From sequence record NC_041936.1: DNA of 64,000 bases. The stretch is one strand, 5' to 3'. The DNA is from Escherichia phage ECD7. The translations under genes were made by a program, and so were the position numbers. The notes beneath the pieces were generated by a model. The model ran no database searches. It saw nothing but the letters and a program-made list of their open reading frames with translations, and had not been told where the DNA came from. This document shows, in pieces, positions 1 to 64,000 of this stretch; position 1 is the stretch's first letter, and the number at the start of each line of letters is the position of its first letter.

Positions 1-1434
1 TTAAAATTTAACATTCTTAACCAGTTTCATAAAGTCTTGTGCGCGTTTGTCGTTATGCAGAATACGATACCAGTTATCTACAATATCATACAGTAACGGG
101 CTATTCTCTTTAAACTTCGCACAAACTGCTTTAATTCGTTCGTTTGCTGCCGTGAATTTTTCGTCACAGATCTTTTTAGTTTCTTCGTCCATAATCCAAC
201 GAGTACGAAGGAGTAACTTGGAAACCTCTTTATTATAATGACGACCGTACAGTCTGTCAATAAATTCTGGAACACAGCGTTCTAGTTCATCGTCATGAAA
301 CAACATAGTGATCACACCCAGATATTCGCCATACCCCAGATGATTGGTCTTAACCTTCTTAGCCAGACCAGCCAGCTTACCGCGAACAAATTCTAGCGCA
401 CATTCCAATTGTTCGTCAACGAGATATTTTTGTGTCTCGTTTCGAGTAATAATATACTTTGTTACCCCGAAGTAGTCACGCGCCGTGTGTAATGTATTTT
501 CATTATAGATCGATTGACGGCTACGGCTTTCGAATGCATCACCTACGCGGAACATGTGCAAGCCTGATAACTCGCGAATCTCTGCCGCTTTCATGTGATG
601 GCTGGTTTTATGCCAACTGTCACCAATCTTTTCCATGATATACACGTTAGGCAGCTTGGGAGTAGCTTCACGTTGTGTACGCTCGGTCTTCTCCGGCTTA
701 ACTGCTTTAGCACGCAGATCATCGGCCTCTGATACCTTAATCACGGTCATTTCAGAATCATCATAATACTGTTTGATGTACTCGAAAGTCTCCATATGTT
801 TTTCGTTTTTCTGACGGAACACCAGTACCTTTTTATTGATGCCGTATTCCTGGACCATGCCGTTAAGAGTCAGTGCACGCAGTTTCGGTTTATCGGTGTC
901 ATCAATAAGACACGTAATATCTTCTTTATGCATCCATACAAAATGCGTAATGTTATATTGACTGCTAACGAAAGCAGGGCGCAATTTACTGATTGTGTGA
1001 CGAGTACGATACAGAGTATACACCTGACCTTCTACGTCATTTGGCGAATCTTTACCCGCATTCACAAACTTATTATAGATTGCTACCGGATCATCCCACT
1101 GTCCGATCTTACCCATCTTGCTAATAATATTGCGTTGCGTCGATGAATACTCGCTCATAAATTGCGCAAGTTTACGCTCTGTTTTAATGTTGGCGATCTT
1201 TTCTTTAACCTTTTCCAACATCATTTCATTGATTTCTGCAATGCGTTTTTCGATGTTCGCTTTAGTCTCAATTGACAAGTGAACTTCTTCACGCGATGGC
1301 ATCAGGTCCAGATCACCCAACTCAAAATTAATGTAAATGGTCTGGTGCTGGCGGTTTACAGCTTCTAACCATGTTCCGCGAACATATTCATACGGGATCG
1401 GATACTGGATCTTACCCATGATTGCATATACCAC
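1..1434 (-). CDS. rIIA: rIIA, C-terminal portion (same reading frame as 1498..2109; stop TAA at 1-3)
   Basis: Translation resembles T4 RIIA central/C-terminal region; track start is GTG at 1434 but frame is open up to the TAA at 1498-1500. Confidence 0.8.
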   Translation of the reverse strand: MVYAIMGKIQYPIPYEYVRGTWLEAVNRQHQTIYINFELGDLDLMPSREEVHLSIETKANIEKRIAEINEMMLEKVKEKIANIKTERKLAQFMSEYSSTQRNIISKMGKIGQWDDPVAIYNKFVNAGKDSPNDVEGQVYTLYRTRHTISKLRPAFVSSQYNITHFVWMHKEDITCLIDDTDKPKLRALTLNGMVQEYGINKKVLVFRQKNEKHMETFEYIKQYYDDSEMTVIKVSEADDLRAKAVKPEKTERTQREATPKLPNVYIMEKIGDSWHKTSHHMKAAEIRELSGLHMFRVGDAFESRSRQSIYNENTLHTARDYFGVTKYIITRNETQKYLVDEQLECALEFVRGKLAGLAKKVKTNHLGYGEYLGVITMLFHDDELERCVPEFIDRLYGRHYNKEVSKLLLRTRWIMDEETKKICDEKFTAANERIKAVCAKFKENSPLLYDIVDNWYRILHNDKRAQDFMKLVKNVKF

Positions 1435-1497
1435 ATACGCATCATTATCGCGACCATTACAAACATAATAATTATCAAAGCTAGGGAAATAATTAAT

Positions 1498-2109
1498 TTA
1501 GATTGCGTTGATATTAGGCTTATGTTCCCCAAAATGACGCAGTACAAACTGTGCTTCTCGATGCCATGTCTGAATGTCTTTTTCTTTCACCGGAATAGTG
1601 ATTTTCAGACCATTGTCTTCATAGGTCGGATCGTCGAAAATCTGCACCATTTTCGGCATAGAGTTTTGCACAAATGCCGTAAAGCCATAAGCGCGACCAT
1701 TGTAGTAGTTTACGATTGTAAAGGTGTCGGTGTAACTATAAGCAGACTTCGCACCCAAACCAAAAGATCCGATATAATCATTAGTTTGGTCTTTTGTTGA
1801 TTCAAAGTAAACCGTAAACAATTGTTCTAATTCTTTCTTAGACGGAATACCAGTACCATAATCACGCACAGAAAAATACGGTTCGATTGCAGTTGGTAAA
1901 TGAATATCAAACGGACGATCTAAGGTTCCTGCTTCTTTGTGAGTGTCGGTAGCATTGCACGAATACTCACGGACGCAAGCACGTTCACAATATTGATAAG
2001 TGTTCTTAGAAAGCACCATAAAAGCCTTGCTACTTGCTTTCAGTGAAAAATCAACCGCACCGCTCAGGTCACTGCCAAATACTTCTTCATTATCGATATG
2101 CATTTTCAT
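1498..2109 (-). CDS. rIIA: rIIA N-terminal GHKL-ATPase-like portion, ended by in-frame TAA at 1498-1500
   Basis: 203 aa with GSFGLGAKSAYSYTDTF region resembling RIIA N-terminus; ATG at 2107-2109. Confidence 0.8.
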   Translation of the reverse strand: MKMHIDNEEVFGSDLSGAVDFSLKASSKAFMVLSKNTYQYCERACVREYSCNATDTHKEAGTLDRPFDIHLPTAIEPYFSVRDYGTGIPSKKELEQLFTVYFESTKDQTNDYIGSFGLGAKSAYSYTDTFTIVNYYNGRAYGFTAFVQNSMPKMVQIFDDPTYEDNGLKITIPVKEKDIQTWHREAQFVLRHFGEHKPNINAI

Positions 2110-2123
2110 AATATAATCCTCAC

Positions 2124-2381
2124 TTAATTAAAATCTTCTTTGTCCATCTCTGCGTAGATTACATCCCACGCCCATAAATCAATAAACGCATTATATGTCA
2201 CGGTGCAATCGTTGTCAATCACTTCTTTCGCATATTTCTTGATGTTTTCGTAGGAAACTTGCGGGTCAATTTTGTGTTTACGAAGGTGCGCATATTCATA
2301 CCTCAGACATTTCATAAACAGGTCCATCGATTTCTTTTCTCGATGACACTTGGCGATCATAAAATCAAAACTTCGACTCAT
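2124..2381 (-). CDS. hypothetical protein (rIIA.1 position)
   Basis: 85-aa minus-strand ORF between rIIA and gene 39; no recognised family. Confidence 0.45.
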   Translation of the reverse strand: MSRSFDFMIAKCHREKKSMDLFMKCLRYEYAHLRKHKIDPQVSYENIKKYAKEVIDNDCTVTYNAFIDLWAWDVIYAEMDKEDFN

Positions 2382-2391
2382 TTTCTACTCC

Positions 2392-2586
2392 TTATACATT
2401 TTCAATCACCCATTGCAGATGGGCTTCTGCGTCAACCAGTTCAGCGCGGCTTTTCTCTAAGCACTTGCTGTATTCTTTACGTTCCCAATCAGCTATTTCG
2501 TTTTTCAGGACTTCTTCATAGTAAGCAATTACGCCTTTCAGGTCTGAAACTTTACGGCTTGCCAGTTCGATGTAATGGTTACGCAT
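2392..2586 (-). CDS. hypothetical protein
   Basis: 64-aa minus-strand ORF, tightly packed. Confidence 0.4.
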   Translation of the reverse strand: MRNHYIELASRKVSDLKGVIAYYEEVLKNEIADWERKEYSKCLEKSRAELVDAEAHLQWVIENV

Positions 2587-2782
2587 TTTGATTCTCCTTT
2601 GTTACTAGATAACGAATTTGGTCTTGCATTGCGATCAGTTCCCAGCGTGCTACTTTCATCATGGAAACTGACTCTTTGAACATAATATTGGCTTTTTCCT
2701 TCTCCCCTGTCAAGTAGATTTCTGCAATTTTTTCACAAAATTTTTGAGTTTCTTCATTCTTAAATGGTTTCATATAAGTCAA
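2579..2782 (-). CDS. hypothetical protein
   Basis: 67-aa minus-strand ORF immediately downstream of an early promoter. Confidence 0.4.
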   Translation of the reverse strand: MTYMKPFKNEETQKFCEKIAEIYLTGEKEKANIMFKESVSMMKVARWELIAMQDQIRYLVTKENQNA

Positions 2783-2798
2783 CCTTTTGTTTTCGATG

Positions 2799-2836
2799 GG
2801 GATATTATGATATATCCCCTATCTGGTGTCAACAAC
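2799..2836 (-). promoter_or_regulatory. sigma70-type early promoter with GGGGATAT/ATATCCCC stem-loop around the -10
   Basis: Minus strand reads TTGACA-17nt-CATAAT; plus-strand tgtcaa at 2827-2832. Confidence 0.55.
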
Positions 2837-2839
2837 TTT

Positions 2840-3139
2840 TTAATCTTTTTTCAGTGCATCCATTACTCGCTCTGCGATCAGTTCTCGTAAGCACTGATAG
2901 CCATGATATTTGATGGCAATGTCACGCAGATCATTAACCAGTTCCCGTACTTCATGGTCTTTCAAATCGTCTCTGTATTTCGACTTAACCGTGTCTTTAG
3001 GTGGATTGCGAATAACCTGAAAACCTTGTTCTGCAATCACTGCGGCTTCTCGCTGGCGTTCATGCTGTACTGTATTTTTGATCAGGTCTACTTCCATGAA
3101 CTTTGTCATACTCATCATCATGTTATTCTTTTTGCTCAT
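2840..3139 (-). CDS. hypothetical protein
   Basis: Likely start ATG at 3137-3139 (MSKKNN...) downstream of promoter at 3170-3203; track ORF extends to 3220. Confidence 0.45.
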   Translation of the reverse strand: MSKKNNMMMSMTKFMEVDLIKNTVQHERQREAAVIAEQGFQVIRNPPKDTVKSKYRDDLKDHEVRELVNDLRDIAIKYHGYQCLRELIAERVMDALKKD

Positions 3140-3169
3140 TATTAAATCCTCATAAAAGAAAAGGGAGAC

Positions 3170-3203
3170 TCCCATTATAGAGAATCTCCCTTGTATGTCA
3201 AGT
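3170..3203 (-). promoter_or_regulatory. sigma70-type early promoter
   Basis: Minus strand TTGACA-16nt-TATAAT just after the gene 39 stop. Confidence 0.5.
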
Positions 3204-3204
3204 G

Positions 3205-5028
3205 TTATGATTGCATCCAAATTTTTCGGCGGTCTGAATCTTCGCTATAGAGCAAATCGAATAGCTCTTTATAGTTTTCCGGTAACGTGATGATTTCCAT
3301 TACAGGATCGTTGATCACGCGATGATAATCTGATTCTGTAAGAGATGCTAACCCTTTGATATATCGAATGCTATAACCTTTGATATTATCTCGGTCGTTC
3401 TCGAAATCTTCTAGGTCATAATACCATCGAACATCATCACCTTTCTTTGGTTCCGCAATGATAATAGGTGTTTTGATAAACCGGATTCGTCCATCTTCGA
3501 ACAATTCAGGCCAACGTGCAAAGAAAGAGATCAGACTAGGTTTAATAGACCCGATCCCGTCAGTATCAGCGTCGGTCATAATCGCAATATTTTTGTATTG
3601 CATAACTTCCAATGCATCAACACCAAATTGCAAGCCAGTGATCGCCATGATGTTAAAAATTTCGGCGTTCTTAACGATCTTTGCCTCCGGTTGTTCCCAC
3701 GTTGTAAGAGTTTTGCCTCGCAACGGGAAACCTCCATGTAAATCTGGATCACGTACAGAGACCAGATAGTTGATCGCGGAATCACCTTCCGTCAAAAACA
3801 GGGTAGTTTCTGCGTCAGTTCCAATAAGGTTAGCTTTAACGTGTTTTGCTACCTTAGCCCGTTTCGCTGCTTTTGCTGCCTTAGTCGCTGCCGCTTTATC
3901 TGCTGCCTCTTTGCGTGCCAGGACTACAGCAATAATAGGCATGATAATGTTTTCTTTCTTCGCAATGACTTTAGCCAGCTTTTTAAAATCAAGATCAATA
4001 TGACGCTTGATATCACCAGTTGGATTAGTCAATCGTTCTTTTGTCTGTGAATCAAAACGGAGGTTTGGCAATTCACGAACAATAAGAATACAGGTCAATC
4101 CAGACTTAACCGCCGCTTTAGTAACATCAACCTTATGTTCTTTCTTGATTCGTTTTACAATCTCTTCACAAAGATCATCTATCACGTAGTCTACGTGTGT
4201 TCCCCCGTTTTTGGTAAACAGACCATTAGCAAAGGATACTGATTTAAAACCTTCTCCCTCGACCGCAGGAACTAGGGCAAGTGAAAAGTTTTTATCTTCA
4301 ATGACAAACGGATCATCATTGTATAGTTTAGCATAATCCTTGAACTTACTAACAATACGTTTACCATTAAACTTAAACGTGATCTTAGGAAAGATTACGC
4401 TCAATGATTGCAGACGGTCATGAACAATATCTAAAACAGAGTTGTCCATCATATAACCTTCGAAGTGGTCAAAGTCTGGACAAAATGTAACCTTCGTTCC
4501 CTTCAATTTTGATGGTTTTGATGACCATGTGATATTTTCAGCACCATTTGTGCATTGAACGGTCATTTCTGTTTCACCGTCACAAGTTACACCAGTAAAC
4601 CAATCGCTAAAGAAATTTGACAACGACGACCCCACACCGTTCATCCCTTGCGTTAATCGATTTGTATCATCAAAGTTAGATCCGGCCTTTGTTCGTGTCC
4701 ATGCGGCTACAGGTTGCGGAATCTGCGTACCCTCTGGAGTAGTAACCATATGTTGAGGAATACCGCGACCATTGTCTGTTACCGTAACAATATTGTTTTG
4801 GATATCTACGCTAATCACATTGGCAAATTCAAAATTAGTGCGGATCGCCTCGTCTACAGAGTTGTCGATGATCTCATCAATGATTTTAACCAGCCCAGGA
4901 ACATATGAAATTTTTGTCCATTTACCGAACAGGAAACGTTGATGTTCTTCGTAAGTTGTTGATCCTATATACATTCCTGCACGCTTAAGGACATGTTCAC
5001 GATCAGATAAAATGCGAAACTCACTCAT
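3205..5028 (-). CDS. 39: DNA topoisomerase II large subunit, fused gp39/gp60 form (GyrB-like ATPase)
   Basis: 607 aa; strong resemblance to T4 gp39 N-terminus (ILSDxEH, GMYIGS, VPGLVK, DNGRGIP) continuing through the region that is gp60 in T4. Confidence 0.93.
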   Translation of the reverse strand: MSEFRILSDREHVLKRAGMYIGSTTYEEHQRFLFGKWTKISYVPGLVKIIDEIIDNSVDEAIRTNFEFANVISVDIQNNIVTVTDNGRGIPQHMVTTPEGTQIPQPVAAWTRTKAGSNFDDTNRLTQGMNGVGSSLSNFFSDWFTGVTCDGETEMTVQCTNGAENITWSSKPSKLKGTKVTFCPDFDHFEGYMMDNSVLDIVHDRLQSLSVIFPKITFKFNGKRIVSKFKDYAKLYNDDPFVIEDKNFSLALVPAVEGEGFKSVSFANGLFTKNGGTHVDYVIDDLCEEIVKRIKKEHKVDVTKAAVKSGLTCILIVRELPNLRFDSQTKERLTNPTGDIKRHIDLDFKKLAKVIAKKENIIMPIIAVVLARKEAADKAAATKAAKAAKRAKVAKHVKANLIGTDAETTLFLTEGDSAINYLVSVRDPDLHGGFPLRGKTLTTWEQPEAKIVKNAEIFNIMAITGLQFGVDALEVMQYKNIAIMTDADTDGIGSIKPSLISFFARWPELFEDGRIRFIKTPIIIAEPKKGDDVRWYYDLEDFENDRDNIKGYSIRYIKGLASLTESDYHRVINDPVMEIITLPENYKELFDLLYSEDSDRRKIWMQS

Positions 5029-5127
5029 TATTAAACCTCTTCATAACATAACCATAACTTACTGCAACCGCCACAAAGACGGCTGCAACAATCATATTAA
5101 AAATTGAGTGATTGTCAAGTATATGAC

Positions 5128-5301
5128 TCATGACACGCGCACATTTTTATCGTAATACCCGCCATTAATCCCGCGCGGGGCAGTTAATCCCTGTTTGCAT
5201 TCTTTACCACATTCAGGGCATTCTGCCTTTTCACGCTCGGAAATTTTGCGGATTTTCTGAAATTGACCGTGTTCTTCACAAGAATAATCATATAATGGCA
5301 T
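5128..5301 (-). CDS. FmdB-like zinc-ribbon protein
   Basis: Internal start MPLYDYSCEEHG...; CxxC...CPECG pattern; track ORF 5128..5382 overlaps dexA. Confidence 0.5.
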   Translation of the reverse strand: MPLYDYSCEEHGQFQKIRKISEREKAECPECGKECKQGLTAPRGINGGYYDKNVRVS

Positions 5302-5302
5302 A

Positions 5303-5971
5303 TTATCCCCTTTGTTTCTTAACTGAATTTGGATCTGGATTTTCTGGCAAGTCTTCCAGACCCATAGCATAACGTTGTGCATAGATTAGCATAAGAATAT
5401 CGCGAGCGCAATCATGAATTGCATCATGCGCGATAAATCCGTCTAGCGTACCCATTGGTAACGGGCATTCACACATACCACGATGCATCAATGTACGCTC
5501 AATGGCGGTGCGAACGTCTCGGATGTTCCAGAATCGCACAGGTTCAAGATTGAACGTCTCTCGTGTATTGTATGCACGGCGGATCATATCAACTAGTAAC
5601 GGAATATCAAACGCATTACCGCGTGACCACATTACGGATTTAACCGGATCTACCCCTACGGATTCACAGAATGCGTTAAAACGCGCTAAACCTTCTTTAG
5701 TTGATACTTCCGTACCATTTGTGATTAATTGCTTTCTCATGCCTTCTGAGGCGGTATTCTTCCACCATTCAACCACACCATGATCAAACACCCTTACACC
5801 TTTCTGGGAAGGAATATCAAATTTTACCAGAAAGGAATTGTCAACCAGTTCTTTAAATGTAGGTGGGTTGTGCGGATCTTCTTTAAATCCGATTGCCGCC
5901 ATATTGATCACCGCCCCATCAGGCGGATAACCTAAACTTTCAAAGTCAATCATTAAATCCACTGGAAGCAT
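5303..5971 (-). CDS. dexA: exonuclease A (DEDDh 3'-5' exonuclease)
   Basis: Start ATG 5969-5971 preceded by GGAGG; MLPVDLMIDFESLG... resembles T4 DexA; synteny. Confidence 0.85.
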   Translation of the reverse strand: MLPVDLMIDFESLGYPPDGAVINMAAIGFKEDPHNPPTFKELVDNSFLVKFDIPSQKGVRVFDHGVVEWWKNTASEGMRKQLITNGTEVSTKEGLARFNAFCESVGVDPVKSVMWSRGNAFDIPLLVDMIRRAYNTRETFNLEPVRFWNIRDVRTAIERTLMHRGMCECPLPMGTLDGFIAHDAIHDCARDILMLIYAQRYAMGLEDLPENPDPNSVKKQRG

Positions 5972-5972
5972 T

Positions 5973-6278
5973 TTAAATATCCTCCGCGATATGACGGAAC
6001 AACTCCAGATCGTTTTTATCCAGAATGAAACCGCTACAATCAATAATCCCGTTACCGTAATTATCGGTTAACAGTCGGTCCGTTGCCATGTATGCGCGTA
6101 CTTTGTTGTTAAAATTCATTACGTGTTGTGCATAGTCACAATGAATCTTTTGACGGTTCCACGCGACAATTGATTGTAGATGTATGACATTAGCCATATC
6201 ATTAATAACAACCATATCAAAAACCTCGCTTAGTGAAATGTTCTGGCATTTTATTGATACATACAGCTTGGTAGTCAC
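5973..6278 (-). CDS. hypothetical protein (dexA.1 position)
   Basis: 101-aa ORF; its 5' region is part of a local direct repeat. Confidence 0.4.
   Translation of the reverse strand: MTTKLYVSIKCQNISLSEVFDMVVINDMANVIHLQSIVAWNRQKIHCDYAQHVMNFNNKVRAYMATDRLLTDNYGNGIIDCSGFILDKNDLELFRHIAEDI
6190..6269. repeat. direct repeat copy 1 (gene end/start junction module)
   Basis: ccatatcaaaaacctcgcttagtgaaatgttctggcattttattgatacatacagctt, repeated imperfectly at 6387-6447. Confidence 0.7.
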
Positions 6279-6386
6279 GAGATTTTTTTTGACGAATTAA
6301 GAGCTACAGCCAAAAAATCCTGTAACTGTTTGTTTGTCATTTTTGGCTTACACCGCGTATCTAAACTCTTCGTTCTTCTGGCTTCA

Positions 6387-6447
6387 TTAGCCATATCAAA
6401 ACCCTCGCTTAGTGAAATATTCGATCATTTTATTGATACATTCAGCT
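6387..6447. repeat. direct repeat copy 2
   Basis: ccatatcaaaaccctcgcttagtgaaatattcgatcattttattgatacattcagctt. Confidence 0.7.
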
Positions 6448-6573
6448 TCACTGTCGCCGGATACGTTCCATCCATAATGACCCCAACTAAAACACATGGT
6501 AACAGTTCCATTGTGACGGCGTACCGTCACATCATCAAATTCTGGGATACTTCGCATAATCATAATAATTTCC

Positions 6574-7965
6574 TCAAATATAGTCTACTCGATACCGCGC
6601 ACGGGTAACACCCACATATAATAACTGCATTGCCAATTCAAAGTCAACATTGTCTGTACACATGCAAGGAGTATACAGGAACACGCGGTCTACGCTGATC
6701 CCTTGTGACTTATGAATGGTGCAAGCTGGTAATGCTTTTACATTCAAGAACATACGCTTCATCGTCCAGAATGAATCCCAATCTGGTTTAAATTTTGGAT
6801 TCTCTTTCTTCATTTCGCGATATTGTCCGGCGACCGTATTCAGATAGATAGAGAAAATGTTCTTCTGACGTTGTTCTGTCAGAATGTTGATTTCTACTAA
6901 ATCTGGTTTATCTGTAGTGATTCCGACTGCATCTAAACCTACTTTCTGATTTAGGATTTCTTTGTCTTCGTCATCATCGACGCTTTCCACTTTCAGAGTA
7001 TATCCTAAAACTGGTTGCGGATCTACCCCCGTGCAACGTAATGTAAATTCACGCGGGATGACCTCTTTAACTCGGATCATCTCACCATTGTTAAAAATAA
7101 CATTGGGAATCTTCTTCCCGCGTTCATCTCGCAGATATTCGATCAATGGTTCCTGAGTAACCAGAATTTCATCTACAATCACTGGTTCATCGGTGTTATA
7201 AACGCGCTTACGTACAATTTCATTGAGTTTTTCGACGCTCTTGTTAGTGTAGGCCAGAATACGGTTTTCTAGAAGGTCTTCCGGCGTTTTAACGGTTTCG
7301 AAATAATGCTTCATAAACTCCGGCAGAGTTGAGCTATGGAATACACCCTCGTTACCGCACTGCTTTTCGAATACCCATTTACCGTTACGGACAGCGGTCG
7401 CCACATCAATTATTGGTGCATTGGACCGTTTAATCTCTGTGAGTTCTACATTCTGGAATCTTTCATCGGTGAAGAAAGGAGAGATCGACGTTGCACCGCT
7501 CGGATCAACTGGTCGTAACTGGTACAGATCACCAACGGCAATAATAACAATTCGACCGTTGATACTCTTCATGAGAATATCAAATAGTTTCTTATCGACC
7601 ATACTCGCTTCATCAACAATGATGATCTGAACATCATCTAGCTTAGGAGTATCTTTTTGCTCAAATACTTGAGTATCTTCATAGTTGGTCGGGTTTAGTC
7701 GCAGTAGTGCATGTAAAGTAAATGCTTGACGACCTACCGCTTTACTCAAAACTTTTTTAGCCTGGTGGGTGGGCGTTGCCAAAACCACACCAGTTACACC
7801 ACGGCGGACCATTTCCTGAACAATGAATTTCATCATTGCGGTTTTACCAGTACCCGCCGCACCCCGGACAGTTGTATGCTTCTTTTGTTCAATGCGTTTC
7901 ATTAGAACATCAAAAGCATGTTTTTGCCCGTCTGTTAACATATCGAAAGTTAATACTCTGCTCAT
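6574..7965 (-). CDS. dda: Dda DNA helicase (SF1)
   Basis: 463 aa; GAAGTGKT Walker A; LTDGQKHAFD and C-terminal LLYVGVTRARY resemble T4 Dda. Confidence 0.93.
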   Translation of the reverse strand: MSRVLTFDMLTDGQKHAFDVLMKRIEQKKHTTVRGAAGTGKTAMMKFIVQEMVRRGVTGVVLATPTHQAKKVLSKAVGRQAFTLHALLRLNPTNYEDTQVFEQKDTPKLDDVQIIIVDEASMVDKKLFDILMKSINGRIVIIAVGDLYQLRPVDPSGATSISPFFTDERFQNVELTEIKRSNAPIIDVATAVRNGKWVFEKQCGNEGVFHSSTLPEFMKHYFETVKTPEDLLENRILAYTNKSVEKLNEIVRKRVYNTDEPVIVDEILVTQEPLIEYLRDERGKKIPNVIFNNGEMIRVKEVIPREFTLRCTGVDPQPVLGYTLKVESVDDDEDKEILNQKVGLDAVGITTDKPDLVEINILTEQRQKNIFSIYLNTVAGQYREMKKENPKFKPDWDSFWTMKRMFLNVKALPACTIHKSQGISVDRVFLYTPCMCTDNVDFELAMQLLYVGVTRARYRVDYI

Positions 7966-8279
7966 TATCCTAAAATCCTCACCTTGCGAACACAGATAGT
8001 ATTGAGTTCTCGCCGTACCCGTTCTTTCTCATATTCAGGAATTTTGTATTCTATACCATCCCGAACAATTTCAGAAGACCGGATTATACCAAATTTTCTT
8101 TTAGGCACAACCTTGTATTTCGGTTCACCTGCCAATAGACTCTCACAATAATCTATCTGATCACACATTGACGCTAACGCAGCATCATGGGTTTCGCAAG
8201 TTAGGACGCGACCCTTCGCGTCCACTGAGTATTGAAAGAATCCGTCTTTATCACGATAACATACAGCAAATACATGCAT
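7965..8279 (-). CDS. hypothetical protein (dda.1 position)
   Basis: 104-aa ORF, start overlaps dda stop. Confidence 0.45.
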   Translation of the reverse strand: MHVFAVCYRDKDGFFQYSVDAKGRVLTCETHDAALASMCDQIDYCESLLAGEPKYKVVPKRKFGIIRSSEIVRDGIEYKIPEYEKERVRRELNTICVRKVRILG

Positions 8280-9034
8280 TATAAACCTACCTTAGCTTTC
8301 ATCAATTCAATCCACGACGCATCAATCGGAAGCCCGTATTTCACGCGTTCTTTTTGTGCTGGCGTTAAGTTCTCATACTTAGAAAGAGATTCAATCAAAA
8401 CGCTGGTATATTTTAGCACGATTTCGGTATTGTTTGCAATAGCCTTAAGTTTTTCTTCTTTCTTGTTGATTTCGCTAAGTGCTTGCTTGAGGTCTGCAAT
8501 TTTCTGATAACGTTCTTCCATACGGAAGAGAGTATTTTTAATCGCTCGCTCGGCTGCCTCTGCTTTTTCCGGTTCGTTGTGCTTTTTGTGGCGCTCGATT
8601 GCTAATTTCTTTTCTTCGATTGCCATTTCCTGATTTTTGATGCGATTCTCGTTAAGTTCGATCCACTCGATGTACTTCGCACGTAGGGCAATTTCATCAT
8701 CAGAAAGTTTACCGTTAGTTCCTAGTTCCTGGATCTCTTTAAGAGATTCGATAGTGTGATTGCCACGGAAAGAATTATATTTCAGTTTAACCGGAATTAC
8801 ATTGCCATCAACATATCCCAGATTGCAATCAATGCGCTCTAATGAGAGTCCGTCATCACCTTCACCGAAAGCCTCACCTGAATAGGCGCAATGAGTCTGA
8901 CGGTAAATGTTACGCACAGTGACTAAGCTCATAGAGAAGTCTTTGTTGCGACGTGAAGCGCCAGCCATGATAGAGTTCAGACGGAAAACAACCAGCGCCA
9001 ATTCTTCGTTAGATTTAAAAGCAAACAGTTTCAT
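8279..9034 (-). CDS. hypothetical protein with C-terminal coiled coil (Srd-like by position only)
   Basis: 251 aa; position matches T4 srd; sequence similarity not verified. Confidence 0.4.
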   Translation of the reverse strand: MKLFAFKSNEELALVVFRLNSIMAGASRRNKDFSMSLVTVRNIYRQTHCAYSGEAFGEGDDGLSLERIDCNLGYVDGNVIPVKLKYNSFRGNHTIESLKEIQELGTNGKLSDDEIALRAKYIEWIELNENRIKNQEMAIEEKKLAIERHKKHNEPEKAEAAERAIKNTLFRMEERYQKIADLKQALSEINKKEEKLKAIANNTEIVLKYTSVLIESLSKYENLTPAQKERVKYGLPIDASWIELMKAKVGL

Positions 9035-9057
9035 AATTGATTCTCCTTAGTTGGTAT

Positions 9058-9094
9058 GTGTGTATTATTGTCTATCTGGTTTGTGCTGTCAACA
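9058..9094 (-). promoter_or_regulatory. sigma70-type early promoter
   Basis: Minus strand TTGACA then about 17 nt then AATAAT/TAATAC; followed by RBS and ATG at 9034. Confidence 0.45.
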
Positions 9095-9095
9095 C

Positions 9096-9599
9096 TTAAA
9101 TTAAAGAAAATTTGTAAATCTCTATCAGATCGCCGTTACACGCGTAAACTTCCTCGATCTCATCAAGGATCATGGTCGTCCCTGTCTTGTATATGCACTC
9201 TCGCTCATCTGCCAACATAGCATACAAAGACAGTCGAGTAGTCGGATTGTCATACTCTTTAGACACCACTCGGTCAATAGCATGTTCGTAATAATTCATG
9301 CAAGGCTTGGTAGGTTTTATTGCAATAATCTTTCCTGTTGCATAAACATCGGTTGCAAAGTCCTCTGCTGTTGATTGCAGTGGCGTAAAGCTCATAGGAC
9401 GCTCTACAACGAAAGAATCACCTACAATTAAGGTATCCAGCTTACGGCCTTCTCTTTTGCTCACACCGCGATACAAGGCTTCATGATGCACTAACCGTTC
9501 AGTCTTTTCGATCAATCCATTAAGGATCGACATATCGATATTTTCTTTAGAGTTCATCACTTCATCAATGATGTTAAGTTCTTCTGGTGTAAATTGCAT
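9096..9599 (-). CDS. ADP-ribosyltransferase (ModA/ModB-like)
   Basis: 167 aa; R (LYRG), S-T-x (QSTAE) and E-x-E (ERE) motifs in the order expected for R-S-E ARTs; T4 modA/modB position. Confidence 0.55.
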   Translation of the reverse strand: MQFTPEELNIIDEVMNSKENIDMSILNGLIEKTERLVHHEALYRGVSKREGRKLDTLIVGDSFVVERPMSFTPLQSTAEDFATDVYATGKIIAIKPTKPCMNYYEHAIDRVVSKEYDNPTTRLSLYAMLADERECIYKTGTTMILDEIEEVYACNGDLIEIYKFSLI

Positions 9600-9600
9600 A

Positions 9601-9663
9601 ATAAAAAAGCCTCCAATCTTTCGACGGGAGGCATAATAAAACCATTATAGAGTAGTGTCAACT
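9601..9663 (-). promoter_or_regulatory. early promoter plus terminator-like hairpin that sequesters the ART gene Shine-Dalgarno
   Basis: Minus: TTGACA-17-TATTAT, then GCCTCC-12nt-GGAGGC hairpin, U6, ATG at 9599. Confidence 0.5.
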
Positions 9664-9668
9664 AATTT

Positions 9669-10187
9669 TTAGTAGCCGCGTTCTTGACGGGCGAAGTTTT
9701 CAGCATTTTTCAGATAGTACAGAATAAAGAGTTCTTGAGCGTCAATACCCAGCGGGATCATCTTGGACAGAATGAAGTGGATCGCGTCCACAAATTCAAA
9801 TTTCACTTCAAGCTGATCTTCTGGTGACAGTTCAGAGAATTTACGCGCTCGCGCTTCCCCGTGGTTCTTTTTCCACATTTTCCAGATTGCGCTTGCATCT
9901 TTACCATTGGACATTCCACCCAGCGATGTGTAAAGCTCTCGTGTTTCGTCTGCGATAGCGTCATCCATCCGTTGCATCCAATCCAGCATTTCACCGCAAG
10001 TCTCTAGCTTAGTTGGGTTTGGGACCCAATCAAATTTTTCGGATAATGCAACCTGCAAACCAGTTTGCATTTCGAGCATCACCTGAAACGGATCTTTACC
10101 TTCTGCAATCGCGTGATGATATGCGGCGATAGCCGCGTTAATATCTTTTTCGTTAACCAGACCAGCACAAGAATTAAATTCTGACAT
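9669..10187 (-). CDS. 56: dCTP/dUTP pyrophosphatase gp56 (MazG-like)
   Basis: ATG at 10185-10187 with GAGGTG SD (track start is GTG at 10193); position between mod and 61. Confidence 0.65.
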   Translation of the reverse strand: MSEFNSCAGLVNEKDINAAIAAYHHAIAEGKDPFQVMLEMQTGLQVALSEKFDWVPNPTKLETCGEMLDWMQRMDDAIADETRELYTSLGGMSNGKDASAIWKMWKKNHGEARARKFSELSPEDQLEVKFEFVDAIHFILSKMIPLGIDAQELFILYYLKNAENFARQERGY

Positions 10188-10201
10188 ATTCACCTCATTA
10201 A

Positions 10202-11230
10202 TTAAAATTTACAATATTTCATAAACCGCATTTTAGCCATCAGACCTTGTACGGTGTTCTCTTTGATATATTCCATGATCTGGTCGCGTGTAGCGCCCTC
10301 GTCCTGAATCATGGCGTTAACGTCTTTAGAATGCCACGGGCAACGATCCCACAATACAATCTTTTCCCCTGCATTGATAAACTTTTCCAGTCGGTGCATT
10401 GTATCGGCTGACCGTGGTTCCGCATCAAGTACAAACACTCGCTGGTCTGGGAAAGGGATTTCATCTAATCCCAAAGTACCGCCAGTAATTGCACACCCGT
10501 TATCAATAAACAATGAATCGATCGGACCTTCTAAGAAATACACTGGCTTACTCGGATCGGCGCGTTCAAGACCATAGACCTTACTCGCCAACTCGTGAGT
10601 TTTAATCGTCATATATTTGGTCTTTCCGTAATCCTTTCTCAATGCTCGCCCCTGAATGGATTCTATCTTGTTCTCGCGGTTAAAGATAGGAATAACTAAA
10701 CGCGGTTCAGGTTGTGGATTCTTGAAAGTATCAGCCTTAATGTGATTTGCTACCTTTTGCCATTCTCTCGTGAAATAAAGAAGATCCCATTTATCGTGGG
10801 GAATGCAACGATCACTGACATACTTTATTATAGGATGATTAGCCGGAAGAGTATCTAATCTCTCGCAGAAAGGCAATGTTTGCACTTTCTTAATCTCCGG
10901 CTTTTCTACCTTTTTCAGTGGCTTGAACGTGGTGTTCTTGTGGTCGCCTTGTTCCTTCCGTCGTTCCATAAGCCATTCCCTGAATAGATCCGGCTTATAT
11001 TGTTTAAGAAATTCACCTAACGGCTGATTGTAGTTACAGTTGAAACATCCGGCTCGCAAACTATCTTTATAGGTATAGATACGGAATCGCGCCATTGTGC
11101 TATTCTTTTTGGAATCTCCGCAGATCGGACAACTTGCTACTAACGTAAATGAGTTAGTATGTAACCGCTTGAAATTTCGTTCGCCGTATAATGCTTTTTC
11201 GGCTATTTCATAATCTGCGTAGTAAATCAT
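10202..11230 (-). CDS. 61: DNA primase gp61
   Basis: 342 aa, same length as T4 gp61; N-terminal CPICGDS...CFNCNY zinc ribbon. Confidence 0.9.
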   Translation of the reverse strand: MIYYADYEIAEKALYGERNFKRLHTNSFTLVASCPICGDSKKNSTMARFRIYTYKDSLRAGCFNCNYNQPLGEFLKQYKPDLFREWLMERRKEQGDHKNTTFKPLKKVEKPEIKKVQTLPFCERLDTLPANHPIIKYVSDRCIPHDKWDLLYFTREWQKVANHIKADTFKNPQPEPRLVIPIFNRENKIESIQGRALRKDYGKTKYMTIKTHELASKVYGLERADPSKPVYFLEGPIDSLFIDNGCAITGGTLGLDEIPFPDQRVFVLDAEPRSADTMHRLEKFINAGEKIVLWDRCPWHSKDVNAMIQDEGATRDQIMEYIKENTVQGLMAKMRFMKYCKF

Positions 11231-11237
11231 AAGATCC

Positions 11238-11801
11238 TCACTGTATATTTTTACTTCTCTGCTTTCCTATCCAGATCCGTCTAACTGTTTCCGCATTAAC
11301 ATCATATATTTTTGCGATCTTTGCCGCAGATCCGGTTCCTTTTAGAGTTTTGATTTCTTCAATCTGATCTTTGGTTAATTTAGCCCAATGGTGTGCATCA
11401 CCATAACACGAACTCAGACCGTGTGTCAATGCATGAATCTGATTTTCTGATTGTGTAACCCATTCAAGATTATATAGGTCATGGTTTCTTTTGTTTCCAT
11501 CGATATGATTAACAAACGGCAAATTGTTTACGTTTGGTATAAACGCTTCTGCTTTTGCTCTGTGTATGTATATCGATAGAGATTTAACCCTAGACCCTGA
11601 ACTAGTTTTATTACCGTAAGGATCTCTGATTCTTGCTACGGCGTATCCACCGCTTCTTCCGGCTACAGATTCTCTATAAATCTTTCCTGTTTTCTTGTTT
11701 CTAATGCGTCCATATGAGCTAACCTCGTAGCCTGGCATTTCGACGCCCATATAAACAAGGTCTTTCCATTCTTCTGGATGTTCATCACAATACCGTTTCA
11801 T
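11238..11801 (-). CDS. free-standing HNH homing endonuclease (AP2/NUMOD-like N-terminus, C-terminal HTH)
   Basis: HIDGNKRNHDLYNLEWVTQSEN HNH motif; inserted between 61 and 56. Confidence 0.8.
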   Translation of the reverse strand: MKRYCDEHPEEWKDLVYMGVEMPGYEVSSYGRIRNKKTGKIYRESVAGRSGGYAVARIRDPYGNKTSSGSRVKSLSIYIHRAKAEAFIPNVNNLPFVNHIDGNKRNHDLYNLEWVTQSENQIHALTHGLSSCYGDAHHWAKLTKDQIEEIKTLKGTGSAAKIAKIYDVNAETVRRIWIGKQRSKNIQ

Positions 11802-11816
11802 GATGTTATTAACCTC

Positions 11817-12020
11817 TTATAGCTCAAATTTCATGAAAGTTCCTACACTTTCATTTTCATTCTCTCCGTTCTCATCTAAGCCAAATTTGTAGACACTACC
11901 ATCTGGCGATGTGTAAGAGAATACACGAAAACGGCCTACCGGGTCAAGTTCTGTAAATTCATATTCTTTTCCGGCTTCAAAAAGTGCATATGTGCTTTTA
12001 AGACATTTCATCGTAATCAT
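11817..12020 (-). CDS. hypothetical protein
   Basis: 67-aa ORF, ATG at 12018-12020. Confidence 0.4.
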   Translation of the reverse strand: MITMKCLKSTYALFEAGKEYEFTELDPVGRFRVFSYTSPDGSVYKFGLDENGENENESVGTFMKFEL

Positions 12021-12340
12021 TTAAGCGCCACCGATAACAGAATGAGAACTACACCAACATACATTGTGATCTCGGATAACTTTTCTGTTTTTGTTTTGTG
12101 TCCAGATAATCCGAAAACAACAACACCGATAATAGCGGACAGCAAGCCAACGATAAACATGATGATACTAAGCACCGTCTTTCTCCTTTTTGCGTTTTTC
12201 TTTACCCGCTACACTAGGTCCACGATTGGTAATAGATCCGCTCGTTTCACCTGCTGCAATCTTCTCAGGATTGCCGCCAGCATCGCCAGCGGTCATATCT
12301 TCTTTGAGTTTATTTTCTTCAACAAACTGTTTAAAGCCAA

Positions 12341-12718
12341 TCATAGAATAATCTCTTTCAGTAAGTCAACAATCTGGTCTTTTGTCAGTTTATCCTGATT
12401 CTCTACAATCTTGATAACACAAGCGTTAACATCTTTTCGAGTCACGCGGGAGATCGTTTTAATACGATGAAACGGTTCGTAGAAATATACTGCTTCATTA
12501 TAGAGAGCGGATACTTTACGACGCATTTGATCTTTATCTGACAAGAAAACAAGTGCTGTTTTATGACCTTCTACACCCGCCACGTTATATAGTTCAGCAA
12601 CACCCCAGCGACCTTCCGGTTCAATCATTCCGGCGTGTTTACCGTCGATAAAAATAAGAATATCTCCGTTGAATGCGGTTTTGAATGCTACATCTTCCGG
12701 CGTAATCATATTTTTCAT
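12341..12718 (-). CDS. hypothetical protein (61.x region)
   Basis: 125-aa ORF. Confidence 0.45.
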   Translation of the reverse strand: MKNMITPEDVAFKTAFNGDILIFIDGKHAGMIEPEGRWGVAELYNVAGVEGHKTALVFLSDKDQMRRKVSALYNEAVYFYEPFHRIKTISRVTRKDVNACVIKIVENQDKLTKDQIVDLLKEIIL

Positions 12719-12748
12719 AATATAGTCTCCTTAGAGTTTCATTATAGA

Positions 12749-13384
12749 TTAATCGAATGTAGAAAGCAAATGTTTTGTTTCTTTCAGTTGTCGTTCAAGA
12801 TTTTTGCGTTTCTCTTTAAGTTGCATTTTAGCATTATTTCTCTCTCTTGTAACCTCTTTATCAATGCTCTTATTCCAGTTATCAATATCAGAATAAGTTG
12901 GCATACCCAATTCTAGACCTAATGCGGTTGGATGCAGGGTAACAGTCCATAAACCGCTAATCTTCTTAAATAGGTCGGGGTGTAGTGTACTATCTACATC
13001 TTCCGGTGTCAACTCTTTTTCTTCTTTCAGTGGTGGGATCTCGTCATATGGTTCCAGTGCATTTACTTTAATATCAGATACCTCATCAAAGAATCCGCGT
13101 ACATCCGCAGGAAATACACAAGCAATTTCCCAACCGTGATCACGAAGAGAAGTAATATTTTTCACTCCCCCGCCATGTGTGATGATTGATGTGACATTGC
13201 CATCAAGGTCCACCGAATTTACGAGAAATGGCTTATCGTCTGTCAGATCATTATAAAACTGTGCTTCGGCTGTAGTCATCTCCAGAAACAGATCTCGGAT
13301 CGGACGACCATCAGGTGCGTTACCTTCCTTGAGAGTATAAAAGCGACTTACGATCCATTTTGGCGGTAAAGTATTAGCGATCAT
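12749..13384 (-). CDS. hypothetical protein (61.x region)
   Basis: 211-aa ORF. Confidence 0.45.
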   Translation of the reverse strand: MIANTLPPKWIVSRFYTLKEGNAPDGRPIRDLFLEMTTAEAQFYNDLTDDKPFLVNSVDLDGNVTSIITHGGGVKNITSLRDHGWEIACVFPADVRGFFDEVSDIKVNALEPYDEIPPLKEEKELTPEDVDSTLHPDLFKKISGLWTVTLHPTALGLELGMPTYSDIDNWNKSIDKEVTRERNNAKMQLKEKRKNLERQLKETKHLLSTFD

Positions 13385-13434
13385 GTTATATCTCCTATCA
13401 AATCATTCACCAGCGCCCCGCAGGGCGCATTTTA

Positions 13435-14847
13435 TTAGAAAGTCATGTTATTTGCTAGCTCGTCGAGTTTTTCTCGTTTCTCGGCTTGCTGTGCGCTTTG
13501 TGGTTTAACTTGTGCATTCTCCTGATCTGCGATCTGGTTTGGTACTTCATACCAACGCTGATTGCCTTTTTTTACACCAACGTTAAATCGTGAATAATAG
13601 TTCTTGTCACCGTAACGAGACTTGATCTGCTTCATGAGTTGAACGCCCATTTTAGCCAGGTCTTCGGTTTCGATAACACCCAACATAAAATCGGCTGTAG
13701 CCGGAAGACCTGCTGATTCAGCGGTATCACTCATGTTAAGGTCGGAAGCATCCCAACCCGCGCGGGTAGTCTGTGCCGCAGTCCAACCAACAACATCCCA
13801 CTTAACAAAAAATCCTCGCAGTTCTTCCGCAATCGCCTTAACTAGTGTGTAACTATTTTCAGAGTATACACGCAAGCGAGACGATGCGCAAATCCCCAGA
13901 TAGTCAACAATCACAACATCAGGTTTAAACTGTTTCTTGAGTCGCAATTCATTCATTAACGCCTCAAAGTGATTGGAGTTCGCGCCACCAGTCGGATACT
14001 GCTTGATCATCAATTTTCCAACCGGACGATCTCCGATCTTCTTATTCTTAACACGCTTCATACGTGCGGAATATTCCGCAAAAGAAACATTACCATTATC
14101 CAATTCATCTAATGTAATGTCAAGCAAGTTTGCGTCGATACGTTTGGCTACGACATGCTCTGCCATCTCCATTGAGATATACAATACATCATAACCGCAT
14201 TCCATATAATCCGCAGCAAGAGAACACAATCCAAGCGATTTACCAACATTTACACCAGCAAGCAACACATTTAGCGTTTTTCTTTCCGCCCCTCCTTTCG
14301 TGATTTTATTCAACATCGGCAGCTTAAACGGGATCTTATTCGCTTTAGTCTGATATAGCAAGAATCGTTTTTCAAAGTCATTAAACCAGTCATGACCTAC
14401 ATCAGAATCAAACGTAATGGATAGTGCTTCCTGCATGATCTCAGGAATAGCTCCCTCACTCGGCAATTTCTTATTCTGTTTCTCTTTTGGTAGTTGTGCG
14501 TTCGCCTGAATCTCTAGCGCCCGTGACATTGCATTATACATGGCACGGTCACGAATAAATTTTTCGGTTTCCTTCATTAACCAATCAAGGTCTTCCGGTG
14601 TATTCTCCAGCGAATCGAGAAGAGTTTTAGCCCCTTCATATGTTGTCTGATTGCCTCTCTCCTTGTCCAAAGCAATCTGTAATGCAGTTGGCGTAGGAAT
14701 ATTGGAATATTCGTCTACGTGCTTTTTAATCAGCTTATAAATCAGTTTTTCTTCGTCTTCGGTGAAGTAGTCCGCTTTAAGGTGAGGCCATACATTCGTA
14801 AAGAATGCGCCATTGTAAATCAACTGTGAAAAGATAGTTTTAATCAT
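13435..14847 (-). CDS. 41: replicative DNA helicase gp41 (DnaB-like)
   Basis: 470 aa; long stretches resemble T4 gp41 (NVLLAGVNVGKSLGLCSLAADY, YISMEMAE, KQIKSRYGDKN). Confidence 0.95.
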   Translation of the reverse strand: MIKTIFSQLIYNGAFFTNVWPHLKADYFTEDEEKLIYKLIKKHVDEYSNIPTPTALQIALDKERGNQTTYEGAKTLLDSLENTPEDLDWLMKETEKFIRDRAMYNAMSRALEIQANAQLPKEKQNKKLPSEGAIPEIMQEALSITFDSDVGHDWFNDFEKRFLLYQTKANKIPFKLPMLNKITKGGAERKTLNVLLAGVNVGKSLGLCSLAADYMECGYDVLYISMEMAEHVVAKRIDANLLDITLDELDNGNVSFAEYSARMKRVKNKKIGDRPVGKLMIKQYPTGGANSNHFEALMNELRLKKQFKPDVVIVDYLGICASSRLRVYSENSYTLVKAIAEELRGFFVKWDVVGWTAAQTTRAGWDASDLNMSDTAESAGLPATADFMLGVIETEDLAKMGVQLMKQIKSRYGDKNYYSRFNVGVKKGNQRWYEVPNQIADQENAQVKPQSAQQAEKREKLDELANNMTF

Positions 14848-15161
14848 ACATAGCCCCCAACTACACGCATAACAAAGGTCTTGAGTTTATACCAGAAAGT
14901 TTCTTTTTTCAACTTTTCTTCTGCTTCTTTGATCTGCGCGGTTAACGCCTTAATGACGTGTGGATATACCACATCACGATCTGACGGCGTGGAGTAGTCG
15001 ACCACAATACCTTTAGTGTCTGGATCGTATTCAACATTATGAATATAGACAATATGATGTTCTCCCTCTTCATCAACAATTATCAGTTCCTGGATAACTG
15101 TCTTCATTGCTTCTTGAATCAAGCTGTGTGCTTCTTCTAAACTTGTTGGTTTCTTATCCAT
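14844..15161 (-). CDS. gp40-like protein (assigned by position)
   Basis: 105-aa ORF between uvsX and 41 with hydrophobic C-terminus. Confidence 0.4.
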   Translation of the reverse strand: MDKKPTSLEEAHSLIQEAMKTVIQELIIVDEEGEHHIVYIHNVEYDPDTKGIVVDYSTPSDRDVVYPHVIKALTAQIKEAEEKLKKETFWYKLKTFVMRVVGGYV

Positions 15162-15182
15162 AATATAATCCTCTCTAGATAT

Positions 15183-15206
15183 GAAAAAGGGGCACGTAGC
15201 CCCTTT
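15183..15206 (-). terminator. intrinsic terminator-like hairpin after uvsX
   Basis: Minus: AGGGGC-uacgu-GCCCCU followed by UUUUU. Confidence 0.5.
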
Positions 15207-15216
15207 ACTACCATTG

Positions 15217-16287
15217 TTATGCTAACATATCTTCGATTTCTTTGTCAACTGCTTCGTCGCTGATCACTTGCCCCAGCTTATAATGATCGTTGATTGCTTC
15301 GTTAAACTTATCGTTTGTCAGAAGTGGTTTCCAGAACTCAATGCTATTGGTTTCTTTAGCACGGAACTTGCGTTCTTCGGTTTCCATCTCTCCGGTCTCA
15401 GTATTCAGGATTGAACGAGAATACCAGCCGTTTGACGGTTTCACTACCCAACCTAACTCTACAGCCAACTCCAGCAAACCGGAATAAGGATCGATGCCAC
15501 CGCTAAATGTTACGCTAATCGGGAACTTAGATTTTTCTTTAACGGTTCGTGATTTTTCCGCATTCAGGATAAAATCATAACCAGTAATTTCGGTTCCTTC
15601 TTTCTGCTGACGACGACCAATAATGAAAACTTCATTGGCTGAATACATCGCGCCCGTACCGCCGGACATAACGGTCTTACTAAACATTTCTTGCGTTTCG
15701 TAAGTGTGGTTAATAGCGATGCACGGGATATCATTCATAGTCAGATACGGTGTAACCATACGGAACAAGCCTTTAAGTGCTTTAGCTCGCGTCATATCCT
15801 GTGCGGATTTCTCATTAATCGCGTCTTCAACTTCTTTTTTACTTGCTAAGTTACCGATTGAGTCAATAAAGATGATCACTTTATCTTCACGGGTAATTTG
15901 CTCAAGCTGGTTCATGATTTCAAATTTAAGTTCTTCGATGTTCTTGATTGGAACATGCACCACGCGATCAGGATCTACACCCATAGATTCAAGATAAGCG
16001 GGTGTAATACCGAACTCAGAATCAAAGAACAAACACGCCGCATCAGGATTCTGTTTCATGTATGCACTAACACAAGTTAATCCCATGTTTGATTTAAAGT
16101 GCTTAGACGGACCAGCAAAGAAAATCAGACCAGATTGAAAGCCCTTTTTAAGATCACCTGAAAACGCAATATTCAGCATCGGGATCTTAGTGCGAGTATT
16201 TGTTTTTTCGTTAAAGAAGCTGGATTTAGACAGTACCGCAGTAGTTTTCAGGGTAGAGTTCTTTTTCAGTTTTTCCAGTACAGACAT
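15217..16287 (-). CDS. uvsX: UvsX recombinase (RecA-like)
   Basis: 356 aa; TKIPMLNIAFSG, GPSKHFKSN, CIAINHTYETQEMFSKTVM resemble T4 UvsX. Confidence 0.95.
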   Translation of the reverse strand: MSVLEKLKKNSTLKTTAVLSKSSFFNEKTNTRTKIPMLNIAFSGDLKKGFQSGLIFFAGPSKHFKSNMGLTCVSAYMKQNPDAACLFFDSEFGITPAYLESMGVDPDRVVHVPIKNIEELKFEIMNQLEQITREDKVIIFIDSIGNLASKKEVEDAINEKSAQDMTRAKALKGLFRMVTPYLTMNDIPCIAINHTYETQEMFSKTVMSGGTGAMYSANEVFIIGRRQQKEGTEITGYDFILNAEKSRTVKEKSKFPISVTFSGGIDPYSGLLELAVELGWVVKPSNGWYSRSILNTETGEMETEERKFRAKETNSIEFWKPLLTNDKFNEAINDHYKLGQVISDEAVDKEIEDMLA

Positions 16288-16298
16288 TATTAATACCT

Positions 16299-16526
16299 CT
16301 ATTCAGTTAATCCGTAATACTTTAATTGCTTCATTGTTATTCGATCTTTGTAGTGCTCTTGAATTAACTTTTTCATCGCATCAACATCGATCGTCACAAA
16401 TACTTCGTTGCTGTGATTTCCGTGAACTTTCTTGAAATGCTCTATGCCTTCCTCACGTTCGCGTTTAATCTTTTCAATGTCTCTCATAGTATATTTCTCA
16501 CGTTGGCGGGTATCGTCACCCAACAC
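16299..16526 (-). CDS. hypothetical protein
   Basis: 75-aa ORF occupying the slot where T4 has beta-gt/42/imm. Confidence 0.4.
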   Translation of the reverse strand: MLGDDTRQREKYTMRDIEKIKREREEGIEHFKKVHGNHSNEVFVTIDVDAMKKLIQEHYKDRITMKQLKYYGLTE

Positions 16527-16548
16527 CCGCCATTATACACACTCGATC

Positions 16549-18025
16549 TTAAATGTCAAACAGGTCCGTAAGCGATGCCACCTTTTCATATTGCAGCTTT
16601 GCAGCCGTGGTAATGTTCTCCAGTGGTTTGACGAAAGTCTTATTAAACAACAAAGGCCAGTCTAACCACTTCAACACTTCTGATTCAATTTCTGGCGGAA
16701 TACGAGTACCAGACAACCAACCAAAACAGATTTCTCCAAACGGATTTCGATCTTTAAGCGGTACAATCATAACCTTCTCGCCTTCACGAATCGGATCTAG
16801 TCCGAATTTTCGAGCATTACGATTATAACACAATACACTCTTAACCGCATACGGACAACCCTTAATCGGATACCCGTTTGAATCGCTGTATTTCTGTAGG
16901 TTGTTTGCAGATGATACCGCAGCAACCTCAAGATAATCAAGTTTTCTAAACTCTTGCTCAAAAATACCGTAGTATTCCTGTAGCGATTCTTCCCCTTCCT
17001 GCAACATACGGCGAATACATTCTTTCAGTGATTTCTGACATGCTTTAGGGGTGGAGCTACGTTGCGTTTCCAAGCCCATGATTTTTAGCTTAGGTTCAGC
17101 AAAGCGCGTTCCTTCCATATCCCAAACATTAAGAGCATAACGCTTTTTACCAGTCCAGAATCCACCGATACCCGCAGATTTCAACGGAGGACCAGCAATT
17201 GCCTCACGGTCCATAAACATCAAGTGCTCATAGTTATTCATGTACTCGCATAACTCGCGATATCCCTTGTCGATAATAGGTTCCATTCGATGTTTACCGA
17301 AATTATCAAGGAAGTCAACAAGTTTTTCGGTATCGTCGAAACGGTCTTCCCCGCCAACCTTATCAACAACATTGTTAACCAGCACATAAACGGAGTCAGT
17401 ATCACAATAACGAACATATGCAAAATCAGTTGTTCCGCAAAGCTCGTTTAAGTATTCGTTAATCTTACGCTCAATCCACTGAATTGCAAGCTGACCAAAC
17501 AGTGTGATCGCACTAGCGTTACGGAGATCATAAAAACGGAATTTAGGATTCCCCAACGCACCATAAAGGGAGTTGATCAAAACTTTACGAGAAAGCTGGT
17601 TTGTATTGCACAAGATCGACTCGTCTTTACATTCTTCCAGCAATTTCTCTAAGGCATCTTTACTTAATTCAGAAAGCATCGATTTAAACGCTTCGTCAAA
17701 GTCGTGACGCACTTCAACGCTATAGCTAATGGTTCCCCCATAAACATGATTTTCATCGTGTAGAATCGCTTTACATAGTTCAGCATTGCGATCACATGCC
17801 AGCATCATATTTTTGTACTGCTTACGCTGATCAAATACCTTTTTAATCTCAATAGGTACGATACCATGAATATCTTTTCGATACATCCACCCGTTAGGCG
17901 AGCAAGAATACTCATCACTCGGACGTGGTGCAGTTTTATTGATATATTCGTGCATCGGTGCAGCATCAAAAGATCCAGCGATTGTTTCAGGCGAAATATT
18001 AACCTGACGGATGATTGATGGATAC
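16549..18025 (-). CDS. 43: DNA polymerase gp43, exon 2 (motif A YPS onward; palm/thumb)
   Basis: Frame open from 18025 (YPSIIRQVNISPET...); LINSLYGALGN, YCDTDS, KKRY motifs; stop at 16549-16551. Confidence 0.9.
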
Positions 18026-18165
18026 CATTATGTTCAGCGCGGTTCGCTACTCCCGCGCCCGTTCTCTTGCGAACTGCTACATGTCACCATGTAGATCAGA
18101 CTATATCACATTCTCATAGAGAATCCTGCCATTTCGAATCGCTTGATTCTACTCTACTCGGTTCG

Positions 18166-18990
18166 TTACCCTTTCGATAGTCGTTGAACAACTGCATCTT
18201 TAAGCTCATTTTGATCAAACGGTGTTCTCTTACAGTACCCGCTATAATTCTTGGCAAAAGGTTTCTTCTTACCAAAGATCTCTTTTCCTGAATTATGTGC
18301 TTCAACAAGAAAATTCACCATTTCATCAAATGTGAAACTTGTAAATTTAGCATAAGTTTCATTACGTTTTGACATTATTTTACTCATAACTTCCGGTCGT
18401 TTAGACGCTGAATTTTCGCGCTTCTCGCCAGCATTAAATGATACTAACTCACCGGAAACATATCTAGGATCATCACAACTAACTCTAAACCGATTTCCTT
18501 CCTTATCCTTAACGATAACAGTATTCTTTAGCTTTTCTGCCATAGAATCAAGACCTTTTCGTATAGTGTCCTCATCAGCCCCGAAATATTTCTTTCCGCT
18601 CATATCGGTTCTGGCTTTTCCGGTCTTGTTTTCGGATATTTTCAGTCTAACTTCCTCTCGCTTGGCTGGGTTATTGTCTCCAGCGAATGCATCTTTGGTT
18701 AACGCCTTCACTTTATCGTCATAAGATCCTCTAGAGATGAAAGCATATGCTCTCTTGCATTCACCGTTATTGAATATTAAGCACAATAACCGATGCGCCT
18801 CGACGTGGTCTTCAAACTTAAGCCTAACAAGATTCCATTTATCTAACCGATATTCAGGGAACATTGACTTCGGGCATATATGATGCACCTCGGAATATTC
18901 TTCACCCTGATACGGATTAGACACCAGTTTAATGTAGTCGTTTAATGCTTCCTCGTTATGTATTTCGTACTTTCTTAAAATGTCTTTCAT
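18166..18990 (-). CDS. intron-encoded HNH homing endonuclease
   Basis: HNH motif EVHHICPKSMFPEYRLDKWNLVRL...HVEAH; ATG at 18988-18990 preceded by GGAGG. Confidence 0.8.
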   Translation of the reverse strand: MKDILRKYEIHNEEALNDYIKLVSNPYQGEEYSEVHHICPKSMFPEYRLDKWNLVRLKFEDHVEAHRLLCLIFNNGECKRAYAFISRGSYDDKVKALTKDAFAGDNNPAKREEVRLKISENKTGKARTDMSGKKYFGADEDTIRKGLDSMAEKLKNTVIVKDKEGNRFRVSCDDPRYVSGELVSFNAGEKRENSASKRPEVMSKIMSKRNETYAKFTSFTFDEMVNFLVEAHNSGKEIFGKKKPFAKNYSGYCKRTPFDQNELKDAVVQRLSKG

Positions 18991-19035
18991 CTCGCGCCTC
19001 CAATGTATATCAATATTTATATACATTATAAGACA
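18991..19035 (-). promoter_or_regulatory. T4-type late promoter (TATAAATA) and RBS for the intron endonuclease
   Basis: Minus strand TATAAATA (plus 19024-19031) about 33 nt upstream of the HEG ATG. Confidence 0.5.
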
Positions 19036-19139
19036 CGTTAGCTCAAAATGCAACTGCTGCTGATTGTCTCCTTAGAGATTTCCCAGCAATTAAGCAGGTT
19101 ATTCGATCACTGTCACCAGTGAAAGCCCCATATCAGTTT

Positions 19140-20341
19140 AGGGAAGTAAGGTCAAAGCTCATCATCCAACGATAAGCATTAGGTACTGGCTCTTTTACGA
19201 ATGCGCCAGGATAAGTCTGCTTAGGCTGTATCTTGTTCTCTGGTACTACTTTACCCTCAGCTTTCAGAGATCCGAAGATAATAGCATCCCATACTTTCAT
19301 CGGGTTATAAACATGGTTAAATTTAATCTTTGCATAGAAACATAGACTATACACCAGATCGATAAATCCACGCTTTTTATCAATCGCCAGCACACGATCA
19401 ACGTCGCCGATGTTATAATCGATGTAAAGTTGATGATTGTCATCACGCAATTTCTTTAACGGACCATCATAATCAACCTTACCGATTCCTGTCTCATATT
19501 CAGCAACATAATCTAACGCATATGTTGGTTGAGTCGTAAAGCTAAATTTCTTGTACAGGTCAATATAATCAAGGCTTTCGATCCCCATGATCGTAAATGC
19601 TTCACGCTCGTTGCCAAAATCATCCTGTGAGATTCTGGATTTAATCTTACCGCACGGGCTTAGACGGTTAGCGGTTCTACTTCCGAACTTATTACTGATA
19701 CGTTTAATGATATATGGAATATCGAATGTTTCTGTGTTCCAGCCAGTGAAACCAACGGGTCGGTTTTCCTCAAAGAATCGGATGTATTCTAACAGCAATT
19801 CATCTTCTGTGTCATAGACGTTATAAACAACGCGCTCTACAATATCAGGTCGAAGAATAGACTTGCTTGCTTCCCAGATTTCACCGTTTTTTCCTTTCAA
19901 ATCAAATACAAAGAAACGATCATGTACGGAATCATAATGCGTAATTGCATCTATAGGATATTTCGCTTCTTCTGGTTTAGGAAATTCTGGGGCAGTGACC
20001 TCAATATCAACCCATGCTACACGGATTTTATTTCGGTCATATCGAATCTCTCCTTTATACGTATCGGACAGATAGGAGATGATAAAATCATCCATCCCTA
20101 GTGCCTCTTGCCCCATCTCCCCCATCTTTTTACGCCATTTGTTGGCCTCGTTCATAGATGGGAATTTTTTAGCAATGCAAGGCTTGCCGTAGATATCTTT
20201 ATAATTCGTAACCATACCAGGCGCGGCATGATGAAATAAAGTTGGCGTATATTCAACGTAACGCTCTTGTTCTTGTCCAGCATCATCAATATAACGCTCG
20301 TAGATCTTATCACCCACTCGCTCACATGACAGAAAATACAT
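19140..20341 (-). CDS. 43: DNA polymerase gp43, exon 1 (N-terminal and 3'-5' exonuclease domains to motif A)
   Basis: ATG 20339-20341 with AAGGAG SD; ERYIDDAGQ, FDIPYI, ends FDLTSL at splice site. Confidence 0.9.
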
Positions 20342-20364
20342 AATATAAACTCCTTCACTTACGA

Positions 20365-20405
20365 AAGACACTCATTATAGGGGAATCGACTTAGTTTGTC
20401 AATAC
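20365..20405 (-). promoter_or_regulatory. sigma70-type early promoter upstream of gene 43
   Basis: Minus: TTGACA-17nt-TATAAT, with GGGG/CCCC inverted repeat flanking the -35. Confidence 0.5.
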
Positions 20406-20423
20406 CCCTATCCCATCAGTATC

Positions 20424-20786
20424 TTAGCGTCCGATCTGATATTTCTCGATCAGCGTCCACTCTTCTTTCTGTTTGAAAGACAGTACACGGAAATTATTAA
20501 CTTCGGTAGTTTCAAAATCATTATCAATCAGGGTACACAGATTCCACTGCGCCAGAAGTTTTGCAATGTTATTACGGCGTAATTCATCTTCCCACGTCAT
20601 TTTAACACTACGACCATCTAATTTCAACAACTCCTTGAAATGAACGATGTAATAGCGCCCTTTCTTCTGGAGAATATGACAAGACTGATACAGTGTCTTG
20701 TCTCGATTGTTGGCAATGCCGCAGCGGGTTAAAGTTTCCTTAATTTTAAGGAAGTTTTCAGGACTAATCAAATTAATTTCAATCAT
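20424..20786 (-). CDS. regA: translational repressor RegA
   Basis: 120 aa; LYQSCHILQKKG.YYIVHFKE nearly identical to T4 RegA. Confidence 0.93.
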   Translation of the reverse strand: MIEINLISPENFLKIKETLTRCGIANNRDKTLYQSCHILQKKGRYYIVHFKELLKLDGRSVKMTWEDELRRNNIAKLLAQWNLCTLIDNDFETTEVNNFRVLSFKQKEEWTLIEKYQIGR

Positions 20787-20787
20787 T

Positions 20788-21366
20788 TTACCACCTTTCT
20801 ATAATCTTTTTAAGTCGTTTCCTTTCTGTCTGATTCTTAGTAACACCCGCCAAAAGTTCATCGGTCGCATACGGTTTAATGTGCTTCAATAACTTGTCCA
20901 TATATCCCTTTTCATTAGCCAAATCGAGATAAAACCGGGCGTCATCCATATTTACACAATATGCTTTCGCCACTGCCATTAAAACCAATTTTTGGTCCAA
21001 TTCTTCTGTTAGTTTAGCCCATTTACCGTATCGTTTCCCCTTAGAAATACTCTGTAAGAGATAATCAAAATGCATTTGATCTGGGAGGCCATGACCGATT
21101 AAATTCATCACATACGCGCTATATAGGCAATCTGCGTGCTGGGAAAGAGCGGTGTTAATCCATCTCTGGTTATATGCAGAATTGTTTCCCACATTAACGC
21201 GCTGTTTATCTAAGGTGATATGATCCATCAGAGCAAATAATGCATTGTCGGTTTTCTCGGTGAATGTGTCAGCTAATTCAGACACCTTTTCCCAATCACG
21301 AGAGCGCCATGCAATTTCATGCTCGTTTAATTGTGTATCATCTTCACCGAAAAATTGACCTAACAT
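20788..21366 (-). CDS. 62: clamp loader small subunit gp62
   Basis: 192 aa; QLNEH.VAW, KRYGKWAKL resemble T4 gp62. Confidence 0.85.
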   Translation of the reverse strand: MLGQFFGEDDTQLNEHEIAWRSRDWEKVSELADTFTEKTDNALFALMDHITLDKQRVNVGNNSAYNQRWINTALSQHADCLYSAYVMNLIGHGLPDQMHFDYLLQSISKGKRYGKWAKLTEELDQKLVLMAVAKAYCVNMDDARFYLDLANEKGYMDKLLKHIKPYATDELLAGVTKNQTERKRLKKIIERW

Positions 21367-22340
21367 TATACGAACTCCAATTCAACCATTAATTGCATTA
21401 ACAAAAAGACAATGTGAATCTCTTTATCAGCCGCGTGCGCAAACATCTGATTATTTTCACCGATAATCTCAGTGAGACGAATAATAGAAGCTGGCTTAAC
21501 TTGAGTATACAACTCATTATAAAGTTTCTTGACAAATTGAGCGTATGTATTGGTATAGCGTGGCGCGAGTTTACGCACATTAGCAAACTGTTTAGTTTTA
21601 AGTGCTTCCACCACATCGGTTACTTCGGTATTGCTACTTTCGATAACCATGCTCAATACGCCAGCATCAATTTTACCATGTTTAGCGTAGCGGTCCAAAA
21701 GTTTCATTACGCGTCGGAAGTCTGGGAAGTTCTGCTTAACCAATTCCGCTAATACGCGCATTTCTTCTACTGGTACACCTTCTTTATCAAGAATTGCTTT
21801 ACACCGGACGATCATTTCTTTCATCATGCGAAGCTGATCATCTTTAGTCGGAGATCCAAACGTGATGGGGTCAAAACGAGATCGTAACGCTGGGATAATA
21901 CCTTCTAGATCGTTTGCTGTGATAATGAATGTTACATTGTTTGAGTATGCCTCAGAGAAACTACGCAAGTGTCTTTGAGCATCAGCTAGCCCCGCTCGGT
22001 CATACTCATCGATAATAACAACTTTGCCTTTTTCTCGTTTTTCTTCATCGAGTGATACACTCTGCGCAAAGCGTGTAATCTCATCTCGGATAAAATCAAT
22101 CTTACAATCTGCACCGTTAACAAACAGATAATCAACACCCACATCTTCGCAAAGCGCCTTAGCAACGGTTGTTTTACCAGTACCCGGCGATGGGCTATGC
22201 AGAATCATTGAAGGGATTCGGCCTTGCTTAACAATCTGCGCGAAGATCTTTTTATCTGCTTCCGGCAGAATACATTCAGAAATTGATTTCGGACGGTATT
22301 TCTGTTCCCACTGAAACTCATTTTCATTAACACTCAGCAT
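21366..22340 (-). CDS. 44: clamp loader large subunit gp44 (AAA+)
   Basis: ATG at 22338-22340; EQKYRP, SPGTGKTT Walker A; synteny. Confidence 0.92.
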   Translation of the reverse strand: MLSVNENEFQWEQKYRPKSISECILPEADKKIFAQIVKQGRIPSMILHSPSPGTGKTTVAKALCEDVGVDYLFVNGADCKIDFIRDEITRFAQSVSLDEEKREKGKVVIIDEYDRAGLADAQRHLRSFSEAYSNNVTFIITANDLEGIIPALRSRFDPITFGSPTKDDQLRMMKEMIVRCKAILDKEGVPVEEMRVLAELVKQNFPDFRRVMKLLDRYAKHGKIDAGVLSMVIESSNTEVTDVVEALKTKQFANVRKLAPRYTNTYAQFVKKLYNELYTQVKPASIIRLTEIIGENNQMFAHAADKEIHIVFLLMQLMVELEFV

Positions 22341-22365
22341 ATAATCACCTCTCACAAATTACATC

Positions 22366-22393
22366 ATTAAAACGGGGAGTATTTATACTCCCC
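22366..22393 (-). promoter_or_regulatory. stem-loop with TATAAATA in the loop between genes 45 and 44
   Basis: GGGGAGTA-TAAA-TACTCCCC perfect inverted repeat; possible late promoter or attenuator. Confidence 0.35.
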
Positions 22394-22405
22394 ACAAACA
22401 TTATA

Positions 22406-23092
22406 TTAGTCGGTGTAGCTGGAGTCAAGGTCACACGCGATCATATAAGATACGGTTTCACTTGCCAGCCATACAGCCTTACGGCGAGTGAAGCTCAGTT
22501 TGTAATCGCCGAAGTCAGTAGCAACCAGTTTCATGTTATCTTTACGAATAAAGAAATGGAAGTCTGCGGTTCCGGTATATTCGCCCATATCAAGACAAAA
22601 CATCTCATTAGGATTATTTTTGTCAATCTCTTCCCAACCTTTGATCATCAGACGACCATCAATCGGAAGAAATTCAAGGCGATCCACTTTAAGCTGATTG
22701 CTCATTTTCATAAGCTGTTTCAGATCGTCGTTGCTCAGTTCGTAATCTACATCGCTTGCAGGTGGAGTAACTCGGCCTTTCGGTGATACGATAGCAGCAG
22801 CACTAGCACCAGGGTAATTAATTTTCAGACGATCATTAGACACACGAATGTTACCAGTGCGGTCATCAACCGTAATATCTGCTTCATCGCCTACCAGATT
22901 CAGAATACCCAGGAAAGAGTTAAGATCATAGATCCCGATTTCGTGTTCCAGTTCTTGATTCAGAGTCGCTTCACCATATACAACGTTTGTCATGTTTTTG
23001 GTGATTAGGACGTTTCCTTTTTTCAGGATGATACCTGGGTTAATAGCGGAAAAGTTTTTCAGGGTAGCAATGGTTTCTTTAGTCAGTTTCAT
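22406..23092 (-). CDS. 45: sliding clamp gp45
   Basis: ATG 23090-23092; MKLTKETIATLKNFSAINPGI resembles T4 gp45 N-terminus. Confidence 0.9.
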   Translation of the reverse strand: MKLTKETIATLKNFSAINPGIILKKGNVLITKNMTNVVYGEATLNQELEHEIGIYDLNSFLGILNLVGDEADITVDDRTGNIRVSNDRLKINYPGASAAAIVSPKGRVTPPASDVDYELSNDDLKQLMKMSNQLKVDRLEFLPIDGRLMIKGWEEIDKNNPNEMFCLDMGEYTGTADFHFFIRKDNMKLVATDFGDYKLSFTRRKAVWLASETVSYMIACDLDSSYTD

Positions 23093-23122
23093 CAAATCAC
23101 CTTTATCATGTTAATCAATTAA

Positions 23123-23521
23123 TTACGGGTTTACTGCGTGTTCGTTACGAATCTTGAGCATTTTGTTTTGGAAGTTTTCCGCAGCTTGCTCATCAATAGC
23201 ATGAGTATACTTAAATCCAATGTATGCTGTCAAGTATTGTTGCAGAGCATAGACAGTAACAGGATTCTTTGCGGTCTTCTTGCCTTCGAGATATATCAGA
23301 TCACCACGAACATCAAACGCAAGTTTACGACGAATCACATTATCAACAAACTCATCAACAACAAAATGCCAAATGTTGCTATCGGTTCCAATATCAAAAT
23401 TAATCACACAGCCTTGTTTGACATAATCAAACGGTATCGGGAATAGTTTATAGTCAAGTTCGATAAACATTAATTGTTCTTTTAAGCTCATACGTTTCAT
23501 TCTATCACTTCCCATCAGCAA
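23123..23521 (-). CDS. hypothetical protein (rpbA position)
   Basis: 132-aa ORF immediately upstream of 45; assignment by position only. Confidence 0.35.
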   Translation of the reverse strand: MLMGSDRMKRMSLKEQLMFIELDYKLFPIPFDYVKQGCVINFDIGTDSNIWHFVVDEFVDNVIRRKLAFDVRGDLIYLEGKKTAKNPVTVYALQQYLTAYIGFKYTHAIDEQAAENFQNKMLKIRNEHAVNP

Positions 23522-23897
23522 TTGCGATCAGACGAGTTACTACTACGCTAGCGGCTTCAATCAGCAGTTCATCAGTGTCAATCTGATAACCCTTTTCGAG
23601 AATATCTTTACCTCGAATAGTTTTAGCGCCTTTAGCAATTGAATCATCGTAATACTTGCGCATTGCAGCGATCCATTCTTTTTGCACCATATCATCAATA
23701 TGCGCGTACAGTTCAAAGCGTGCTTGCTGCGGGATAACCTTCATTTTAGCTTTCTCGCTTTCTGGCATTTGTAGTACCCACGCTTTACGGATCTTGTTCA
23801 TTGCTCGGTCAAATTCGAGACTGGTTTTCTTGTTCTGAATGTCTGCTACAGTAATTTTAGCCAGGTTTGCGGAAGTAGTCATAATATTAATCTCCAA
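23505..23897 (-). CDS. hypothetical protein
   Basis: 130-aa ORF. Confidence 0.4.
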   Translation of the reverse strand: MEINIMTTSANLAKITVADIQNKKTSLEFDRAMNKIRKAWVLQMPESEKAKMKVIPQQARFELYAHIDDMVQKEWIAAMRKYYDDSIAKGAKTIRGKDILEKGYQIDTDELLIEAASVVVTRLIAIADGK

Positions 23898-23912
23898 AAT
23901 AAAATCAGTATA

Positions 23913-24143
23913 TCACGTTCTAAAGTTTGTTGCAACCCCAGCATCAGGGTAATCAAGTTTATCAAAGTTTGGGACCAGCATAAACTCATGATGACGACAA
24001 GACAACATTTTTGTTATGTCTTCATCGCTGTATATGCTGTTTTTCATATCCCCCATACTAACTACATATTCTTCACCGGAATATAGATTGATTAAGGTAT
24101 ACAATTCTAACTCCGGCTGCGTTACTCTGTCAAATGTTAACAT
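23913..24143 (-). CDS. hypothetical protein
   Basis: 76-aa ORF. Confidence 0.4.
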   Translation of the reverse strand: MLTFDRVTQPELELYTLINLYSGEEYVVSMGDMKNSIYSDEDITKMLSCRHHEFMLVPNFDKLDYPDAGVATNFRT

Positions 24144-25812
24144 TCATTTCAGTGAATCGCCCACGTTTAACCATCTTGAGATGACGGCTAAAATCATCAG
24201 GGTTATGGTCACGATGGCTGATAATATACACGTTATCATCTAACTTGTCAATGATGGAATCAAGTGCTTTTACGCCTTGAACGTCCGTAGCCCCATCATA
24301 AATTTCGTCGAGTACCAACAAAGAAATGTTAGTATCAGATACTTTACCAGCAACATCACGCCATGTAAAGAGCATCGCAAGGTCAATACGTGCTTTTTCG
24401 CCTTGACTGAATGATGTATACGAAAACGATTCACGCCCCCGTGATTTGATTGTTTCGTTAAACTCTTCATCTAGCGTAAAGATATAATCCGCTTCCATGA
24501 TATCAAGATAATATGCAATCCGATCATTGAAATATGGAATATATTTCTTGACGATAGACGCCTTAACACCGGAATCCTTCAACATTTCTGTTACAAATCC
24601 ACGGTGATATTTTTCAAGAACTAGCTTTGATTTTTCATTAGTAATCTCTACCAGTTCGTGTTCCAGTTTAGCAAGTTCTTCGGAATTGTCAACCCTTTCT
24701 TTTTGTAATTCCTGAATTGCTTTCTGGATCTGTTTAGCACGACCTACAGATGCCGTTAAATTCGCTCGCTGCGACTCTATAGCGCGTTTAATTTCCAAGA
24801 CCTTAGTTTGTGCTGCCTGGAAAGAATTGGCTTTCTCTGCGTATTCTACGCGTTTCTCGTCAATCAGAGACAGTTTATGTTCTGCTTGTGCTTTTTGTTC
24901 GCGTACAGCCTGATCATTACCCTGAATGATCGGTTGTGTGCACGTAGGACAGATCCCGCCTTTCTCGTGCATATGGATAACACGGTCAAAGTTCTGGATC
25001 TGCGCACCAATCTGTGCGATAGCAGTATTAATTTTAGCCAATGCTGCGCTAGGATCTTCCGGCATAACAACAGCCAATAGCTCATCGGTCAAGCGCGTTT
25101 CTTCGGCTTTAAACGCTTTAGCTGATTCTACTTCTTTCTCGTACATATTCTGCAAACGCTGTAGATTCTCGGCACTCGCCTTGCTAGCGTCTTCTATGTA
25201 CTTTTTATGAGTGTTGATTTGTTGCTGAACGTGATTAGCTTTCATTTCCTGCATTTGGATATTCTGGGTAATCTCGCGCACATACGCTTTATTCAGTTTA
25301 TCCATTTCGCCTAGCGTAGCAATATCAAGCAAATCCTCGACCAGTTTACGGCGACCCGCTGCCGGAAGACTCATAAACGGAACATAACCAGCCGTGCCTA
25401 AAACAACGATCTGTTTGAAGCTGGCTAGATTCATGCCTATGATACCTTCAAAATATTCCTGAAAGTCTTTGGTGCTTGCGCTCTCGTCGATCTTTTGACC
25501 GTCGCGATGCACTTCGAATACTTCCGGCTTTTGACCACGTTTGATATAAAACTCTTTCCCGTCCAGTTCAAACCAGACTTCGACTAACAGTTTCTTTTTG
25601 TTTACGCTGTTAATCAATTGGCCTTTCTTGATACTACGAAACGGTTTACCGAACAACACAAAGCAAAGCGCCTCAATCATGGTCGATTTACCAGCACCGT
25701 TAACACCAGTGATTAGTGTCTTTTTGAATCCGTCTAGCTGAATCTCAACAGGTTCAGCACCCACGCTCATTATATTTTGATAGCGCAAGGTTTTAAAATT
25801 TAACTTTGCCAT
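24130..25812 (-). CDS. 46: recombination endonuclease subunit gp46 (SbcC/Rad50-like ATPase)
   Basis: ATG 25810-25812; LITGVNGAGKST Walker A, long coiled coil, C-terminal signature region. Confidence 0.93.
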   Translation of the reverse strand: MAKLNFKTLRYQNIMSVGAEPVEIQLDGFKKTLITGVNGAGKSTMIEALCFVLFGKPFRSIKKGQLINSVNKKKLLVEVWFELDGKEFYIKRGQKPEVFEVHRDGQKIDESASTKDFQEYFEGIIGMNLASFKQIVVLGTAGYVPFMSLPAAGRRKLVEDLLDIATLGEMDKLNKAYVREITQNIQMQEMKANHVQQQINTHKKYIEDASKASAENLQRLQNMYEKEVESAKAFKAEETRLTDELLAVVMPEDPSAALAKINTAIAQIGAQIQNFDRVIHMHEKGGICPTCTQPIIQGNDQAVREQKAQAEHKLSLIDEKRVEYAEKANSFQAAQTKVLEIKRAIESQRANLTASVGRAKQIQKAIQELQKERVDNSEELAKLEHELVEITNEKSKLVLEKYHRGFVTEMLKDSGVKASIVKKYIPYFNDRIAYYLDIMEADYIFTLDEEFNETIKSRGRESFSYTSFSQGEKARIDLAMLFTWRDVAGKVSDTNISLLVLDEIYDGATDVQGVKALDSIIDKLDDNVYIISHRDHNPDDFSRHLKMVKRGRFTEMNVNI

Positions 25813-26056
25813 TAATCCACTCCGCAATCACACATTCCATAATATTAAATGCTAACACATCTTCATCAATGTTGTAAACACTTGCCGCCTTCACTTTAAC
25901 TAGTGTGTCTCTGCGATCTGGCAACATGATCACATAATCCAGTGTCGCCGGATCATATGTCATAAAGGGGTCAATATAAACCCCTTTATTCAATGCCAGA
26001 TATTCGCGAAGACCTTCTATAACCCTGTGTCTAAGGTAGGTCATCGATAGAATCAT
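25793..26056 (-). CDS. hypothetical protein
   Basis: 87-aa ORF between 46 and 47. Confidence 0.4.
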   Translation of the reverse strand: MILSMTYLRHRVIEGLREYLALNKGVYIDPFMTYDPATLDYVIMLPDRRDTLVKVKAASVYNIDEDVLAFNIMECVIAEWINGKVKF

Positions 26057-26649
26057 TTTAGTTTATGTTCCTCTAAAAATTCTTCAATTTCACCTTGCAG
26101 GTCTTCCGCTTGTTGTTCCAGAATATCACGAAATTCACCTACAGTCAAGCGGTAATCACACTTCACCAGTCGATGTGGGAGAATATACCCTTTATACATC
26201 GTCTCTGACGCTTCCAGGAATACCCCACTATGCATGACAGAGATCCAACCTGTTAACGTCAATGGAGTATTCGGAAAATAATACTTGCTGGATTGTTTCC
26301 ACTGTACGAAAGCACCATATACAATCGGATTATATTCACCAACCACACTCTTAATAATGGATTCTACTTTGTCTTTTACAAAGTCGCCAATGTCCATAGT
26401 TACCATCAAATCCTGTGGGTGAATCACTTTAAGGTAACGACGATAACCGTCATCATACCACATCTTAACCACTGGCTGACCCCACATTTTAGCAATACTC
26501 GCTTTCAGATAGCCATAGATCGGATTCTTGCAATGTGATTGTTTTAGTGTGTATGTGTGCACCAATTTAATAAAATGTTCCATTACCAACAAATCAGAAT
26601 CAGCCGCGACCATAGTCGTATTCATAATATGTTCCTCGTTCAATCTCAT
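26053..26649 (-). CDS. hypothetical protein
   Basis: 198-aa ORF between 46 and 47. Confidence 0.45.
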   Translation of the reverse strand: MRLNEEHIMNTTMVAADSDLLVMEHFIKLVHTYTLKQSHCKNPIYGYLKASIAKMWGQPVVKMWYDDGYRRYLKVIHPQDLMVTMDIGDFVKDKVESIIKSVVGEYNPIVYGAFVQWKQSSKYYFPNTPLTLTGWISVMHSGVFLEASETMYKGYILPHRLVKCDYRLTVGEFRDILEQQAEDLQGEIEEFLEEHKLK

Positions 26650-26917
26650 ATTGTTTCAGGTCTTCTAAAAGTTCATCCACTGCTTGTTTCAGTACATGAC
26701 GCAGCGTAAAGTAATAGCTTTCATCAAATTCTATTTCCGCGCGAGGAATAGAGCGAATCTTACACTTAACAGTAGTATCGGTGAGTCGCTTTTCGACCAT
26801 CATCCGAACTTCTTCATGCTCTTTGGAATACCATACATCAACGGAGATCCCCTTACGTCGAGCAAACATAGGCAATGCTGCATTAAATTCCATTACTTTT
26901 TGTGCAAGTGTTTTCAT
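26600..26917 (-). CDS. hypothetical protein
   Basis: 105-aa ORF. Confidence 0.4.
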   Translation of the reverse strand: MKTLAQKVMEFNAALPMFARRKGISVDVWYSKEHEEVRMMVEKRLTDTTVKCKIRSIPRAEIEFDESYYFTLRHVLKQAVDELLEDLKQYEIERGTYYEYDYGRG

Positions 26918-27165
26918 CGTACAGACTCCATAGATCCACGCGCAATAACATTCTGGGTAATATCAGCAACCTTACGGGATACGATGTTTGTTAGCCCCTC
27001 TTTGGTGATATTTTCACGATCAAATGGGATTTCGTCATGAGTCCACAAACCATAGTTAGACCGAAATGATAGCATATACTGACCATCTCGCACAACCTCA
27101 AATACATGGATCTTAGTGAATTTCGATAAACCTTCGTTGATTTCTTTCAGTGCATTAGTAATCAT
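26914..27165 (-). CDS. hypothetical protein
   Basis: ATG at 27163-27165 with GGAGG SD (track start is TTG at 27177). Confidence 0.4.
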   Translation of the reverse strand: MITNALKEINEGLSKFTKIHVFEVVRDGQYMLSFRSNYGLWTHDEIPFDRENITKEGLTNIVSRKVADITQNVIARGSMESVR

Positions 27166-27189
27166 AACAACCTCCAATCAATTTTTTTA

Positions 27190-27222
27190 GAGAGTATAAC
27201 GGGGATTTCTCCCCGCGTCAAC
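27190..27222 (-). promoter_or_regulatory. sigma70-type early promoter with CGGGGA/TCCCCG stem-loop in spacer
   Basis: Minus: TTGACG-17nt-TATACT. Confidence 0.5.
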
Positions 27223-28247
27223 TAACTTTTTGCGCTATTTACTTCGGCTAAAAGTTCATCAGAAATACGCTTGACCGCCGCAAGTTCTTCCGGTTCTAGG
27301 TTTTGTTCTTCCAGATATTCATAGACCATCTGAATAGTGCTTTTAACTTCAATAACACCTGTTTCCTGTGATGCGCTACTCTCCAGCTTATGGACCACTT
27401 TTAGCTTGTGTACAACGGCCTCTAACGCGCTTTCTAACTTAGTTAACCCATTATCAGCGACCGTTGCGATAAGACGCACACTAAGCCCTTTAAAGCGTTC
27501 TACATCGATTTTATCATCTGACGGGTAAGTGATACGCACATGATAAGTTTTGTCATTCTGGATAAACTCTTTTTTGTGTGTATCGGTATCGAATACCCAA
27601 AACCCACGCGGATCGTTTTCGTCACCCGCCGTTAGTGTGTATGGTGTACCGATATACGTTACATTACCGCCATCGCTGATAGTATGAAAGTGACCAGAAA
27701 ACACTTCACGGTATTTCTTGAGGAAGTCCGCGCTATAACCTTCGGATTTTAGCCCTTTATAGAAATAGTAACCAGACAGTTCCCAATGGCCTACACAATA
27801 TTCGCTGAATGAGTTTTGAATAAACTCTAAAATCTCTGATTTATTGTCATCACAAAACCACGGGAACAGATCAAATGATACACCATCAAAGGTGACTGTT
27901 TCCGGTTTATCAATAACCTTAATGCAATCATACTGGCTTAACACTTCACGCGGTGCGTTAGGCTGGATCTTGTTTCGTTTAAACATATCATGATTCCCGA
28001 CCGTGATATAACAAGTAATTCCAGCCTCTTCCAGTAATGGGATGACCTTAGTACGGTTAAATTTCATGGTTTCATGGGTAATTGCTTTTCGGCAATCAAA
28101 CCAATCCCCTGTTTGAATCCATGTCTTAATATTATGCTCTTTGGAGTATTCAACCGCTTTCTTGATGGTATCAAGAATATACTCATGCACCCACGGATCA
28201 TCGCCACCGATACCAGTATGCAGATCACCTAAAAGCAAAATTTTCAT
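27222..28247 (-). CDS. 47: recombination nuclease subunit gp47 (SbcD/Mre11-like phosphoesterase)
   Basis: MKILLLGDLH, GNHDM metallophosphatase motifs; 341 aa. Confidence 0.93.
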   Translation of the reverse strand: MKILLLGDLHTGIGGDDPWVHEYILDTIKKAVEYSKEHNIKTWIQTGDWFDCRKAITHETMKFNRTKVIPLLEEAGITCYITVGNHDMFKRNKIQPNAPREVLSQYDCIKVIDKPETVTFDGVSFDLFPWFCDDNKSEILEFIQNSFSEYCVGHWELSGYYFYKGLKSEGYSADFLKKYREVFSGHFHTISDGGNVTYIGTPYTLTAGDENDPRGFWVFDTDTHKKEFIQNDKTYHVRITYPSDDKIDVERFKGLSVRLIATVADNGLTKLESALEAVVHKLKVVHKLESSASQETGVIEVKSTIQMVYEYLEEQNLEPEELAAVKRISDELLAEVNSAKS

Positions 28248-28289
28248 AGTCTCTTCCTCTCTTCGTTTTCGATGCTCTCACTATATCAC

Positions 28290-28316
28290 AGAAAAATAAA
28301 AAGGGAAACCCCCTTT
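28290..28316 (-). terminator. weak intrinsic terminator-like hairpin upstream of gene 47
   Basis: Minus: AAAGGG-loop-CCCUUU followed by U-rich run. Confidence 0.35.
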
Positions 28317-28338
28317 CAGAGTCTCCCTTATAAAGCCA

Positions 28339-28626
28339 TTACAGCATACTTAATACCGTTTGCCGTGTACTAATCCACATAGCAGAAAGCAGTTCTGGCG
28401 TGTGTGGCTGTTTGTAGATATCACGTAACTTTCCGATAGCGTAGATATACGCATCACGATTATCATCGATGATAGCTTGTTCAGCCCACCGCTTAAGGCG
28501 TGCAATCTCTCGCGAGTTCTTACGCAAGATCTTTTCCGCTTTCTTAGCGGCTTTAGCCTCTAGTTCTGCTTGTACTTTGTCTACTTCATTCACTGCAATC
28601 TGGTCATGCTGTTCATTGCAAGTCAT
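28339..28626 (-). CDS. hypothetical protein
   Basis: 95-aa ORF in the slot where T4 has alpha-gt. Confidence 0.4.
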   Translation of the reverse strand: MTCNEQHDQIAVNEVDKVQAELEAKAAKKAEKILRKNSREIARLKRWAEQAIIDDNRDAYIYAIGKLRDIYKQPHTPELLSAMWISTRQTVLSML

Positions 28627-28627
28627 A

Positions 28628-28861
28628 TTATTTTACCTCTGGGATATAATCAATTATTAAAGAAAATTCATCTTCTGATACATTATAGCTATGTGAGATT
28701 GTACCCGTAAAGACCTCAAGATCCGGTGATTTGATATTGCACGGATCGATAATCACCGGAACGCCGCAATCTCTCAAAAATAATTTGGCGAAATACGGCA
28801 CAAGGTCAGTTTCAAACTCTGCTTCTTCCAGCAAACGGGAAATGTTAATTTTCAATCTCAT
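28628..28861 (-). CDS. hypothetical protein
   Basis: 77-aa ORF. Confidence 0.4.
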
Positions 28862-29378
28862 AAAATTGGTCCAGGCTAGGCAATTCCTCGGTCAATACAT
28901 CTTCAACCTTTGGCGCTTTCGGTTTATTGACCGATTCCTCGTAGTTGTTGATTTTATCGTAAATGTCCTGTATGAATGCCTCATCAGCAATCTGGCACAT
29001 ATCAGCGTCGCGTTCGTCATATACATGATGCACAAAATATTTGTATTTTGCGGCTGTCGCTGTTCTCTCTTTTTTAATGCGCTGTACAAAAGCATTAAAG
29101 CACGCTTGCGTGATGTAAGCATGAGGATTTTTATACTTTGTCTCGTCAAAATTAATCAAACCCTTGACCGCCGCTTCGATTCCGTCGTCGATCATTTCTT
29201 CGCGCCATGTTTGACTATAACCAGAAAAGTTAAAACGACGTGATAGATTTTTGGAGATTTGCATAATTGCTAGGCCGATTTGATCGCTCATTGGAACTTG
29301 CCGACCTTCTGCTGCAATTTGTTGTTTCCAACGGCAAATTTCTTCGTAAAGCTCTTTATTGTTTACATAATCAGACAC
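28845..29378 (-). CDS. 55: late-transcription sigma factor gp55
   Basis: [36 protein letters not shown] essentially identical to T4 gp55; GTG start with GAGGGT SD. Confidence 0.92.
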
Positions 29379-29418
29379 TTCGCACCCTCGCTATTATTTA
29401 GGAAATAACCCTTTCGGG

Positions 29419-30888
29419 CTATTCCCCATTGCCATTATACTTTCTTTGCTTAGTTATCCACACTCTAACCATCTCTACAGATTCGCCGTCAGACGGATCA
29501 AGAGTTTTTCCTTTTTTCTTCATGCGGTACTTAAATCCGTTAAATCTTGCATTCTCTTGCTCGTTAAAGTCGAACATCTTTTTAAATGATTTTCGCCCTT
29601 TACGCTCACCACATTCTAGCGGAATCATTCGGTCTGTTATTACATTGGCATTAGGTAGAAACGTTTTTAGATAATCAACCAACGCCCAATCAGGAACATA
29701 TAGATTAACATTCTCCTTGCTCTCGTTGTCTCTCAGGTTACAACGCAAACATAATTGAAATGCTGGTTCCAGATAATCAGACACATGACGCGCTTTCAAA
29801 AACTCGTTTGTCGGGAGATCACAACTATTAGCAAGACCTTTTAAAATATCAATCTCCCATCGTTGAGGGTTAAAGCTGAACATCACAGCAACATTTTTAT
29901 GATGAATGTAAGAGTTAAGACCATAAGATCCGTAAGGTATCCGCTCACCAATACCATTTGTGCACGATTCACGGTCCCGATTCACGGTATAAATGAAGTC
30001 ATCACCACATTCATTTTTAACCATATCAACAAGACGTTCAAAGGTATTGTTTGTTTCTGACTGGTGACGCGACCATCGTTCGGAGTCCGTCATAAGGATG
30101 ATGTTAACTCTATCTGTATTTTTATACTCTTTGAAATATAGTCTGGATTCTAGCGCACTCGGAACAAAATCGCAATTTGCATAGTATCGTAGATACTTCC
30201 CGCTATATGTATCAAAGAGATTTGCACATGCTATCGTAACCTTTTTAAAGTCTCCCCACGTACCGTGTTTGTTATCGTTCAAGAAAACAATTTTCGACCC
30301 ATTCTTCCGGTGTCCTTCGTTATGTTTTACCATAACGTTGATTTTCTTCTCTAATAACGCCTCATAAAGCCCTCTAAGAGAAGAATCGATCATATCAGTA
30401 CCATCCTTTGCACTTTCTATCTTTTCTTTGATAGCGGCCTTCTCAGAGTCTTTTAGAACTAAGTTCTGTAGGCATTCCGATTCGTCGGCGATTGGTTCGC
30501 AATGCTTCGTGATAAGTTCAAGATTAGACTTAAACGGATACTCATTAAATTCAACCAGTTGAGGAACTTCATCAATGTAAAGAGCATAATCACCAAACAT
30601 TTTTGAACGTTCCATATTAGATAACGCTGTATGTGTAATGAATATCACATCAGCACCATCTTTAACTGATTGCATTATCGACGCTTGCACTGTCTTAAGG
30701 CTTCTTAGTCTTGTGCTATCAATCAAGACAGCACGACCGCCCATTCTTTTAAACTTATTGTAAGATTGTTCACTTAAAACACGAGATGGCGAAGCAATAA
30801 CCGCTTTTTCTTTTGTCTCTAGGACGTGGGAAAGTATAGCATCAGTTTTCCCCGCCGCTGGCAATGCGATTAATGTTTCAATCTTCAT
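29419..30888 (-). CDS. P-loop NTPase with SF2 helicase-like N-terminal domain, unknown function
   Basis: 489 aa; Walker A LPAAGKT, motif Ia-like SPSRVLSEQ, Walker B YIDEV; no recognisable helicase domain 2. Confidence 0.55.
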   Translation of the reverse strand: MKIETLIALPAAGKTDAILSHVLETKEKAVIASPSRVLSEQSYNKFKRMGGRAVLIDSTRLRSLKTVQASIMQSVKDGADVIFITHTALSNMERSKMFGDYALYIDEVPQLVEFNEYPFKSNLELITKHCEPIADESECLQNLVLKDSEKAAIKEKIESAKDGTDMIDSSLRGLYEALLEKKINVMVKHNEGHRKNGSKIVFLNDNKHGTWGDFKKVTIACANLFDTYSGKYLRYYANCDFVPSALESRLYFKEYKNTDRVNIILMTDSERWSRHQSETNNTFERLVDMVKNECGDDFIYTVNRDRESCTNGIGERIPYGSYGLNSYIHHKNVAVMFSFNPQRWEIDILKGLANSCDLPTNEFLKARHVSDYLEPAFQLCLRCNLRDNESKENVNLYVPDWALVDYLKTFLPNANVITDRMIPLECGERKGRKSFKKMFDFNEQENARFNGFKYRMKKKGKTLDPSDGESVEMVRVWITKQRKYNGNGE

Positions 30889-31193
30889 TAGAAACCCTTA
30901 CGTCGTGCTTTCTGGCATTTCTTGATCATTTTATCAGAAATTTCGCGCTTAGGTGCAATCTCTTTCACACCGAAAGCACTAATGCCAAATTCAGAGAGAA
31001 TATATTCAACCAACAATTCACGCACACGCGCTTTACCGATATTCACGCCGTTATTTTTCAGATATGTCTGGCCTTCGACTTGCATCAGATCTAAATCTGC
31101 GTCGGTAATATTGATTTCTTCCATGCGCCCAAATCGAGAATAAACCATGTGTGCGATTGCATTGTGTACTAACATAATATATTCCTCACTCAA
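30888..31193 (-). CDS. hypothetical protein, translationally coupled to the P-loop NTPase
   Basis: 101 aa; stop overlaps the downstream ATG; basic C-terminus. Confidence 0.45.
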   Translation of the reverse strand: MSEEYIMLVHNAIAHMVYSRFGRMEEINITDADLDLMQVEGQTYLKNNGVNIGKARVRELLVEYILSEFGISAFGVKEIAPKREISDKMIKKCQKARRKGF

Positions 31194-31200
31194 GAATTAC

Positions 31201-31359
31201 TTAATGATACTTACTTTACCAGATCCATGACAATGAGCGCAACACCCATCACCACGCAATCCTGTTCCGTTACAGTGTTTACACTTCTTCAACGGTAAAG
31301 CCATTATAGCAAATAAAGCAATAATGAACACCGAAACTAAATTCTCAATAATCATAAAT
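31201..31359 (-). CDS. small membrane-anchored Cys-rich peptide (52 aa)
   Basis: MIIENLVSVFIIALF...CKHCNGTG...CCAHCHGSG; below the ORF-track length cutoff, hand-translated. Confidence 0.3.
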
Positions 31360-31614
31360 CGCCCTCAGTTCTTTATAGCCTCCAATGTGCTCGTTGTCAA
31401 TGAATATCTGGGGGTATACAAACCGGAGGCTCTTTGAGTTTAGCCTCCCCGCCAGTTCTTCAATCATATCACGGTCGGGAATAATGTCAACCCCGACCTG
31501 CTTGAATACTGGTTTAAGTGTATACGGAATACCCAGATCATCCAGTAGCTTCATTGCACTAATACAACCATAACAATGATAAGCCTCTTTCGGTATACCG
31601 TATATCTCGATCAT
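31345..31614 (-). CDS. nrdH: glutaredoxin-like protein NrdH
   Basis: 89 aa; CYGC redox motif; position near nrdG/nrdD. Confidence 0.7.
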   Translation of the reverse strand: MIEIYGIPKEAYHCYGCISAMKLLDDLGIPYTLKPVFKQVGVDIIPDRDMIEELAGRLNSKSLRFVYPQIFIDNEHIGGYKELRAIYDY

Positions 31615-32093
31615 TTCTCAGCCTTTAATCTTTCTAGTTCTTCTTCCAGTTCCTTAATGCGCTTCTCGCGTTCAATATCACGTTGGATCTTAGTGGCGAA
31701 TACTCGTTTAAACTGATTATAGTCATCAATTTTAAATACTTCCTCTTCACCGTATCGACGTACAGAAACTTCGTAGTTGTTGAAAAATTGTTCCAACATT
31801 GCATCAGTGGTCAGTTCTGCCGATACCACTTTAAAATGACGTTCTTCTGATTGCAAAAACCAGTTGTGCGCGTATTCCCGTACATCATCAACATTGCGGC
31901 AGGTGTATACCGTGCCATCAATTTCAATCGCAGAAACATAATCAACATCCGATGCATGGTGATCAAATGCGATAACTTTAAATGGACGGTCGCCTATAAA
32001 CTCTGCTATTGCATCATTTGCAACGCTAAAGTTTGCAAAATCTTCTCTCGTTTTCTTATCTTTCCACTGATAGGTCACGCCAGCAACAAACAT
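31611..32093 (-). CDS. paralog-family protein (one copy of ~90-aa repeated domain)
   Basis: ATG 32091-32093; GVTYQWKD...IEIDG...ERHFKVV domain pattern. Confidence 0.55.
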   Translation of the reverse strand: MFVAGVTYQWKDKKTREDFANFSVANDAIAEFIGDRPFKVIAFDHHASDVDYVSAIEIDGTVYTCRNVDDVREYAHNWFLQSEERHFKVVSAELTTDAMLEQFFNNYEVSVRRYGEEEVFKIDDYNQFKRVFATKIQRDIEREKRIKELEEELERLKAEK

Positions 32094-32094
32094 A

Positions 32095-32919
32095 TTACCA
32101 TCCTCGCTCTTTACCAATCAAAAATTCAACTTCACGACGTTTAATGTCTTCTTGAAGGTCTTTAATCTTCTGTCGATCTTGCATGATTTCATCCATCTTG
32201 TCAAGTGCCGCAATGAAATCATCGAAACGTTCAAAGGTTTTACCTTCATTTGCTTCGCCAAATTTAACCATTGTCAGGCCGTAACGACTACTAAACAGAC
32301 GTTTCAACTGTCCAACGATCTTAGAATCAGTGGTTATAACTTCCAATTCTTCTACTTCACGAAAGAATTTTCTATCAGAATCAATAAACCAGCTAGTTCC
32401 TTTATGGTCTCTATCTTCGGTTGCGCTCATTAGAGTATGGTCTTTACCATCAATTTCAATTACATCAATTTGCCCACATGGACTAACATTTTTAACAGTA
32501 AAAGGTCTATAATTTATTGCTCGTGCAATAACATAATTAAGGTTAGATACGTTTTCAGCATAATGGCAGAAGTCGGTCATAGCATTCGCATCTTTCCAAG
32601 TATAAGTTTTACCAACTTCCCATTTCTGGGGAACTTCTTCAACTTCACGAAAGAATTTTCTATCGAATGGACTAAAGAAATATGTTGCCGTCCAAATGTC
32701 TTTTCCTGTAGCAGTTTTCGCCGTATGATAAACACCGTCTAGCTCTATTGCATCAATCCAACCGTTACCCTCGATCTCGATGATGGTAAATGGCTTGTCA
32801 CCAATAGCTGCACTGATATCGCTGTTAAGTGGAGAAAGAACACCTTCTCCGTTAGTAATAAACTCAGTTTTAGCGTTTTCGTCTTTCCAGGTGTAAGTTT
32901 TACCAATTTCCCATTTCAT
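32095..32919 (-). CDS. paralog-family protein (two tandem copies of the domain)
   Basis: WEIGKTYTWKD...IELDGVYHT...DRKFFREVEE repeated twice within 274 aa. Confidence 0.6.
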   Translation of the reverse strand: MKWEIGKTYTWKDENAKTEFITNGEGVLSPLNSDISAAIGDKPFTIIEIEGNGWIDAIELDGVYHTAKTATGKDIWTATYFFSPFDRKFFREVEEVPQKWEVGKTYTWKDANAMTDFCHYAENVSNLNYVIARAINYRPFTVKNVSPCGQIDVIEIDGKDHTLMSATEDRDHKGTSWFIDSDRKFFREVEELEVITTDSKIVGQLKRLFSSRYGLTMVKFGEANEGKTFERFDDFIAALDKMDEIMQDRQKIKDLQEDIKRREVEFLIGKERGW

Positions 32920-32931
32920 AATATATTCCCC

Positions 32932-33417
32932 TTAACCGATTTTATCAAGTTCGTTTAATGCTTTCTCTGCTTCCTGTATAGCTTGCACCCTTTCCGGCAT
33001 TTTGTCAAGAAAATCTTTCAACTCTTCAAAACTGGAGATATGACGCAAGGCGTTAGCACCGATAGCCGCATGTGATTTACATTCAAAGCGGATTTTATAA
33101 TTATCCATCGCCAACTTGAGAAGATCTATTAGATCATATTCATGACCAGGCAATAAAACTTCTTTGAAGCACGCTCGGTCGCCATCGGAAAACCATATAT
33201 TATCACCAACATCGATAGAACTAATATAATCCCCTTCGTGATTATAGATTGAACGTACATTACCCCAACGGTCTACAGTAGCGACAGTAAATGGTTTATC
33301 TAGATATGTAAACACACCATCAATATTAGGTTTTTGTTTGTAACGCCAACAATCACGCAAAATGCGCTTTTCGTCCTCACCAACCAACTTATATGTCTTC
33401 CCTTCTTCCCATTTCAT
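32932..33417 (-). CDS. paralog-family protein
   Basis: MKWEEGKTYK...; probable ATG at 33415-33417. Confidence 0.55.
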   Translation of the reverse strand: MKWEEGKTYKLVGEDEKRILRDCWRYKQKPNIDGVFTYLDKPFTVATVDRWGNVRSIYNHEGDYISSIDVGDNIWFSDGDRACFKEVLLPGHEYDLIDLLKLAMDNYKIRFECKSHAAIGANALRHISSFEELKDFLDKMPERVQAIQEAEKALNELDKIG

Positions 33418-33456
33418 AATATCATCTCTCATTTTTGATACGTGATTCTAATTGGA

Positions 33457-33948
33457 TCATACGGTCGCGCGTTTGCTTGTATTCGCGGATAGCACCGATT
33501 CGGCTAGGCATACCATCCAGTACGCTCTTAATCCTTCTAGGGTAGTGATTTTAGCAATGCTATTATGTAACCCCATCTTATCGGTCAACTGAATGTCGTA
33601 GGCTTCCATAAGCAGACCCAGACGTTCTAAAGTTAGGTCTTCTTCTTTTTCTTCCGATTCTGGAATCTTAGGTTCAATAGTAACTTCGGTAAAGAAACGA
33701 CGCTCACCCGACCAAAACCACACGCCGGAACAACCAATAGGGGATTCTTTTAACGTCATAGAGTCGTAACCACTGCCGATAATAGTAATTTCTCTAACAT
33801 CACCATCATCGTCAAGGTCTTCTACCCTAAACGGGCGACCAGCCAACAAGTCAACAATACATCTGTTAATAGACGACGAAAATTTAGTCAGTTCGGCTTT
33901 CGACGCTTCGCATTCAATCTTGTAAGTTTTACCAACTTCCCATTCCAT
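33457..33948 (-). CDS. paralog-family protein
   Basis: MEWEVGKTYK... with GAGGTG SD; ATG 33946-33948. Confidence 0.55.
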   Translation of the reverse strand: MEWEVGKTYKIECEASKAELTKFSSSINRCIVDLLAGRPFRVEDLDDDGDVREITIIGSGYDSMTLKESPIGCSGVWFWSGERRFFTEVTIEPKIPESEEKEEDLTLERLGLLMEAYDIQLTDKMGLHNSIAKITTLEGLRAYWMVCLAESVLSANTSKRATV

Positions 33949-33958
33949 AATAATCACC

Positions 33959-34462
33959 TCAAATAATTTTCACTGGAATACTATTAACAATCTTGTATTG
34001 TACTTGATTGTCAGACCCCCGCCACGGCTTCTTCGTTGGCATATCTTTAATATAACGCCCATCGATGAACATGTCAACTGATTCTACAATTTTTCTTTGC
34101 TCATCATTCAATTGGTCAAGGGTATAACCGGACCATAGCCAAATATCTTTATTTGGCATCCATGATTTTACTTCATCGATGATCCGCTGTACACCCTTTA
34201 AATTGCGTTTATACAGTGGATCGCCACCTAAGAATGTTAGCCCCTGAATAAAATCAGGTCTAAGCAGATCCAGAATCAATCCCATTGTATCATCGGTGAA
34301 TGGTTCCCCGTTCTTAGGATTGAGTAGGCTAGCATTAAAGCAACCATCACATGCGTGTGAACATCCGGTAACGTAAAGGGAGACTCTCACTCCCTCACCG
34401 TTAACCATATCACAATCTTTAATATCGGCATAGCGTAGTTTGCCGTATGTATCAGAACTCAT
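33959..34462 (-). CDS. nrdG: anaerobic ribonucleotide reductase activating protein NrdG (radical SAM)
   Basis: CSHACDGC (CxxxCxxC) cluster; ATG at 34460-34462. Confidence 0.85.
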   Translation of the reverse strand: MSSDTYGKLRYADIKDCDMVNGEGVRVSLYVTGCSHACDGCFNASLLNPKNGEPFTDDTMGLILDLLRPDFIQGLTFLGGDPLYKRNLKGVQRIIDEVKSWMPNKDIWLWSGYTLDQLNDEQRKIVESVDMFIDGRYIKDMPTKKPWRGSDNQVQYKIVNSIPVKII

Positions 34463-34604
34463 ATTCAATTACCCCGAACTCGTTTACAATCTGCGCTTTA
34501 TAGTAACCACCGCGAGATGCTAATAGATAAGCTGGGCTTAGGTATTCGTATTCACGGATTTCTACTTGTGCGTTTTCAGTTTCCCAAATCAGTAAAGTCC
34601 ACAT
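34452..34604 (-). CDS. hypothetical small protein
   Basis: Internal ATG (MWTLLIWE...) after AGGAGA; track ORF 34452..34679 runs through the promoter. Confidence 0.3.
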   Translation of the reverse strand: MWTLLIWETENAQVEIREYEYLSPAYLLASRGGYYKAQIVNEFGVIEYEF

Positions 34605-34639
34605 ATTTGATTCTCCTGTAAAGTTGTATCTCGTCTTGA

Positions 34640-34676
34640 TGAATATAGTATAGGGGATCTCGCGATCCCCGTCAAG
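34640..34676 (-). promoter_or_regulatory. sigma70-type early promoter with 18-nt palindrome in spacer
   Basis: Minus: TTGACG-GGGATCGCGAGATCCCC-TATACT. Confidence 0.55.
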
Positions 34677-34679
34677 CAT

Positions 34680-35228
34680 TTATTTTAAATTTTTTCGAAT
34701 GTATTCAGACCATTCCTTCCCTGTCATTTCGGACCCGTTCTGGAAACTGAAATATTCATACGGCATCGAGTCAAGATAAAACAGGATCATACATCGCGCC
34801 ATATAATACCAATCACGATTAAAGTAAACTACGTTATCACCAGTACCATCAACCCCTTTATCATAACCATCGCGGGTACGGGCGACCCATTGAATAGTAT
34901 CATTTTTCTCGCGGATCGTAACAGGTTCCCAATATCCAGCACATCCAGCATGACCACACAAACAAGTCAGGAAATATTGACCTTTTGCTTTGTTGTCATC
35001 CCATTCACGATGGATTGGTTCGATCTCGTGAAACAGTGCTAAGCAATCATGATTATGCAACACTGGCTTACCATCAATCAATGCATGGAATGTATACAAA
35101 CGACCAGTAGACAAATAGCTATCCTCACGCTCAACCAGTTCAATAGCAATCTTTTTAGCTCGTTCTTTGTGTCGTTGTGCTTTACGCTTACGGTTTAATG
35201 ATTTCATATTCACCTCACACATTATCAA
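34680..35228 (-). CDS. hypothetical protein
   Basis: 182-aa ORF between nrdD and nrdG. Confidence 0.45.
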   Translation of the reverse strand: MIMCEVNMKSLNRKRKAQRHKERAKKIAIELVEREDSYLSTGRLYTFHALIDGKPVLHNHDCLALFHEIEPIHREWDDNKAKGQYFLTCLCGHAGCAGYWEPVTIREKNDTIQWVARTRDGYDKGVDGTGDNVVYFNRDWYYMARCMILFYLDSMPYEYFSFQNGSEMTGKEWSEYIRKNLK

Positions 35229-35770
35229 AGGTCGCGATATAGTACATTATGAAAATGAGAACTTGCATTACCAATATTGTAGATAATAAATTCTTCATCC
35301 GGCGCTTGCGCTACAAATTGAGTATGAGCAACCGCCACAACCTTAAAAATACGATCCGTGATCTTGTGTTTAATTTCGGCTCCTACTTCCATAGGAACAT
35401 ATTCATGTGTTTCTGTTTCAGTCGCAAAACAGCCATCTTCTTCATAAGCACGAACAAATCGATCGCAATCAGTACGCTTAACAAATTCAAGAGTATACAA
35501 TTCTCGTGAATTGTCGGTATAGACTAATACAGAATTATTCTGATAGCGAATCACATACAGGTTATTATCATCGTCAATTACGCAAAAGCTACGGATTTGT
35601 GTTCCTTCGCCTTTACTCCAGCAGATATTAACCACAGTTCCTCTAATAAAAAAACTTTCCTTTAAATTAAAACTAGCCAATGTGCTAGCGTGCATTTTAA
35701 CAACAACACCATCGCCAATTTCCAGTTTACGAAGTTTAACTTCTTTGCTCAGTACACAAAACATCATCAT
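35225..35770 (-). CDS. hypothetical protein
   Basis: 181-aa ORF. Confidence 0.45.
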   Translation of the reverse strand: MMMFCVLSKEVKLRKLEIGDGVVVKMHASTLASFNLKESFFIRGTVVNICWSKGEGTQIRSFCVIDDDNNLYVIRYQNNSVLVYTDNSRELYTLEFVKRTDCDRFVRAYEEDGCFATETETHEYVPMEVGAEIKHKITDRIFKVVAVAHTQFVAQAPDEEFIIYNIGNASSHFHNVLYRDL

Positions 35771-35789
35771 GTTGTCCTCTCGTTGTTTT

Positions 35790-35828
35790 CGATGTGAGCA
35801 TTATACATTAGCTAATCATGTTGTCAAC
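35790..35828 (-). promoter_or_regulatory. sigma70-type early promoter
   Basis: Minus: TTGACA-16nt-TATAAT directly after the nrdD terminator. Confidence 0.55.
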
Positions 35829-35835
35829 ACCCCAA

Positions 35836-35864
35836 AACGAAAAAGCCGACCCTTTCGGATCGGC
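35836..35864 (-). terminator. intrinsic terminator after nrdD
   Basis: Minus: GCCGAUCC-gaaag-GGUCGGC then UUUUUCGUUUU. Confidence 0.65.
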
Positions 35865-35870
35865 TGAAAT

Positions 35871-37733
35871 TTACATGTGCTTAACGCGGTTTACCATCTC
35901 GGAGTGTTTCCCGTGATTAAATGGACGCAGATCAACAGATCCAAGATATCCACTAACGCGACGGATAACATTCATCTTTTCCAGATTGTCATTGCCGCAA
36001 TCAGGACAAACAAAACCAGACTCGGTCGCTCTCATTTCCTTATTAGATCCGCATACATGACATACATCAGAAGGAGTATTAACACCGAAGTAGTGCAATT
36101 TATCCATTGCATAGTCTACTACAGTTTCAAGACCTTTCAGGTTGTTTTTCATGTCTGGGAACTCAACATAAGAGATCATGCCACCGGACGCCAGCCAGTG
36201 ATAATCTTTCTCAAAGTCGATTTTCTCAAATGGTGTGACTTTCCGGTCTACGTCAAGGTGGAATGAGTTGGTGTACCAGTCTTTATCGGTAGCACCCTTA
36301 ACAATACCAAATTGCTCTCTGTCCAGTCGATTAAATCGATAGCAAAGGCTCTCGGCTGGCGTACCGTAAAGACTAAACCCAAGTCCGGTTTCATCCTTCC
36401 ATTTTTCAGTATAATGACGCAAGATCTTAAGAATATGTTTACCGTATCGCTGCGCATCTTCCGAATCAAACGGATGAACACCAAACAGGACGCTCAATAC
36501 CTCATGTAAACCAATATATCCAAGAGAGATACTAGCGCGACCATCTTTCAGAACTTCCAAAATTTCATCGTTTTGATGAATACGGAAAAATGCACCTTCG
36601 GTATACAGCACCGGAGCAACATTGGCTTTAGCACCTTTTAAAGCGTCTACGCGACTCATGAGAGCATCAAAGCAAATAGGCAGACGATTAGCTAGCTCTT
36701 GTTCGAATAGCTCAATTCTGCGCATTACAGACGCTTTACCAGCACGACGCGCGGCAATAAGAGCAATACGCGGAAGATTCAGAGTCACAACACCCAAGTT
36801 ATTGCGTCCGTCTAATACTTCCTCGCCTTTCTCATTATGCCACACACCCAGGAAGCTACGACAACCCATCGGGCTAACCGGAACACTAGATCCAGTGATA
36901 CTACGGTTATTCTTCGCAGAGATATAATCAGGGTAAAGACGCTTACTAGAACATTCCAATGCAAGTTGCTTAATGTCGTAGTTCGGATCTTCCGGTTTAA
37001 GGTTTAATCCTTCTTCTAAGAACATCACCAGCTTAGGAAACACCGGAGTGATACCATCTTTACCTAAACCTTTAGTTCGAACGTTCAGGATCGCTTTCTG
37101 AATCAGTTTTTCTTCCCAGCTAGTACCCATACCAAAGGTTAAAGTCACAAAAGGCGTTTGACCGTTGGTGGAGAACAAAGTGTTGATTTCATATTCCAAC
37201 GCTTGATACCCGTCTAAAGTTTCTTTTTCTGTCTTCTCTTGTGCATAGAGAGTATCAGCTTTGATTCCGTAGGTTTCGGCATCAGCAAGGTGTTTATGAT
37301 ATGTTTTCTCAACATACGGTGCTAACACCTGATCGATGTTTGCGATTGTGGTCCCGCCATATTGATGACTTGCCACCTGTGCGATAATTTGAGCGGTTAC
37401 AGCACAAGCAACGCCGATCGATTTCGGACTTTCGATTTGTGCGCTACCCAATTTAAAACCATTCTCTAACATGTCTTTGAGATTAACAAGACAGCAGTTA
37501 GTAAACGGCATAGCGGGTGCATAATCCATATCATGATAATGAATATCACCGTCTACATGCGCTTTATAGATGTGCTCAGGTAACACGGTTTTAGCAATCT
37601 GTTTAGACACAGCACCAGCAATCAGATCTCGACGTGTCGGGAATGTTCGCGCGTCTTTGTTCGCGTTCTCTTTGCTTACTTCGTTTTCTTTACCCGTTGC
37701 GATCTCTGTAATGTCTTTGATTAGTTTTTCCAT
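35871..37733 (-). CDS. nrdD: anaerobic ribonucleoside-triphosphate reductase NrdD (glycyl radical enzyme), uninterrupted
   Basis: 620 aa; C-terminal Cys cluster CHVCG...CPDCG and glycyl-radical region; no intron. Confidence 0.93.
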   Translation of the reverse strand: MEKLIKDITEIATGKENEVSKENANKDARTFPTRRDLIAGAVSKQIAKTVLPEHIYKAHVDGDIHYHDMDYAPAMPFTNCCLVNLKDMLENGFKLGSAQIESPKSIGVACAVTAQIIAQVASHQYGGTTIANIDQVLAPYVEKTYHKHLADAETYGIKADTLYAQEKTEKETLDGYQALEYEINTLFSTNGQTPFVTLTFGMGTSWEEKLIQKAILNVRTKGLGKDGITPVFPKLVMFLEEGLNLKPEDPNYDIKQLALECSSKRLYPDYISAKNNRSITGSSVPVSPMGCRSFLGVWHNEKGEEVLDGRNNLGVVTLNLPRIALIAARRAGKASVMRRIELFEQELANRLPICFDALMSRVDALKGAKANVAPVLYTEGAFFRIHQNDEILEVLKDGRASISLGYIGLHEVLSVLFGVHPFDSEDAQRYGKHILKILRHYTEKWKDETGLGFSLYGTPAESLCYRFNRLDREQFGIVKGATDKDWYTNSFHLDVDRKVTPFEKIDFEKDYHWLASGGMISYVEFPDMKNNLKGLETVVDYAMDKLHYFGVNTPSDVCHVCGSNKEMRATESGFVCPDCGNDNLEKMNVIRRVSGYLGSVDLRPFNHGKHSEMVNRVKHM

Positions 37734-37777
37734 TGTATCACCTATGAAAAAGCGGGATTTCTCCCGCTCGTTGATAG

Positions 37778-38272
37778 TTATTTTACCAGTTCTGCTAATT
37801 CTTTTTCCGCCGCTTCCAGTTCAGCTTTCAGTTGTTTGATCTCTTGTCGCTTCTTATTAGCGGCTTCCTGCTTACTATTTCGGATAACCTGATCTAGATA
37901 CAACTCCCAATCCTGAATATTTTTGATAATGTAACCGTCAACATTAATTGGTCGGAGATTCAGTACAGCTTCCAGTTTAGTTGGAAAAACTTTAATTGCT
38001 GGGGTGAAGTATTCATATTCGTTATCTTCAAACCAATAACCTAGACTTGCATTATCAATACGAAGACGAAGTTCAAGATCAAGGTCTTTATCTTCGGTGT
38101 ATAGGTCTTTTACACACCCCATAGAATTAACAACAACTTTAAAACGAATTTTATCTACACCACCAAACACATCAGTAAGGATACCAGCAATTGAGCTATT
38201 AGCGCAAGATTGGTCGCTGAATGCGTCAAGGTTTTCTTTAGTTACAGTATACCAAACATCTTGTACCCACAT
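37778..38272 (-). CDS. hypothetical protein
   Basis: 164-aa ORF with C-terminal coiled coil. Confidence 0.45.
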   Translation of the reverse strand: MWVQDVWYTVTKENLDAFSDQSCANSSIAGILTDVFGGVDKIRFKVVVNSMGCVKDLYTEDKDLDLELRLRIDNASLGYWFEDNEYEYFTPAIKVFPTKLEAVLNLRPINVDGYIIKNIQDWELYLDQVIRNSKQEAANKKRQEIKQLKAELEAAEKELAELVK

Positions 38273-38294
38273 AATATAATCCTCTCGTTGTTAA

Positions 38295-38331
38295 GTGGGA
38301 GTATTATAGCATACTCCCTTTGCACGTCAAG
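38295..38331 (-). promoter_or_regulatory. sigma70-type early promoter with GGGAGTAT/ATACTCCC stem-loop over the -10
   Basis: Minus: TTGACG-about 16nt-TATAAT; -35 overlaps the stop of 38327..39505. Confidence 0.5.
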
Positions 38332-39505
38332 CACTAACTTTTTTCTTTACTGCTTTCACCTTCTGGCGAATTGCTCGAATCTCTTCGATCTCTTTTTCAG
38401 TATCTTTAACAATTTCTTTGCGATTCTGAATATCTTTATCGAGATTATCATCAAGTTTAGGCAGCATGTCAATCAAGAACTTTTTAAGGTCTTTCAGGTT
38501 TCGGATAACAGCACCTTCACCCATTACCGCCACACCAACACCATCCGGCAGATCACCAAACAGCTTAACCAGTTCAGACAGATGATCATGATCTTCTAGT
38601 GCTTCTTCCGGTTCAGATGGCAGTTCAACAAAGTTATAACGTTCATCATTGCTGATCAAGTGATACCACCAAACCCCGAAAGATTTCGGTGTATATTCTA
38701 CACCATCAATTTCAACCGCGTCAACACTTCCATAATCATCTACTTTAGTTACCTTAAATCCTTGTCCCAGCTTTTGAACAATTTCAACAACATTACTTGA
38801 TACAGTTTCAGCGGTAAACCAATATGGCAAATTATGCTGATTTGGCTTGTAGCGTTCACCTACTTTAAATCTCTGACCAGCCGCTTGCATAGAATGAAAT
38901 TGTTGTTTCGTGATTTCCGCGAAGTATTCAAATTCGCCATCATCAAACACACAAGCCCATTGATCACAAAAACGATCTGCCTTAACAGTTTCACCTTTCG
39001 CGGTGATCATGGTAGCTGATCCGTGCAATTCTTCTTCAACTAAAAAGCCATATTCGGCAAAATCAACAAGTTTCATGGCTTCTTTATGCTCTGGGTCATG
39101 CTCTCCCCAGAATCGCTTAAATTCTTGCAAACCTTCTGGGGTAAACGAATAACATTTACCTTTTTCAAAGTAAGTCGGCATTGCATCCTCTTTCTTGTTC
39201 ATCGCTTCGTATGCCTCTTTTGAGATGCGTTTAAAGTATTTACGCTCATTGTGCATAATCATAGTAGCCCAATAATCAACAATATCATTAGCGGAATAAA
39301 CTACATCTCCAGCTTCAATAGTAATAACATGACCGTGGTCATCTTTTTCTAATACTTTAAAGCCCTTTTCGACGATTTCAGCAACCCGAATATGACCACG
39401 GCGCGAAGCATCGGTCAGAATAATTGAATAGCGAGAAAAGTCTAGAAACTCATCTTTACCGCCTTCACGGAATGCATAGTAATGACCTTCAAAGAATTTA
39501 GCCAT
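38327..39505 (-). CDS. paralog-family protein (three tandem copies of the ~90-aa domain)
   Basis: FEGHYYAFREG...GFKVLEKD...ERKYFKRI, then two further repeats. Confidence 0.6.
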   Translation of the reverse strand: MAKFFEGHYYAFREGGKDEFLDFSRYSIILTDASRRGHIRVAEIVEKGFKVLEKDDHGHVITIEAGDVVYSANDIVDYWATMIMHNERKYFKRISKEAYEAMNKKEDAMPTYFEKGKCYSFTPEGLQEFKRFWGEHDPEHKEAMKLVDFAEYGFLVEEELHGSATMITAKGETVKADRFCDQWACVFDDGEFEYFAEITKQQFHSMQAAGQRFKVGERYKPNQHNLPYWFTAETVSSNVVEIVQKLGQGFKVTKVDDYGSVDAVEIDGVEYTPKSFGVWWYHLISNDERYNFVELPSEPEEALEDHDHLSELVKLFGDLPDGVGVAVMGEGAVIRNLKDLKKFLIDMLPKLDDNLDKDIQNRKEIVKDTEKEIEEIRAIRQKVKAVKKKVSA

Positions 39506-39524
39506 AATATAATCCTCTCGTTGT

Positions 39525-39566
39525 TTAGATTGTAGTATCTTACTACTCCCGTTTCATCATGTCAAG
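39525..39566 (-). promoter_or_regulatory. sigma70-type early promoter (PeSL-like)
   Basis: Minus: TTGACA-17nt-TAAGAT. Confidence 0.5.
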
Positions 39567-40146
39567 CGTTAAATGACTTTTGGATCTCTTTCAGTTCAGC
39601 TACTTTATCGGCGCTATATTTTGCTTGATGTTCCATGCGCTTAATCTCACCTTTGATATAGGTTTCTAGCTTAGGTTTATTCTCAATCAGAAAATCTTTC
39701 AAGTCATCGGCATTTTTAAAGTATAGCTGATTATCAAAGCTAAAATCTTCCAGCGTCAATGATACCAAAGAAGACTTCGCAAACAAGTTAATCAGATCTT
39801 CCAGCGATTCTTCTTTCTTAACTGGTTTCATTTCTTCAAACTGCTTTTTAGTGATGCGTTTAAAGTATTTGCGCTCGCTTGCATCAATCATGATTGACGC
39901 GCCCTCATAATCATGAGTTTCTACCAAATACACTTTACCCATAACATTAACCGTAAGAACTTTAAAGCCCCTGTGAAGCACACCATACAGGAACTTGTTA
40001 TGTTGTGGATAGCGTTTAACAAATTCCTCTACGGACTCAGCATTACGGAAAGTGTAATAACGACCTCGTTCAAAAACAGCATCATTTGAAGACTTAGCCG
40101 GATACAATTTATACGTTTTCTGTACCATAATATAATCCTCTATCAT
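39562..40146 (-). CDS. paralog-family protein
   Basis: ...GFKVLTVNVMGKVYLVE...ERKYFKRITKKQFEEM. Confidence 0.55.
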   Translation of the reverse strand: MIEDYIMVQKTYKLYPAKSSNDAVFERGRYYTFRNAESVEEFVKRYPQHNKFLYGVLHRGFKVLTVNVMGKVYLVETHDYEGASIMIDASERKYFKRITKKQFEEMKPVKKEESLEDLINLFAKSSLVSLTLEDFSFDNQLYFKNADDLKDFLIENKPKLETYIKGEIKRMEHQAKYSADKVAELKEIQKSFNA

Positions 40147-40415
40147 GTCACTAATTGAACAGCACGAAACAGAATGCGGTCACACGGAAGCAGCATAAAT
40201 TCCCAACGCGGATCAAAATCTTTAGCGGTGTATGTTTTCCCATCAACAGAGATTTCACTTACATAACCAATAGGTGACACTTTAAGAACAGTAAATCCAT
40301 TTTTGATTGCTTCGTAGGTATCTTTCAGACCTTCGTAGTCGTCCTCTAAGAAGTCTTTACGTGCTTGCTCAGATTTAAAAACATAGGCAACACCAGCTTT
40401 AAACATCTTACGCAT
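40143..40415 (-). CDS. paralog-family protein
   Basis: Internal ATG (MRKMFKAGVAY...) after AGGAGAATCAA; ...ISVDGKTYTAKDF...DRILFRAV. Confidence 0.5.
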   Translation of the reverse strand: MRKMFKAGVAYVFKSEQARKDFLEDDYEGLKDTYEAIKNGFTVLKVSPIGYVSEISVDGKTYTAKDFDPRWEFMLLPCDRILFRAVQLVT

Positions 40416-40439
40416 TGTTGATTCTCCTTCTTGATTAGA

Positions 40440-40476
40440 TGGGAGCATTTTACTACTCCCATTTCTTATTGTCAAC
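40440..40476 (-). promoter_or_regulatory. sigma70-type early promoter (PeSL-like)
   Basis: Minus: TTGACA-17nt-TAAAAT. Confidence 0.5.
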
Positions 40477-40478
40477 TA

Positions 40479-40952
40479 CTATCTTAATCTTTGTATGAAT
40501 TGTTTCTTATACTTCTTCGTGATCTCTTCTCGTGTATCAGCGTCGCAGTAATCGAAACCTTCTGCGTCCATAATATCAACCATCTCCGCGCGTGTCAAGC
40601 GTGAAAATCGTTTTACTTTATCAACAGCATATTGAGGATGTAAATGATTGTTGGTGTAGTCTCCTTTGATGTAATTAACATAGTTTGTAGCCCAAACAAC
40701 GAAATCAGCACCTAAAGCACCAACACCAAACCGTTTAAAGTCTCCGGTCAACGATCCTTCTAGGCGGTTGCAACACGAATGAAGCAATCCCCTTACGCGG
40801 CCTTGCCCTTTACCATCTAGATCGTGGTCGTGGTCAAGATGGTTTTTGCTCATATCCTCAAAAAGTGGCAATTGACAAAGGGGGCAAATGCCCCCCTGTT
40901 TTTCGAATAGTTCTTGTTTGTACTCTTTAGCACTCTTAGCAGTCAGTAACAT
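40479..40952 (-). CDS. 49: endonuclease VII gp49 (Holliday junction resolvase)
   Basis: CPLCQ...NHLDHDHDLDG...GRVRGLL resembles T4 endo VII. Confidence 0.88.
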   Translation of the reverse strand: MLLTAKSAKEYKQELFEKQGGICPLCQLPLFEDMSKNHLDHDHDLDGKGQGRVRGLLHSCCNRLEGSLTGDFKRFGVGALGADFVVWATNYVNYIKGDYTNNHLHPQYAVDKVKRFSRLTRAEMVDIMDAEGFDYCDADTREEITKKYKKQFIQRLR

Positions 40953-40976
40953 AAATTCACCCTCCAAAGAAGGTAT

Positions 40977-41258
40977 TTAACCATTAATCTTGTTTTTGAC
41001 TACAAAGGATCGGAACTCATCAAAGCCACCGATATAATCACCATCATAGAAAATCTGCGGCATGGTGGCAATAACTTCTACCCCTGCGCGATCCTGAATG
41101 TCGGCAATGATAGAATCAATCTTTACAGGGCGACCGTTTTCGTCCACACCATCATTGACAGGAATATAGATGTAAGGGATCTTACGCGATTCACAAAGGC
41201 GCTTTGCATTCTGGCAATACTTACAGTTGTAACCTTCAAAACCAAAAATTTCTACCAT
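40977..41258 (-). CDS. nrdC: thioredoxin/glutaredoxin NrdC
   Basis: ATG 41256-41258; CKYC redox motif; MPQIFYDGDYIGGFDEF resembles T4 NrdC. Confidence 0.8.
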   Translation of the reverse strand: MVEIFGFEGYNCKYCQNAKRLCESRKIPYIYIPVNDGVDENGRPVKIDSIIADIQDRAGVEVIATMPQIFYDGDYIGGFDEFRSFVVKNKING

Positions 41259-41266
41259 GTTGTACC

Positions 41267-42079
41267 TCAATCTACGTTAGTTACATAAACTTCTTGTGTA
41301 TCAGAAGACTTACCACCTGAACGATCTAGGCAATAGGTCTTATTCAACAGGACGCAGTTTAAATCATTCCGCTTGATAAAGTCAAGGAGATGATCATTTA
41401 CCTTTCCCTTATGATGTGTGACATTACTGATACCAAACCGAAAACCACGCTCCATAATAGATTCTACCCACTGATAGAATTTAATCTCTTCCTCGTCACT
41501 CCAGAACTTATTATATTCCGCAGAAGTGATAAGGTACGGCGGGTCCAAATAAACGAAATCACCTGGCAAGATCTCGATCTCGTCATAACGACCAGAAGTA
41601 AAACTGATTCGACCGTCTTTGTTTTCTTCCTTAAAATTCAGGACACGCTCTACCGCGTTTTCGTTAAAAGTCCGGCGACCAAAATTAGCATTAAATTCGC
41701 CCTTCCGGTTATGGCGGTTAATGTTGCTAAAACTGTGCTGAATCAGAACAAACAGAGATAGCGGATCTGGATTCTCATTATACTTCTTACGGAATGCCAT
41801 GTAAGCATCTTTATCATCACGAGACAAATCATTTTCGGCAATAATCCGCTTGATCGTAGAAACCGGATCAGGACACTCGTCAATCGCTTTGTACGCTTCA
41901 ATTAAGCGGTGATCATAGTCATTAGCCAGCACATCCCCTTCGACGTACAGAGACACGCTCAAGCCGCCACAAAAGGCATCAACAAAGCGGTTATAGTGCT
42001 TAGGGAAATACTTACTAACACCTGGCAATAGCTTTTCCTTATTGCCAGTATAGGGAATTAAACCTAATGCTTTCTTCAT
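41267..42079 (-). CDS. dam: DNA adenine methyltransferase Dam
   Basis: FCGGLSV (SAM-binding) and DPPY catalytic motif; 270 aa. Confidence 0.85.
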   Translation of the reverse strand: MKKALGLIPYTGNKEKLLPGVSKYFPKHYNRFVDAFCGGLSVSLYVEGDVLANDYDHRLIEAYKAIDECPDPVSTIKRIIAENDLSRDDKDAYMAFRKKYNENPDPLSLFVLIQHSFSNINRHNRKGEFNANFGRRTFNENAVERVLNFKEENKDGRISFTSGRYDEIEILPGDFVYLDPPYLITSAEYNKFWSDEEEIKFYQWVESIMERGFRFGISNVTHHKGKVNDHLLDFIKRNDLNCVLLNKTYCLDRSGGKSSDTQEVYVTNVD

Positions 42080-42510
42080 TATCCCTTCCTCAAATAAGTT
42101 CTCTCAAGCTCTACCAGTTCGAAAAATTCTTGCCAATCACACGGAAAATTGCAGTTTCCAAAATGGTCTTCGTTATAGAGTTCTTGACCGGATGGCAACT
42201 TAATATCTGTTACGCTGTAGTATCCGCAACAATCGCAATCACCCTCTGTATATTCTGTTTTGGTAGGAATATCCATCATTGCCAGATACAAAGGTACATC
42301 GTCTTGCTCAAAGTTCATGTAACCTTCATGGTCAAACGAGACAAAGTTATCATCACCACCGAAAGGGATATAATGGTCATAATCGGTTATAGGTTGACCG
42401 TGTAATTCCCATTCTACAATTTTAACATTACCACTAAACTTTATACCCATAATTTCAACAAGAAAATGAGTATCGTCAATGTAAATCTTACTAGGGGTTG
42501 GATAAACCAT
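42079..42510 (-). CDS. hypothetical protein
   Basis: 143-aa ORF. Confidence 0.4.
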   Translation of the reverse strand: MVYPTPSKIYIDDTHFLVEIMGIKFSGNVKIVEWELHGQPITDYDHYIPFGGDDNFVSFDHEGYMNFEQDDVPLYLAMMDIPTKTEYTEGDCDCCGYYSVTDIKLPSGQELYNEDHFGNCNFPCDWQEFFELVELERTYLRKG

Positions 42511-42520
42511 TATATAATCC

Positions 42521-42817
42521 TCATATCTCAGAGAATAGAATCTCTGTTAGCTTCACTGACTGCTCTCTGAATGTTAGCGTATACTCGAAAGGAAAGTCAA
42601 CACCCAACTTCAAAAGAGAATAGCCTACCGCCTCTTTATGCTTATCGGTTAGGGCGATCCTAACCAATTCCCGTTGAATCTCTTTAGGCGGTGAATGGAT
42701 AGTAACACGGGTATCATGTAATGTCCAGTCACCATTTCGAATTAAGATTAACGGTTTATCATCATTGAAGATCACCGACCCCTTTCCGGTCGGTGAATGT
42801 TTTATATTAATCATCAA
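42521..42817 (-). CDS. hypothetical protein
   Basis: 98-aa ORF. Confidence 0.4.
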   Translation of the reverse strand: MMINIKHSPTGKGSVIFNDDKPLILIRNGDWTLHDTRVTIHSPPKEIQRELVRIALTDKHKEAVGYSLLKLGVDFPFEYTLTFREQSVKLTEILFSEI

Positions 42818-43028
42818 ATTCTAAGAAATATTCTGGAACGATATAACCGTTAAAGTCATTGCACTTATAAAAATGTGGTGCATTTAATGCTGGATGAGCA
42901 TTAGTAAAGAGTTTACCCTCTAGAAACAGAATGTAATTAATCGGTCTAATACCGACAGAATCAGGGTCTAAACCTTTTTCTTTCAGTTCAGCCAGCGTTA
43001 AAACTCGTCCAGATCGTAACTTAGCCAT
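42807..43028 (-). CDS. hypothetical protein
   Basis: 73-aa ORF. Confidence 0.35.
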   Translation of the reverse strand: MAKLRSGRVLTLAELKEKGLDPDSVGIRPINYILFLEGKLFTNAHPALNAPHFYKCNDFNGYIVPEYFLEFDD

Positions 43029-43314
43029 GATTTACCCCCAATTCATCAAGATTATGTCGCAGCATTTCAGAGTATTTTTCTACTTCCTTAATCTTAGTGT
43101 GGATATCCACGATCTCATCCACACTATCAGAAATTTTAATGGCATTCGCGAGCGTGCTTTTACCCGCTTTCACAGTCTCTTTCATTTCAACCAACATGTC
43201 CGCGTGTTTCAATAGTAATTCTTCACGTCGAACATAAGCGACGGTCAAAGCCTCATCAGCGATTTCTAAAGCATTTTCAGCGACACCAACAACCATTTTA
43301 CGAGTAGACAGCAT
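43021..43314 (-). CDS. hypothetical protein
   Basis: 97-aa ORF. Confidence 0.4.
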   Translation of the reverse strand: MLSTRKMVVGVAENALEIADEALTVAYVRREELLLKHADMLVEMKETVKAGKSTLANAIKISDSVDEIVDIHTKIKEVEKYSEMLRHNLDELGVNHG

Positions 43315-43328
43315 AAATTCACCTCACA

Positions 43329-43673
43329 TTATTTCACATTAACGCCGTCATCAATCCAGCCGACGCTATTTGGTTTAACAGTTTTACCATAGGATGCATA
43401 CTTAATCAAGCATGGTTTAACATCATTATCAAATCTTCCTAAACGTACCCCAAGATCAGGAATATCCATGTAGGCGGCTTTATATCCCCATGTGCCATAT
43501 TCAGAATCAATCTCAACCGGACGGCCTTTAAAAGCATACACTACACCGTGACGGTCAACGATAACATAGCAATAACCAGCCGGAAGATACACAGTTTCGC
43601 CGTAAACTTTAACTGGAGTAGCAGAAGAGATAAACATAATATAATCCTCACATCGTTCATTTGATGCGGTCAT
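43329..43673 (-). CDS. hypothetical protein
   Basis: 114-aa ORF. Confidence 0.4.
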   Translation of the reverse strand: MTASNERCEDYIMFISSATPVKVYGETVYLPAGYCYVIVDRHGVVYAFKGRPVEIDSEYGTWGYKAAYMDIPDLGVRLGRFDNDVKPCLIKYASYGKTVKPNSVGWIDDGVNVK

Positions 43674-43701
43674 TATATGATAACCGCATTTTCATGTCAA
43701 C
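43666..43701 (-). promoter_or_regulatory. sigma70-type early promoter
   Basis: Minus: TTGACA-17nt-TATAAT with GCGGT/ACCGC inverted repeat. Confidence 0.5.
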
Positions 43702-43708
43702 AGTTTTT

Positions 43709-44083
43709 TTAAAAATCTTCGTCCGGTTTATATCGACCGTCATCGACTGGTTTTGGACTGAATCCTTTATGCGTGCGCGGCTTCGCTTCCGGTTTACCAG
43801 CAATCATCAAACCAAAACATTTCATCCCCTTATAACACATAACAATATCAACCACGGTCCACGTTATAGGCCATAAGATTGCAGCAATACAAAATGCTCC
43901 TGTATCGACCTCTTTGGTGTCCTTGTCGAATCTGGCATACAAGCAGAATACTAGATACGAGATCATTGCACCAGTAACCCAGATATAAAGTACATTAACA
44001 ATATCTTGTGTTGTCAAATTGTCCTCCTTACATGTCTTGCAGTGCATAAAAGCATTTTTCTTCGTAGTCATAGAAAATGTCAA
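43709..44083 (-). CDS. hypothetical membrane protein
   Basis: 124 aa with hydrophobic segments. Confidence 0.4.
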   Translation of the reverse strand: MTFSMTTKKNAFMHCKTCKEDNLTTQDIVNVLYIWVTGAMISYLVFCLYARFDKDTKEVDTGAFCIAAILWPITWTVVDIVMCYKGMKCFGLMIAGKPEAKPRTHKGFSPKPVDDGRYKPDEDF

Positions 44084-44306
44084 AGTATGCTTTTTCTACA
44101 TACTCGCCATTGATCCAAGCGGCAGTAACAATCAGAGTGGTCCAGTTAGATCCGCTCTCAACGGTAAAGGTTTTAATACCCAGCTTCGCTGCCAAGTCGA
44201 ACGCAAACCGGACGCAACCACGGCAGGAAGTGATATTGGAAGTTTTGATTTTAAAGCCACCGCGAGTTTTAGAAATTTCTACTTTAGCGAAAGACAGGTT
44301 GCTCAT
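44028..44306 (-). CDS. hypothetical protein
   Basis: 92-aa ORF. Confidence 0.4.
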   Translation of the reverse strand: MSNLSFAKVEISKTRGGFKIKTSNITSCRGCVRFAFDLAAKLGIKTFTVESGSNWTTLIVTAAWINGEYVEKAYFDIFYDYEEKCFYALQDM

Positions 44307-44347
44307 TTTGATTCTCCTTAAGAAAGTGTGTTTCGTTTTGATGTGTG

Positions 44348-44378
44348 TAGTATAGGGGATACGTGATCCCCTGTCAAC
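44348..44378 (-). promoter_or_regulatory. sigma70-type early promoter (PeSL-like)
   Basis: Minus: TTGACA-GGGGATCACGTATCCCC-TATACT. Confidence 0.55.
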
Positions 44379-44385
44379 AACTTTT

Positions 44386-44715
44386 TTATGATTTTAGTGA
44401 ATTAACCACTACATCAAAATGATGGACAGAGCACACCTTACGAAACACATATTCATCGTGTTTCGGGATCTCCCCTAACCTCTCTATTTCGCTCGCCATA
44501 ACGATAAACTGTTTATCTGGTGCATATGCCTTGTATGCTTCAACAACGCACGGAAAACGCGTTTTAGAGAGTTCTGGATAGTTTTCTGAATCCAGAAGGA
44601 CAATGAATACTCTGTTACATTGATTGTAGAATCCTGTTTTTGATTTCATCAAGTTTTCTTCTATGTTCAAGTCGCGCAATCTTCTTTTCATGATTTCGTT
44701 GGTTCTTGTCTTCAC
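44386..44715 (-). CDS. hypothetical protein
   Basis: 109-aa ORF. Confidence 0.4.
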   Translation of the reverse strand: MKTRTNEIMKRRLRDLNIEENLMKSKTGFYNQCNRVFIVLLDSENYPELSKTRFPCVVEAYKAYAPDKQFIVMASEIERLGEIPKHDEYVFRKVCSVHHFDVVVNSLKS

Positions 44716-44956
44716 AGTTTACCCACTCAACAAGATCTTTACCTAACTCGAAAGCCCATTCTCGGTCTTGCTTTACGTTTTGTAGGTATGGACTTTCTGA
44801 CACTCTACGAAGTGATGTTGTCGTAACAAGAATGATCCCAGAAATGGTCGGATGTTCCTTTCCATATACAATAGGACGCGAGTCACGTTCAATACCCTGT
44901 AAGAAGGTGTATCCTGAATCACTTAGGATCATATACATTTTCATTTCATCCATCAC
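44615..44956 (-). CDS. hypothetical protein
   Basis: 113-aa ORF. Confidence 0.4.
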   Translation of the reverse strand: MMDEMKMYMILSDSGYTFLQGIERDSRPIVYGKEHPTISGIILVTTTSLRRVSESPYLQNVKQDREWAFELGKDLVEWVNCEDKNQRNHEKKIARLEHRRKLDEIKNRILQSM

Positions 44957-45210
44957 AGTTTCCTCAACCAGTTATTAAAGCGAGTAAACCATGATGCTTT
45001 TCGTGCTTCTTTTACTTTATGTGCACGTAAACCACTGAAACACCATTCATAATCATCACTGAAACATGATTCAACAGGAACACCCGCATTTCGTAGTTCT
45101 CTGGTCTTTATCATGAATCCTTGACATAAGGGGCGACCTTCAACAATAATAGGAAGTTTAACTTTTTCCATGAAAGTATACCCAGCACGGTCAATAATTT
45201 CAATTTTCAT
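44953..45210 (-). CDS. hypothetical protein
   Basis: 85-aa ORF. Confidence 0.4.
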   Translation of the reverse strand: MKIEIIDRAGYTFMEKVKLPIIVEGRPLCQGFMIKTRELRNAGVPVESCFSDDYEWCFSGLRAHKVKEARKASWFTRFNNWLRKL

Positions 45211-45454
45211 TTACATTATCTCCATAGATCTTTCCAGCAATATCAATTTCACCAGCGCGAACATCTAGGATAAGATGCGGTAGGTGTATGCAGTTTTCCC
45301 ACCCTACGCGCTTCATTTCTTCTACGGTAACGTAAGCCCATCCGTTCGCTGTAATAAAGTCTACTTCAACCTTGAGAGGAAAGAAAGACTTTTCTATGTC
45401 TTCGAATCCGACAATATGTTTTGTTGTTGAATATGGAATATATCCGGTGATCAT
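45200..45454 (-). CDS. hypothetical protein
   Basis: 84-aa ORF. Confidence 0.4.
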   Translation of the reverse strand: MITGYIPYSTTKHIVGFEDIEKSFFPLKVEVDFITANGWAYVTVEEMKRVGWENCIHLPHLILDVRAGEIDIAGKIYGDNVNEN

Positions 45455-45885
45455 TTTGTGATCTCCTTATACTCAACACACCATAAGCGGGTAGCCCATG
45501 ATAAACGCTCATAACGCTGGCAGAAATCGGACCATAGATATTGTGCACCGTTCGGCATAGTTGAAATATGCGTTTTCTCTCCAACTTTCACGAAAGAAGT
45601 ATTCGATTTTGTGATCTCGACCGGAGTATACCCGAAAGCGGGTTCCAAGCCAACATCTGAACTAAATGCCAATTTAACAGAATTTGTTTTTCTGACCGCT
45701 GTCCGGTTTCCTTCTGGGTATAGCACAGCAGGTTTAGCGCCTAAGCGGATAAACTCAGTGTTTTTAATAAACAGAATATCATGATAACCGTCATATTCTG
45801 ACACTTCCATAGTAACAGGAAAATCGACATGTGCTAAACCCGGTAGATCTCGCATATCATGAAAGGTCGCCATCAACTTTTTCAT
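45451..45885 (-). CDS. hypothetical protein (shares ~55-aa domain with 45896..46141)
   Basis: VEITKSNTSFVKVGEKTHISTM...LSWATRLW vs IVITKSNMSFVEVGEHTHITTM...LSWAIDVW. Confidence 0.45.
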   Translation of the reverse strand: MKKLMATFHDMRDLPGLAHVDFPVTMEVSEYDGYHDILFIKNTEFIRLGAKPAVLYPEGNRTAVRKTNSVKLAFSSDVGLEPAFGYTPVEITKSNTSFVKVGEKTHISTMPNGAQYLWSDFCQRYERLSWATRLWCVEYKEITK

Positions 45886-45895
45886 TCTATATTCC

Positions 45896-46141
45896 TCACT
45901 CTTCTGTAATTACTTCATATTCAATTTTCCATACATCAATCGCCCAGCTTAAAAGCTCGTACGATTTACAGAAAGATGACCAAATATACTGTTTTCCGTA
46001 CATCGTTGTTATGTGTGTATGCTCGCCAACTTCAACGAAAGACATATTTGACTTTGTGATAACTATAGGAATGCAACCGAAAGGAGGCGGTATTACTGAT
46101 TCGTTGGTCTTCATTCTATATTCCTCACTCTTCGGTTTCAT
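45896..46141 (-). CDS. hypothetical protein (paralog of C-terminal domain of 45451..45885)
   Basis: See adjacent gene. Confidence 0.45.
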   Translation of the reverse strand: MKPKSEEYRMKTNESVIPPPFGCIPIVITKSNMSFVEVGEHTHITTMYGKQYIWSSFCKSYELLSWAIDVWKIEYEVITEE

Positions 46142-46361
46142 TTCTTTTATATGGTACTATAACCGGATTAATACAGCAAGCACCAATTACGTTATGAGCA
46201 CCACAATTTAAGCATTTATAATCATGGAACTTATTAAGGAATCGCCCGAACTCATAACCTACTAGCGCCGCGTGTACTTGAGTCTCGATCTCATCCATAT
46301 CAGCCAATGTTTTAACCTTCATAATATAATCCTCAAATACTGGTTTTGCGAAGATGGTCAT
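46125..46361 (-). CDS. hypothetical protein
   Basis: 78-aa ORF with Cys pairs. Confidence 0.4.
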   Translation of the reverse strand: MTIFAKPVFEDYIMKVKTLADMDEIETQVHAALVGYEFGRFLNKFHDYKCLNCGAHNVIGACCINPVIVPYKRNETEE

Positions 46362-46623
46362 TACATGCTTTTAATGCATCAGTTGCTGTGTCATAACGAG
46401 TATTATCATAGCACCAATAACCATCTGTCAACTGATAAATTAATCCATCCTTTTTAGCTTCGATGAAAGATAACTCTTTGAAAGTTTCTACTTTCTTTGC
46501 TGATACTCCACGGTCACGGCGCTTATAGAGTTTAGCTAAAATGCGTTCAGCTTGTTCCTCTTTATCACCAGACAGATCCCAAATAATGTTGCGGATATGT
46601 TTGATTAATTGTTCAGTGGTCAT
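46333..46623 (-). CDS. hypothetical protein
   Basis: 96-aa ORF. Confidence 0.4.
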   Translation of the reverse strand: MTTEQLIKHIRNIIWDLSGDKEEQAERILAKLYKRRDRGVSAKKVETFKELSFIEAKKDGLIYQLTDGYWCYDNTRYDTATDALKACNDHLRKTSI

Positions 46624-46649
46624 CTTTGATTCTCCTTAGTTGGTATGTG

Positions 46650-46681
46650 TGCATTATAGCATTGTGATTATCTTTGTCAAC
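46650..46681 (-). promoter_or_regulatory. sigma70-type early promoter (PeSL-like)
   Basis: Minus: TTGACA-17nt-TATAAT then conserved UTR and AAGGAG. Confidence 0.55.
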
Positions 46682-46684
46682 ACC

Positions 46685-46717
46685 CAAAAACAAAAAAGGC
46701 TATCCCGAAGGATAGCC
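46685..46717 (-). terminator. intrinsic terminator after the glycine-rich gene
   Basis: Minus: GGCUAUCC-uucg-GGAUAGCC then UUUUUUGUUUUU. Confidence 0.65.
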
Positions 46718-46724
46718 CATAAAA

Positions 46725-47501
46725 TTACACGCGAGCGCCGTAGATCGTGCCTACTTTATCCCAGCGAGGGGCATTACCAGTAACAGCCTTACCAGCAGCA
46801 CCACCGTTATATTCTGTACCGTTACCTTGAGTATTACATCTTCCTCCAGCAGCACCGACGTCACCACCAGCACCACCTGTATATGCACTAAGAGACCCCT
46901 CACCAACAGATCCTTTACCCGGAGCGGAAATAGTGCCGGCGGTTGCACCAGCACTCATATTAGAGGAAGACCCACCAGCACCAAATGGACGACCGCCGCC
47001 ACCGCCAAAGGATAGTTTACCCCTGTTACCACCGCCACCGCCACCGCCGCCACCAGCGATTGCACCGTTATTCGTAATTCGTAGACGTGTACCGATAGCG
47101 TTATTGATTGCGTTTCCACCAGCAGCGCCAGCAGCGTTACTACCACCATTACCCCCACGTCCGTAGACAGTCACACCGGCGTTAATGATCAATGTTACAT
47201 ATTCGTTTGTTAACGAGCTAGGGAAGTCAAGACAAGGAACGCCAGTAGATTGGGAAACAATATTACCAGTGATAGTAATTACTACAGGAGTAGATCCTTG
47301 TGCTTTCATCCAGTTAATAAGAGTGTCTTTATTGTAAGAGTTACTAGCACCAATGCTATAATGAATCTCTTTAGAGCGTCCGACCATTGCCGACATATAC
47401 GCCGGACGACCTAAGCGTACAGCTTGCATTGCGGCGCTCATCCACCGTTGACCAGTCTCGGACACCGCAGATGATCCTACCCATCCAGAAGATATTGCCA
47501 T
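46725..47501 (-). CDS. glycine-rich protein of unknown function
   Basis: 258 aa; structured N-terminus then GGNGG/GGGGGGGGG runs; unusually GC-rich for this genome. Confidence 0.55.
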   Translation of the reverse strand: MAISSGWVGSSAVSETGQRWMSAAMQAVRLGRPAYMSAMVGRSKEIHYSIGASNSYNKDTLINWMKAQGSTPVVITITGNIVSQSTGVPCLDFPSSLTNEYVTLIINAGVTVYGRGGNGGSNAAGAAGGNAINNAIGTRLRITNNGAIAGGGGGGGGGNRGKLSFGGGGGRPFGAGGSSSNMSAGATAGTISAPGKGSVGEGSLSAYTGGAGGDVGAAGGRCNTQGNGTEYNGGAAGKAVTGNAPRWDKVGTIYGARV

Positions 47502-47515
47502 AAAATTTCCTCACA

Positions 47516-47537
47516 AGAAAAGCCCCAATTAAGGGGC
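47516..47537 (-). terminator. terminator-like hairpin upstream of the glycine-rich gene
   Basis: Minus: GCCCC-uuaauu-GGGGC then UUUUC. Confidence 0.35.
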
Positions 47538-47555
47538 ATTGATTGATAATATTAC

Positions 47556-47777
47556 TTAGATGACCTCTGCTTCACCATCCAGGAAGAAAGACCATGTTTT
47601 GTTAGGATAGCGAAGCGCCCATGATTCAGCAGTTTTAACACCAGATTCGAACAATTGACGACTGGTTACTTTAGCCATACCATCTTCGATGGCAACGTTT
47701 TCAATAATCATCGGGTAATTAGCGCCACGCATGAAACCGAAACCAGCGGAAGATTTGATAATTTTAACAGTTGCCAT
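47556..47777 (-). CDS. hypothetical protein
   Basis: 73-aa ORF. Confidence 0.4.
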   Translation of the reverse strand: MATVKIIKSSAGFGFMRGANYPMIIENVAIEDGMAKVTSRQLFESGVKTAESWALRYPNKTWSFFLDGEAEVI

Positions 47778-47817
47778 TTTTTGATTCTCCTAGAAAGTGT
47801 ATCTCGTTTCGATGTGT

Positions 47818-47849
47818 GCATTATGCAATAACACCGGATCGCTGTCAAC
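47818..47849 (-). promoter_or_regulatory. sigma70-type early promoter (PeSL-like)
   Basis: Minus: TTGACA-17nt-CATAAT. Confidence 0.55.
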
Positions 47850-47866
47850 ACTTTCTAAGAAAAATT

Positions 47867-48151
47867 TTAAATTAATCGAATATAGCCCAGAATTTCAGCA
47901 CTTTTAGCCAGGTCTAAAACTTCCCATTCAAGGTCGCCGTAGTCATAATTTGCAACCATCAACTGACCATTTTTCATGCAGCAATCATGAGAGAAAATTT
48001 GCCCCGCATAAACTACGATAGTGATAAACTTTCCTGATTCTGGCGGTGTGGAAGACAAAGCGACCATATGACCATTCAGCTTAGTCACCAGTGATGGAAC
48101 AATAAAATTCGGGCTTACCTTAATACCGTTAAATTCGTTTGTGTCTTTCAT
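47867..48151 (-). CDS. hypothetical protein
   Basis: 94-aa ORF. Confidence 0.4.
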   Translation of the reverse strand: MKDTNEFNGIKVSPNFIVPSLVTKLNGHMVALSSTPPESGKFITIVVYAGQIFSHDCCMKNGQLMVANYDYGDLEWEVLDLAKSAEILGYIRLI

Positions 48152-48498
48152 GCCAGACCTCGCAAAACACTAATAGCATAATCATGCTGGTTATTCATAA
48201 TATCAATTGCATTGTGATAACGAGCTAAACCATCAAGGATAAATTCTTGTTTATCCTGTTTCAGTTTGGTATCACGCGCAGCCATAAGAGCATCGAGAAC
48301 AGGTCCAAAGTGATTATCTAATTCATCTTCGGTTGCAATGTTTCCTATTGCCTCGTCGATCCGTGATTCTAATGCTTGCTTTTCGTTGATCACTTGCTGG
48401 GTATATTCCAACACATCAAGAATATCGCGGGTAACGTCGCCATGATAAGGTATTCCCGCATGAAGGTGATCAATTAGTCGTTGAATGTCAATGTTCAT
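48148..48498 (-). CDS. hypothetical protein
   Basis: 116-aa ORF. Confidence 0.4.
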   Translation of the reverse strand: MNIDIQRLIDHLHAGIPYHGDVTRDILDVLEYTQQVINEKQALESRIDEAIGNIATEDELDNHFGPVLDALMAARDTKLKQDKQEFILDGLARYHNAIDIMNNQHDYAISVLRGLA

Positions 48499-48833
48499 TT
48501 GTAACCCTCCTCTGAAAGCACATCCCAGATCGTTGCGTCAAGATGCATTAAATTCCACATAATAGAATCATAACTACCGAAGCCAGAAGTAAAAATTACA
48601 TCACACTGGCGATAAGTCTTATGAAAATCGGTAGCGGTCTCTGCATCAATAGGCATATCGTCACCGGAAAGCACCAGACATTTAAGAATCATAACTCTGT
48701 TAGCCGTTGGCGCTTGCTTAGTCTTTTCAGCATATTTTTCGATGATCCGTTTTGCCTTTTCTTCTTTGATACGTCCAGACCAAATCCGGTTTCGGTATTG
48801 ATTCATAATAATTTCAATCACATCATTTTGCAT
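48495..48833 (-). CDS. hypothetical protein
   Basis: 112-aa ORF. Confidence 0.4.
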   Translation of the reverse strand: MQNDVIEIIMNQYRNRIWSGRIKEEKAKRIIEKYAEKTKQAPTANRVMILKCLVLSGDDMPIDAETATDFHKTYRQCDVIFTSGFGSYDSIMWNLMHLDATIWDVLSEEGYK

Positions 48834-49032
48834 TCTTCACGGTCTCCATAATTGTTTTGTAAGCCAGTTTAAGATGATCACCGAAAAACTTTGCGGTGTT
48901 ACCCTTCGGATCGCGGAGCATGGTTTCTACGATCTCATCGTCAGTAACAATTTCTCCCTTCTTTGCTGCATGTTCTACCATATACTTCAAAGTTTCTTCG
49001 GAGGCAAGTGCTGCGGCTACTGGATTAATCAT
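48823..49032 (-). CDS. hypothetical protein
   Basis: 69-aa ORF after AAGGAG. Confidence 0.4.
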   Translation of the reverse strand: MINPVAAALASEETLKYMVEHAAKKGEIVTDDEIVETMLRDPKGNTAKFFGDHLKLAYKTIMETVKNAK

Positions 49033-49059
49033 TTTGGTTCTCCTTTGTTGTCGATGTGT

Positions 49060-49091
49060 GCATTATGCTATACCCTATTCCGGTTGTCAAC
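49060..49091 (-). promoter_or_regulatory. sigma70-type early promoter (PeSL-like)
   Basis: Minus: TTGACA-17nt-CATAAT. Confidence 0.55.
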
Positions 49092-49099
49092 ACCTAAAA

Positions 49100-49125
49100 A
49101 CGAAAAAGCCACCCTTTCGGATGGC
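49100..49125 (-). terminator. intrinsic terminator
   Basis: Minus: GCCAUCC-gaaag-GGUGGC then UUUUUCGUUUUU. Confidence 0.65.
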
Positions 49126-49359
49126 TTTTGATTATATTTTATTCACGTCCATTTGTATAGTAGTGTTTGAATCGACCTTTGCTAAACTCGTTAAACATAG
49201 TAACCAATTTACCATCCCTTTCCAATGATAACCCTTCCTCGTCTTAGATGGGTCTTCCGATTCGGCAGTAATTGAACACGCGAAAGTATGAGGAAGCCAA
49301 ATGGTTGTGTTAATGCTAGTATTCTTTTACTTCTGGTATGTATCCCAATGTGACTAACA

Positions 49360-49758
49360 TTAAGCCAATCGAGTGAGTTTATAAATTGTTTTAAAGCATA
49401 GAGCTTTGATATCGTCTAAAACGCTCTGTAACGAGCTATCAACATCATTATAAATCTCACTAGCCATTTGCGTTAACTCTTGCAAATAGGCAATTTCGCT
49501 CATCTCCTTGCGGACGACCAACGTTGGCTGATAACGACCAGTGATCCCAATATTGGTTTCAGTGAAATCATCAACCAATTCTTGCATTTCAAGATAGAAC
49601 TCTTCTAGAGCCTTATGTTTTGCATAAGATCCAGGACCAGTTACCCCAAAATGCGCAGAATGCATATAAGTAACACTCATCAGACATTCACCGATAAAGC
49701 GGTCAACTTTATTAGCTTTCCCCTCTTCGGACGTCTTTCGAAAATCACTGAATTTCAT
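49360..49758 (-). CDS. hypothetical protein
   Basis: Internal ATG 49756-49758 (MKFSDFRK...) with GGAGAA SD. Confidence 0.45.
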   Translation of the reverse strand: MKFSDFRKTSEEGKANKVDRFIGECLMSVTYMHSAHFGVTGPGSYAKHKALEEFYLEMQELVDDFTETNIGITGRYQPTLVVRKEMSEIAYLQELTQMASEIYNDVDSSLQSVLDDIKALCFKTIYKLTRLA

Positions 49759-50047
49759 GTTCTCGATTCTCCATATTATGCAACATAACAAACTGTTGTG
49801 CGGCATATTCCCCCATAATAAAACACTGCTTAGAATCCATACATTTACTACGAGCATACATCTTCATAATATGGGCATGAAATTTCTGGCTGGTTTCAAT
49901 GGAAGGAGATATTTTGTTTACATATACTATCATTGCACCGTCGAAATAATCAGTAAAGTCACCAGTTGGATCATATTGATCAGCACTGACACTTCCGACC
50001 GCAGTCAAGCATATTGCCGCTGTTAGAGTTTTACGAATAAATGACAT
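49745..50047 (-). CDS. secreted protein with N-terminal signal peptide
   Basis: MSFIRKTLTAAICLTAVGSVSA signal-like N-terminus; late promoter and SD-sequestering hairpin upstream. Confidence 0.5.
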   Translation of the reverse strand: MSFIRKTLTAAICLTAVGSVSADQYDPTGDFTDYFDGAMIVYVNKISPSIETSQKFHAHIMKMYARSKCMDSKQCFIMGEYAAQQFVMLHNMENREHEIQ

Positions 50048-50051
50048 AAGT

Positions 50052-50095
50052 CATTCCCCCAGATTAAAAATATTCAGTTATATTTATAATCTGGG
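50052..50095 (-). promoter_or_regulatory. late promoter TATAAATA within a 10-bp stem hairpin that pairs with the SD
   Basis: Minus: CCCCAGATTATAAATA...TAATCTGGGGG then ATG; arrangement resembles the T4 soc/e regulatory logic. Confidence 0.55.
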
Positions 50096-50115
50096 GCTTT
50101 ATTTATGATTAACTC

Positions 50116-50712
50116 TTATTTGGTAGTACCGTCAATAAAATGTTTACGGCACACAGAGACATATTTATCCTCTGCACCAACTTCTATTTGAGCACCATCG
50201 CGAATAACATTACCCTCTTTATCTACACGAAGGACCATTGTTGCTTTCTTGCCACAATGACAAATACCCTTCATTTCGACCAGTTTATCAGCAAATGCCA
50301 TTAATGCCGCAGATCCTTCAAATAGATTGCCCTGAAAGTCGGTGCGAAGGCCATAGCACAGTACAGGGATATTTGCATCATCGACAAGCGCACACAAGCC
50401 TAAAACATGCTCTTTAGTCATAAATTGGGCTTCATCTACAAATACAGCATCAGGACGCCATCGATCCGGTCTACGCTTACCTAACGATTCACGATAAACC
50501 AAATCGAAAAGATCATCCGATTTAGTGAAGGTGATCGCTGGAGCACTTAGACCAATTCGGGAAACAACTTCACTTTCTGAATCTCGATTATCAATCGCTG
50601 GCTTAAGAATTAATACTCGCATATCACGTTCGGTATAGTTATAAGCACTTTGTAACAGAGAAGTTGATTTGCCAGCGTTCATAGATGCATAGTAGAAATA
50701 TAGTTGCGCCAT
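50116..50712 (-). CDS. tk: thymidine kinase
   Basis: YFYYASMNAGKST Walker A, Zn-ribbon CxxC...CxxH at C-terminus; 198 aa. Confidence 0.9.
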   Translation of the reverse strand: MAQLYFYYASMNAGKSTSLLQSAYNYTERDMRVLILKPAIDNRDSESEVVSRIGLSAPAITFTKSDDLFDLVYRESLGKRRPDRWRPDAVFVDEAQFMTKEHVLGLCALVDDANIPVLCYGLRTDFQGNLFEGSAALMAFADKLVEMKGICHCGKKATMVLRVDKEGNVIRDGAQIEVGAEDKYVSVCRKHFIDGTTK

Positions 50713-51005
50713 TAATTAATCTCCAAAAATCCAGCAAGACCTAAACCGATATAAGTCCAGATACAAAGGAAAAAGAAGCAAACACCCATAGCAAAGATAA
50801 ATCCGCGTAGTGTCTTTGGATAACCTACCCAATATTCCCGACCATCTTCTAACCGGATCAACTTATTGCCTTGCGAGTCCATATCAACTACAACATGTTT
50901 ATTTCGAGATTGCAATAGATATTGTTTTACAATCTCTACACCCGCCATAATAACAATAACGAAAATAAAAGTCCACACAACAAGATTAATGATAGTCTCA
51001 AGCAT
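50712..51005 (-). CDS. hypothetical membrane protein (two predicted TM helices)
   Basis: 97 aa, hydrophobic N- and C-terminal segments. Confidence 0.45.
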   Translation of the reverse strand: MLETIINLVVWTFIFVIVIMAGVEIVKQYLLQSRNKHVVVDMDSQGNKLIRLEDGREYWVGYPKTLRGFIFAMGVCFFFLCIWTYIGLGLAGFLEIN

Positions 51006-51240
51006 TTTCTATCACCTCCACCCAATCAGGTGTTTCCTGAAAGACTCCTTCACCTTCATGATGGTCGCAACCTTTATTGCTGCAATACATCCACCAATCC
51101 CACATTCCCCACGGTAAACGCTGCATATCGTCGTTACAGCAAGTGAAGATGATAGGCCAACCACATCTACCACAACGGCAGTTTTCCTTCATGTGTGCGG
51201 TATTAGGCTTCTTCATAGATGACTCCAATATAATCGACAT
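50998..51240 (-). CDS. Cys-rich small protein
   Basis: CRCGRCGW...CCND...CSNKGCDHHEGEG. Confidence 0.4.
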   Translation of the reverse strand: MSIILESSMKKPNTAHMKENCRCGRCGWPIIFTCCNDDMQRLPWGMWDWWMYCSNKGCDHHEGEGVFQETPDWVEVIENA

Positions 51241-51407
51241 TTACATTTAGGGCAATGCGGTTCTTTAATATAATACCCGTCTGTCTTTGGAACACTAACA
51301 GGAGCGGTTTTTATATTGTATTCAGTGAAACAACGAAAACAAGTTACGTTTTCTACAGACTGACGTTTCACCCAATCACCGGAATATAGATCATTTTTAT
51401 TTGTCAT
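51213..51407 (-). CDS. zinc-ribbon-like small protein
   Basis: CFRCF...CPKCKC; probable internal ATG at 51405-51407. Confidence 0.4.
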   Translation of the reverse strand: MTNKNDLYSGDWVKRQSVENVTCFRCFTEYNIKTAPVSVPKTDGYYIKEPHCPKCKCRLYWSHL

Positions 51408-51852
51408 ATTCAACCACCACAATGTTAATGTCTGGAGTAGCAATATTAATGATCTCTTCTACACATTCCCACTCAAGGCCACCGATACCGCAACCGATTT
51501 TAGGAATATAGAAAGGCTGTATAGCACCCTCAAAAACATCATTGAGAGACTCAAATCCTTTCAGGATAGCACCATATTCAGCATTTGGACCCGGTCGGAA
51601 TTTGGTATAGAGATTCACCCCGCACCAGTTATAACCATTAACTTGATGCGTCCAGACACTAAACCCACCCAGCTTTTCGACCTTACCGCGAGAAGTTTGC
51701 TTGTCAATCTCTAACGCTTGCGGGAACTCTTTCGCGATCTTCGCAGCAATACCAGCGCCCATAGTATGAAAACAATTACAACCATGAATTAAATGACCGT
51801 TTCCTTGTTTAAACAGGGCGATGAGATCGCCCTTTACAGTATCAATAATCAT
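51397..51852 (-). CDS. macro-domain protein (ADP-ribose binding/processing)
   Basis: GDLIAL...LIHGCNCFHTMGAGIAAKIAKEFP and later IGCGIGGL resemble the macro-domain ligand-binding loops. Confidence 0.65.
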   Translation of the reverse strand: MIIDTVKGDLIALFKQGNGHLIHGCNCFHTMGAGIAAKIAKEFPQALEIDKQTSRGKVEKLGGFSVWTHQVNGYNWCGVNLYTKFRPGPNAEYGAILKGFESLNDVFEGAIQPFYIPKIGCGIGGLEWECVEEIINIATPDINIVVVEYDK

Positions 51853-51867
51853 AATATAAACCTCTCA

Positions 51868-52227
51868 TTAGTCACGGGAAGACAACCCAGCCATAAAACG
51901 GCTTAACAGTGTGTCGCGATAAGCAAAGCATAATTGCTTATCAGGAGCAGTATCACACAAGTTGCGTTTTGTTTTAGCAAAGCTGGCAATACTCAGATCC
52001 CATGCTCGATTTTTTCGTTTTTCGTCTCGACCTTGTTTGTATGCTTCATCAAGTTCGAGCGCGATAAAATCACTACACATGTTATCATCATCACAGAAAG
52101 TTTTAATGATCTTTTTGTTGATCTCAAATCCTTTGTATTCAAACTTTGGATAAGGGCGCTCATTACTAGCAAGCGCACCAGCAGAGAACATCATAGCAAT
52201 CATAGCAATTATTGTCAACTTTTTCAT
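51868..52227 (-). CDS. secreted/periplasmic Cys-containing protein
   Basis: Signal peptide MKKLTIIAMIAMMFSAGALA; four Cys in mature part. Confidence 0.5.
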   Translation of the reverse strand: MKKLTIIAMIAMMFSAGALASNERPYPKFEYKGFEINKKIIKTFCDDDNMCSDFIALELDEAYKQGRDEKRKNRAWDLSIASFAKTKRNLCDTAPDKQLCFAYRDTLLSRFMAGLSSRD

Positions 52228-52234
52228 ATATTCC

Positions 52235-52825
52235 TCAATAGCGTTTAGTCTTAAGAATGCCTTTACTCTTTAGATGGTTAGCCTTTTTTAGTACGTCATC
52301 AGCATAACCTAATCCGGCTTTATAGTTCCATCCAGCATTGTAAGAAGCTAGCGCGAGTCTGATATTACCGTTTCGAATATCCAGCCAGTATGCTAACTCA
52401 TCCATCGCGTAGAATGCAGAAACCTCGCGATTCATGATAAAGTTGATAGTCTGGCGATCACTCATTTTAACACCGCGCTTTGCATTTTTCGCTTTCACCG
52501 TTTTAAGGTAATTTTGAAATAATCCATAAGCATGATGATTTTTCTTTGGTGCTAAGTTTGCACCCGCGCTTGATTCTTGCCATGCGATACCCGCCAGGAT
52601 GTGACCTAAACCCTTTCCGTTATAGCGAATATTCGGATGGTACTTTTTCAACTTACCGCTTTTCTCAAATTGCTCGCCGTATTGATAGGCGAAATGTAAA
52701 TTATCTAGTTGGTGTGCTGTAAAGTTGTCTATCGGCGCTTTTTTGATCGGTGCGCTAGTCGATGCGTGTGTAGCACCAACGGCTAGTGACAGACTCAATA
52801 CTATCGCTTTTAGAACTTTTAACAT
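52235..52825 (-). CDS. lytic transglycosylase (SLT domain) with Sec signal peptide
   Basis: Signal peptide MLKVLKAIVLSLSLAVGATHA; SLT motifs AWQESS, YGLFQ, ASYNAGW. Confidence 0.75.
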   Translation of the reverse strand: MLKVLKAIVLSLSLAVGATHASTSAPIKKAPIDNFTAHQLDNLHFAYQYGEQFEKSGKLKKYHPNIRYNGKGLGHILAGIAWQESSAGANLAPKKNHHAYGLFQNYLKTVKAKNAKRGVKMSDRQTINFIMNREVSAFYAMDELAYWLDIRNGNIRLALASYNAGWNYKAGLGYADDVLKKANHLKSKGILKTKRY

Positions 52826-52859
52826 TAATTTCTCCTGTTTGGCTTAACTTTCTGATTTC

Positions 52860-52890
52860 ATAATATAGCCCTATCACCAGAAAGTCAAGC
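52860..52890 (-). promoter_or_regulatory. sigma70-type early promoter driving the SLT operon
   Basis: Minus: TTGACT-17nt-TATTAT then CAGGAGAAATTA-ATG. Confidence 0.55.
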
Positions 52891-52911
52891 ATTATTTTTA
52901 ACCAATTTCCA

Positions 52912-53334
52912 TTATTGGTCTACCTTCAAAACAACCGCCGACATTTTACCCGCCAGTCGTTTTGGATTCTCTATAATCATTCGGCAGCATAGACCGTGAT
53001 ATGGCTTACCCTCTTCGATTAGATCTACTGTCATCCCGATCCACATGTTACCATCAGTAATTTCTAATCGATTAGGTCGGTTTTCCATTTTCAGGAAGTC
53101 GAAGATCTCCGGCAAACGAGTTTCTATCTTATTGAATAGTTCCATTGTCTTATGTTCATCGATATGACGATCGGTTAGACGGTCGATCATATGCGGACTA
53201 AAGCGAATGAAAATATACTCGCCGTAACCATCATTCAAGCACTTTTCTTTGATCTGCGCATTGGTTTTGCGCATTTCGGTTTCGAAGAATCTACGCAGCT
53301 TACTACGGCGAACATGTACGTTAATTGTTTCCAT
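52912..53334 (-). CDS. regB: RegB site-specific endoribonuclease
   Basis: VHVRRSKLRRFFE, RLEITDGNMWIGMTV, CRMIIENPKRLAGK resemble T4 RegB; ATG 53332-53334. Confidence 0.85.
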   Translation of the reverse strand: METINVHVRRSKLRRFFETEMRKTNAQIKEKCLNDGYGEYIFIRFSPHMIDRLTDRHIDEHKTMELFNKIETRLPEIFDFLKMENRPNRLEITDGNMWIGMTVDLIEEGKPYHGLCCRMIIENPKRLAGKMSAVVLKVDQ

Positions 53335-53338
53335 TTTA

Positions 53339-53674
53339 TTATCCTTTCTTAAACAAATTGCGAATCCAGTATACAAACGGGATCTCTTTAAACTTGAATT
53401 TCTCTATAGTTAATTCTTTAGTAGCAAGATGAATACCATAAGCATCATGTGTCACGATATGCCATTTTCTATAGTCCAAATGTGAACAACCGTCTGGATC
53501 TAGGTTAATAAGAGTTTCTCGCTCACTAGGATTATTTTTCCACAATTTTGTAATAGGATCGCACATAATTCGACCTAGCGTACCATGAATAATCTCACAA
53601 CGGTAAAGTTTTCCAGCAGTGAGATAGGCGCACCCGTCATAGTCGGTATAAACAAACACTTCTTTAACACTCAT
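53339..53674 (-). CDS. small paralog-family protein (GC[SA]HL..W motif)
   Basis: Internal ATG with GGAGTA SD; ...DPDGCSHLDYRKWHIV. Confidence 0.45.
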   Translation of the reverse strand: MSVKEVFVYTDYDGCAYLTAGKLYRCEIIHGTLGRIMCDPITKLWKNNPSERETLINLDPDGCSHLDYRKWHIVTHDAYGIHLATKELTIEKFKFKEIPFVYWIRNLFKKG

Positions 53675-53696
53675 TTTAATACTCCTTTGTTTCGAT

Positions 53697-53732
53697 GGGG
53701 GTATATTACTACCCCCGTTTTGTTGTGTCAAC
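53697..53732 (-). promoter_or_regulatory. sigma70-type early promoter (PeSL-like, GGGGGTA stem-loop)
   Basis: Minus: TTGACA-17nt-TAATAT. Confidence 0.55.
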
Positions 53733-53992
53733 TACTTTTTCAAGATTTTTTTAATTGCGTTCCAAAGACCTTTATTCTCAGGTTGTTTTGGTTCTTCGAT
53801 CAGTGTCCATGTTCGACCGTCTAAGTGTGCACAATTTTTAAGACAAATAAAAATCTGGTGTCCATTATCATCACGGATATAACCACTATTCGCAAATCTT
53901 TCATGTGGTGTATATTCATACAGTGTATTTGGTGTAATATACTTGCGGTTACTATAAGGTGTCATTACATATTTCATGGTACTAACTCCCAT
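53732..53992 (-). CDS. small paralog-family protein
   Basis: ...CLKNCAHLDGRTWTLIEEP. Confidence 0.45.
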   Translation of the reverse strand: MGVSTMKYVMTPYSNRKYITPNTLYEYTPHERFANSGYIRDDNGHQIFICLKNCAHLDGRTWTLIEEPKQPENKGLWNAIKKILKK

Positions 53993-54168
53993 TTATCACC
54001 GCGAAGATGAGAACATCCACCATCAAGAAGGATCGTAATACGAAACCCCGCATCATCTTCAATATACCCGATTGTCGGTGGATTTTCGTCGTCTCGTGCC
54101 GGGGTAAAATCATACATCTTTCCCGGTGTGATATCATTGCCTTTATTGCTATTGGTATAAACTTGCAT
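53974..54168 (-). CDS. small paralog-family protein
   Basis: ...LLDGGCSHLRGDKWELVP. Confidence 0.45.
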   Translation of the reverse strand: MQVYTNSNKGNDITPGKMYDFTPARDDENPPTIGYIEDDAGFRITILLDGGCSHLRGDKWELVP

Positions 54169-54189
54169 TTTCTTAATCTCCTATATTAA

Positions 54190-54888
54190 CTAACCACGGG
54201 TATAGTGTTCCAGAACAACTGTCAGATGAATATATTCTAATAGATCTTTCCAAAAGTCAACATCTGGTTCTTCCGGCATACCGTTTTTCTTTGCCTCTTC
54301 ACGCGCGAGTTTAACACGCTCGTAGAGGTCTTTCAATTCTTCCCGCACATTATCAAATGTTCTTTCTCCTAACTTACACGCTAAAATCGAAGAACGTCGT
54401 GCGAGCGGGAATTGTAGATCACCTGTCTGGTAGATTTCAAGTAGCTGATAACCAACACGCAGAGCATGAGAAAGATCTTTCCAGTTACTGAAATACTTTT
54501 CCGATTTGGCTACCTGTTTCTTGAGATAACCAGACAAACCCCACATACCAACATGATAGAATTTATCGCGATGTGTTCGGATGTATTCCCATTCTCTGGA
54601 GGATTCGATCAACATGTTACTAGGCGCGTGCACCATGTCAATAGCGCCGATATCGCCTTTACATGCCAGATTGATAAACCGTTTTAGACTGAACATATTA
54701 ACGTCAATATCGTCTTTGGTGTTCTTGATCCCTTGACCGCTAGTGCTTTGATCATAGTGTTCTTTCATCGATCCTAAGATAATTTCTTTCGCAGTCGGAA
54801 CAAAGATACCACGATAATCTTTATCTGAATTTTCAGTATCAAGGCCGTATAAGTGAGATCCGAAGACCATTTTAACCATTGTATGCAT
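54190..54888 (-). CDS. Pol-beta superfamily nucleotidyltransferase, unknown substrate
   Basis: FGSHLYGLDTENSDKDY fits the G[GS]x9-13DxD NTase motif; 232 aa. Confidence 0.6.
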   Translation of the reverse strand: MHTMVKMVFGSHLYGLDTENSDKDYRGIFVPTAKEIILGSMKEHYDQSTSGQGIKNTKDDIDVNMFSLKRFINLACKGDIGAIDMVHAPSNMLIESSREWEYIRTHRDKFYHVGMWGLSGYLKKQVAKSEKYFSNWKDLSHALRVGYQLLEIYQTGDLQFPLARRSSILACKLGERTFDNVREELKDLYERVKLAREEAKKNGMPEEPDVDFWKDLLEYIHLTVVLEHYTRG

Positions 54889-54933
54889 AATTAAACCCTC
54901 AGTTGATTAAGAGATTGCATCATATCATCATAA

Positions 54934-54963
54934 AACGAAAAAGCCAACCCTTTTCGGATTGGC
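54934..54963 (-). terminator. intrinsic terminator after the GrcA-like gene
   Basis: Minus: GCCAAUCC-gaaaag-GGUUGGC then UUUUUCGUUUU. Confidence 0.6.
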
Positions 54964-54974
54964 TTGATGAAAAA

Positions 54975-55391
54975 TTAGAGAGATTCGGTAAAGGTACGCG
55001 CGATAACGTCACGCTGCTGGTCTGGAGTCAGACTATTGAAGCGCACTGCGTAACCAGAAACGCGAATTGTAAGCTGCGGGTACTTCTCAGGATGTTCAAC
55101 AGCGTCCAGCAACATTTCTCGTAACAATACGTTAACATTCAAATGCTGACCACCTTCGACAACCGGAGCACCATTATCTACAATGACAGGACGGAAGCTA
55201 GTTGTGTGCAGTGCCAGCGAATCGACGTCTTCTGCGGTGATCACATGGTCTTCTGCGAAAGTTTTACTAACAATTACTTTAGCGCCGATCAGTGCTTTCG
55301 GTTCGGATACCAGAATCATAGGCGCGAAGTGTCCACCAATAATAGTACCTTTATGCTCACCTTTCATGATTTGAATTGCTTTAAATTCCAT
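54975..55391 (-). CDS. autonomous glycyl radical cofactor (GrcA/YfiD-like)
   Basis: C-terminal [12 protein letters not shown]...[34 protein letters not shown] nearly identical to enterobacterial GrcA. Confidence 0.85.
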
Positions 55392-55526
55392 AATTCACCT
55401 CTTATAGATCAGGACGTTCGTCATTAATTTTACCAACCAAAACACCATAGAGTTTATCAGGTTGGATTTTACGATTCTTTTTAATTGTAGCACGAAATCG
55501 ACGAGCTACGCTATCTTTATTTTTCA

Positions 55527-56012
55527 TTAGTTGATACCTAAGCCAATGAAAATAGGTTGGTCTTCTACACTACCCCTTCCAACACTAAATCGATTTACTT
55601 CTAAAAACTGCAATACGCTGTCAGTAAATCCGCGCATGGTAGTATCTAGGATAAAAATTGTTTTGTCAAGACTACGACCTCGCCAAGTGATCGGATTCAG
55701 GAAAGTTCGGATAGACGTACAATCTACATTTGAAATATTTACATTTTCACCGCGACCGCGATCTCGGATCGTTTTGGCATGTTCCCGCGTCGTTGAAACG
55801 ATAAAGACACTATAGCCTTTTCTAGTATAATGGTCATATAACTTGATTGTAGCGTCTGTATGCCCTGTCTGACGTCCTAAATTGATTGAGACGATGGAAT
55901 CTAGGTCATCAGCAAAATTGCGTCGCTTACGGCGTTCTATGATGCCATTTACGGCAGAAATACACGCAGCATAAATCAAATCTTTACTTTCTAATTTTAC
56001 ATCAATATTCAT
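55527..56012 (-). CDS. hypothetical protein
   Basis: 161-aa ORF preceded by a 9-bp stem 5'UTR hairpin (56030-56060). Confidence 0.45.
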   Translation of the reverse strand: MNIDVKLESKDLIYAACISAVNGIIERRKRRNFADDLDSIVSINLGRQTGHTDATIKLYDHYTRKGYSVFIVSTTREHAKTIRDRGRGENVNISNVDCTSIRTFLNPITWRGRSLDKTIFILDTTMRGFTDSVLQFLEVNRFSVGRGSVEDQPIFIGLGIN

Positions 56013-56074
56013 GGTAAAGTCTCCAGTGAACGGGGAGAGATCCTTAGATTGTCTCCCCGTTGATGGTTAATATT

Positions 56075-56464
56075 TTATTTTGGATCTGGGTATTTGCTGT
56101 GTGGTAGCTGAAAATGAACACCGTCTTTAAACGATACCCAATCCCCACCCCATTCAACAGAAACACCCAATTCTCGACCAGCTTGTTTAAATGCATCCGC
56201 GATCATGCGGTAGTATTTCATGTTCCATGTATCCTTATCTTTCGGATACGCTACAACGTCAACCGCTAAACCGTGAAGATGACGAGATTTCATAGTCTTA
56301 GATTTACCTTCCGCAACATATTTCTTTTGCGTTTCTAGACTACGTACACCTTCCGTAATACCAAAATCGACCGGAGTCAGTTCTAATGCACGATGAACGA
56401 CTTTTACCAGATCAGGATGCACACCAACAAGCCGATCTTTGCTTCTTTGAGATAATTTAAACAT
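56075..56464 (-). CDS. endolysin, L-alanyl-D-glutamate peptidase (peptidase M15-like)
   Basis: SRHLHGLAVDV and DGVHFQL zinc-ligand motifs; 129 aa; occupies the T4 e (lysozyme) neighbourhood. Confidence 0.8.
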   Translation of the reverse strand: MFKLSQRSKDRLVGVHPDLVKVVHRALELTPVDFGITEGVRSLETQKKYVAEGKSKTMKSRHLHGLAVDVVAYPKDKDTWNMKYYRMIADAFKQAGRELGVSVEWGGDWVSFKDGVHFQLPHSKYPDPK

Positions 56465-56493
56465 TATTCACCCCCCTTTGTGAGTGATAATAT

Positions 56494-56685
56494 TTAGATT
56501 CCGGCGATCCTGCATATAGTTCTTGTATTAGCACCAATCAGGATCGCATTAACGACAACCATTCCCCAATCAACCCACTGATTATTATAAATGCTAAACC
56601 CGTTTGCAAGACCAAATACAAGCATTCCGGTACACATACTCAGAGCAATAATCAACATCACGGTAAAACCAAATGCAAATCTCAT
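56494..56685 (-). CDS. small hydrophobic membrane protein
   Basis: 63 aa, mostly hydrophobic. Confidence 0.4.
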   Translation of the reverse strand: MRFAFGFTVMLIIALSMCTGMLVFGLANGFSIYNNQWVDWGMVVVNAILIGANTRTICRIAGI

Positions 56686-56686
56686 A

Positions 56687-56953
56687 TTATTTTCCTTTTC
56701 TCTGTTTACGTTTATAAAAGTAATACATTACCTCATCGCGTCCGGTGATCCAACATGCTAGGGCGGTAAACAGGTTTACAATTCCCAACACACCTACGGA
56801 TGCGGCGCTGTCAACAGACATAGGAACAGTAAAGGCCATAGCTAACATAGCAACGCCACAAATGACATTAAGCACCATTATAATAAGACCGAAGAAAACC
56901 ATTGTCAATCCTCCCAAATAAGAAAACCAACAATCACGCCAGTGATAAGACAT
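56687..56953 (-). CDS. small hydrophobic membrane protein
   Basis: 88 aa, two hydrophobic helices. Confidence 0.4.
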   Translation of the reverse strand: MSYHWRDCWFSYLGGLTMVFFGLIIMVLNVICGVAMLAMAFTVPMSVDSAASVGVLGIVNLFTALACWITGRDEVMYYFYKRKQRKGK

Positions 56954-57096
56954 GATGCGCCGCTAATAAGACAACCCGCGCCAAGTGATTCCCACCAGAT
57001 CAGAGAAGCGACAATAACACAGAATCCCCATACTACCGCAATCACAACATAGGCAAGGGTCGCCCAAAACATATATTTGTTCATAATAAATCCCAT
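56905..57096 (-). CDS. small hydrophobic membrane protein
   Basis: 63 aa. Confidence 0.35.
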   Translation of the reverse strand: MGFIMNKYMFWATLAYVVIAVVWGFCVIVASLIWWESLGAGCLISGASCLITGVIVGFLIWED

Positions 57097-57476
57097 TCAC
57101 CAAACAAATAAGAAAAAAGCCATATCAACAGAAACGAGGCAATTGATCCGGCAAGCAAAATGATATTAGAGAATCCGCCGTCTATCCAGCGACAAAACAG
57201 AATACGCCAGTATAGAAGCATAAACCCAGTACAAAGCATACTATAAGCAACCATAGAAAGCCCTCCAGTGAGCTAATTTAGTGCGGGTAGTACATTACCC
57301 TACCCGTATTGTTAATCATCGCAGAGCTTCTTCTAGCGCGATCCCAAACCATCCACAAACAACGCCCATACAGACAGCTACAAGAAGATTCATTCTCTCT
57401 TTAGGAATCATTGCAATCATAACAACAACCATACAGAAAGCCATTACCATTGAAGTTAACATTTGTTCAACCATTA

Positions 57477-57815
57477 TCACACCTTTAAAGTCATAGACGC
57501 ATAAACATTAATGCCAGTCCAGTTAGGATCGCAATTATACTCAACATCCCACAAATAAAGCGGTTTAGATGTATCAGCCAAGTTTTTAAAATCTTCTACC
57601 CACATTTCAAGGCTATATGATGGATAAACTAGGCTATCATATCCGCCGTAACGTTGGCCTACTGGTCGGTCAGTAAAAACTACCTCAAGATCCGGTAATT
57701 CTTTTTCAAGGATAACCGCCAGCGCATAAATCAGACGGTCTTCCTTGTTACGCTGCCGAAGGACCGTTGTCAGTTGGGTTTTCTGGTTCACTAGCAAGCA
57801 CCTCCACATTTTCAC
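57477..57815 (-). CDS. hypothetical protein
   Basis: 112-aa ORF. Confidence 0.4.
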   Translation of the reverse strand: MKMWRCLLVNQKTQLTTVLRQRNKEDRLIYALAVILEKELPDLEVVFTDRPVGQRYGGYDSLVYPSYSLEMWVEDFKNLADTSKPLYLWDVEYNCDPNWTGINVYASMTLKV

Positions 57816-58068
57816 AGAATGAAATTTTCACAGACACAATTTTACCATAAGTGAAGAATGAATATACATTATCGAGATATTCAACGTCACCTACAATCAC
57901 ATCAAACTGCGGATCAGCAACTGCCGCAACATATTCTACCAGTTCATCAAGAGAATGCAACTTAATTTCATCAATTCGGCTGTATTTGGTTGCATCTTTA
58001 ATTTTAAAACCACGTTCTTTCAGCTTGTCAATCAGAATTTCACGCGGAGTTTCAAACAGTTTGCTCAT
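57748..58068 (-). CDS. hypothetical protein
   Basis: 106-aa ORF. Confidence 0.4.
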   Translation of the reverse strand: MSKLFETPREILIDKLKERGFKIKDATKYSRIDEIKLHSLDELVEYVAAVADPQFDVIVGDVEYLDNVYSFFTYGKIVSVKISFCENVEVLASEPENPTDNGPSAA

Positions 58069-58089
58069 AATATAATCCTCACATTAAAT

Positions 58090-58290
58090 CTAAAATTTGT
58101 TAACGACGAATTGCATAATTAGACTAATCACAAACATTGCAAACCAAGTATAAATGCAACAGATAAAAGCTACATACAATTCAATCTGGTCAGAGAATAC
58201 ACCGGGTAAAAGCATTAGCAAAATAACAACAGTAAAGACGCTAGCGATACCCGCAACAAAACCAATATCATTTTTACTAATCGTCATCAA
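58090..58290 (-). CDS. small hydrophobic membrane protein
   Basis: 66 aa. Confidence 0.4.
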   Translation of the reverse strand: MMTISKNDIGFVAGIASVFTVVILLMLLPGVFSDQIELYVAFICCIYTWFAMFVISLIMQFVVNKF

Positions 58291-58496
58291 GTCACCGTTT
58301 TGTAAAGAAACACAATAAAATCCAAGACAAGAAAGACAGTGTAAATGATCATCGTCAAGACAGTAAACACTGTCAAATTTTCATCGTTAGTTAATTCATA
58401 GTCGCCCATCCATACAATAACAAGATATAGCATTGAAAGAATGGAAGCACCTACGAAGTTAAAAAACATATTCTTGAGCGTCATATTAACAACCAT
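58287..58496 (-). CDS. small hydrophobic membrane protein
   Basis: 69 aa. Confidence 0.4.
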   Translation of the reverse strand: MVVNMTLKNMFFNFVGASILSMLYLVIVWMGDYELTNDENLTVFTVLTMIIYTVFLVLDFIVFLYKTVT

Positions 58497-58668
58497 CGCG
58501 GCTTAAGTCAACAACAATTGCATACAGCATAATGAATATGCTAGCAGATCCGAGAATCAATGCACCCTCACATTTTGAAACTCGCTCATCAAAATGTAAC
58601 ATTATCCATCCGAGGATGTTAAAGGCGCAGACCGCGCCTATGTTCGCTAACCAATTAATCTTTTTCAT
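58486..58668 (-). CDS. small hydrophobic membrane protein
   Basis: 60 aa. Confidence 0.35.
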   Translation of the reverse strand: MKKINWLANIGAVCAFNILGWIMLHFDERVSKCEGALILGSASIFIMLYAIVVDLSRDGC

Positions 58669-58676
58669 AATATACC

Positions 58677-59003
58677 TTAGAAAGAAACAGTTTTCAAGAA
58701 ATCCAGATTTTTAGTACCGAAAACAGAAAAGTAGTGTTTTCCTTTTTCGGTTTTAGAGAAAGCGATTGTCTTCTCTACATGGTGACGGAAGCCAGACAGA
58801 CGATCACCCAGGTCAAGGCGGCAAGCGTAAGTAGTGCCGTTTTCGAAAGTAACCTCGATTTGAGTTTTGTCATATTCGCTTTCATAGGCTTTTGCTGCCG
58901 CGTCCTGTGCTTTACGCTCGAAGTCTTCGAAGTGGAATACTTCGTTTGCGTTAGCGAATACAGAAGATTCAGAGAAGATAACTTTAACAGATACTGGTTT
59001 CAT
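58677..59003 (-). CDS. hypothetical protein
   Basis: 108-aa ORF after AAGGAG. Confidence 0.45.
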   Translation of the reverse strand: MKPVSVKVIFSESSVFANANEVFHFEDFERKAQDAAAKAYESEYDKTQIEVTFENGTTYACRLDLGDRLSGFRHHVEKTIAFSKTEKGKHYFSVFGTKNLDFLKTVSF

Positions 59004-59044
59004 TTTGATACTCCTTAGTAGTTCGTGTTTCGTTTCGATGGGTG

Positions 59045-59076
59045 TATTATGCTATACACCCTCTCTCGTGTCAACA
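59045..59076 (-). promoter_or_regulatory. sigma70-type early promoter (PeSL-like)
   Basis: Minus: TTGACA-17nt-CATAAT then conserved CATCGAAACGAAACAC UTR. Confidence 0.55.
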
Positions 59077-59083
59077 ACTTTTT

Positions 59084-59272
59084 TTAGTCTTTTTTCAAAA
59101 TTTTTAAGGCAGTTTCTACAGCACCTTTCCAACCCTCCCACATAATGGACATAGTAATGAAGTTAAAGCACCCGCAGGAATCAACCTTTTTAGAGATAAA
59201 CCATTCAACAAATCCTTCGCTCATACCATGCTCTTTAGCGGATTCGCGTAATTGTTCAATTTGGTCTTCCAT
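59084..59272 (-). CDS. hypothetical protein
   Basis: 62-aa ORF. Confidence 0.35.
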   Translation of the reverse strand: MEDQIEQLRESAKEHGMSEGFVEWFISKKVDSCGCFNFITMSIMWEGWKGAVETALKILKKD

Positions 59273-59281
59273 AGTATCACC

Positions 59282-59482
59282 TCAACACTTAACGTTATTC
59301 AAACGATTTTGAAAGTACATATAGCAAGCATAATTTTGCTTTGGTTGTACCGTATCAGATAGACACGCTTTTGCAGCCTCGCGGTCCGATGGATCTACAC
59401 CCTCAGCTTTAAGTAATGCTAAAATCTGGTTATAGCGTACTCTTAGCTGTACTAATGGTTTCTCTCCCACAAAACCCTCCAA
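59282..59482 (-). CDS. hypothetical protein
   Basis: 66-aa ORF. Confidence 0.35.
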   Translation of the reverse strand: MEGFVGEKPLVQLRVRYNQILALLKAEGVDPSDREAAKACLSDTVQPKQNYACYMYFQNRLNNVKC

Positions 59483-59710
59483 TTAAAGTTGTTCTGCAAT
59501 GTATGCGGTGCATTTGCGGAGTTTAGCCATAGCACCACCTTTCATGTCGCTTGCGCCTACAATGTTCATGATCTCTAAGCGATCAGCCGGATTCAGTCTA
59601 GTAGCCCAGATCTGGTTAGCCAGTTCCATTTTACCCATCTGCGGTTCCATCTCAAACATTTCACGCTCAAAGTCGATAATTTCTTTTGCTGCGTCTTTAA
59701 AGTTAATCAT
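59483..59710 (-). CDS. hypothetical protein
   Basis: 75-aa ORF. Confidence 0.4.
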   Translation of the reverse strand: MINFKDAAKEIIDFEREMFEMEPQMGKMELANQIWATRLNPADRLEIMNIVGASDMKGGAMAKLRKCTAYIAEQL

Positions 59711-59737
59711 TTTGGTCCTCCCGTTTCGTTGATGGTT

Positions 59738-59769
59738 GTATTGTAGGGGAGTTATCCTCCCCTGTCAAC
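59738..59769 (-). promoter_or_regulatory. sigma70-type early promoter (PeSL-like)
   Basis: Minus: TTGACA-GGGGAGGATAACTCCCC-TACAAT. Confidence 0.5.
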
Positions 59770-59776
59770 ACTTTTA

Positions 59777-59962
59777 TCAGAAATATGCAATATAGTTTGC
59801 CAGTCCTACAGAGTCATCATTCGGCATTGCTTTTACCGCCAGTTCAAACCCTGCTTCAACTTTCTGTTTAGCGGATTCTTCGTTATAACCCCAGATGACC
59901 AGAATAGCTACTACGTTTTCTTTGCTTACTGCTTTCAGTGCTTTAGTGATGCGACGTGCCAT
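59777..59962 (-). CDS. hypothetical protein
   Basis: 61-aa ORF. Confidence 0.35.
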   Translation of the reverse strand: MARRITKALKAVSKENVVAILVIWGYNEESAKQKVEAGFELAVKAMPNDDSVGLANYIAYF

Positions 59963-60006
59963 AATTTGATTCTCCGTTTAAGAAAGTGTGTTTCGTTTCG
60001 ATGGGT

Positions 60007-60038
60007 GTATTATGCTATAGGCGTGATCTGGTGTCAAC
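60007..60038 (-). promoter_or_regulatory. sigma70-type early promoter (PeSL-like)
   Basis: Minus: TTGACA-17nt-CATAAT. Confidence 0.55.
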
Positions 60039-60060
60039 AACTTTTTTAAAAATTTTAGGC

Positions 60061-60087
60061 AATAAAAAAGCCACTCCGAAGAGTGGC
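60061..60087 (-). terminator. intrinsic terminator
   Basis: Minus: GCCACUC-uucg-GAGUGGC then UUUUUUAUU. Confidence 0.7.
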
Positions 60088-60237
60088 TTATAGGGAAGGT
60101 AGCGAATCTTCCTTGTCTCCAACCTGCTAGCGGCCTAGCAAGTGAATGCTTTAGCGTACCGGATCACCCCATACGCTGTAATAAATGCGGCTAGGTGACG
60201 TCCAAATCATTCTAACCGCGCTGTCTTTAGTTCACTA
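60088..60237 (-). ncRNA. candidate small structured RNA (late promoter to terminator, no ORF)
   Basis: TATAAATA at plus 60239-60246 (minus strand), about 150 nt with several 6-bp hairpins, longest ORF 14 codons, ends at terminator 60061-60087. Confidence 0.4.
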
Positions 60238-60456
60238 TTATTTATATCGCTTTCTCTCGCGACGTTTTTGATCTTCTTCCTTGATAGAGTTAAACGCATC
60301 AAAAAGACACATGACACTGATAATGAACATAACCGTATTTTCTACGATATCCCACGGCTTCGCATCAGTACAGATCCCCCAAACGGTAAGAAATGCAAAT
60401 AGTGCAGAAGAGATCACAAGCATGATACTTGCTAAGATATAAAAAGTCATTTTCAT
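60238..60456 (-). CDS. small hydrophobic membrane protein
   Basis: 72 aa. Confidence 0.4.
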   Translation of the reverse strand: MKMTFYILASIMLVISSALFAFLTVWGICTDAKPWDIVENTVMFIISVMCLFDAFNSIKEEDQKRRERKRYK

Positions 60457-60647
60457 GGTTTTACCTCAATTCTTCGATATTCATCACACATCCACGCAGT
60501 AAGCAAGAATCCCAGCACATAAGCAACAAAATACGTTAATGCTTCTTCTGGTTTCGTGCTATGTATCATCAGTAAACCAGCGAGAACGGTCTTAACAATT
60601 ACATTTAAAATAATTAGCCACGCAAATAATTTCATCGTTTGCCCCAT
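60453..60647 (-). CDS. small hydrophobic membrane protein
   Basis: 64 aa. Confidence 0.4.
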   Translation of the reverse strand: MGQTMKLFAWLIILNVIVKTVLAGLLMIHSTKPEEALTYFVAYVLGFLLTAWMCDEYRRIEVKP

Positions 60648-60871
60648 TTCGGTCGAGTCTTTTCAAACTTATACATTACGTAACAATCTCGAATCATCCA
60701 CGTAACAAGAGCACCAGTCAACACAGACAACACACAGAAGAAGTAAAACGGTCCGGTTGCATTATCAACATGAGCAAGCCATGTAAAGAAAACACATGCT
60801 AAGAATGTAAAGAACATCATAAAACACAAGAAAGCAAAATATTTTATGCTACTCATAGCGCCACCATACAA
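60632..60871 (-). CDS. small hydrophobic membrane protein
   Basis: 79 aa. Confidence 0.4.
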   Translation of the reverse strand: MYGGAMSSIKYFAFLCFMMFFTFLACVFFTWLAHVDNATGPFYFFCVLSVLTGALVTWMIRDCYVMYKFEKTRPKWGKR

Positions 60872-60959
60872 CAGATCATAAGAAAACCCAACGCAATAAG
60901 AATTGCATCAAATTTAGTGAACTCCGGTCCACCTATCAACATCATTCGTTCCTGTTCAT

Positions 60960-61202
60960 TCATAGATCACAGAGCCATCTGAAAGCACCACATAAAGCGA
61001 GCAGAATACTAGGTATAAACGAGACTAAAACAAGTTGGCAAAAATCATCTAAGGTAACACCGGAATAGCTACCTACTGTAACAACACCGATCATCAGACA
61101 CAGAAAGAAAACAAATGCAATCAGAAACAAAGTATTGCTAAACAGTTTAGTGATCATTAGACACCCCACGACGATCAATTTCAAAAACTTTTTTATCATC
61201 AA
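60960..61202 (-). CDS. small hydrophobic membrane protein
   Basis: 80 aa. Confidence 0.4.
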   Translation of the reverse strand: MMIKKFLKLIVVGCLMITKLFSNTLFLIAFVFFLCLMIGVVTVGSYSGVTLDDFCQLVLVSFIPSILLALCGAFRWLCDL

Positions 61203-61350
61203 CGAAGCATGTCACAACTGCCTCGTTGACTTCCGCAAATTGTTGTGTTACCCACTTAAGGTCAGAGCGAAACAATGTTCTATTAATAACAAATGTTTTA
61301 CCGCTCTTATCCTTACCCATAAATTTTGCTTTAACCATATCCAATTCCAT
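61147..61350 (-). CDS. hypothetical protein
   Basis: 67-aa ORF. Confidence 0.35.
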   Translation of the reverse strand: MELDMVKAKFMGKDKSGKTFVINRTLFRSDLKWVTQQFAEVNEAVVTCFVDDKKVFEIDRRGVSNDH

Positions 61351-61368
61351 ATTATCACCTTATTTGCT

Positions 61369-61527
61369 AATCGCTAAACCCAATCCGAAGAGAGCACCCG
61401 ATGCTACAGTATACACGAAAGTTTCAAAGGCAGTAAAGATATCTAAGCCACCAGCTAACAGAGTTGCAGTAAACAGAGTACCAGCTACGAACATAAAAGT
61501 TTTACCGATAAATTTCATCTTGATTCT
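61369..61527 (-). CDS. small hydrophobic membrane protein (52 aa)
   Basis: Hand-translated MKFIGKTFMFVAGTLFTATLLAGGLDIF...; below track cutoff. Confidence 0.3.
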
Positions 61528-61543
61528 CCTTTCGTTTGTTTGT

Positions 61544-61579
61544 GGGGGTATCTTACTACCCCCGTTTCATGTTGTCAAC
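61544..61579 (-). promoter_or_regulatory. sigma70-type early promoter (PeSL-like, GGGGGTA stem-loop)
   Basis: Minus: TTGACA-17nt-TAAGAT. Confidence 0.55.
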
Positions 61580-61584
61580 TGTTT

Positions 61585-62028
61585 TTAAGAAAATTTTACT
61601 TCGTCTACAATGTCTTTCATGACATTGATTTCCATTCCGGTCAGAACACGTTGGAACATGTGCTGAACATACGCTTTCAGGTATTCATTTGACGGCTTGC
61701 TATCAAAAGTCTTTTTAGTGTAGTAGTCATCACCGAAAGCTACTGTAATTACATTTTCGTCGTCATTCCAAGCGATATAAGCAAATTTGCCGTTATCCCA
61801 GAAGCGAGCACTAATTGCTACTTTTGTTGAATCGAATCCTAATTCGCTGTGAGATTCAAGAACTACTTGCGTGCCAGTTTCTTTATGAATGTAGTAGCGG
61901 GATACTAAGTCAAAGTTACGGGTGTAGTGACATTCGAATTTATCTTTAAACATCATCATTTTGATTCTCCTAAGTGTGTTTCGTTTCGATATGTGTATTA
62001 TTCTATAGTCGTTTATGGTTGTCAACAC
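61585..62028 (-). CDS. hypothetical protein
   Basis: 147-aa ORF upstream of the Acb1-like gene. Confidence 0.45.
   Translation of the reverse strand: MLTTINDYRIIHISKRNTLRRIKMMMFKDKFECHYTRNFDLVSRYYIHKETGTQVVLESHSELGFDSTKVAISARFWDNGKFAYIAWNDDENVITVAFGDDYYTKKTFDSKPSNEYLKAYVQHMFQRVLTGMEINVMKDIVDEVKFS
61995..62026 (-). promoter_or_regulatory. sigma70-type early promoter (PeSL-like)
   Basis: Minus: TTGACA-17nt-AATAAT. Confidence 0.5.
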
Positions 62029-62029
62029 C

Positions 62030-62061
62030 TAAAAACAAAAAACCCCGAAAAATTTTCGGGG
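62030..62061 (-). terminator. intrinsic terminator
   Basis: Minus: CCCCGAAAA-u-UUUUCGGGG then UUUUUUGUUUUU. Confidence 0.7.
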
Positions 62062-62068
62062 TATAAAA

Positions 62069-62533
62069 TTACAGTTTGGTCGTCCACTCCAGGTCTAGAT
62101 CTTCGACATACTCATGAGATCGGACAATCTCTAAATCGAACTCTAGGTCAGTGCCAAATTTACGCGCACCAACATCATAAGAAAGCGTGATATGCGGTAC
62201 ATATTCAGGATAATCCCACGTCGCACCTAAAGCAGTGCCGATATCGTGTCTGAATTGCATGTAGTCGCTTTCAAATGCCAACACAAGCGCATTAGTACCG
62301 GATTGAGTTTCAAACACTTTCAGATGACACAGAGAGCCTAAAAACTTTTCACCCTCTTCCGGGATAAACGGAACATAGACACGAGAATATAAGATAGTGC
62401 TATGCAGTTTATCACGAGGAACAGCATTAGGCAGATCGTAGAACTCCTGCAATTTTTCAATGCGGTCTAGTGTATCCTCAGTGAATTTAACCGCAGCATA
62501 TGTACCTTTAACGGATTCTCGAAACGGGGTCAT
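62069..62533 (-). CDS. 2H phosphoesterase-family protein, Acb1 (gene 57B)-like candidate
   Basis: Two H-x-T-x motifs (KLHSTILY, VPHITLSY); sits next to 57A and gene 1 as T4 57B does; ATG 62531-62533. Confidence 0.55.
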   Translation of the reverse strand: MTPFRESVKGTYAAVKFTEDTLDRIEKLQEFYDLPNAVPRDKLHSTILYSRVYVPFIPEEGEKFLGSLCHLKVFETQSGTNALVLAFESDYMQFRHDIGTALGATWDYPEYVPHITLSYDVGARKFGTDLEFDLEIVRSHEYVEDLDLEWTTKL

Positions 62534-62535
62534 AA

Positions 62536-62802
62536 TCAAGCCTCCGTGATCAGTTCTACTTCCTCTTTATCGTCTTCCGCTGCTTCGTCTTTAGGGAGAA
62601 GTGCTTTCACTTCTTCGACAATCGCATCAAGGGAAACAGTGCCGTTTTCGTCTGGCTGAATACCCAGAATGCGTACCAGTTCCATCAATACACGCTCACG
62701 ATCTTTCAGTTGGCCTTCTAAGAATGCGGCCTTTTCTTGAGTGTCAAACAGACGTACTTTCAGGACATTAATCATTTGTTCATGCTGATTGGACATATTC
62801 AC
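62536..62802 (-). CDS. 57A: tail fiber assembly chaperone gp57A-like
   Basis: 88 aa coiled-coil, LKVRLFDTQEKAAFLEGQL resembles T4 gp57A; synteny. Confidence 0.6.
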   Translation of the reverse strand: MNMSNQHEQMINVLKVRLFDTQEKAAFLEGQLKDRERVLMELVRILGIQPDENGTVSLDAIVEEVKALLPKDEAAEDDKEEVELITEA

Positions 62803-62829
62803 ATCTCCTACTTGTTGATAACTTTTTTA

Positions 62830-63486
62830 TTAAATGTTCGCGAGAATCGCGCTTTCAAATTCTTCTAATGTACCATTATTTATGATAATGGTTTCACCGT
62901 CAATAGGCAAAATTCCTTTTTCGGTGGAGTGAGTCGATACAATACCAGTATCACGATGAATATGCAACACCTTAGCACCCATAGAACGCATGAGAGCAAT
63001 TTCAATAGGCTGACGCACATCAACCACTACAAAATACCCTTCTTCATTTTTGCGCTTCATAAACTCATTCACGAAGAGATTACACCAATAAAGCGGATTG
63101 ATCAAGTTAACCATTATATCAGTACCGAGAGTGGTTAACATGAGACGAATAGACCAGACGTTATTATGTTTTTCGCCAATCTCATTAACGACCTTGTAAA
63201 TCTCAGCCAGACGATCACAAGTAAAGGAACTACCGCCATACTTCGAATCTAACATAAGCAGACACTGAATAAACCACTTATGCGCGGTATAGGTATCAAT
63301 ACCTAGATCGGCTTCTCTGTCACGCCCTAACCCGTCAAAGTCAAGATAAGTCAGACCTAAGTCTGGTTGACATTCGCATAAGATTTCTTTGATCGGTGCT
63401 GCCAGTTGATAACTGTGTCCATCAATGATTAACGCGGCAGTGTCTTTTCCTACTCGCTTTTTACCACAAAGTGCAATCAATTTCAT
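62830..63486 (-). CDS. 1: deoxynucleoside monophosphate kinase gp1
   Basis: MKLIALCGKKRVGKDT P-loop, LGTD, VVDVRQ resemble T4 gp1. Confidence 0.88.
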   Translation of the reverse strand: MKLIALCGKKRVGKDTAALIIDGHSYQLAAPIKEILCECQPDLGLTYLDFDGLGRDREADLGIDTYTAHKWFIQCLLMLDSKYGGSSFTCDRLAEIYKVVNEIGEKHNNVWSIRLMLTTLGTDIMVNLINPLYWCNLFVNEFMKRKNEEGYFVVVDVRQPIEIALMRSMGAKVLHIHRDTGIVSTHSTEKGILPIDGETIIINNGTLEEFESAILANI

Positions 63487-63501
63487 TATATAAGCCTCTT
63501 A

Positions 63502-64000
63502 TTACTTTCTAAAAGCAGGGTGCATAGCTTTAATACCTTCCACCCGCTGACGATCCGCCGCCTGAATTGCTGGGCGAGGAACGATCAGTTGACCATCACG
63601 TTCAATGCTCATTGTTTTAAATGGAAGAATTGCAGTACACACCAGAGATTCATGCATATCATCAGTGTATGTTAACTCAAGTTCCCCCAATTGTGAACAC
63701 CAACAACCATAAAAGTTAAAGGTGCAAACAATGTTACGGCGTTCATTGTCCATCATGTGAACTTGAACGGCTTCCGGCATTGAATCCTTCCACGCTGTGG
63801 AGTTACCGTTATTGTAGTCTACTATAGAAAGCATCCATGTGTAAAGGTTTAGATAGCTTTCCAAATGCTCATCAACGATAAACCGGACTACCAACGGGTC
63901 AAACTCCACATGACTAGACGGATAATCAGCAACCGCCAAACCATATTGACCAGCAACTTGCTTAGTCGGTGGAATGGTTATAGCAGGAAGTGTAACACAT
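63502..64000 (-). CDS. gp3-like protein (by position), 5' end beyond window
   Basis: Frame stays open to position 64000; track start at 63939 is a TTG, so the true start lies outside the window. Confidence 0.4.
   Translation of the reverse strand, partial: CVTLPAITIPPTKQVAGQYGLAVADYPSSHVEFDPLVVRFIVDEHLESYLNLYTWMLSIVDYNNGNSTAWKDSMPEAVQVHMMDNERRNIVCTFNFYGCWCSQLGELELTYTDDMHESLVCTAILPFKTMSIERDGQLIVPRPAIQAADRQRVEGIKAMHPAFRK

Follow-up and report, generated by a model that had tools for sequence, protein, structure and literature searches.

A putative RlaP-family nucleotidyltransferase without the T4-type insert in Escherichia phage ECD7, a candidate enzyme of phage RNA repair

The first RNA-repair pathway is that of bacteriophage T4, in which polynucleotide kinase (Pnk) and RNA ligase 1 are pitted against the anticodon nuclease PrrC. 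A different activity is found in the Pseudomonas RlaP enzymes, which extend the 3′-OH of RNA by one or two NMPs or dNMPs with Mn2+ as the preferred metal, and the genes for which lie in rtcB-rlaP-rtcA operons in P. fluorescens and P. aeruginosa (bioRxiv 10.64898/2025.12.29.696909). DNA and proteins were not substrates of the two Pseudomonas RlaPs, and E. coli proteins in particular were not; many E. coli RNAs were labelled, including rRNA-sized species and full-length tRNA, with little NTP specificity. Free strands were poorer acceptors for PfRlaP than the 5′ half of a nicked tRNA mimic, and RlaP partly rescues the aminoacylation of a tRNA that is short of one anticodon-loop nucleotide. In the crystal structure of PfRlaP, the nucleotidyltransferase (NTase) and helical domains form a cleft, and the last helix packs back on the NTase domain. 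The authors of this study proposed that RlaP is an antidote to 'smart' ribotoxins such as RloC and counted T4 NrdC.11 among the PF10127 proteins of unknown function; in their similarity network it falls in cluster 5 and the characterised enzymes in cluster 1a (bioRxiv 10.64898/2025.12.29.696909). In jumbo phages, the distribution of RlaP mirrors that of RNA ligases, and a role in countering RloC has been predicted (Iyer et al. 2021, PMC7824862). Under laboratory conditions T4 can do without nrdC.11 (PMC9825161), as would be expected of an accessory counter-defence gene.

Here, we consider a gene of Escherichia phage ECD7 that lies in a stretch of 64,000 nucleotides of its genome (NC_041936.1), referred to below as the window. 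An initial annotation had reported an ORF of 232 aa at this site, and the ORF listing bears this out, placing it on the minus strand with ATG as its start codon.

54190..54888, minus strand: nrdC.11-type coding sequence, 232 aa plus a TAG stop codon (ORF listing, PF10127, phrog_388)

The encoded protein matches PF10127 (RlaP, RNA repair pathway DNA polymerase beta family) with an E-value of 3.4e-14 and 53.6 bits, above the curated gathering cut-off of 23 bits. The match is unbroken, with residues 7–191 of the protein falling on profile positions 24–198 of 249. Among the PHROGs, phrog_388 ('nucleotidyltransferase') is matched in two stretches with an E-value of 2.1e-79; a search of NCBIfam with the protein gave no matching model. 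The gene (699 bases) is 95–99.7% identical to 57 phage records, all of them RB49-like Krischvirus (Cognac, GEC-3S, Phi1, JSE and RB49 are examples), and 97.9–99.7% identical to nrdC.11 of RB49-like phages, the gene being so named in the records of RB49, Phi1 and JSE. The RB49 copy, RB49p098, is annotated as nrdC.11 with the product 'nucleotidyltransferase' and the remark 'similar to T4 tk.-11'. The initial annotation had found no T4 gene to which the ORF could be assigned; given the nrdC.11 annotation in RB49 such an assignment can be made, and, judged by sequence, the ORF is the Krischvirus (RB49-type) ortholog of T4 NrdC.11. The gene is a known one, and ordinary among T4-like genomes, since the reference genome of this phage type has it annotated, Pfam curates the family and RlaP has been discussed as the identity of the T4 ortholog. 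Fourteen codons differ from RB49 nrdC.11, 13 of them synonymously and one through the conservative replacement I94V, and the gene is under purifying selection.

Database entries for this gene are uneven in quality. The first 71 residues of a 94-aa variant (P0182) are 97% identical to the ECD7 protein, and beyond them its sequence departs and then stops; P0182 comes either from a frameshifted copy of this gene or from a sequencing error in a Krischvirus assembly. In many records, the nucleotidyltransferase is labelled 'thioredoxin', 'glutaredoxin nrdC' or even 'HNH homing endonuclease', with PP400783, PQ368571, OZ034687 and MT764208 as examples, and UniRef names are affected too. The thioredoxin- and glutaredoxin-type labels look like an annotation error that has spread from the gene name nrdC.11, and 'RlaP-family nucleotidyltransferase' would be the better annotation in their place.

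The residues expected of a nucleotidyltransferase active site lie in the N-terminal part of the protein.

54814..54864, minus strand: nucleotidyltransferase signature FGSHLYGLDTENSDKDY, residues 9–25, comprising G10-S11 and the predicted metal-binding pair D22-x-D24 (from invariance and alignment with canonical RlaP)
54703..54717, minus strand: K-D-D-I-D, residues 58–62, before the strand at 62–67; aligns with DDDLDI of canonical RlaP
54637..54639, minus strand: D84, an invariant acidic residue in the helix at 80–86 (alignment of 43 sequences)

Across an alignment of 43 family sequences, residues G10, S11, D22, D24, N56, D60, D62 and D84 are invariant, and G10-S11/D22-x-D24 align with GSRAWG...SDYD of canonical RlaP. 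The third catalytic carboxylate is probably D60 or D62, within residues 58–62, as the alignment with canonical RlaP indicates. D84 was considered for this position and set aside on the strength of the same alignment; in the pairwise comparison, the corresponding residue of canonical RlaP is Glu. The pattern G[GS]-x9-13-D-x-D, from which the initial annotation had recognised the active site, is indeed present as FGSHLYGLDTENSDKDY. It is weakly specific, with two occurrences when all open frames of 60 aa or more in the 64-kb window, ~38,650 residues together, are counted, and evidence beyond chance therefore comes from the PF10127 and phrog_388 profiles, both of which back it. The other occurrence, GGTISYSVEVRHDFDEAFKS, is found on the minus strand near 17.7 kb (an approximate position) within an open segment of 492 residues, and presumably matches by chance.

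Structure prediction with AlphaFold2, from the 43-member alignment, gave a model with a mean pLDDT of 91.7 and a pTM of 0.87, in which the protein adopts a compact, confidently predicted two-domain fold. An independent BFVD model of the identical protein coincides with it (TM 0.98).

54196..54543, minus strand: predicted C-terminal helical domain, residues 116–230 (AlphaFold2 model)

In the AlphaFold2 model, the beta/alpha NTase domain occupies residues ~1–95, with residues 62–67 as a strand, and the C-terminal domain is built of helices at residues 116–131, 136–155, 165–172, 178–201 and 210–230. NTase folds rank first in both PDB fold searches with this model, which also returned HEPN-like helical matches; the nearest solved fold in the PDB search is HalB, a DNA-synthesising enzyme. 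Neither the protein itself nor the family profile retrieved a true relative when searched against PDB sequences, and the matches to haemoglobin (E 0.19) and SAMTOR (E 0.026) were discarded as chance. The Pol-beta-type fold proposed by the initial annotation thus has the backing of Pfam, PHROGs, the AlphaFold model and the fold searches; a non-NTase fold was looked for in the structure prediction and an NTase fold was found instead. In family and fold, the protein is almost certainly an RlaP-family Pol-beta nucleotidyltransferase.

The comparison with bacterial RlaP reveals both similarities and differences. Common to the two are membership of PF10127, the G-S...D-x-D and D-D-x-D motifs, and, going by the predicted structure of the phage protein, an insert-less layout with the NTase domain at the N-terminus and the helical domain at the C-terminus; the sizes are also close (232 aa against a profile of 249 positions). 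Unlike bacterial RlaP, the ECD7 protein is encoded by a phage and its gene is in no operon with an RNA ligase. The N-terminal ~90 residues of the ECD7 protein are ~22% identical to the canonical RlaP of a deltaproteobacterial MAG (L012; BLASTP E 4e-5), and that enzyme scores 272 bits against PF10127 compared with 53.6 for the phage protein. Because the identity is this low and the Pfam score modest, substrate specificity may differ. When the family alignment was compared with the single canonical RlaP by hhalign, the probability was 7%, and RlaP membership rests on the Pfam HMM and not on hhalign. In the same MAG, a long NrdC.11-like gene (6001-6936, +) is followed by the canonical full-length RlaP gene (6963-7724, +), an arrangement of two divergent PF10127-family members in tandem.

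T4 and RB69 NrdC.11 (synonym tk.-11; phrog_388) are orthologous as annotated and have the same invariant residues, and pseT and rnlA are carried by both RB49-type and T4/RB69-type phages. The gene differs in location, lying in a string from vs.6 to the vicinity of regB in ECD7 and in the nrdC–mobD region in T4 and RB69. It differs too in architecture, since T4/RB69 NrdC.11 has an alpha/beta subdomain of ~100 aa that the 232-aa protein does not have.

54484..54504, minus strand: SEKYFSN linker, residues 129–135, at the site of the T4-type alpha/beta insert of ~100 aa (BLASTP, alignment)

T4-type NrdC.11 proteins are 302–344 aa in length and ~45% identical to the ECD7 protein. In a BLASTP comparison with RB69 NrdC.11, residues 1–128 and 135–222 of the ECD7 protein align at 43–52% identity, and RB69 residues 132–233 are skipped. 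Long forms break off near position 145 of the PF10127 profile whereas short forms match it continuously, and the ~100 residues therefore represent an insertion into the family core. Going by these alignments, the insertion is specific to the T4-like clade and lies outside the RlaP core. The insert was also modelled as part of a long form (P0017; pLDDT 86.7), where residues ~131–240 fold as a discrete alpha/beta subdomain in which a helix is followed by about five strands and then by a long helix; it sits between two C-terminal-domain helices. The second half of the insert (helix, three strands, helix) might recall the topology of a dsRBD, which is only an idea.

An exhaustive HMMER search returned 3,575 cluster representatives at E<=1e-3, and the insert was scored in the best 150. 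An insert of 60–130 residues is present in 145 of these and missing from five; in the 232-aa protein, seven residues separate the motifs that bound the insert. On a neighbour-joining tree, the five insert-less forms are scattered over three positions, in each case next to long forms, and their junctions differ: KSEKYFSNWK in ECD7, KYGIKGSKLEEAQKINWK in P0153, KYGLKGIDWK in P0230 and KENKVIDWK in P0143. The scatter of these forms on the tree and the differing junctions suggest that the insert is a dispensable module that has been lost repeatedly, with the number of losses tentative, as counted on a rough neighbour-joining tree with long branches and without support values. Devoid of the ~100-residue subdomain, the ECD7 protein would thus have a minimal core architecture, laid out as in canonical bacterial RlaP. 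In the literature searched, no description of the insert-less architecture was found, which is a small point.

A short ortholog of 234 aa (P0002), 57% identical to the ECD7 protein, is encoded on a divergent, Krischvirus-like metagenomic phage contig and matches PF10127 with 64 bits over profile positions 23–229. The order of genes on this contig is endolysin, vs.8, vs.6, an HNH endonuclease and RlaP, in synteny with the ECD7 window. The HNH/NUMOD4 homing-endonuclease gene (L005:3951-4547, +) is located between vs.6 and the NTase gene; the equivalent position in ECD7 holds only a spacer with terminator- and promoter-like sequences. Long forms with the insert are found in Sulfurovum MAG contigs (L029 and L037, match 6001-6933), and the neighbours in Sulfurovum (Campylobacterota) encode riboflavin kinase/FAD synthetase, polysaccharide deacetylase, GDSL lipase and an ABC transporter. 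Given that long forms occur in Campylobacterota chromosomes, the T4-type subfamily is not confined to phages.

The genes and putative signals around the NTase gene in the window are as follows.

52915..53334: regB (PF10715), beyond the three small ORFs downstream of the NTase gene
53339..54168, minus strand: three small ORFs downstream of the NTase gene (53342-53674, 53735-53992 and 53977-54168)
54896..54900, minus strand: GAGGG, a Shine-Dalgarno-like sequence 7 nt 5′ of the ATG, read from the sequence
54919..54947, minus strand: sigma-70-like promoter match TTGGCT-17-TATGAT with a TGn extended -10 (consensus scan)
54931..54965, minus strand: terminator-like hairpin with a 10-bp stem (five G-C pairs) and a T-run (consensus scan and sequence)

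The gene had been placed between regB and a 'GrcA-like' gene. This is accurate for the upstream neighbour, vs.6 (54975..55391; Pfam Gly_radical); on the other side, three small ORFs intervene before regB. They encode proteins of 111, 86 and 64 aa (phrog_6261/15978) that gave no Pfam match and are paralogs, 29–36% identical, with the common motifs C-[SA]-H-L-x-x-x-x-W and T-P...Y. The small ORFs are packed tightly, or overlap, with the NTase gene and regB, and this suggests that NTase, the three small ORFs and regB are one transcription unit. The promoter-like sequence agrees with the consensus at nine of 12 positions, a pattern match only and not evidence of function, and the terminator-like hairpin directly 3′ of the vs.6 stop codon is likewise a pattern match only.

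RlaP-family genes recur near redox or ribonucleotide-reductase genes in unrelated phages. The nearby gene is that for NrdH in two mycobacteriophages (L006 and L007) and nrdA/nrdB in a Bacillus phage (L008); in RB69 (L002) the RlaP-family gene is in the nrdC region, and in the ECD7 window it lies beside the glycyl-radical gene vs.6. As a clue to function, this Nrd/thioredoxin/glutaredoxin vicinity was set aside: early or accessory regions of the genome, along with annotation that follows the gene name, are the more probable explanation.

The partners that an RNA-repair role would call for are encoded at a distance. Besides pseT and rnlA, which lie ~75 kb from nrdC.11, the RB49 genome encodes a second small kinase, and RNA ligase and Pnk genes are absent within ~5 kb on either side of the NTase gene in RB49 and the 64-kb window. 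Neither is adjacent in RB49, the ECD7 window, RB69, the two mycobacteriophages, the Bacillus phage, or the Sulfurovum and Bacillaceae loci, and ARAGORN found no tRNA or tmRNA gene in the whole window. ORF clustering combined with Pfam scans revealed no conserved RNA-ligase neighbour in 38 bacterial or MAG loci, where the genes alongside were housekeeping or mobile-element genes. The unrelated mycobacteriophage AvadaKedavra, which has a distant homolog, encodes a polynucleotide kinase, an RNA ligase, a Ro-like protein and a tRNA cluster. NTase/RnlA counts by host genus are 285/287 for Klebsiella, 83/83 for Shigella and 69/69 for Acinetobacter, a co-occurrence within T4-like phages that is phylogenetically non-independent.

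The best explanation of the locus, to which we give an overall probability of about 0.5, is a stand-alone, catalytically competent RlaP-family nucleotidyltransferase with an intact active-site signature, which would tail RNA and serve in tRNA repair. The enzyme would use NTPs, probably with Mn2+, and add one or two nucleotides untemplated to the 3′-OH of RNA; going by the biochemistry of the family, we favour this tailing activity. By homology to Pseudomonas RlaP, its preferred substrate would be a broken tRNA. During infection, it could act with phage pseT (polynucleotide kinase/phosphatase) and rnlA (RNA ligase 1), restoring the nucleotides excised after cleavage by RloC-type host anticodon nucleases, and ligation would then give a usable tRNA. 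A counter-defence role of this RloC type is proposed only tentatively. In favour of the repair reading are the partner genes in RB49 and in AvadaKedavra, the parallel NTase and RnlA counts and the published prediction; counting against it are the low identity to canonical RlaP, the lack of an adjoining ligase or Pnk gene, the dispensability of T4 nrdC.11 and a nearest solved fold that belongs to a DNA-synthesising enzyme and not to one that tails RNA. The initial annotation had mentioned anti-defence among the functions of small phage nucleotidyltransferases, and in the sense of countering host anticodon nucleases that idea may be broadly right.

The same chemistry could serve another RNA target or purpose than repair of the anticodon loop, which we regard as unlikely. 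Shortened tRNA 3′-CCA ends would be one such target and mRNA fragments of the host or of early phage genes another, with RegB products marked for decay or protection after end-healing. The wide range of E. coli RNAs labelled by bacterial RlaP, with its little NTP specificity, would suit such a role, as would the position of the gene in a tight string that ends in an endoribonuclease gene, regB, and the lack of an adjoining RNA ligase gene. Against this, PfRlaP favoured the 5′ half of the nicked tRNA mimic, the link to regB is restricted to the RB49 type, with nrdC.11 placed elsewhere in RB69, and no particular alternative has direct support.

Substrates other than nucleic acids can also be envisaged. 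The initial annotation had pointed to the MNT, CD-NTase and KNTase families, and the protein could in principle nucleotidylylate a small molecule, as ANT, KNTase and LinB do, or a protein, in the way that MNT would AMPylate a host HEPN toxin, which corresponds to the antitoxin function suggested in that annotation. The kanamycin nucleotidyltransferase fold of ANT(4′) (KNTase; PDB 1kny and 6un8) gave the top Foldseek PDB matches (E 3.5e-5) and has the same two-domain plan of NTase domain and helical bundle; these enzymes modify small-molecule antibiotics. The likeness to ANT(4′) is limited, however, to TM-scores of 0.38–0.42 and 9–11% identity with no Pfam match, and TM-scores for the ANT/MNT-like group as a whole are low (0.25–0.42). 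No match to NTP_transf_2/MNT (PF01909) or KNTase_C was seen in Pfam at E<=1, and no PADLOC NTase model was matched, the sole PADLOC match being a weak one to CARF/HEPN (E 0.032). No HEPN toxin gene adjoins the NTase gene, the neighbours of which are vs.6 and the small phrog_6261/15978 proteins, and bacterial RlaP does not act on E. coli proteins. An enzyme of this sort is improbable here. Membership of a known defence system or of the CD-NTases was rejected on the NCBIfam and PADLOC results, and cGAS appeared only at a Foldseek E-value of ~0.05 with a TM of 0.2. The earlier interpretation therefore stands as to the NTase fold, and gives way to nrdC.11 in its T4 assignment and to RlaP (PF10127) in its choice of families.

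The resemblance to HalB raises a further alternative, that of an enzyme which makes short deoxy- or ribo-oligonucleotides without a template, possibly primed by a protein, and whose product acts as a signal or decoy. HalB itself, according to a 2026 review and the titles of its PDB entries, makes protein-primed poly- or oligo-dA and works with the HalA channel in host defence, and a phage enzyme of this type might replenish oligo-dA so that the Hailong HalA channel is kept closed. The structures of HalB (PDB 9dbh, 9dbi and 9dbj) match with modest TM-scores of 0.39–0.48 at 14% identity and with no sequence-level relationship; the resemblance is one general to enzymes with an NTase and a helical domain, ANT(4′), LinB and AAD(9) matching too. 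No sequence-level relation to the PADLOC defence NTase models was seen, and PfRlaP left DNA unextended and stopped after one or two nucleotides, so that a HalB-like synthase is highly improbable. The specific version in which the protein is a HalB counterpart instead of an RNA-repair enzyme, possibly tyrosine-primed, and holds HalA or another DNA-gated effector of the host in the off state with a decoy or replacement ligand, has a slimmer chance still; no HalA-like partner gene was found beside the NTase gene.

That the protein is a decaying or non-enzymatic remnant, inactivated when it lost the ~100 residues that T4 NrdC.11 has in addition, is hardly credible: its shortness against 145 of the best 150 family representatives, the dispensability of T4 nrdC.11 (PMC9825161) and the 94-aa variant, if frameshifted, would fit decay, but the missing piece is a T4-like-clade insertion and not core, the PF10127 match is continuous (as it is in P0002), the AlphaFold2 model is confident and compact with all catalytic residues kept, the codon differences are 13 synonymous to one nonsynonymous, the short form is kept at 57% identity in a divergent phage, and proteins without the insert are seen in three or more lineages.

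Under the preferred reading of RNA tailing in tRNA repair, nrdC.11 is a candidate third repair enzyme, one that would rebuild the nucleotides excised by RloC, a role in T4-like phages that is a published prediction. At 232 aa, with a confidently predicted fold and no insert, the minimal ECD7 form could be convenient for biochemistry and crystallography, and a comparison of the short and long forms would reveal what the insert contributes.

Follow-up and report, generated by a model that had tools for sequence, protein, structure and literature searches.

Escherichia coli YfiD (GrcA) and the bacteriophage T4 protein Y06I take a glycyl radical from the pyruvate formate-lyase (PFL)-activating enzyme and reactivate in vitro PFL that has been cut by oxygen at Gly734 (Wagner et al. 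2001, as cited in PMC8683613). These two are still the only validated spare-part proteins (PMC8683613). In vivo, the formate production of a PflB G734A strain is restored by GrcA. The N-terminal ~60 residues of YfiD are disordered by NMR, yet this region is important both for the binding of cleaved PFL and for radical installation, and the activase acts poorly on free YfiD as long as the latter is not docked on cleaved PFL (PMC8683613).

The gene vs.6 of T4 (NP_049730) is annotated "autonomous glycyl radical cofactor GrcA". Since each T-even record yields a single tblastn match among the matches listed, we infer that T4 vs.6 encodes the Y06I of the biochemical literature. The first-pass annotation of the DNA examined here had stated that a T4 homologue of YfiD was reported; both the T4 annotation and the reconstitution of oxygen-fragmented PFL by Y06I (Wagner et al. 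2001, as cited in PMC8683613) bear this out.

Here, we describe a computational analysis of the corresponding gene in a 64,000-nucleotide stretch of the genome of Escherichia phage ECD7 (NC_041936.1), referred to below as the window. The gene, its family and the phage genus are all known and already catalogued. We consider it probable, at roughly 0.85, that the vs.6 product is a spare part that replaces the oxygen-broken radical tip of PFL, and that its near-identity to the host sequence is kept by selection.

The vs.6 gene and its product

The vs.6 coding sequence lies on the minus strand at 54975..55391 and comprises 138 codons and a stop, from ATG to TAA; the computed mass and pI of its product are 15.2 kDa and 5.8. 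A strong Shine-Dalgarno sequence, AAGAGGTG (55396..55403, minus strand), is located 4 nt upstream of the ATG. Ten nucleotides past the stop codon is an intrinsic terminator-like hairpin (54941..54965, minus strand) with a 10 bp stem followed by a T-run, and a terminator is annotated at the equivalent place in related phage records. This hairpin ends the transcription unit of vs.8, a 41-aa ORF and vs.6, before nrdC.11. The gene is a complete, stand-alone ORF with its own Shine-Dalgarno sequence, start, stop and terminator, and not part of a gene for a full-length glycyl radical enzyme.

The stop codon of vs.8 (55527-56012, minus strand; PHROG 1488, with no Pfam domain) overlaps the start of the conserved 41-aa ORF (55402-55527, minus strand; PHROG 13848), the stop codon of which falls in turn inside the vs.6 Shine-Dalgarno sequence. 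Probably, vs.8, the 41-aa ORF and vs.6 are co-transcribed and translationally coupled. A promoter scan gave only generic sigma-70-like matches (14 versus 7.4 expected), and no promoter was assigned. An Rfam E-value scan of 53500-57000 gave a single sub-threshold chance match, to NRON (17.8 bits against a gathering score of 50). Three plus-strand antisense ORFs, at 54903-55124, 55143-55427 and 55183-55374, were treated as shadows of the vs.6 coding frame.

At the DNA level vs.6 shares 99.8% identity with its counterparts in Escherichia phage vB_EcoM_G5211 and in an assembly of Krischvirus RB49; identity to the RB49 reference, in which the gene is named vs.6, is 98.6%. The protein is 100% identical to an entry of phage Skers labelled "putative autonomous glycyl radical cofactor", and it matches PHROG 1209 over its full length (E=3.4e-51, residues 3-138 against profile positions 1-121 of 121). 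Orthologues are annotated as vs.6 in RB49, Phi1, JSE and Aeromonas phage 31, and identity to T2 vs.6 is 59% over the full length. Upstream of vs.6 lie a peptidase_M15 endolysin gene, vs.8 and the 41-aa ORF, and downstream nrdC.11, regB, vs.1, vs, tk.4 and tk, in the same gene order as in T4. These comparisons identify the gene as the vs.6 orthologue carried by a Krischvirus, an RB49-like coliphage. The hosts of the near-identical phages are E. coli and Shigella. GrcA-type homologues were found by tblastn in 1,579 phage records, among them T4-like Straboviridae of Escherichia, Salmonella, Klebsiella, Aeromonas and Vibrio, T5-like phages, and an Erwinia jumbo phage. The downstream neighbor nrdC.11 (54190-54888, minus strand) encodes an RlaP-type nucleotidyltransferase of the RNA-repair-pathway, DNA polymerase beta family (PF10127, E=3.4e-14) and is unrelated to the glycyl-radical finding.

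The product has a two-part architecture. Codons 78-138 (54978..55160, minus strand), ending in TFTESL, form a glycyl-radical cassette that is delimited by PF01228 and by alignments. Its 61 residues are identical at 56 positions to the C-terminus of E. coli K-12 GrcA, and at 50 positions each to those of PflB and TdcE. Residues 78-119 match the Pfam Gly_radical model (PF01228) with 61.3 bits, the gathering cut-off being 22.2. The best PDB sequence matches in phmmer, which lie far outside chance, are 6owr (GrcA/YfiD, E=5.8e-33) and then PflB (5.5e-27), and BLASTP against GrcA gives 66% identity across residues 37-138. The first-pass annotation had proposed a phage-encoded GrcA/YfiD-like protein with a C-terminus nearly identical to the enterobacterial one. 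The matches in Pfam, NCBIfam and PDB sequences, together with Foldseek, agree with that assignment in what is a Krischvirus genome, and the BLASTP identity is not low; the near-identity, however, holds for the C-terminus only. The C-terminal residues quoted in that annotation match the translation, with D124 at the position written there as a dot.

The radical motif RVSGYAV is intact at residues 110-116. RVSGYAV is also the minimal peptide substrate sequence used in work on the PFL-activating enzyme. Within it, Gly113 (codon 55053..55055, minus strand), the predicted radical glycine, corresponds to GrcA Gly102 and PflB Gly734 in the motif alignment, and residues 77-138 align without gaps to PflB 698-759, the Gly734 loop included. 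At three of the five cassette positions that differ from GrcA (M93, L95 and E99) the phage protein carries the PflB/TdcE residue, so that 59 of the 61 positions hold a residue of E. coli GrcA or PflB; L90 and D124 alone are found in neither GrcA nor PflB/TdcE.

The AF2 model, built from 80 homologues, has a mean pLDDT of 79.6, rising to about 90 for residues 91-130. In the cassette it predicts a helix (91-99), a hairpin (108-111/114-117) with the glycine at its tip, and a second helix (123-133), in agreement with 6owr and 2pfl. The top Foldseek matches in the PDB are 6owr, the NMR structure of YfiD (E=1.3e-6), and E. coli PFL (1cm5/2pfl). Like E. coli GrcA (6owr), the phage protein is small and stands alone, carries RVSGYAV and is predicted to share the C-terminal fold (60 aligned residues, 92% identity). 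It differs from GrcA in its N-terminal half, which is 11 aa longer, in the three PflB-like cassette residues, and in being encoded by a virulent phage without host regulation. In contrast to complete PflB (2pfl/1h16) and TdcE, it has neither the catalytic barrel nor the active-site cysteines and, as a domain on its own, depends on clipped PFL for any activity.

Codons 1-77 (55161..55391, minus strand) encode a Krischvirus-specific region that is only weakly GrcA-like in alignments and exceeds its counterparts in GrcA and T4 vs.6 by about 10-18 aa. Over residues 1-69, 15 of 69 positions are identical to GrcA, and the HMMER and BLASTP alignments to GrcA reach back to residue 37 (GrcA residue 29). 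The short motifs KAIQI and G-HKGTI are common to this region, GrcA and T4 vs.6. Among close homologues of the Krischvirus clade the same 69 residues are almost unchanged (62-69 of 69 identical). T4 vs.6 shares with the window gene its neighborhood, two-part architecture and radical cassette (54 of 61 residues identical), and the N-terminal motifs KA-QI..G.HKGTI and A+.IVSKTF.ED also occur here. The T4 protein has 120 aa, and GrcA and T4 vs.6 span 120-127 aa, whereas the window protein reaches 138 aa through two insertions in its N-terminal half. In the AF2 model this half forms four short strands in a small sheet, with pLDDT of about 57-86. Because the corresponding region of YfiD controls docking and activation, the phage protein may behave differently here. 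With an N-terminus that is divergent, longer and predicted to be partly structured, its binding and activation kinetics could differ from those of GrcA, and the Krischvirus N-terminal half may have a role in docking on cleaved PFL.

The divergence of this half is also reflected in family scores. The top NCBIfam model is GrcA, TIGR04365 (E=3.9e-39), and at 133.8 bits the protein does not reach the curated equivalog cut-off of 170. None of the six phage homologues scored, the window protein among them, attains this value (T2 vs.6, 153.3; Miro, 149.6; Aeromonas phage 31, 145.7; a T5-like phage, 120.2; JK32, 113.7), as against 234 for E. coli GrcA. We attribute the shortfall to the divergent N-terminal half, the model being tuned to bacterial N-termini; since the validated T4-type protein also falls below the cut-off, the shortfall does not exclude function. 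The GrcA2 and GrcA3 families (NF008341 and NF038360; ~80 aa) share the radical cassette, which scores 106 and 85 bits, respectively. They lack the N-terminal half, and the window protein is below both cut-offs.

Constraint and exchange in the cassette

The near-identity to GrcA had been ascribed beforehand either to recent acquisition or to strong constraint to pair with the host PFL. Recent horizontal capture of the 3' half from E. coli grcA or pflB would by itself account for a protein identity of 56/61, and such a mechanism does operate in the T-even phages, where the T4 and T2 cassettes are 97.3% and 96.7% nucleotide-identical to E. coli K-12 grcA. The GC3 of the window cassette (0.475, from 61 codons only) is also slightly above the phage mean of 0.379. 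The DNA argues otherwise. Over its 183 nt (54978-55160), the cassette is 74.9% identical to grcA, 75.4% to pflB and 72.1% to tdcE of E. coli. Against grcA, pS is 0.77, which is saturated, and pN is 0.083 (Nei-Gojobori); third codon positions are identical at 28 of 61 sites, the same codon is used at 24 of the 56 conserved residues, and each of the two serine codons has changed family (AGY versus TCN). Exact matches extend over at most 11 nt with grcA and 16 nt with pflB. The first-pass annotation had suggested a comparison of codon usage with flanking phage genes; the whole-gene GC3 of 0.417 lies inside the spread (0.379 +/- 0.043) seen for 57 long ORFs in the window. In a scan for bacterial donors that used one genome per species, no locus among the best 80 carrying small grcA-type or full-length PFL genes exceeded 77.6% nucleotide identity to the cassette. 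A megablast search of E. coli grcA against all phage records matched 753 records, with no Krischvirus in the organism tally or among the matches listed. On nucleotide identity, pS/pN, codon identity, exact run and GC3, recent capture from E. coli was rejected, and we regard it as highly improbable.

The saturated synonymous sites, the low DNA identity and the lack of a closer bacterial copy among the 80 loci indicate instead that the likeness of the cassette is old and has been held by purifying selection. Such selection would be expected, since the cassette must fit both the host PflB and the host PflA. Thus, of the two origins put forward for the closeness to GrcA in this phage, strong constraint stands and recent acquisition does not, as judged from these comparisons.

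The T-even phages present a different picture. The T2 cassette differs from grcA with a pS of only 0.11, shares the same codon at 55 of 60 conserved residues and contains a 131-nt exact run. T-even identity to grcA begins at grcA nt 200, the start of the radical domain, and stops 3 nt beyond the stop codon, a stretch of ~188 nt. In T2 vs.6, GC3 is 0.19 for the 5' part and rises abruptly in the cassette to 0.44, exactly as in grcA. Cassettes with 95-99% identity to E. coli grcA occur in 605 phage records. These features indicate a very recent exchange of the T-even cassette with E. coli grcA, in contrast to the window cassette with its DNA identity of ~75%. The vs.6 family thus illustrates concisely how selection in one lineage and recent exchange in another can lead to mimicry of the same host protein.

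The closest bacterial cassette protein among the best 80 loci (58/61 identical) is encoded in NZ_JBQPOM010000029.1, labelled Vagococcus sp. WN89Y. This small GrcA carries the L95 and E99 variants, as does that of Klebsiella phage Miro, and its DNA is 74.9% identical to the window. A gammaproteobacterial-type grcA in an assembly labelled as a Firmicute could reflect mislabelling or contamination.

Proposed role in the infected cell

T4-like phages shut off host gene expression. This shutdown offers a reason for such a phage to bring its own copy of a host repair protein. In E. coli infected under anaerobic or microaerobic conditions, traces of O2 would cut active PflB at its radical Gly734. With a mass of 15 kDa and a cassette that reproduces the lost radical domain almost exactly, the phage protein would bind the clipped PflB, and the host activase PflA, a radical SAM enzyme, would install a radical on phage Gly113. 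[quoted passage not shown] Activation by PflA, binding to cleaved PflB and a benefit to the phage are steps that we infer by homology. Both host partners are at hand: all 5,426 of 5,426 complete E. coli genomes gave a match, the top one among the matches listed being pflB, and pflA adjoins pflB in E. coli. The searchable full-text literature on phage GrcA yielded no vs.6 mutant phenotype, only the 2001 biochemistry by way of citation.

The window also contains nrdD and nrdG, as the first-pass annotation had stated in pointing to anaerobic growth. The gene nrdD (35871..37733, minus strand) encodes a class III, anaerobic ribonucleotide reductase (Pfam NRDD, E=5.4e-175, plus Gly_radical) that is itself a glycyl radical enzyme, with RVSGY at residues 592-596. 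The gene for its radical-SAM activase, nrdG (33959..34468, minus strand; Pfam Fer4_12, E=2.4e-43), is annotated at the syntenic position in RB49. The two genes lie 17-21 kb from vs.6. In class III reductases of the T4/E. coli type, formate is the reductant (PMC4493059), which makes it plausible that PFL repair could support anaerobic dNTP synthesis by supplying formate. A functional coupling of vs.6 to NrdD/NrdG, in which PFL kept alive after the shut-off of host expression secures formate for the phage reductase, is a tentative idea that we hold to be somewhat unlikely; if it were true, vs.6 would belong to a series of phage functions that together supply dNTPs under anaerobic conditions. NrdD homologues occur in 2,911 phage records, and GrcA-type and NrdD genes are both present in T4-like phages, in 108-122-kb Salmonella/Escherichia phages (T5-like included) and in Vibrio phages. 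This overlap is compatible with coupling and is no test of it.

Other clients or activities of the protein can be weighed against the repair of host PFL. NrdD, too, is a glycyl radical enzyme cleaved by O2 at its glycine and its activase is encoded in the window, and a review speculates about spare parts for further glycyl radical enzymes; vs.6 might thus serve the phage's own reductase instead of host PFL. Against this, BLASTP of vs.6 against the window NrdD aligns only the pentapeptide RVSGY (E>1), as compared with 50/61 for PflB, and the NrdD radical domain has a zinc ribbon that vs.6 lacks. With RVSGY alone in common, an NrdD spare part was rejected and seems to us scarcely credible. It would also be very surprising if the protein were a decoy or modulator that redirects host fermentation or the use of SAM/flavodoxin, either by competing with PflB or GrcA for PflA or by sitting unproductively on cleaved PFL. 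Its divergent, longer N-terminus does sit in the region that governs binding and activation in YfiD, and alternative Krischvirus alleles alter otherwise conserved positions of the EGGQ strand. However, for a decoy there would be no need to keep the entire cassette, radical glycine included, under purifying selection, whereas all catalytically relevant cassette positions are conserved, 59 of 61 residues are those of the host, and the T4 orthologue restores activity in vitro (Wagner et al. 2001, as cited in PMC8683613). The range of clients may be broader than PflB, with TdcE, the 2-ketobutyrate/pyruvate formate-lyase, being rescued besides or instead of it. The cassette is as similar to TdcE as to PflB (50/61 each), and the three PflB-like substitutions are common to TdcE. 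TdcE is, however, a minor enzyme that is expressed conditionally, and we consider its rescue unlikely; it would be compatible with, and not opposed to, the replacement of the broken PFL radical tip that we favor.

Cassette swapping in Krischvirus

Within the Krischvirus clade, residues 78-138 are identical to those of the window protein at 39-50 of 61 positions, below the 56/61 that the latter shares with E. coli GrcA. Krischvirus vs.6 has a mosaic structure, with 98-100% identity across the genus in the first ~200 nt and replaced 3' cassettes of 60-74% nucleotide identity and 43-49 of 61 identical amino acids. The megablast matches of many genomes break at vs.6 nt 206. When JK32 is compared with the window (54889-55190 region), the DNA identity of 98-100% over the first ~200 nt of the gene falls to about 62% beyond this point. 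At the protein level, the variant cassettes of JK32, JSE and phiS match that of the window at 43, 49 and 43 of 61 residues, respectively.

A free-standing HNH/NUMOD4 endonuclease gene lies between vs.6 and nrdC.11 in all three variant genomes inspected (JK32, JSE and phiS), and at least two types of endonuclease are represented among the three insertions. Neither the window nor RB49 has an endonuclease at this site, and an 86-nt spacer between vs.6 and nrdC.11 holds the terminator. From this arrangement we may reasonably suppose that homing is directed at the conserved 3' end of vs.6, and that co-conversion brought in the variant cassettes. A swappable radical cassette beside a homing-endonuclease insertion site is relevant to intronless homing in T4-like phages. 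The JK32-type unit is present in 9 of 57 Krischvirus records.

Follow-up and report, generated by a model that had tools for sequence, protein, structure and literature searches.

The 64,000-nt window analysed here comes from a Krischvirus, an RB49/Phi1-like T4-type coliphage. On its minus strand, within ~5 kb (56494-61518), lie 14 ORFs of 36-74 aa in three runs of five, three and six genes, here called C1a-C1e, C2a-C2c and C3a-C3f. The initial annotation had described three clusters of small hydrophobic products of 50-90 aa, the last reaching 61527. The three runs are indeed present, all on the minus strand, and the products are small; their sizes from annotated starts are nevertheless 36-74 aa, the last gene ends at 61518, and the third run is not unbroken, as it contains dmd, which encodes a soluble antitoxin (61147..61350, minus strand; Pfam PF17587, E=7.6e-16).

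The first run (ORF numbers are those of the Phi1 orthologues) consists of C1a (56494..56685; 63 aa; ORF103; phrog_15016; dN/dS 0.25-0.28), C1b (56687..56902; ORF104; dN/dS 0.12), a 71-aa two-TM hairpin whose C-terminal tail is basic, C1c (56905..57084; ORF105), a tight two-TM hairpin of 59 aa, C1d (57081..57254; 57 aa; ORF106) and C1e (57316..57474; ORF107), a Met-rich two-TM protein of 52 aa with a basic loop. The second comprises three two-TM proteins, C2a (58090..58287; 65 aa; ORF110), C2b (58287..58496; 69 aa, with an acidic loop; ORF111) and C2c (58486..58668; 60 aa; ORF112). In the third are C3a (60238..60456; ORF118; dN/dS 0.10), a 72-aa two-TM hairpin whose C-terminal helix is highly charged, C3b (60453..60635; 60 aa, two-TM; ORF119), C3c (60632..60856; 74 aa, with two TM segments and a basic tail; ORF120; dN/dS 0.11), C3d (60853..60963; ORF121), C3e (60960..61157; 65 aa, two-TM; ORF122) and the Gly-rich two-TM protein C3f (61360..61518; 52 aa; ORF124; pN/pS 0.11). 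C3d is 36 aa with a single C-terminal TM segment, or 29 aa with an alternative start at 60942; phrog_15282 spans residues 1-36. Neighbouring genes overlap by 1-11 nt (11 nt for C3e and the dmd stop) or lie 1-2 nt apart, in line with the overlapping stops and starts described earlier. Public records already carry these genes as hypothetical proteins, and their novelty is only modest: all 14 are annotated in Phi1, GEC-3S and UPWr_E1, 11/14 in W115, 11/14 in MIZ2 and only 7/14 in JK32, which bears out the suspicion that some fall below gene-calling thresholds.

Two minus-strand transcription units are predicted. The first starts at a PeSL-type sigma70 early promoter (61550..61578; TTGACA-17-TAAGAT with a GGGGG/CCCCC stem-loop, annotated in GEC-3S), continues from C3f, the first gene after the promoter, directly into dmd and then through C3e, C3d, C3c, C3b and C3a, and ends at an intrinsic terminator (60068..60089). 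A highly conserved candidate structured RNA was also noted at 60062-60240, and gene 43 likely carries a group I intron. The second unit is headed by another PeSL early promoter (59046..59074; TTGACA-17-CATAAT), and would include ORF113, an LPD25-domain protein (58677..59003; Pfam PF18840, E=3.3e-14), C2c, C2b, C2a, ORF109, ORF108, C1e through C1a and, 29 nt downstream of C1a, an M15 peptidase endolysin (56075..56464; Pfam PF13539, E=2.8e-12). PeSL repeats, promoters and terminators at the run boundaries are annotated in GEC-3S as well, and in RB49/Phi1 PeSLs were shown to have promoter and terminator activity (PMC2839356). RB49 has no motA and no middle promoters, and its novel ORFs are associated with early promoters (PMC1524935). 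Upstream of the runs the late motif WATAAATA is absent and only sigma70-type early promoters are found, a promoter type that suggests early expression of all three; our literature search yielded neither a transcriptome nor a proteome for Krischvirus. The anti-CBASS nuclease Acb1 is encoded by 57B (62069..62533, minus strand; Pfam PF23474, E=1.5e-51; PMC9117128), which lies upstream of run 3 at a distance of two genes. All three runs sit in a hyperplastic stretch of the early region that is bounded by PeSLs.

Whether such ORFs are genes cannot be judged from hydrophobicity, because their +1 frame is nearly as hydrophobic as the annotated one (mean GRAVY 0.94 vs 1.10); the argument for coding is therefore built on conservation, dN/dS and frames free of stops. 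The annotated frames contain no stop codon, as against 81 in the +1 frame and 21-82 across all other frames. Across Krischvirus genomes, variation in the 14 genes is mostly third-position, with a pooled pN/pS of 0.24 in frame, whereas the two shifted frames give 0.99 and 1.78. In the divergent metagenomic relative L011 (dS ~0.47), 14/14 are found intact and in synteny; their aa identity is 67-96% and the in-frame dN/dS 0.28. For most of the genes dN/dS is 0.1-0.3. Known variants excepted, the ORFs are intact and in the same order in eight Krischvirus genomes. The T excess peaks at codon position 2 (0.475 vs 0.30 in soluble neighbours), and nearly all 14 genes have a Shine-Dalgarno motif or ATGA start/stop coupling. 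In the window allele of C1d, compensating 14-nt and 1-nt deletions preserve the reading frame. Non-coding ORFs that owe their hydrophobicity to strand composition would account for the T-rich coding strand, the one alternative frame about as hydrophobic and the gaps in some records' annotation; this explanation is already contradicted by the conservation data, and we consider it extremely improbable. The random-frame control proposed in the initial annotation thus went against the ORFs for one frame and was overridden by the independent evidence from dN/dS, T at position 2 and intactness. In-frame ratios of 0.24-0.28, when shifted frames give 1-1.8, show sustained purifying selection, and the 14 ORFs are real genes for predicted inner-membrane mini-proteins restricted to Krischvirus.

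At least one TM window (19 residues, Kyte-Doolittle score >=1.64) was found in 13/14 proteins and two in 11-12/14. Hydropathy, charge distribution and AF2 models concur on the topology, predicting for most of the proteins a two-helix hairpin with both ends cytoplasmic and a short acidic periplasmic loop; the C1b model has two helices, and that of C3a has helices at 2-29 and 34-71 (pLDDT 80.6). The clustering of such ORFs exceeds chance: among tiled minus-strand ORFs of up to 100 aa in the 64-kb window, a strong TM segment occurs in 15/54, of which 12 lie in 56.4-61.6 kb (Fisher p=1.6e-5). In another ORFan-rich 50 kb of Phi1, a strong TM segment was seen in 1/40 small ORFs.

Each mini-protein is an orphan confined to Krischvirus-like phages. 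None of the 14 has a Pfam or NCBIfam family, each falls in a separate small PHROG, and no robust paralogy was detected among them. With tblastn against 50,697 phage records, matches were obtained solely in 57 Krischvirus records, and four large protein-database searches (1.84e9-5.8e9 proteins) returned, apart from the two C1b matches described next, only close Krischvirus-like relatives at >=74% identity. An exhaustive C1b search of 1.84e9 representatives added only two weak, probably spurious matches to the Krischvirus-like ones, and a C3c search among 5.8e9 proteins found solely relatives >=97% identical. At least 12 of the 14 genes are conserved genus-wide. Makalu002-type phages carry, in place of C2a, an allele 32% identical to it and lack C2b, which is truncated in W115 and JK32. 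An extra C1d paralogue was also recorded. The dN of the mini-protein genes is twice that of their soluble neighbours. Tails and loops are invariant in the proteins examined (C1b and C3a), and residues 40-71 of C1b, covering TM2 and the tail, are invariant even at 80% overall identity.

Orphan status, mutual unrelatedness and elevated dN would also be expected of proto-genes, recent de novo or fast-evolving ORFs arising from T-rich hyperplastic DNA and having little specific function. The hydrophobic +1 frame points the same way, as does the N-terminus of C1d, still hydrophobic though frame-shifted, and a precedent exists in the TM-first model of Vakirlis et al. (2020, PMC7005711), in which genes are born de novo out of thymine-rich DNA. 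Our genes resemble that case in their T-rich coding strand, in being orphans, in encoding small products dominated by TM segments and in having TM-prone alternative frames. That model, however, concerns yeast intergenic DNA, and the purifying selection here marks established genes, for which a de novo origin is hypothetical. Low dN/dS with 14/14 intact across the distance to L011, the T peak at codon position 2, the invariant tails and loops, and the Shine-Dalgarno sites and translational coupling all argue against proto-genes, which we regard as unlikely.

The initial annotation had proposed holin or antiholin roles. Since runs 1 and 2 are predicted to be co-transcribed with the endolysin, a lysis-related role for run 1 is possible: C1a-C1e, perhaps with other mini-proteins, would serve as holin, pinholin, antiholin or lysis-timing proteins for the M15 enzyme directly downstream. 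C1b, C3a and C3c resemble class II holins in having two TM segments, both ends cytoplasmic and a strongly charged C-terminal tail, and C1b especially recalls pinholins such as phage 21 S68 (~70 aa, endolysin downstream). Very weak Pfam matches to Phage_holin_3_5 (E=0.032) and Phage_holin_3_6 (E=0.1-0.4) were also obtained, but these score 11-15 bits against cut-offs of 27-28 bits and look compositional. Class II holins are moreover expressed late, whereas the runs have sigma70 early promoters, from which holin synthesis would kill the cell prematurely, and a pinholin would call for a signal or SAR sequence that the endolysin lacks. Krischvirus also has a full T4-type set elsewhere (t holin, rI, rI.-1 and pseT.2/pseT.3): in the reference genome Phi1, t and the T4 spanin gene orthologues pseT.2/pseT.3 map outside the runs, and rI lies in the window at 49745-50047. 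Because t, rI and pseT.2/pseT.3 map elsewhere, a holin role is unlikely and the 14 genes appear distinct from the phage's own lysis genes; we consider a lysis module here very unlikely.

We favour, with a probability of about 0.5, the reading that the three runs are 14 unrelated Krischvirus accessory genes for early membrane proteins acting in exclusion or counter-defence. Host sigma70 RNA polymerase would transcribe the two units right after infection, neighbouring genes would be tightly coupled in translation, and the mini-proteins would insert in the inner membrane, where their helices and short tails would bind partners that are themselves embedded in the membrane. Such partners might belong to the apparatus by which superinfecting phages enter, or be effectors of membrane-based defence and abortive infection encoded by the host or a prophage; by binding these, we propose, each mini-protein would act on its own target as an exclusion or counter-defence factor. 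The exchange of C2a for another allele, a C2b that is lost or truncated, the extra C1d paralogue and the doubled dN match the turnover of arms-race genes. Superinfection immunity, raised in the initial annotation, is a plausible candidate role; nothing favours the membrane remodelling also suggested there. Association with dmd and acb1 is a weak argument because T4-type early regions mix many functions, and 14 separate exclusion or counter-defence proteins are many for one phage. None of the 14 resembles a characterised exclusion or anti-defence protein in sequence or fold.

Genus-wide conservation of most of the genes suits core infection physiology equally. E. coli itself has small membrane proteins, AcrZ, MgtS and MgrB, that bind and tune host inner-membrane machines, and the mini-proteins might likewise tune transporters, respiratory complexes, proteases or division proteins, optimising the infected cell. 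The evidence from structure and timing fits this reading just as it does exclusion or counter-defence, conservation of at least 12/14 genes suits housekeeping roles in infection, and the invariant TM2 and tail of C1b suggest a single fixed, conserved partner. Against host modulation, the mini-proteins are homologous to no regulator of this kind, their neighbours are counter-defence rather than metabolic genes, and they evolve faster than soluble neighbours and undergo allele replacement. We consider it rather unlikely.

The mini-proteins can also be compared with known systems. Inner-membrane proteins of <100 aa with one or two TM segments that serve in exclusion or regulation, such as HK97 gp15, AcrZ, MgtS and MgrB, act by binding larger membrane proteins, a likeness by analogy alone, with no homology. 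In T4 the syntenic interval, vs.8/endolysin to 57B, holds the uncharacterised TM ORFs e.3 and e.4 (120-130 aa) and trna.4 (61 aa), also predicted two-TM proteins, but these are three genes rather than 14 and share no sequence similarity with ours. Arbiol et al. (2010, PMC2839356) described ORFan cassettes flanked by PeSLs in hyperplastic regions of RB49/Phi1. These come from the same genus and share with our runs the promoter-stem-loop elements at the boundaries, the ORFan content and a polymorphism in which close relatives differ by insertions, deletions and replacements; here, however, most genes are genus-conserved, and a PeSL delimits a whole operon, not every single gene. That paper describes the shuffling mechanism and leaves membrane proteins unmentioned ('transmembrane' and 'hydrophobic' have 0 occurrences). 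T4 Imm (Pfam PF14373) differs in genomic position and in sequence (no Pfam match at E<=1; no tblastn match of Imm to the window or Phi1 loci), and no Imm or Sp homologue was detected in the ~3/4 of the genome examined. Like the mini-proteins as predicted here, however, this superinfection immunity protein is small (83 aa), has two TM segments and resides in the inner membrane; its gene, too, is an early one within a dispensable part of a T4-type genome. Work by Lu and Henning reportedly showed that Imm alters the membrane and thereby blocks uptake of DNA from incoming phages. The role proposed for the mini-proteins would match that of Imm and fits the neighbouring Dmd and Acb1.

Fourteen small hydrophobic ORFs, with starts as in the curated records, were found on the minus strand in the three runs proposed by the initial annotation. 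C1a-C1e make up run 1 (56494-57474), C2a-C2c run 2 (58090-58668) and C3a-C3e run 3 (60238-61157), to which C3f (61360-61518) also belongs; the antitoxin gene dmd (61147-61350, PF17587), which encodes a soluble protein, lies within run 3. The products are 36-74 aa long, and adjacent genes either share 1-11 nt or are separated by 1-2 nt. Shine-Dalgarno-like motifs are present at -9 to -13 for 11-12 of the 14, with ATGA start/stop overlaps at the remaining genes. All genes of the window are on the minus strand and the GC content is ~40%. The 56000-62000 interval is 97-98% identical to Krischvirus LF73P4, kaaroe, W115, Phi1, GEC-3S and RB49, and every one of the 57 phage records matching it is a Krischvirus. 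The Phi1 annotation of the interval reads vs.8, ORF102 (endolysin), ORF103-113, 55.3, ORF115-122, dmd, ORF124-125, 57B, 57A and gene 1. This gene order and the Krischvirus identity place the 14-gene locus of this RB49-like T4-type coliphage in an early region already known as "hyperplastic", small ORFan-rich hyperplastic regions being a known feature of T4-type phages.

The 14 genes take up 52% of the 5-kb interval. Among the strongly transmembrane (TM)-positive small ORFs of the 64-kb window, 12 of 15 lie inside 56.4-61.6 kb (Fisher p=1.6e-5), and in Phi1 114-164 kb, the other ORFan-rich early region examined, one of 40 small ORFs is TM-positive; the concentration is therefore non-random. We found no earlier mention that the small TM genes of the early region lie almost entirely in one 5-kb island, or that small TM genes are co-transcribed with dmd. 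Three further small TM ORFs lie outside the island, at 12017-12175 (-; 52 aa, adjoining the 61.1 orthologue), 31197-31355 and 50712-51005 (-; 97 aa, the orthologue of Phi1 ORF088 beside tk); the first and third have no Pfam family.

A concern raised at the outset was that AT-rich codon bias alone might explain the hydrophobicity. The +1 frame is indeed nearly as hydrophobic as the annotated frame (mean GRAVY 0.94 vs 1.10), and hydrophobicity is thus not usable as coding evidence. The genes themselves are not refuted by this control, however, since the +1 frame contains 81 stops compared with none in the annotated frame, and both the substitution pattern and the intactness of the ORFs in a divergent relative support them. 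In the window and eight Krischvirus genomes, variable sites fall mostly at codon position 3, and pooled pN/pS is 0.24 in frame vs 0.99 and 1.78 in the shifted frames (0.13 for soluble neighbours). The relative, a 170-kb metagenomic contig retrieved via C3a (ENA k141_165622), retains an unbroken copy of each of the 14 ORFs in unchanged order, with 67-96% amino acid identity; dN/dS is 0.28 vs 0.20 in the neighbours, and dN is about twice that of the neighbours. The 14 are real protein-coding genes that are under purifying selection and evolve faster than their soluble neighbours. Enrichment for T is greatest at codon position 2 (0.475 vs 0.30) and mild at position 3; the excess at position 2 is expected from selection for hydrophobic residues. 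In the C1d allele of the window (57081-57320, -), the usual start codon is lost through a 14-nt deletion, and a further deletion of 1 nt lies ~60 nt downstream; jointly, the two restore the frame. The first 19 residues of this allele are read in a different frame from that in Phi1, W115, Makalu002 and JK32, yet are still largely hydrophobic.

Within the genus, 11 of the genes are conserved throughout. Makalu002 lacks C2b and has, in place of C2a, an allele of 32% identity (5435-5635), a state to which the 72%-coverage pattern also points for JSE-type phages; C2b is truncated in W115 and JK32. JK32 additionally has, at 1971-2135, a 54-aa TM ORF that is a paralogue of C1d (47% identity over 30 aa), inserted at the stem-loop between C1e and C1d. 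All 14 genes are annotated in Phi1, GEC-3S and UPWr_E1, 11 in W115 and MIZ2, and seven in JK32. The suspicion that gene callers miss such ORFs was thus borne out, with three of seven annotated relatives examined leaving out 3-7 of the 14. GenBank has listed the ORFs ever since the genomes of RB49 and Phi1, some as "putative membrane protein", and TM predictions for the RB49 ORFs were tabulated in a 2006 supplement (PMC1524935). No data on their function, nor any transcriptome or proteome data for them, emerged from our literature search.

In 11-12 of the 14 proteins we detected two hydrophobic segments linked by an acidic or neutral loop, with K/R at each terminus. From this charge distribution, hairpins whose N and C termini both face the cytoplasm are predicted; C3d, with a single C-terminal TM segment, and C1e, with a basic loop, are exceptions. 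In AF2 models of C3a (pLDDT 80.6) and C1b (pLDDT 70.8), a turn of 4-6 residues connects two long helices, and a Foldseek search of the hairpin models against viral models returned nothing below E=0.9. The share of variable positions is the same in TM (28.5%) and non-TM (28.3%) segments, so this comparison gives no clue to an interaction surface.

All 14 proteins are orphans. Each matches solely its own small unknown-function family in PHROGs, and Pfam and NCBIfam gave nothing above threshold for any of them, the sub-threshold matches being to scattered TM families. In a tblastn search of 50,697 phage records, matches to the 14 were confined to the 57 Krischvirus records. Word-indexed searches with C3c, C3a and C2a against 5.8e9 proteins recovered only relatives of at least 74% identity, and when 1.84e9 representatives were scanned exhaustively with C1b by HMMER, the outcome was a single real cluster, 80% identical, and two further weak matches that are probably spurious or truncated. 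A scan of IMG/VR with the LPD25-domain protein ORF113 gave no match. Paralogy among the 14 was considered but lacks robust support: for C1b-C3c, the best pair, the shuffle p is 0.0026 uncorrected for 91 pairs and the hhalign probability is 20% (score 21.5 vs 17.2 for the best reversed control). In contrast to the orphan 14, ORF115-117 (59312-59975), small genes for soluble proteins located between runs 2 and 3, share 72-78% DNA identity with T1-like siphophages such as tonijn, damhaus and BECP10, indicating exchange across phage families; ORF117 corresponds to Pfam DUF7421.

With DNA that is hydrophobic in two of three sense frames, the island could serve as a nursery in which T-rich sequence yields new two-helix proteins by de novo birth, tandem duplication and frame-shifting, these then being recruited as a diversified arsenal against membrane-based exclusion and defence systems. 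This idea is compatible with 14 orphan, mutually unrelated genes, with their clustering at this site and near absence from the second ORFan-rich region that we examined, as well as with the hydrophobic frame-shifted N-terminus of C1d, the 32%-identity allele of C2a and the fresh paralogue in JK32, but we put it forward only tentatively and consider it unlikely. Rather improbable, too, is that the 14 are simply TM proteins to which T-rich DNA gave rise (PMC7005711), either young and of de novo origin or evolving fast; even so, the sustained purifying selection means that they are now functional genes.

The PeSL, a promoter and stem-loop repeat element, was described in RB49 and Phi1 and shown to be active as promoters and terminators (Arbiol et al. 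2010, PMC2839356). Copies belonging to families D1-D6 are located at 59015-59093, 59729-59775, 59978-60056, 61543-61597 and 61979-62045, and comprise a sigma70-consensus promoter (TTGACA-17-TATAAT-like), an upstream A/T tract and a G/C stem-loop. Intrinsic terminators are predicted on the minus strand at 62062-62042 and 60089-60068. The genes are organized in two minus-strand operons as delimited by promoter and terminator predictions. The first extends from the PeSL early promoter P(61578) through C3f-dmd-C3e-C3d-C3c-C3b-C3a to a terminator. The second extends from P(59074) through ORF113 (58677-59003), C2c-C2b-C2a, ORF109, ORF108 and C1e-C1d-C1c-C1b-C1a to the endolysin gene, with no convincing terminator between ORF113 and the endolysin. 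The locus thus has the flanking PeSLs, and the ORFan content with presence/absence or replacement polymorphism, of a PeSL-flanked ORFan cassette; unlike the cassettes of Arbiol et al., however, the PeSLs here bound operons and not single genes.

RB49 has neither motA nor middle promoters, and the novel ORFs it carries are tied to early promoters (PMC1524935); in agreement, we detected no MotA box or MotA-type middle promoter in the window. The late motif WATAAATA is depleted, with four occurrences in 64 kb vs 13.4 expected, none of which precedes a run. Given the sigma70 promoters of the PeSLs and the lack of MotA boxes and late motifs, early expression of the 14 would be expected from the sequence.

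One of the four late-promoter motifs (TATAAATA, 60239-60246) sits at the 5´ edge of a 179-nt segment between C3a and the next PeSL (60062-60240, -). Across all 57 Krischvirus records this segment shows 97-100% identity, and its conservation is just as high in the divergent metagenomic relative, where the flanking genes show dS of 0.3-0.9. Four hairpins, together with the terminator at 60089-60068, are predicted for the folded segment (MFE -63.6 kcal/mol, z=-3.75), and the few substitutions in it are GC-to-GU or in loops. No Rfam family, tRNA, or T4 rnaC or rnaD was matched, and a spurious ORF is annotated here in some records. We consider the segment a candidate for a late-transcribed sRNA of ~165 nt. 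A late promoter TATAAATA (19014-19021) also precedes a 295-aa ORF without a Pfam match (18166-19053) in gene 43, the DNA polymerase gene (16549-20371, -). There, two exon ORFs, one carrying DNA_pol_B and the other DNA_pol_B_exo1, are separated by an insertion of ~1.1 kb (~17956-19132). At 18077-18337 this insertion matches an Rfam group I intron with a sub-threshold score (32.8 bits, E=3.8e-6; gathering score 50). It is found in ~10 of the 57 Krischvirus records (including Cognac and kvi) and is absent from Phi1, GEC-3S and W115.

The initial annotation had suggested holin- or antiholin-like functions for these clusters. Such a role is unlikely because a full set of lysis genes exists at other sites in the genome, the promoters are of early type and no holin family was matched. 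The best holin-family scores were PF16085 (E=0.032, 14.8 bits, cut-off 27) and PF07332 (E=0.1-0.4), and none of the 14 falls in a PHROG lysis category. A holin-type shape of TM helices followed by a charged C-terminal tail is limited to C1b, C3a and C3c, which have two TM helices and 7-8 K/R in a tail that the other 11 are without. Phi1 has the T4-type lysis genes t (holin, 154.9 kb), rI, rI.-1 and pseT.2/pseT.3; rI and rI.-1 are in the window, rI (49745-50047) behind a late promoter. With t present as a holin, hole formation by the phage would not depend on the 14. Late expression as lysis genes is likewise not indicated by the sequence, as the promoters predicted upstream of the runs are solely PeSLs of the sigma70 type. 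The gene after run 1 (56075-56464, -) encodes an M15 peptidase endolysin without a signal sequence, and its predicted co-transcription with run 1 might indicate that this run in particular serves lysis, which, set against the same lysis genes and promoters, we regard as very unlikely. The endolysin Shine-Dalgarno sequence (GGGGGGTGA, 56468-56487, -) lies within the 3´ arm of a weak 6-bp hairpin, with no late promoter nearby. Early T4 e transcripts are subject to translational masking, which this hairpin recalls.

We favor the interpretation that the 14 are early accessory inner-membrane hairpin proteins, each of which would act on a membrane-embedded partner, and assign this reading a probability of about 0.5. 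Most plausibly, they would serve to exclude superinfecting phages or to counteract membrane-based defenses of the host or of prophages. It seems doubtful that the 14 would instead modulate host membrane physiology. Anti-defense genes are co-located with the runs: dmd is inside run 3, and 57B, two genes upstream of run 3, is Acb1 (PF23474, E=1.5e-51), an anti-CBASS nuclease (PMC9117128). The other operon is headed by ORF113, with its LPD25 domain. Current views of T4-type genome organization are not overturned by these results, and the genes are already in public annotations. Small membrane proteins are nevertheless the least understood phage "dark matter" and are often missed by gene callers, and the locus offers a compact test bed for the origin and upkeep of orphan TM proteins. 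If the 14 are exclusion or counter-defense factors, Krischvirus would hold a sizeable untapped set of membrane-acting inhibitors, which would matter given that these phages have repeatedly been isolated for E. coli and Shigella therapy and biocontrol.

The syntenic vs.8-57B interval of T4 contains e, ip genes, tRNAs, rnaC/rnaD and the uncharacterized TM ORFs e.3, e.4 and trna.4, which share no similarity with the 14. We also compared the 14 with two T4 exclusion proteins, Imm, which keeps the DNA of superinfecting phage out of the cell, and Spackle (Sp); for neither were homologues detected in the window or in the approximately three quarters of Phi1 examined. For Imm, there was no Pfam match of the 14 to PF14373 at E<=1 and no tblastn match at E<=1 in the window, Phi1 0-50, 52.8-61.9 and 114-164 kb, or the metagenomic relative. 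For Sp, tblastn gave only a chance-level match (E=0.056) inside gene 41. Sp combines a cleavable signal peptide with a soluble periplasmic domain that inhibits the gp5 lysozyme, whereas none of the 14 has a soluble domain. From hydropathy, charge distribution, AF2 hairpins and promoter type, the 14 are predicted to share with Imm a small size, two TM segments, early expression and an inner-membrane location.

Follow-up and report, generated by a model that had tools for sequence, protein, structure and literature searches.

A conserved, structured non-coding element at the 3′ end of the dmd operon of Krischvirus phages

The dmd operon of Krischvirus phages ends in a 148-nt non-coding element that is folded, under selection and read on the gene strand. 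We judge it to be a functional RNA of some kind, with a probability of about 0.8. The element occupies 60090-60237 on the minus strand of the window, the 64,000-nt stretch of phage DNA analysed here, where an initial annotation had noticed ~150 nt of non-coding sequence between the stop codon of ORF72 and a strong terminator. That annotation saw the signature of a small RNA with its own late promoter. The non-coding, structured, terminator-ended and minus-strand character of the region holds up and is now joined by evidence of selection, whereas a separate, late-promoter-driven RNA is not established. Our preferred interpretation, held tentatively and at somewhat less than even odds, is a small RNA derived from the 3′ untranslated region (UTR) of the dmd-operon transcript that acts in trans, probably via a protein partner.

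Genomic setting and architecture

The window derives from a Krischvirus, an RB49/Phi1/JSE-type T4-like coliphage of the family Straboviridae. Around the element (59950-60500), it shows 100% identity with Escherichia phage vB_Eco_TB34 and 97.7-99.8% identity with the other listed Krischvirus records, GEC-3S and Phi1 among them. Genes on the minus strand run from gene 1 (dNMP kinase) through 57A, an Acb1-family gene and small ORFs to dmd (61150-61350), whose product was identified as Dmd, and then to five hydrophobic ORFans. The last of these, the small ORF72 (60238-60456), matches phrog_15168, a group with no known function; after it come the element, the terminator, an early promoter and ORF61 (59777-59962; DUF7421). 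The Acb1-family gene lies ~2 kb upstream of the element, and the region is hyperplastic in ORFans. An early promoter at 61550-61578 on the minus strand (10/12 in a promoter scan), equivalent to Pe:60244 of RB49, heads an operon consisting of a 52-aa ORF, dmd and the five small membrane ORFs, with the element at its end as the 3′ UTR of ORF72. ORF72 was found only in Krischvirus, and the element always lies directly downstream of it. Only three minus-strand gaps of at least 120 nt without an ORF of at least 40 aa exist in the 64 kb, and the element fills one of them.

The consensus fold comprises four hairpins followed by the terminator, with pair probabilities of 0.85-0.98 for the hairpins. 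Three had been picked out in the initial annotation and proved real: AGCGUAU/GUACGCU forms H2, UGCUAG/CUAGCA the core of H3 and GGAAG/CUUCC H4. The fourth and largest, H1 (60187-60219), had been overlooked and appears in both the MFE and consensus folds. Upstream of it is a 5′ leader (60220-60237) made of a second stop codon, TAG, and then GUGAACUAAAGACAGC; it is unpaired in both folds and has a single variable position, 60225 (G, A or a gap). In the RNAalifold consensus, H1 consists of an 8-bp stem (GCGGUUAG/CUAGCCGC), an internal loop, a 4-bp stem (UGAU/GUCA) and the loop UUGGAC. Its mean pair probability is 0.98, all 12 pairs are invariant in 15 variants, and its sole change is C/U in the apical loop (60200). 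An AU-rich linker, AUUUAUUAC (60178-60186), is unpaired in all folds, varies at one position (60179; A, G or U) and may be a site of RNase E-type processing.

H2 (60153-60177) has a 7-bp lower stem, a short upper stem and a hypervariable apex at 60163-60170. H3 (60118-60146) is formed in the consensus fold by 12 bp with one bulged U and the loop GCCG; its mean pair probability is 0.91, and its eight upper pairs are invariant. At the foot of H3, before H4, lies GGAG (60117-60120), by its sequence a candidate RegB motif. GGAG is the motif cut by the RegB endoribonuclease in T4-type early mRNAs (PMC3014915), and a RegB homologue is annotated in the same genome. H4 (60094-60112), also in the consensus fold, closes an invariant 9-nt loop, AUUCGCUAC, with a mean pair probability of 0.85. 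With the idea of a CsrA sponge in mind, we counted three GGA motifs in the body (four with the terminator), compared with ~2.3 expected per 148 nt. The body and terminator together fold with a z-score of -4.0 (0/200 shuffles as good) and the body alone with -2.8. Values of -3 to -4.6 also occur in nearby stretches of 150 nt, coding sequence included, and the energy of folding by itself therefore cannot settle the matter.

The strong terminator reported earlier is confirmed. A terminator scan placed it at 60060-60089 on the minus strand, with a 9-bp stem and UUCG loop (AAGCCACTC-TTCG-GAGTGGCTT at 60089-60068) followed by T6AT, the U6AU tail of the transcript. It has zero variable columns, is annotated in GEC-3S, TB34, Makalu_003 and G2248, and corresponds in RB49 to a TransTerm confidence-100 terminator (58720-58737, between ORF118 and ORF117) predicted in 2006. 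Beyond it, at 60009-60037, is an early sigma-70-type promoter on the same strand (TTGACA, 17 nt, CATAAT; scan 11/12) that is annotated in GEC-3S and was predicted for RB49 in 2006 as Pe:58699, score 43.6. This promoter serves the next cassette, that of ORF61, and lies outside the RNA. The segment 60089-60009 has the composition of a PeSL, the mobile stem-loop and early promoter module of RB49 and Phi1 (Arbiol et al. 2010, PMC2839356): a stem-loop, an AT-rich tract and, in front of an ORFan, a consensus early promoter. Recombination at such cassettes is documented (PMC2839356). The terminator and early promoter are therefore already known, both having been predicted for RB49. The 148-nt body, in contrast, falls outside the PeSL definition: it forms no part of the ~100-bp PeSL consensus, is single-copy per genome and is unmentioned in PMC2839356.

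Distribution, constraint and pairing

The body is present once per genome in 57/57 GenBank Krischvirus records, at 96.6-100% identity, and in ~10 metagenome contigs (from IMG/VR, JGI metagenomes and a protein collection), in some of which the amino-acid identity of ORF72 drops to 81-83%. Most GenBank records leave it unannotated, and a few automated annotations put a hypothetical CDS there. No similar sequence was found in the other phages searched. With blastn at E up to 10, no match appeared in 5,426 complete E. coli genomes or 72,556 plasmids, and the GTDB genomes held no exact match of a 21-mer; on these grounds we rejected a host or plasmid origin. Neither the window nor the phage genomes contain a paralogue or antisense copy. 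Nor did a covariance model trained on 15 variants (R1) detect another copy in the window or any match at eleven distant IMG/VR loci. Searches for more divergent homologues returned little: a single divergent contig from IMG/VR, scanned for three DNA patterns and for two flanking proteins, three contigs from a metagenome scan, and six clusters at 83-93% identity from a protein search. Searching with ORF61 led only to T1-like siphoviruses, all without the element.

We measured diversity across 16 aligned sequences, each with ~900 nt of context. Third-codon-position diversity was 0.127 in ORF72, 0.081 in ORF64 and 0.044 in ORF61, compared with 0.025 over all 148 nt of the body, 0.011 outside the H2 apex and 0 in the terminator. 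The body minus the H2 apex is thus 4-12 times less diverse than the flanking third codon positions (0.011 versus 0.044-0.127), which places it under purifying selection. Counting variable columns gave the same picture: 9/134 in the body versus 38/72 third positions in ORF72 (Fisher p = 2e-13) and 15/61 in ORF61 (p = 8e-4). In two contigs (L004 and L006), ORF72 is only ~80% identical, whereas the element retains 90-98% per 60-nt window. The switch from fast to slow evolution falls at the ORF72 stop codon in several lineages. Regional identity is nonetheless a mosaic, and the high-identity block continues into ORF61 (95-98% versus L006), so recombination of a recently exchanged block could account for part of the conservation. 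Even so, the body is four-fold less variable than ORF61's own silent sites.

Conservation is not confined to the stems. Unpaired columns are as conserved as paired ones (9/68 versus 9/78 variable), which would fit sequence-specific contacts, with a protein or within a tertiary fold, better than stacked protective hairpins or a simple seed. Judged from the alignment, such dense conservation beyond the stems suggests protein binding or a compact tertiary fold. The H2 apex is the exception, with ten versions that include 1-2-nt indels and a per-site diversity of 0.23-0.5. Either unconstrained slippage in its G run or diversifying pressure could produce this pattern.

Substitutions in the stems mostly preserve pairing. 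Pairs are kept in 99.5% of alignment cells, compared with 28-47% after shifting the partners by one to three columns. H2 is the only helix with covariation, at one pair (G-C/G-U/A-U) that two sequences have changed on both sides; two further H2 pairs show A-U/G-U and G-C/G-U switches, and H4 has one A-U to G-U change, in L006. A single main-stem pair is broken (lower stem of H3, phage kaaroe, C to A at 60144), and in two variants the short upper stem of H2 also lacks one pair. In the comparison with homologues that the initial annotation had proposed as a check, changes in H2 and H4 keep pairing, but only one pair is double-sided, and H1 and upper H3 are invariant, which confines covariation support to H2 and H4. 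The covariation score, which according to the tool's own warning should not be read as a probability, was reached by 6/500 shuffles. The uniformity of the family keeps formal covariation weak, and H1 and upper H3 are uninformative because their pairs never vary. We consider the H2 fold well supported and the H4 fold plausible; those of H1 and H3 are thermodynamic predictions only.

The substitutions also identify the strand. All one-sided stem changes produce G-U on the minus strand and an A-C mismatch on the plus strand, and in each of the 15 variants the sense strand gives the more stable fold, with a mean advantage of 7.4 kcal/mol over the antisense strand. The strand-specific wobble and the better sense fold indicate that the RNA reads in the direction of the genes. 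Together, the pairing-preserving stem changes and the low diversity point to a selected, sense-strand RNA.

Coding, tRNA and late-promoter readings

The region does contain ORFs longer than the 14 codons given as the maximum in the initial annotation, although neither is credible: a 19-codon ATG ORF (60210-60151) and a 35-codon TTG ORF (60122-60015) that continues through both terminator and promoter. Owing to the 1-2-nt indels at the H2 apex, the ATG ORF is 15, 19, 24 or more than 54 codons long depending on the variant. All four or five of its substitutions are non-synonymous (T to M; Y to F or C; S to D or G), and its ATG sits inside H1 without a Shine-Dalgarno sequence. We rejected a coding reading on the basis of this unstable length, the exclusively non-synonymous changes and the buried start. 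We also rejected the 47-aa CDS annotated in UPWr_E1, which exists only through a C-to-T change that makes an ATG.

The earlier failure to fit a tRNA cloverleaf was borne out by ARAGORN, which called 0 tRNA or tmRNA genes in the whole window, and by the lack of any Rfam tRNA match in 59900-60500 even at E up to 10. An Rfam scan, the route to a known family that had been suggested earlier, came back empty, with 0 matches at gathering thresholds across the whole window (Rfam 15). The best sub-threshold scores, against their thresholds, were RNAI at 22.8/47, EF3314_EF3315 at 21.3/100 and STnc100 at 19.7/47, all driven by the terminator. A 10-nt stretch of the element, CGGUUAGAAU, presumably resembles the D-arm of E. 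coli tRNA-Asp. A tRNA-Asp relic was rejected because this 10-nt match is not significant after multiple comparisons and no cloverleaf forms.

The proposed late promoter is the least secure point of the initial annotation. As first noted, the ORF72 TAA stop codon (60240-60238) is overlapped by a T4-type late-promoter-like octamer, TATAAATA (60246-60239, minus strand). The octamer matches exactly the sequence that such promoters carry at -13 to -6. It is kept in 15/16 variants. The three silent positions in TAT-AAA-TAA are invariant, while 53% of ORF72 third positions vary; we estimate the probability of this invariance arising by chance at ~0.1. The window contains 4 matches to TATAAATA versus 5.4 expected by chance, all 4 on the minus (gene) strand, and the other 3 are placed 24-40 nt upstream of a Shine-Dalgarno sequence and ATG. 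Using a wider-context model, Nolan et al. (2006) predicted 17 late promoters for RB49. The element's site is not one of them; of the window's three further exact sites, two are likewise missing and the equivalent of the one at 50081 is listed. In the metagenome contig MAVA01000028.1 (L012), 14 nt (TATAAATAATAG) are deleted, a new TGA stop is used, and the RNA body is unchanged. Because L012 lost TATAAATAATAG with its body intact, the RNA can be maintained without the octamer promoter. The late-promoter claim thus keeps its exact, widely retained octamer and is weakened by the chance-level count, the absence from the RB49 list and the deletion in L012; on sequence grounds, a late promoter of its own is unproven for the element. 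Our literature search found no Krischvirus RNA-seq, Northern blot or transcriptome. In any case, the element is the 3′ end of the early polycistronic transcript from the promoter at 61578-61550.

Candidate functions and relation to known RNAs

In the interpretation we favour, the element would be made early as the 3′ end of the dmd-operon mRNA, initiated at 61578-61550 and stopping at 60089-60068. Optionally, a late transcript starting from TATAAATA would be ~172 nt long, spanning roughly 60233 to 60062. A stable 3′ fragment of ~110-175 nt would accumulate, carrying all four hairpins or H2 to H4, the terminator hairpin and the U tail. Its 5′ end would stem from the TATAAATA promoter or from an endonuclease cut in the AU-rich linker or at GGAG. 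We infer that this fragment is released as a separate RNA and would act in trans as a 3′-UTR-derived small RNA, probably through a protein. Consistent with such an origin, the element directly follows the final ORF of the dmd operon and runs up to the intrinsic terminator of that mRNA. Enterobacterial small RNAs usually have just such a 3′ module, a strong terminator followed by a U tail. Base-pairing targets did not emerge from the window: in RNAduplex comparisons with its 198 translation-initiation regions, five accessible segments and the whole RNA scored no better than shuffled sequences, and the complement of the H2 loop is not present in the window.

The strongest rival, which we nonetheless think unlikely, is a purely cis-acting 3′-UTR element whose hairpins shield the dmd-operon mRNA from 3′-to-5′ exonucleases or tune or insulate the PeSL terminator. 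The element invariably forms the 3′ end of this one operon and is not found apart from ORF72, it adjoins the confidence-100 terminator, L012 keeps the body without TATAAATA, and no trans target was found among the 198 initiation regions, all of which suits an action in cis. A stabiliser, however, needs stems, yet the unpaired columns vary no more than the paired ones. Moreover, the other annotated PeSL terminators in the window lie close behind their genes, and gaps of at least 120 nt number only three in 64 kb.

Another alternative, which overlaps with the small RNA that we favour, is a decoy for a host or phage protein, or an anti-defence RNA, that would be expressed together with Dmd and Acb1, with the H2 apex as its contested surface. 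We regard it as improbable. Its appeal comes from the shared operon with dmd, the Acb1-family gene upstream, the location within a hyperplastic ORFan region, the densely conserved unpaired positions, and a diversity at the H2 apex (0.23-0.5) that exceeds the mean at synonymous-like sites (0.04-0.13). The apical variation lies in a G run with indels and could be mere slippage, however, and we found neither similarity to a known antitoxin, CRISPR-repeat or tRNA decoy RNA nor a link to any defence system. Bolder still, and a long shot in our estimation, is the idea that T4-type phages here yield their first non-coding RNA with a regulatory or anti-defence role, a compact molecule that would be made with Dmd and again late from a gp55 promoter. 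It would bind and neutralise some component of the host, for instance a defence nuclease, a toxin, an RNA chaperone or an RNase, with the H2 apex as an arms-race surface.

Similarly slim are the chances of a neutral relic, a decayed gene or tRNA spread recently by PeSL-mediated recombination. The mosaic identity, the 95-98% identity of the adjacent ORF61, the recombination documented at PeSL cassettes (PMC2839356) and the tRNA-Asp likeness of CGGUUAGAAU are what one might look for in such a relic. But the body has four-fold fewer variable sites than ORF61 third positions (9/134 versus 15/61, p = 8e-4), the conservation boundary coincides exactly with the ORF72 stop in several lineages, stem substitutions keep pairing, and no tRNA or pseudo-tRNA was called.

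We give very little weight to a cis antiterminator of the HK022 put type, through which transcripts started at TATAAATA would read through PeSL terminators and express downstream cassettes late: the order of promoter-like motif, conserved hairpins, strong terminator and same-strand genes would suit it, but no search revealed similarity to put RNAs, the promoter is unproven and dispensable in L012, and antitermination is not a known feature of T4-type late transcription. Scarcely credible, finally, is a DNA-level element (an origin or a recombination or nuclease target) or a micro-ORF (MIWTSPSRIYYSVW...), for although the palindrome-rich sequence could be a protein-binding site and the first 14 codons of the ORF starting at the 60210 ATG are nearly invariant, the G-U wobble on one strand only and the 7.4 kcal/mol advantage of the sense fold oppose the former, and the missing Shine-Dalgarno sequence, the ATG buried in H1, the variable length and the non-synonymous nature of every substitution oppose the latter.

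Among known RNAs, the closest in layout are the 3′-UTR-derived small RNAs of enterobacteria, which arise from an internal promoter (DapZ, MicL) or by processing (CpxQ, SroC). Like them, the element sits at the 3′ end of an mRNA whose intrinsic terminator and U tail it shares, with a promoter-like motif over the end of the upstream coding sequence, an AU-rich linker and a length of ~110-175 nt. It differs in being phage-encoded and limited to one genus, in being conserved over the whole molecule rather than concentrated in a seed, and in having a candidate promoter of the gp55-type late class instead of a host sigma type.

In biological setting, the closest counterparts are rnaC and rnaD of T4 (species 1 and 2), stable non-coding RNAs of 119-139 nt with no assigned function, which share with the element the strand and, broadly, the genome interval downstream of genes 1 and 57A. 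Homology is not apparent: MAFFT alignment gave no meaningful identity, and R1 found nothing in T4 66000-76500 at E up to 10. rnaC and rnaD follow the tRNA cluster, are cut from tRNA precursors and have a tRNA-like 3′ end, whereas Krischvirus lacks tRNA genes (0 tRNAs in RB49, PMC1524935) and the element ends in a terminator. ColE1 RNAI (RF00106) also has three consecutive stem-loops with spacing similar to that of H3, H4 and the terminator, a likeness of architecture only (22.8 bits versus a gathering threshold of 47, E = 0.06 in a 600-nt search), and the element has no plasmid-origin context. We therefore regard it as a candidate for a new non-coding RNA family restricted to a single genus.

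According to a 2010 review, T4 had no functionally characterised riboswitch or trans-acting small RNA, rnaC and rnaD had no known role, and candidates might come from the genomes of T4's relatives (PMC3014915). The significance of the element is bounded by one narrow genus and by the comparative nature of the evidence, and we consider it moderately interesting because T4-type phages have lacked a characterised regulatory RNA. Krischvirus phages are used in phage therapy cocktails. Small, single-copy and placed at a natural cassette boundary, the element should be easily manipulated genetically. The antitoxin Dmd is encoded in its operon, counter-defence genes abound in the surrounding region, and the element, universal in its genus, under selection and mostly unannotated, offers a candidate regulatory RNA for T4-type phages.

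Natural variation at the RNA locus

A natural deletion removes the late-promoter-like octamer that precedes the RNA body, the 148-nt structured non-coding stretch at 60090-60237 on the minus strand. In L012, a metagenome contig (MAVA01000028.1), 14 nt equivalent to window positions 60235-60248 are missing, which takes out TATAAATAATAG. Together with a 2-nt insertion upstream, this deletion gives ORF72 (60238..60456, minus strand) an altered C-terminus and a TGA stop. Despite the loss of TATAAATAATAG, the RNA body of L012 is intact and unchanged. In phage UPWr_E1 (PP418985; locus L022, 901-1044), an annotated 47-aa CDS covers the RNA body together with the terminator and early promoter that follow it. 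Its ATG arises solely from a C-to-T change in hairpin H2, and because the reading frame depends on this single substitution, the CDS is probably an annotation artefact. Across the RNA body region, the window is 100% identical to TB34 (OX001802). Elsewhere, ORF coordinates differ from those annotated in TB34 by offsets of 44-547 nt, from which we infer that the two genomes are close kin but not identical.

Other ORF-free stretches in the window

A second long ORF-free stretch of ~230 nt lies at 49120-49359 on the minus strand and ends in a terminator and an early promoter of the PeSL type, the mobile stem-loop and promoter cassette of RB49 and Phi1. Since matching DNA in RB49 and MIZ records is annotated as rI.-1, a 'starvation-inducible transcriptional regulator', the ECD7 gene here may be disrupted or differently called. 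Conservation of this stretch is below that of the RNA body, with 53 records at 95-99% identity, none at ≥99% and partial coverage in at least three records; folding gives a z-score of only -2.0. One further gap, at 17970-18113 on the minus strand, completes the set of three in the window that reach 120 nt or more and lack any minus-strand ORF of 40 aa or longer. It lies upstream of an ORF ending at 17955, with a GC content of 0.47 and a minimum free energy of -0.27 kcal/mol per nt.

Genomic neighbourhood

Many metagenome assemblies of the locus (contigs L004, L007, L008, L009 and L010) end 170-250 nt past ORF72, within the PeSL or shortly beyond it, as expected if assembly graphs collapse at the PeSL promoters because their sequence is repeated. 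These breaks restrict how much context of the RNA locus metagenomes yield. Just downstream of the RNA body, a 61-aa DUF7421 gene (59777-59962, minus strand) encodes a product with 72-80% protein identity to genes of ~100 phages of E. coli and Shigella whose genomes measure ~50 kb, presumably T1-like siphoviruses. This identity indicates that a cassette carrying the gene has been exchanged between unrelated phage groups. An Acb1-family gene (PF23474, anti-CBASS; 62069-62539, minus strand) occupies the place of T4 57B, and dmd (61150-61350, minus strand) follows in the next operon. The RNA body thus has counter-defence genes as neighbours, within a hyperplastic region of ORFans.
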